Part shown: piece after piece, positions 1 to 6,544 of the stretch | Layout: every line of letters begins with the position of its first letter | Numbering within the stretch: position 1 is the stretch's first letter | NCBI GenBank assembly: GCA_037146575.1 | Contig: JBAWWV010000209.1 | Location: 1-6,544 of the forward strand | Reading direction: 5' to 3' | Length of the DNA: 6,544 bases | Origin: Alcaligenaceae bacterium | Lineage (GTDB): Bacteria; Pseudomonadota; Gammaproteobacteria; Burkholderiales; Burkholderiaceae_B | Made by a program: the position numbers and the translations under genes | Notes under the pieces: model-generated | The model's input: only the letters and a program-made list of their open reading frames with translations | Database searches by the model: none | What the model was told of the DNA's origin: nothing

Positions 1-1170
1 GTATTGGATACCGCTGTTCGAGTTGCTGGAGTCGCGCGGCTTCACCGTCTATCGGGTCAATGCCCGACATGTGAAGAACGTGTCCGGGCGCAAGAGCGAT
101 ATGCTCGACTGCCAGTGGTTGCAGCAGTTGATGAGCTACGGCTTGTTGTCCGGTGCCTTTCGGCCCAAGGACGAGATCTGCGCCCTGCGCGTGGTATCGC
201 GCCAGCGTGACAGGCTGCTTTCCTACCAGGCGCGTCACGTACAGCACATGCAGAAGGCGCTGGCGCAGATGAACGTGCAACTGGCCAACGTTATCTCGGA
301 CATTGTCGGCGACACGGGTCAGAAGATCGTGCGCGCCATCATTGCCGGCGAACGCGACGGGCGTGTGCTGGCAAAAATGAAGAATGTCCGTATCCGCGCT
401 TCCGAGGCCGAGATTGAGAAATCCCTGCGCGGCAATTGGCGCCCAGAGCATCTGTTTACCCTGAACCAGGCCATGGCCTTGTTCGATGCCTATGGAGAAC
501 AATTGGCCGCCTGCGACCGGCAGCTCGAAACCATGCTGGCCGCACTGCAACAGGATGACGTTGGCGAGCCGGGAAAGGCCAAGCGTTCCTCGCGCGCGAA
601 GAACGCACCGAAGTTCGATGTCCGCGCCTATCTGTTCGGGATGTGCGGGGTCGATCTGACGCGCATCAACGGCATCGACACAACGACGGCACTGAAGGTC
701 ATTTCCGAGGTGGGCACCGACATGTCCCGCTTCAAGACCGCGAAGCATTTCGCCAGTTGGCTAGGGCTGTGTCCAGGAACCAAAATTTCCGGCGGCAAGG
801 TGCTCTCGGGTGCCAGCAAGCGCACCGCCAACCGCGCCGCACAGGCATTGCGATTGGCGGCAGCCGCACTGCGCAGCAGCCAATCGTCTCTCGGTGCCTA
901 TTTCCGTCGCCTCTCCGCACGTCGGGATCGCGCCAAAGCGATCACCGCAACGGCCCACAAGCTGGCACGCCTGATCTACACCCTACTGACCAGGGGAACC
1001 GAATACACCGATCAGGGTCAGGATTACTACGAGGAGCGCTATCGCCAGCGCGTCATGCACCACCTTACCAAACGTGCCGAAAAACTTGGCTTCCAGCTCA
1101 CTCCAATTCCACAGGTCGCTTGAAAAACCACTACTTTTCAGCTACTTGGGGTGTGTTTCTTGAGAGAGCC
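1..1170 (+). mobile_element. IS110-family insertion sequence, 3' portion (left part off-window, right boundary approximate)
   Basis: Contains the transposase ORF listed next. The segment is visibly GC-rich compared with the AT-rich segment starting ~1172. IS110-family elements lack classical terminal inverted repeats, so the right end cannot be fixed from the sequence. It must lie between the stop codon (1121-1123) and roughly 1170-1185. Confidence 0.7.
2..1123 (+). CDS. IS110-family transposase, 5' end truncated by the window edge
   Basis: The frame is open from nt 2 (YWIPLFELLESRGF...), so the Met listed at 23 is internal. The block YWIPLFELLE..GF.V..VNARHVKNV.GRKSD..D..WLQQL is the conserved central part of the DEDD (RuvC-like) domain of IS110-family transposases (PF01548). 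FKTAKHFASWLGLCPG...SGGK......N...R.AL..AA.....LG.YFRRL......KAITATAHKLARLIYTLL matches the Transposase_20 C-terminal domain (PF02371). Stop is TGA at 1121-1123. Roughly 90 N-terminal residues are expected off-window. Confidence 0.9.
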   Translation, partial: YWIPLFELLESRGFTVYRVNARHVKNVSGRKSDMLDCQWLQQLMSYGLLSGAFRPKDEICALRVVSRQRDRLLSYQARHVQHMQKALAQMNVQLANVISDIVGDTGQKIVRAIIAGERDGRVLAKMKNVRIRASEAEIEKSLRGNWRPEHLFTLNQAMALFDAYGEQLAACDRQLETMLAALQQDDVGEPGKAKRSSRAKNAPKFDVRAYLFGMCGVDLTRINGIDTTTALKVISEVGTDMSRFKTAKHFASWLGLCPGTKISGGKVLSGASKRTANRAAQALRLAAAALRSSQSSLGAYFRRLSARRDRAKAITATAHKLARLIYTLLTRGTEYTDQGQDYYEERYRQRVMHHLTKRAEKLGFQLTPIPQVA

Positions 1171-1184
1171 ATTACAGAATGGCT
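1167..1184. terminator. Perfect 7-bp hairpin (AGCCATT-ACAG-AATGGCT) between convergent genes; possible weak bidirectional terminator or IS110 end structure
   Basis: AGCCATT (1167-1173) pairs with AATGGCT (1178-1184) around loop ACAG. It sits in the 48-nt gap between the IS110 transposase stop and the stop codon of the minus-strand orphan ORF, which it overlaps. There is no U-tract on either strand, so this is not a canonical intrinsic terminator. Confidence 0.25.
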
Positions 1185-1612
1185 GGAATCGAGTATTTAA
1201 GTTCTACGATTTTCTTGAACACACCATTCTCCTCAAACAAATAATCATCTACAAGAAATACTTTGTTATCCTCGAATAGAAGCGAGTAATCAACATTTGG
1301 ACTGAATAAGACCACTCTACAAGCACTGCAAACTGCTGCGCACCCGAATGCAGATGATAGTGCTGCCGCTGTATGTTCAGTAAACAGTTGCTCTAACCCC
1401 GTCTTTTCCTGATGGACAGATAAGCCGAAACAAAACTCACCTTGATTGTCATCGTTGAATTCTTGGTATTGATAAATCAAAGGTTCATTCTTTACGCTTC
1501 CCCAGTCATTAACCCCCTCATAGATGAGTGAGAAAGGTTTTATCTGGGAATGGTTTTTCAAAAACGAATCCAATTCTGGAAATGGCAAACGCTTATTGAT
1601 GAGAATATCCAT
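1172..1612 (-). CDS. Hypothetical protein, 146 aa, no recognisable family
   Basis: Long ORF in an AT-rich island whose composition differs from both flanks. I prefer the ATG at 1612 (MDILINKRLPFPELD...) over the track start at 1717. The upstream 35 codons lie in GC-richer sequence that includes a stable hairpin, and they read as Pro/Ala/Gly-rich filler. No clear Shine-Dalgarno precedes 1612, so the start is uncertain. The product looks acidic and soluble, with no TM segment or signal peptide. It contains Cys91-x3-Cys95-x2-Cys98. Confidence 0.55.
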   Translation of the reverse strand: MDILINKRLPFPELDSFLKNHSQIKPFSLIYEGVNDWGSVKNEPLIYQYQEFNDDNQGEFCFGLSVHQEKTGLEQLFTEHTAAALSSAFGCAAVCSACRVVLFSPNVDYSLLFEDNKVFLVDDYLFEENGVFKKIVELKYSIPAIL

Positions 1613-1636
1613 CGATATGGCTAACGTTTGACATAA

Positions 1637-1658
1637 GGGGCTTGCGGTAGCAAGTCCC
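1637..1658. other. 9-bp stem-loop GGGGCTTGC-GGTA-GCAAGTCCC
   Basis: GGGGCTTGC (1637-1645) pairs with GCAAGTCCC (1650-1658). One G:T pair is a G:U wobble in a plus-strand RNA and a C/A mismatch in a minus-strand RNA. It lies 25 nt upstream of the preferred start of the orphan ORF on the minus strand. No flanking U-tract. Function unknown. Confidence 0.3.
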
Positions 1659-1800
1659 GCTTGATGGATGGGTTGGACGAAGCCGCTACGCGCAGGAATG
1701 GACTGATGCGGGGCCACGAATTATGCTGCATTTTCATTCTCTCAATCCCGAGGAAATGATTGTGCGATATTTCGTGAGGATAATCCAGCATGAGCCTTGT

Positions 1801-1820
1801 CCAATGAGGTATGAGCCTGA
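1801..1820 (+). repeat. IRL, outer copy, of the rve-type IS
   Basis: CCAATGAGGTATGAGCCTGA. It is repeated directly 35 nt inward as CCAGTGAGGTAAGAGCCTGAAGG (1836-1858). The 17-nt core of that inner copy, AGGTAAGAGCCTGAAGG (1842-1858), matches the reverse complement of 3403-3419 at 16 of 17 positions. A partial third copy ATGAGCCTTG lies at 1790-1799. Confidence 0.75.
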
Positions 1821-1914
1821 GTGAGGGACGTGATTCCAGTGAGGTAAGAGCCTGAAGGTACGAATCTGGGGTCAAAGTTGAAGAGGGTTGATCATTGCCA
1901 GGATGGTGATCAAC

Positions 1915-3174
1915 ATGAACGAAGCACGACTGTGTACTATTGAGCAGATTGAGCAATTTCTCGGCGGCAGTGTGCAAGTCGAGTTTTCAGGAACGGGGGA
2001 CGACGGCGAACGTTATGCGCATATCAGTCGAGTGCTCAAGCGCTTGGACTACCCACAGCGCAACAAACGGGAACGAGGCGTGCTGCTGAGGTACCTGAGG
2101 CACACCAGCGGATATAGCCGAGCGCAGGTGACCCGTCTGGTGACCCGGTGGGGTCGCAACCGTTTGGCCGAAACGCCCCTGTCCAAGCGGTATTGTGCGC
2201 CGGTGGCACCTTTTGCGCGCAAGTACACGTCTGGCGATATCGAACGACTCGTCGAGATGGACAAAGCCCATGAGGACGTCTGCGGGCCGGCCATTGCACA
2301 CCTCCTACGGCGAGCCTACCGCGACTACGACGATCCGCGCTATGAACGACTGGCTACCTTGTCCGTCTCGCACCTGTATAACCTACGCAAGAGCGCAGGT
2401 TATCTGGATCAGCGCAAGAACGTTACCAAGACTCGCCCGGTCTGCAATGCCATCGGCGTGCGCAAGGCCCCGGGCCCCGAGGGACGCGCCGGCTTTGTGC
2501 GCATTGATACTGTCCATCAAGGCGATCAAGATGGGGTCAAAGGCGTGTATCACATCACCTGCGTGGATACCGTGAGCCAGTGGCAGGTCGAAGCCTGCGT
2601 ACAAGGGATCAGCGAGGTCTTCTTGTTGCCGGTACTGGCGCTGATCATGGCGCAGTTTCCGTTTGTGATTCTCGGCTTTCATTCCGACAATGGCTCCGAA
2701 TTCATCAACAAAAAGGTTGCTGCGTTGCTTGAGAAACTGCGCATCGAACAAACCAAGTCACGTTCGCGCCACAGCAACGACAACGCCCTGGCCGAAAGCA
2801 AGAATGCCAGCGTGGTACGCAAGCACATGGGTTACGCTCATATTCCGCAGCAGTATGCCCAACCCATCAATGCGTTCTATCAGGAGGTATTCAATCCCTG
2901 GCTCAACCTGCACCGTCCGTGCCTGTTTGCGACCGAGGTCGTCAGCCCCAAGGGCAAGATCGTCAAGCGCTATCCGTATGAGAATGTAAAAACGCCGCTG
3001 GAGTGCTTGGAGCAGCTGTGCGCAAAGAAACTTGTCGTACTCAAACCGGACATTACGTTAGCAGCGTTACAGGCACAGGCGCATTCGCAGACCGACCTGG
3101 CGGCAGCTCAAACCATGCAACAAGCCAAGCGAATACTCTTCACCCGCTTTGTAAAACCCAAGCGCCGGGCCTGA
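1915..3174 (+). CDS. DDE-type transposase/integrase (rve, retroviral-integrase fold) with N-terminal HTH
   Basis: Catalytic triad seen in the translation: D in FVRIDTVHQGD, D in GFHSDNGSEF, and E in NDNALAESKN, 36 residues after the second D (DD35E-type spacing, PF00665). An HTH-like segment LRYLRHTSGYSRAQVTRLVTRW lies near the N-terminus. The ATG at 1915 (MNEARLCTIEQIEQFL) is preferred because an SD-like GGTGA (1905-1909) sits 5 nt upstream. Alternative starts are ATG 1903 and TTG 1888. Stop is TGA at 3172-3174. A precise IS family (ISNCY/IS481-like) cannot be assigned without a search. Confidence 0.9.
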   Translation: MNEARLCTIEQIEQFLGGSVQVEFSGTGDDGERYAHISRVLKRLDYPQRNKRERGVLLRYLRHTSGYSRAQVTRLVTRWGRNRLAETPLSKRYCAPVAPFARKYTSGDIERLVEMDKAHEDVCGPAIAHLLRRAYRDYDDPRYERLATLSVSHLYNLRKSAGYLDQRKNVTKTRPVCNAIGVRKAPGPEGRAGFVRIDTVHQGDQDGVKGVYHITCVDTVSQWQVEACVQGISEVFLLPVLALIMAQFPFVILGFHSDNGSEFINKKVAALLEKLRIEQTKSRSRHSNDNALAESKNASVVRKHMGYAHIPQQYAQPINAFYQEVFNPWLNLHRPCLFATEVVSPKGKIVKRYPYENVKTPLECLEQLCAKKLVVLKPDITLAALQAQAHSQTDLAAAQTMQQAKRILFTRFVKPKRRA

Positions 3175-3267
3175 CCCCCGTCGGCAGAGGGACTGCCGCG
3201 CTCCGCTTGCCAGACAGACGAATTGCTACGCAATCCGACCGCCCGGAGCCCTGCGGGCAGCAAACCG

Positions 3268-3288
3268 AAAAACCGGCATATTTATGCC
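3268..3288 (-). terminator. Marginal intrinsic-terminator-like hairpin, read on the minus strand
   Basis: The palindrome GGCATA-TT-TATGCC (3275-3288) is effectively a 5-bp stem with a 4-nt loop. On the minus strand it is followed by GG and then TTTTT (plus-strand A-run 3268-3272). It lies inside the IS right arm, where it could block read-through from the phage operon into the IS. The stem is short and AT-rich, so the call is weak. Confidence 0.25.
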
Positions 3289-3360
3289 CAAAATACAGGC
3301 CAAAAATAAATTCACCCAGCCCCTTCGCCGCCAACATCCCTATTCCATTACACTTGCTTC

Positions 3361-3402
3361 TCAACCCGTCAACCCACTTCACAAACTCACCTGCTTCAAC
3401 CC
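3361..3402. repeat. Three copies of TCAACCC in the right subterminal arm of the IS
   Basis: TCAACCC occurs at 3361-3367, 3369-3375 and 3396-3402. Its complement GGGTTGA occurs once in the left arm at 1885-1891, and GTTGAAG occurs at 1877-1883. The left arm is G-rich and the right arm is C-rich, so both arms are G-rich when read inward. This fits inverted arrays of subterminal transposase-binding sites. Confidence 0.5.
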
Positions 3403-3406
3403 CCTT

Positions 3407-3426
3407 CAGGCTCATACCTGAATTGG
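3407..3426 (-). repeat. IRR of the rve-type IS
   Basis: The reverse complement of 3407-3426 is CCAATTCAGGTATGAGCCTGA. It matches IRL with one indel/mismatch near the tip. Confidence 0.75.
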
Positions 3427-3933
3427 AAAATACTTCAACCGATCATCTGTAACCGAAAAACCGTCCGGAAAAACAAAATAGCTGCGCCGCAACAACGGCC
3501 AAAACCATCGAGCATAAACGAACGAAACCAACTCAACATAACGCAAATTATACCGATACAACAAACAAAAATGATTTAAAACATATAATTCACGAACACC
3601 AGGAACACGAACCGAATCACGACGAAGTTGATACAAATCAGGTAAGCGTAAATTACCCTCAATCTCAGCCTTAATACGCTTCAAAATCAAAACATCCGTA
3701 TCAGCCAAAAACGAAACCACCTCATGAAGATCAGCCCAGGCAGATCGACGCCACCTAAATTCAGTGGCAATCCGACGCTCAGGCAAAATCTCATCATCAA
3801 TCAATGACTGTGCATCTTGCATTACCCGAGCATGCTCAAGATAAGGTGAATCATCCTCAAAAGACTCAATCACCTTGCGACGCATCCAATCCAAGTGAAC
3901 CTGAACCTCCAACGAAAAAGGGCGACCGCTCAT
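3412..3933 (-). CDS. ParE/RelE-fold toxin-like protein with an N-terminal RHH (ParD-like) extension, 173 aa; 3' end lies in the IS inverted repeat
   Basis: The ATG at 3933-3931 overlaps the secretin stop TGA (3932-3930) as ATGA. Residues ~59-145 (nt ~3499-3759) read FRWRRSAWADLHEVVSFLAD...PGVRELYVLNHFCLLYRYNLRYVELVSFVYAR. This parallels the ParE pattern y.ls..A..DL..I..Y........G.r......h...Yr......v.i..v.H. I compared it from memory with Caulobacter ParE1 (YRLSRRAKADLDDIWTYSEQ...GYRRCASGSHVVFYRVGVRVEIIRVLHQ). Residues ~5-48 (PFSLEVQ / VHLDWMRRKVIESF / EDDSP / YLEHARVMQDAQSLIDDE) fit a beta-helix-turn-helix RHH layout like ParD/CopG. Confidence that this is a real CDS is high. Confidence in the function is moderate. 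Confidence 0.65.
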   Translation of the reverse strand: MSGRPFSLEVQVHLDWMRRKVIESFEDDSPYLEHARVMQDAQSLIDDEILPERRIATEFRWRRSAWADLHEVVSFLADTDVLILKRIKAEIEGNLRLPDLYQLRRDSVRVPGVRELYVLNHFCLLYRYNLRYVELVSFVYARWFWPLLRRSYFVFPDGFSVTDDRLKYFPIQV

Positions 3934-5183
3934 ATCCGCTGCGCCTGCAAAATCAGCAAAACTTCGCTTTTGCTCTTTTGATGACCCCCAGGCCTCAACC
4001 ACTCAGGCAAAAATGCGGGGCCAATCTTGTCATCGGTATTTTGATCCTGATCCAGGCCACCCAACACCAAAACCTCATCGGCATGCACACCCACAGAGGT
4101 CGACAACTGCCGTTTGATCAAGGTCGGAGAAGTGTTCACCCCGTTTGTCGTCGGGATGAAGTTGGAAATCTGAGAATCAATCTGCAACTCCGCTACATCC
4201 TCACGAATCTGAGGTTTCAAATCAAGAATCACCCCGCTCGGCCGGTATTCAATCGACTGGACTGACTTACCCGTCGAGTCATACTGAATCGCACCAAGCA
4301 CCGGGGTTTCGTTGCCTACAGTCAATCGAGCACTCGAACCCGACTTGACGCGTAAGGTCGGGGTACTCACCACCTTAAACCGGCTATCCGTGCTCAGAAC
4401 ATCAAAAACAACCTGCAAAGATGCCGACTTGAACACCGCGGAATAATCACCGGCAGCAACATTGCTACCGATATTCACGCCAAGTTTGCCACCCAAAAGC
4501 GAAGCAGCAAGACCCAAAGCCGAACGATCATTGCTCGATGTCGACACTTCAAAAATCACCGCTTTTACCAGCAATTCAGCAGCACCTGAATCAATCTGAG
4601 GCAGCAAAGACAACAGCCGTTTGATGTCCTTCTGAGAACCCTTGAACACCAAAACATCAGGCGACTTGTCCATCATCGAATAAACCGAAGTACCCGAATC
4701 AATCGGAGGCTGCTGCGATTGAATGCCCTGCATGCCTTGCTGCTGCTGAATCTGCTGAGGTTGAGCGGATCCGAGTCCACGTTGCAGAGTAAACGAACCA
4801 CCCTTGAACAAAGGGGAAAGAAGATCCACAAGATAAGTCACCGCACGATAATGAGGCTTATAAATGAACTCACCATCCTCAACAGCTTTAAGCTTGTCGA
4901 TCCAGACAACCGAACCCCGCTTGTCTGACGAATAACCACTATGGCGCAAGAGCTCACGCACCTCAGAAACCACAGCCTCACGCGACATATTGCGCAAAGA
5001 CAGGGAAACCTGATCCCGAGCCTGTACCGCATCACGAGTAAAAATCACCTGGTCATGAGCAATCTCACCAAAAACAACCCGGGCCAGTTGCATCAGATCC
5101 ACATCAGTGAACACCACCGAAACATTACCCTCACTGGCAAAAACGCAGGAAGAAAACAAAAACAAAAGGAAAAAACGCCTCAT
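3930..5183 (-). CDS. Filamentous-phage pIV-type outer-membrane secretin (GspD/PulD superfamily), 417 aa
   Basis: Signal peptide MRRFFLLFLFSSCVFA|SEG. The C-terminal secretin domain has characteristic blocks: VKAVIFEVS, FKVVSTPTLRVKSGSSARLTVGNETPV, IEYRPSGVILDLKPQI and VHADEVLVLGGL (PF00263). An SD-like AGGTGG lies 6 nt upstream of ATG 5183. The start overlaps the Zot stop as ATGA (5183-5180). Confidence 0.92.
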   Translation of the reverse strand: MRRFFLLFLFSSCVFASEGNVSVVFTDVDLMQLARVVFGEIAHDQVIFTRDAVQARDQVSLSLRNMSREAVVSEVRELLRHSGYSSDKRGSVVWIDKLKAVEDGEFIYKPHYRAVTYLVDLLSPLFKGGSFTLQRGLGSAQPQQIQQQQGMQGIQSQQPPIDSGTSVYSMMDKSPDVLVFKGSQKDIKRLLSLLPQIDSGAAELLVKAVIFEVSTSSNDRSALGLAASLLGGKLGVNIGSNVAAGDYSAVFKSASLQVVFDVLSTDSRFKVVSTPTLRVKSGSSARLTVGNETPVLGAIQYDSTGKSVQSIEYRPSGVILDLKPQIREDVAELQIDSQISNFIPTTNGVNTSPTLIKRQLSTSVGVHADEVLVLGGLDQDQNTDDKIGPAFLPEWLRPGGHQKSKSEVLLILQAQRI

Positions 5184-6247
5184 GGCTTGCCACCTACCAA
5201 TCTATCGGCCACGTCAGGCCGAGCTTTGCCGCTCCAACTGGTGACCGCTTCACCCGTTGGCAAATAAGATTCAACGGACATACCGGTCAACTTCAACCTA
5301 GGCGGATTCGTCAAAACCCGAGTCTTTTTGCCGTCAGACAACAAAACATAAACCCCTGCCCCTTCAGTCCAATAACCAGCAACACGCCAATCATCAGAAA
5401 CCGAAGAGACGGGCTTATTCACAGCAGATTGAGACACAGATTGAGAAGAAACAGGAACAACTTTCGATTCATCCTTAGGATTTAAAAAACGATAAATCAA
5501 AAAAATAGGAACAAAAAGTAAAACCAAACCAACAGGCAAAACAATACGAAATAAGGCACCTTTTAAAACATTGCCCCTTTGGTCAATATTCTCTTCTTGA
5601 GCATCGGCACCGCCCTCAGATTTTTGGCTATGTGAGGAGTACAAACCGAAGTATTTAAGGTCATAAACCTTAAAAATCTGCCGCAACTGGTCAGAGCGTT
5701 TATCACTACCACCCTGAAAAATGTCAACACGATACCGCTTGCTACTACCTATCGCCGTGGCCTTGGTCATACGATAAGTTTCTTCTATCACCCCCCTAAT
5801 GCTCAGGTTTATATCTCGAACCTGTTGGGTAATGATGGCAACATCACACGTCAAACCAGTTTTCTCATGCGCAAAATGCCGGTGCATGCGGAAAAAATTC
5901 ATGTGCCGACTAGGAATATCCCCCCTCGCCTTCCAAAACCGCCAAATTTCATCTAAGGCAACCAAGTCACCCGGCTGAATAAAAGACTCAAGTCCCCGCT
6001 TAACATCCTCGTCAGTACGAAAAAAATGAGGTTCCAAGACCTGATCATGAGATACAGAAACCAACTCACCAATCTGATCAAACGGAACACCCTCAGACAG
6101 CAACAAACCACGCATCGCATCAAAATTTAGACCTGCAATGTTGCTCACCACACGACGACCACGGCGTAGACCATTGAGGATCACATGAGATACAACCTCA
6201 TAAGTTTTGCCTGCTCCCTGGCGCCCAACATAGGCTTTAATGCTCAT
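5180..6247 (-). CDS. zot: Zot-like phage assembly ATPase (pI homolog), 355 aa
   Basis: Walker A GRQGAGKT at residues 8-15 (nt 6203-6226, checked against the DNA). Walker B-like DLVALDEIW. A single TM helix ALFRIVLPVGLVLLFVPIFLIYRFL lies at about two thirds of the length, followed by a Ser-rich linker and a periplasmic C-domain. This is the Zot/pI architecture (PF05707). The position between the pVI-like gene and the secretin gene agrees. Confidence 0.93.
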   Translation of the reverse strand: MSIKAYVGRQGAGKTYEVVSHVILNGLRRGRRVVSNIAGLNFDAMRGLLLSEGVPFDQIGELVSVSHDQVLEPHFFRTDEDVKRGLESFIQPGDLVALDEIWRFWKARGDIPSRHMNFFRMHRHFAHEKTGLTCDVAIITQQVRDINLSIRGVIEETYRMTKATAIGSSKRYRVDIFQGGSDKRSDQLRQIFKVYDLKYFGLYSSHSQKSEGGADAQEENIDQRGNVLKGALFRIVLPVGLVLLFVPIFLIYRFLNPKDESKVVPVSSQSVSQSAVNKPVSSVSDDWRVAGYWTEGAGVYVLLSDGKKTRVLTNPPRLKLTGMSVESYLPTGEAVTSWSGKARPDVADRLVGGKP

Positions 6248-6253
6248 AATGGC

Positions 6254-6544
6254 TTAACCGATCACAGGTAAACGACGGATCAAAAACCGAGCAACAAACG
6301 CAGAAATCAAAAGCGGCAAGCCAAAACTTATTTGGAAAAAATCGAGGAAATACCAGACACCAGGACTTACCGAAGAAAAAGCACTCGTCAGGCTGGCTAC
6401 ACCAAGGAACGGACCCAGATATGAAACTGCAATAGGTACAAGAAATGCGACTAAAGCCCAAACAGCTGAAAAAACCACGAATTTGATAACAATATCGCGG
6501 AAAATCCACGTAACCAATGGGGCAAGCAGTAGAGGAACAGGCAT
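6254..6544 (-). CDS. Small hydrophobic virion/assembly protein, pVI/Ace-like (DUF2523-like), 96 aa
   Basis: Several predicted hydrophobic helices and a basic C-terminal tail ARFLIRRLPVIG. Size (96 aa) and position directly upstream of zot mirror Ace of CTXphi and pVI of Ff phages. The ATG is the last three bases of the window, so the true start cannot be verified and the ORF could extend off-window. Stop is TAA at 6254-6256, 6 nt before the zot start. Confidence 0.7.
   Translation of the reverse strand: MPVPLLLAPLVTWIFRDIVIKFVVFSAVWALVAFLVPIAVSYLGPFLGVASLTSAFSSVSPGVWYFLDFFQISFGLPLLISAFVARFLIRRLPVIG

Follow-up and report, generated by a model that had tools for sequence, protein, structure and literature searches.

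Gene content of the locus

The window, by which we mean the whole 6,544-nucleotide stretch of DNA analysed here, carries on its minus strand two genes of an inovirus and, directly behind them, a 173-codon open reading frame in which an antitoxin segment and a toxin domain are predicted to be joined. The features discussed below are the following.

5180..6247, minus strand: pI / Zot-like assembly ATPase gene (phrog_197, 2.9e-57; PF05707)
3930..5183, minus strand: pIV secretin gene (phrog_1012, 5e-84; PF00263), directly upstream of the fused ORF
3930..3933, minus strand: ATGA overlap of the pIV stop (TGA) with the ATG of the fused ORF (...CAG CGG ATA TGA / ATG AGC GGT)
3412..3933, minus strand: fused antitoxin-toxin ORF, 173 aa plus a stop at 3412-3414, with its ATG at 3933
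3793..3909, minus strand: predicted PaaA2-type toxin-neutralising segment, residues 9-47 (antitoxin HMM, homologues, profile, AF2)
3763..3792, minus strand: junction or linker, residues 48-57, EILPERRIAT (pLDDT 64-66)
3493..3762, minus strand: predicted ParE-fold toxin domain, residues 58-147 (PDB match, toxin HMM, AF2, Foldseek)
3415..3492, minus strand: C-terminal extension, residues 148-173, absent from homologues and predicted to be disordered (pLDDT <50)
1793..3434, plus strand: IS element with an rve-type transposase at 1888-3174 (PF00665), directly adjoining the fused ORF at its 3' end

The genes for pI and then pIV follow each other on the same strand, the stop of one overlapping the start of the next, which is the layout of an inovirus morphogenesis module, and a gene for a DUF2523 protein also precedes the secretin gene. 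Given that pIV, pI and the DUF2523 gene lie upstream, the fused ORF lies at the distal end of an operon for inovirus morphogenesis. The first-pass annotation of this DNA had described a 173-aa ORF that follows a secretin gene with an ATGA overlap and is succeeded by an IS end, and these elements are all in place: the overlap lies at 3930-3933 on the minus strand, the secretin matches PF00263, and the IS end is marked by imperfect inverted repeats (at about 1800-1820 and 3406-3427). It had also seen no separate antitoxin ORF, and we found none in six frames. A blastn search with the phage part gave no match among GenBank phages, and the IS region has no near match among plasmids.

There are two IS elements within 3.4 kb. 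Homology between the window and a metagenomic contig with the same fused gene (L004) stops at position 3435. The last seven codons of the fused ORF (up to position 3435) derive from the IS end, and L004 ends in …DDWLIA instead. Given that no target duplication is visible and that the DNA beyond the IS is not the continuation of L004, an IS-mediated rearrangement is suggested.

The reading frame of the fused ORF contains no stops, whereas the other two frames contain 8 and 23; in composition-matched shuffles of this T-rich sequence, a stop-free frame arises with a chance of about 1e-4. In third codon positions (T 0.51, G 0.32, C 0.06, A 0.10) it is similar to pIV and pI, and its coding strand has the strong T/G excess seen in phage genes. 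This phage-like composition and third-position bias argue for a long residence of the module, as translated sequence, in this single-stranded DNA phage. With a GTG at 4002 as its start, the ORF would be longer, at 196 aa. The ATGA is probably the site of translational coupling from pIV to the fused ORF, as judged from the overlap itself. Searches for promoters, terminators and an internal start at the fused-ORF junction yielded nothing above chance, and a weak terminator-like hairpin with a T-run (3481-3497) is crossed by the C-terminal tail.

Database searches with the whole 173-aa ORF were of little help. It has no Pfam match, a word-indexed homologue search found nothing, and NCBIfam returned one weak RelB antitoxin match (E=0.042) that covers residues 15-40 with the C-terminal half of a 45-position profile. 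A PADLOC match to LmuC (E=0.0025, 15 bits) was treated as chance.

An antitoxin segment of the PaaA2 type

The N-terminal part is modelled by AF2 as two helices (residues 7-26 and 34-48, pLDDT 85-89), and no strand precedes residue 58 in the model. An antitoxin HMM of the RelB/DinJ-PaaA2 type (99 nodes, built without the window sequence) aligns residues 9-47 with its nodes 55-93 (31.6 bits, E=6e-6 at Z=1e6). Nodes 1-54 of the same HMM, which represent the ribbon-helix-helix (RHH) part, match nothing in the extension to 196 aa, nor in any of the window's six frames. No RHH remnant was detected upstream of the ATG or across all six window frames either, the RHH columns are empty for the window protein in the homologue alignment (A1), and the fused ORF has no Pfam match to RHH or RelB.

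Comparison with relatives places the segment in the same way. Residues 2-46 match residues 46-92 of a RelB/DinJ antitoxin of X. fragariae at 40% identity, and in 99-aa relatives Pfam assigns the RelB RHH domain (PF04221) to residues 5-54 and PaaA2 (PF21217, 'stability determinant') to residues 59-86. A Pfam ParE domain is likewise recognised among the relatives. A 71-aa PaaA2-domain protein that passes PF21217 (P0007) is 55% identical to the segment, with a library-wide E of 3.8e-4, and a profile of the segment (A2) matches the solved PaaA2 chains in the PDB at E~1e-7. The segment alone has no Pfam match, PF21217 included, and single-sequence phmmer with the N-terminal 58 residues against the PDB gave chance-level matches only and did not reach PaaA2. 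Given that the direct search fell short, the link to the PaaA2 structures rests on profiles.

As judged from these alignments, the N-terminal part corresponds to the toxin-wrapping segment of a PaaA2-type antitoxin; it is the DNA-binding domain that the fused ORF lacks. This overturns the initial view of the N-terminus (residues ~5-48) as a strand-helix-loop-helix RHH domain. The question raised with that view, of how a toxin could be neutralised across so short a linker, falls away as well, because it followed from the wrong domain assignment and the N-terminal part is itself of the toxin-wrapping kind. A PaaR2-like regulator was not found in the 6.5-kb window, whose side 3' of the module is replaced by the IS.

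A ParE-fold toxin domain

The C-terminal half was identified by its similarity to ParE2 of E. coli O157 (5cw7_B), which phmmer matched among PDB sequences at E=2.8e-8 (residues 60-149 against 5-95 of 100) and to which the domain is about 31-33% identical. A toxin HMM made from 118 homologous toxins, with the window left out, aligns residues 58-147 to nodes 3-92 of 95 (50 bits, E=1.4e-11 at Z=1e6). ParE toxins were also recovered by an exhaustive HMMER scan of 1.84 billion representative proteins, in which eight ParE proteins scored at E<=1e-3 besides a near-identical fragment (P0001). Against Pfam PF05016, the toxin domain alone reaches 15.3 bits and stays under the gathering cut-off of 23.

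The AF2 model has the topology E58-61, H63-77, H81-95, E114-118, E122-128, E132-140, with a pLDDT of 73 overall and 74-91 in the toxin domain when computed from a curated alignment (A7) that was obtained by tuning the input composition. Three MAFFT alignments (A3, A5, A6) were discarded because they placed antitoxins on toxin columns, and the model from the single sequence was uninformative (pLDDT 38). In Foldseek, ParE2 (5cw7_B) ranks first for this model, with a TM of 0.78 (target) and an rmsd of 1.9 A, followed by ParE of P. aeruginosa, Mesorhizobium and M. tuberculosis; a Foldseek search of BFVD gave no significant viral match. The domain differs from its relatives at conserved positions, for example by Tyr140 in place of the His of the V-H-A motif. 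We know of no catalytic residues in ParE that could be read from sequence.

By homology and predicted fold, residues ~58-147 are therefore a complete ParE toxin domain, with the helices and strands that the first-pass annotation had named. Of the Pfam and structural checks proposed there, those for a ParE fold came out in favour with AF2 and Foldseek and fell short at the PF05016 cut-off, and those for RHH were negative. The two halves of the ORF thus match the two chains of the solved PaaA2-ParE2 complex (5CW7), with a linker of ~10 residues added between them. We are highly confident of the domain assignment of both halves as such.

The junction, the tail and the two-gene relatives

In tblastn searches against plasmids, the fused ORF splits over adjacent genes annotated as a RelB/DinJ antitoxin and a RelE/ParE toxin. 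On the X. fragariae plasmid pPD5205-30, the gene for the 99-aa antitoxin overlaps the toxin gene by 14 nt, and relatives (L001, L003) have this two-gene layout, in which the antitoxin stop and the toxin start overlap by 14 nt and the genes lie in different frames. The alignment indicates that the junction of the window protein (…LIDDEILPERRIATEFRW…) retains the equivalents of both the antitoxin tail and the toxin leader.

At the other end, ParE homologues stop 0-8 residues beyond their WP motif, and the window protein continues for 24-26 residues past the normal ParE end.

Copies, alleles and other fusions

Two MEGAHIT contigs of metagenome assemblies, which derive from other ENA samples, have the same in-frame junction. 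One of them (L009) is 100% identical over window positions 3526-6544, including the ORF part at 3526-3933. The other (L004) is identical at 536 of 538 positions over 3435-3972, and the two differences are both non-synonymous: a TCG->TAG change at codon 74 (S74stop), in the first toxin helix, and R165W. This nonsense allele inside the toxin domain indicates that loss of the toxin is tolerated. The fusion was seen in a single phage lineage, intact in the window and L009 and with a nonsense allele in L004. Protein-pattern and exact 27-mer searches detected no diverged copies in GTDB genomes, IMG/VR or JGI metagenomes, and across the collections searched the window protein was found in its own phage lineage only.

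Three related inoviruses in IMG/VR have a pI that is 46-53% identical, and one of them has a secretin that is 50% identical. None has PaaA2 or ParE in any frame, which makes the module accessory and restricted to one lineage. In the homologue comparison suggested earlier, relatives thus have two overlapping genes, the fusion was seen only within its own lineage, and three inoviruses are without the gene.

Other single-frame fusions are rare, sporadic and independent. An RHH-less fusion of 154 aa with an 11-12-aa linker, similar to that of the window protein (P0006, on L008), seems to have arisen independently and sits in tandem behind an ordinary PaaA2-like/ParE pair. The Actibacterium plasmid pNS6002 (L002) carries a 186-aa RelB-PaaA2-ParE ORF, of which RefSeq lists the toxin part only. 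In a further fusion (P0011), the antitoxin tail is out-of-frame garbage, and this ORF is an obvious frameshift product. Among the best 120 of 3282 profile matches, the two fusions alone are longer than ordinary toxins, and each is a singleton on one contig.

Relation to known systems

The best match to a solved structure, for both halves, is PaaA2-ParE2 of the cryptic prophage CP-933P of E. coli O157:H7 (5CW7/5CZE/5CZF), part of the three-component module paaR2-paaA2-parE2. PaaA2 has no DNA-binding domain, is disordered when free, is degraded by ClpAP/ClpXP and is encoded in a prophage regulatory region; expression of the module depends on phage regulation rather than autoregulation, and ParE2 induces SOS (PMC8630535). 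The window shares with it a phage-borne module and an antitoxin part that lacks a DNA-binding domain. It differs in that PaaA2 and ParE2 are two proteins encoded in a lambdoid immunity region, whereas here a single chain with a disordered C-terminal tail is encoded in an inovirus assembly operon.

By sequence, the closest relatives of both halves (30-36% identity) are RelB/DinJ-PaaA2 and RelE/ParE pairs on proteobacterial plasmids, such as that of X. fragariae pPD5205-30 (WP_002805369/WP_002805372). These have the same order and orientation, and the junction in the window corresponds to their 14-nt gene overlap. However, the pairs are encoded separately, by two genes, and the antitoxin begins with an RHH domain (PF04221) that is absent from the window. 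Canonical type II operons have two genes and autoregulation; the fused gene departs from this with a single ORF, found in three assemblies, and no DNA-binding domain. Having an antitoxin and a BECR-fold toxin in one polypeptide, it conforms to a fused mono-gene.

Such fusions have been catalogued. Within the RelE/ParE superfamily, 195 fused antitoxin-toxin genes are known, among them 19 prokaryotic and one eukaryotic ParD-ParE fusion (Gerdes 2025, PMC11980606), and in these ParD-ParE fusions, as in the window, an N-terminal antitoxin and a BECR-fold ParE share one ORF. The table in that work gives the number of ParD-ParE fusions without detail on their domains, and we found no PaaA2 entry in its supplements. 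Toxin-antitoxin modules are also common in inoviruses, with 15 sets of pairs across 181 genomes (PMC6813254). One of them, PfiT/PfiA of Pf4, is an inovirus-borne module of the ParE/RelE superfamily whose toxin has a C-terminal extension (PMC13048266), as does the protein described here. Unlike the fused ORF, it consists of two genes and its antitoxin has its own DNA-binding domain. Our search of PDB sequences with the window protein found ParE2 only and no similarity to PfiT, which is thus not a close relative.

The proposal of a single-chain antitoxin-toxin fusion at the end of an inovirus assembly operon is therefore supported, and the claim that such an arrangement would be unusual is weakened, given that ParD-ParE fusions are catalogued (PMC11980606) and inovirus modules are common (PMC6813254). 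ParD-ParE fusions, antitoxins of the PaaA2 type without a DNA-binding domain and inovirus toxin-antitoxin modules were all known, and the fused ORF is a modest variant of them. What appears to be particular here is that an RHH-less segment of the PaaA2 type is fused to ParE and placed as the last, probably coupled, cistron of an assembly operon.

How a fused module may work

We suspect that the ORF is a type II operon of the paaA2-parE2 type whose cistrons have merged and which has no DNA-binding domain; taken together with a present-day function, we regard this reading as about an even bet. In this scenario, the fused ORF would be translated by termination-reinitiation at the ATGA, at a level that follows the phage assembly operon. 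Given that there is no promoter-like site of its own and no operator-binding domain, and that the start lies on the pIV stop, coupling to pIV is the simplest reading. The gene would then be expressed without autoregulation, and the covalent link would guarantee antitoxin and toxin at 1:1 in one chain.

The PaaA2-like helices may cover the ParE surface in cis, or domain-swapped in an oligomer, so that the toxin is silent. Docking in cis is sterically plausible, since 10-12 flexible residues (~35-40 A when extended) could span the ~30 A ParE domain. Free toxin would be produced only once host proteases remove the N-terminal segment, by analogy with PaaA2 as a substrate of ClpAP/ClpXP, and the released ParE could then act as a poison of gyrase or of DNA metabolism. 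The benefit could be a more stable phage or prophage, or the exclusion of competitors; retention and exclusion roles of this kind have been proposed for inovirus toxin-antitoxin modules (PMC6813254) and for PfiAT (PMC13048266).

In its most ambitious form, the proposal would make the protein a functional single-chain PaaA2-ParE without a DNA-binding domain, co-translated with the secretin, whose toxin is held in cis and freed by proteolysis or by a specific trigger, for example phage superinfection or episome loss. Covalent 1:1 stoichiometry would here take the place of transcriptional autoregulation, and the module would be a self-contained addiction or exclusion switch. We consider this version speculative and rather unlikely. 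CapRel, a fused toxin-antitoxin sensor, offers an analogue for a self-contained switch.

Sequence data do not separate a product that is silent but activatable from one that is inert; for the former the chances seem roughly level, and for the latter they are lower.

Alternative explanations

The most serious alternative is that the ORF is a decaying relic, in which a two-gene RelB/PaaA2-ParE module lost its RHH domain and then the intercistronic stop, and whose product is inert while the gene turns into a pseudogene within a defective prophage full of IS elements; in a variant of this, the product is permanently neutralised, the toxin is dead, or both. The L004 allele points this way, given that it is a nonsense allele and that both of its differences (S74stop and R165W) are non-synonymous, as do the two IS elements within 3.4 kb, one of which clips the 3' end of the ORF without a target duplication. 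The ORF also extends 24 codons past the point where ParE normally ends, adding a tail that is predicted to be disordered, its score in Pfam is sub-threshold, conserved positions are altered and its distribution is narrow. The record of other fusions is of the same kind, since they occur as singletons, P0011 results from a frameshift, and only the toxin part of the 186-aa ORF of L002 is listed in RefSeq. However, the 173-codon frame is intact in the window and in L009 at a chance of ~1e-4, its third-position bias is like that of essential phage genes, both domains are complete with respect to their homologues and modelled with confidence, and the start is placed precisely on the pIV stop. On balance, we hold decay to be a tenable but doubtful account of the locus.

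The remaining alternatives concern what the ORF is rather than whether it works. An N-terminal RHH domain of the ParD/CopG type on a short linker to ParE would fit a helical N-terminus and the weak NCBIfam match to RelB (E=0.042). It is very improbable, given that residues 2-46 align behind the PF04221 domain (5-54) of the 99-aa antitoxins, that none of the six frames matches HMM nodes 1-54, and that the N-terminus has no AF2 strand and no Pfam match to RHH or RelB. We give equally little credence to an assembly or sequencing artefact, in which a spurious indel joined two genuine genes. A 1-nt error would indeed fuse genes that overlap by 14 nt in different frames, as those of the relatives do, but the same junction occurs in two assemblies from other samples (L004, 536/538; L009, 100%) and there is no homopolymer run at this point. 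The fusion could also be only apparent, with the toxin additionally translated alone from an internal start near codons 50-55 and the full-length product serving as the antitoxin carrier. In the alignment, Ile55 falls where homologous toxins (P0002) have their start Met, and a TTG lies in frame at codon 50. On the other hand, ATT is a very rare start codon, no Shine-Dalgarno-like sequence is suitably spaced for TTG 50 or ATT 55, and no promoter-like site is present; we consider an internal start improbable.

Implications

If the merged PaaA2-ParE module is active, it would represent a minimal toxin-antitoxin design, with no operator binding, no separate antitoxin pool and a dosage set by coupling to a phage assembly gene. 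It would also provide a simple system in which to ask how a tethered antitoxin is removed to free ParE, and would raise the question of which role the module has in the life of a chronic, non-lytic phage. If it is inactive, the locus may be a snapshot of a module being disarmed, by loss of the RHH domain, fusion of the cistrons and then a nonsense mutation in the toxin.

Two points bear on annotation regardless of the true function. A ParE domain that stays under Pfam thresholds can be recovered by PDB and profile searches, and 'RHH-like' helices in front of a toxin need to be compared with the toxin-binding segment of the antitoxin.

Allelic variation in the fused ORF

The PaaA2-ParE ORF (window 3933..3412, minus strand, 173 aa) has a near-identical counterpart on a sister contig from another sample, L004. 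The two alleles differ at only two positions in 538 nt, and both (2/2) are non-synonymous: Ser74 is replaced by a stop codon in the toxin domain of L004 (TCG to TAG; window 3713, L004 260), and Arg165 is replaced by Trp (window 3441, L004 532). Given that the only two differences both alter the protein, the comparison of these sequences suggests that selection on the toxin is relaxed or inactivating.

Mobile elements adjoining the fused ORF

The DNA beyond the fused ORF comprises three features:

Window 1793-3434, insertion sequence (IS) with an rve-type transposase of 428 aa
Window 1172-1792, low-GC stretch (GC 40-46%) between two IS elements
Window 23-1123, IS110-family transposase (PF01548 and PF02371)

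Homology between the window and L004 stops at the same base, window 3435, and L004 539-1417 is different DNA that holds a convergent IS4-like (DDE_Tnp_1) transposase. Thus, two distinct mobile elements adjoin one point. In the window this element is the rve-type IS, whose transposase shares 58% identity with an integrase encoded by a Polaromonas plasmid. Its terminal inverted repeats are imperfect and contain TCCAAT..AGGTATGAGCCTGA, with the repeat core present twice at the left end (1800-1820 and 1835-1855), and no target-site duplication is visible around it. The low-GC stretch on its far side has no match to the L004 DNA 3' of the fused ORF, and therefore the flanks of the rve-type IS are not those of a simple insertion. 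This stretch encodes a 181-aa minus-strand ORF for which searches of Pfam, PHROGs and PADLOC, and tblastn against plasmids, gave no hit. The IS110-family transposase gene extends past the window edge, so that its first ~65 residues fall outside, and GC in its region is about 60%, versus about 45-50% in the phage part.

Other single-frame PaaA2-ParE fusions

Single-frame fusions are also encoded elsewhere. In L008 354-1283 (Logan SRR20462244), a 64-aa PaaA2-like antitoxin, a 95-aa ParE and a 154-aa PaaA2-ParE single-chain ORF are arranged in tandem with overlapping gene boundaries. The 154-aa ORF is an independent fusion lacking the ribbon-helix-helix (RHH) domain, with a linker of about the same length as that of the window ORF. 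The ORF at L002 1318-1878 (Actibacterium sp. EMB200-NS6 plasmid pNS6002) combines RelB(RHH), PaaA2 and ParE in one 186-aa frame. It adjoins a strawberry-notch family gene, and the plasmid record annotates just its 97-aa toxin part.

Strand composition and secretin sequence

Window 3300-6544 has a strong strand asymmetry (plus-strand AT skew reaches 0.5), greater over the toxin-antitoxin ORF than over the secretin (pIV) and Zot-like ATPase (pI) genes. The minus, coding strand is rich in T and G, which is typical of single-stranded DNA phage.

Directly after the codons ending the ParE domain, a weak GC hairpin is followed by a T-run (window 3481-3497, minus strand). Sites of this kind are no more numerous than chance predicts, but this one may be the ancestral terminator, with the 24-26-residue tail of the fused ORF now reading through it.

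In pIV, a Gln-rich low-complexity stretch (QPQQIQQQQGMQGIQSQQPP; residues ~140-160, window ~4700-4760) separates the N-terminal domain from the secretin domain. A 50%-identical IMG/VR secretin has Ala/Gly-rich sequence at this position.
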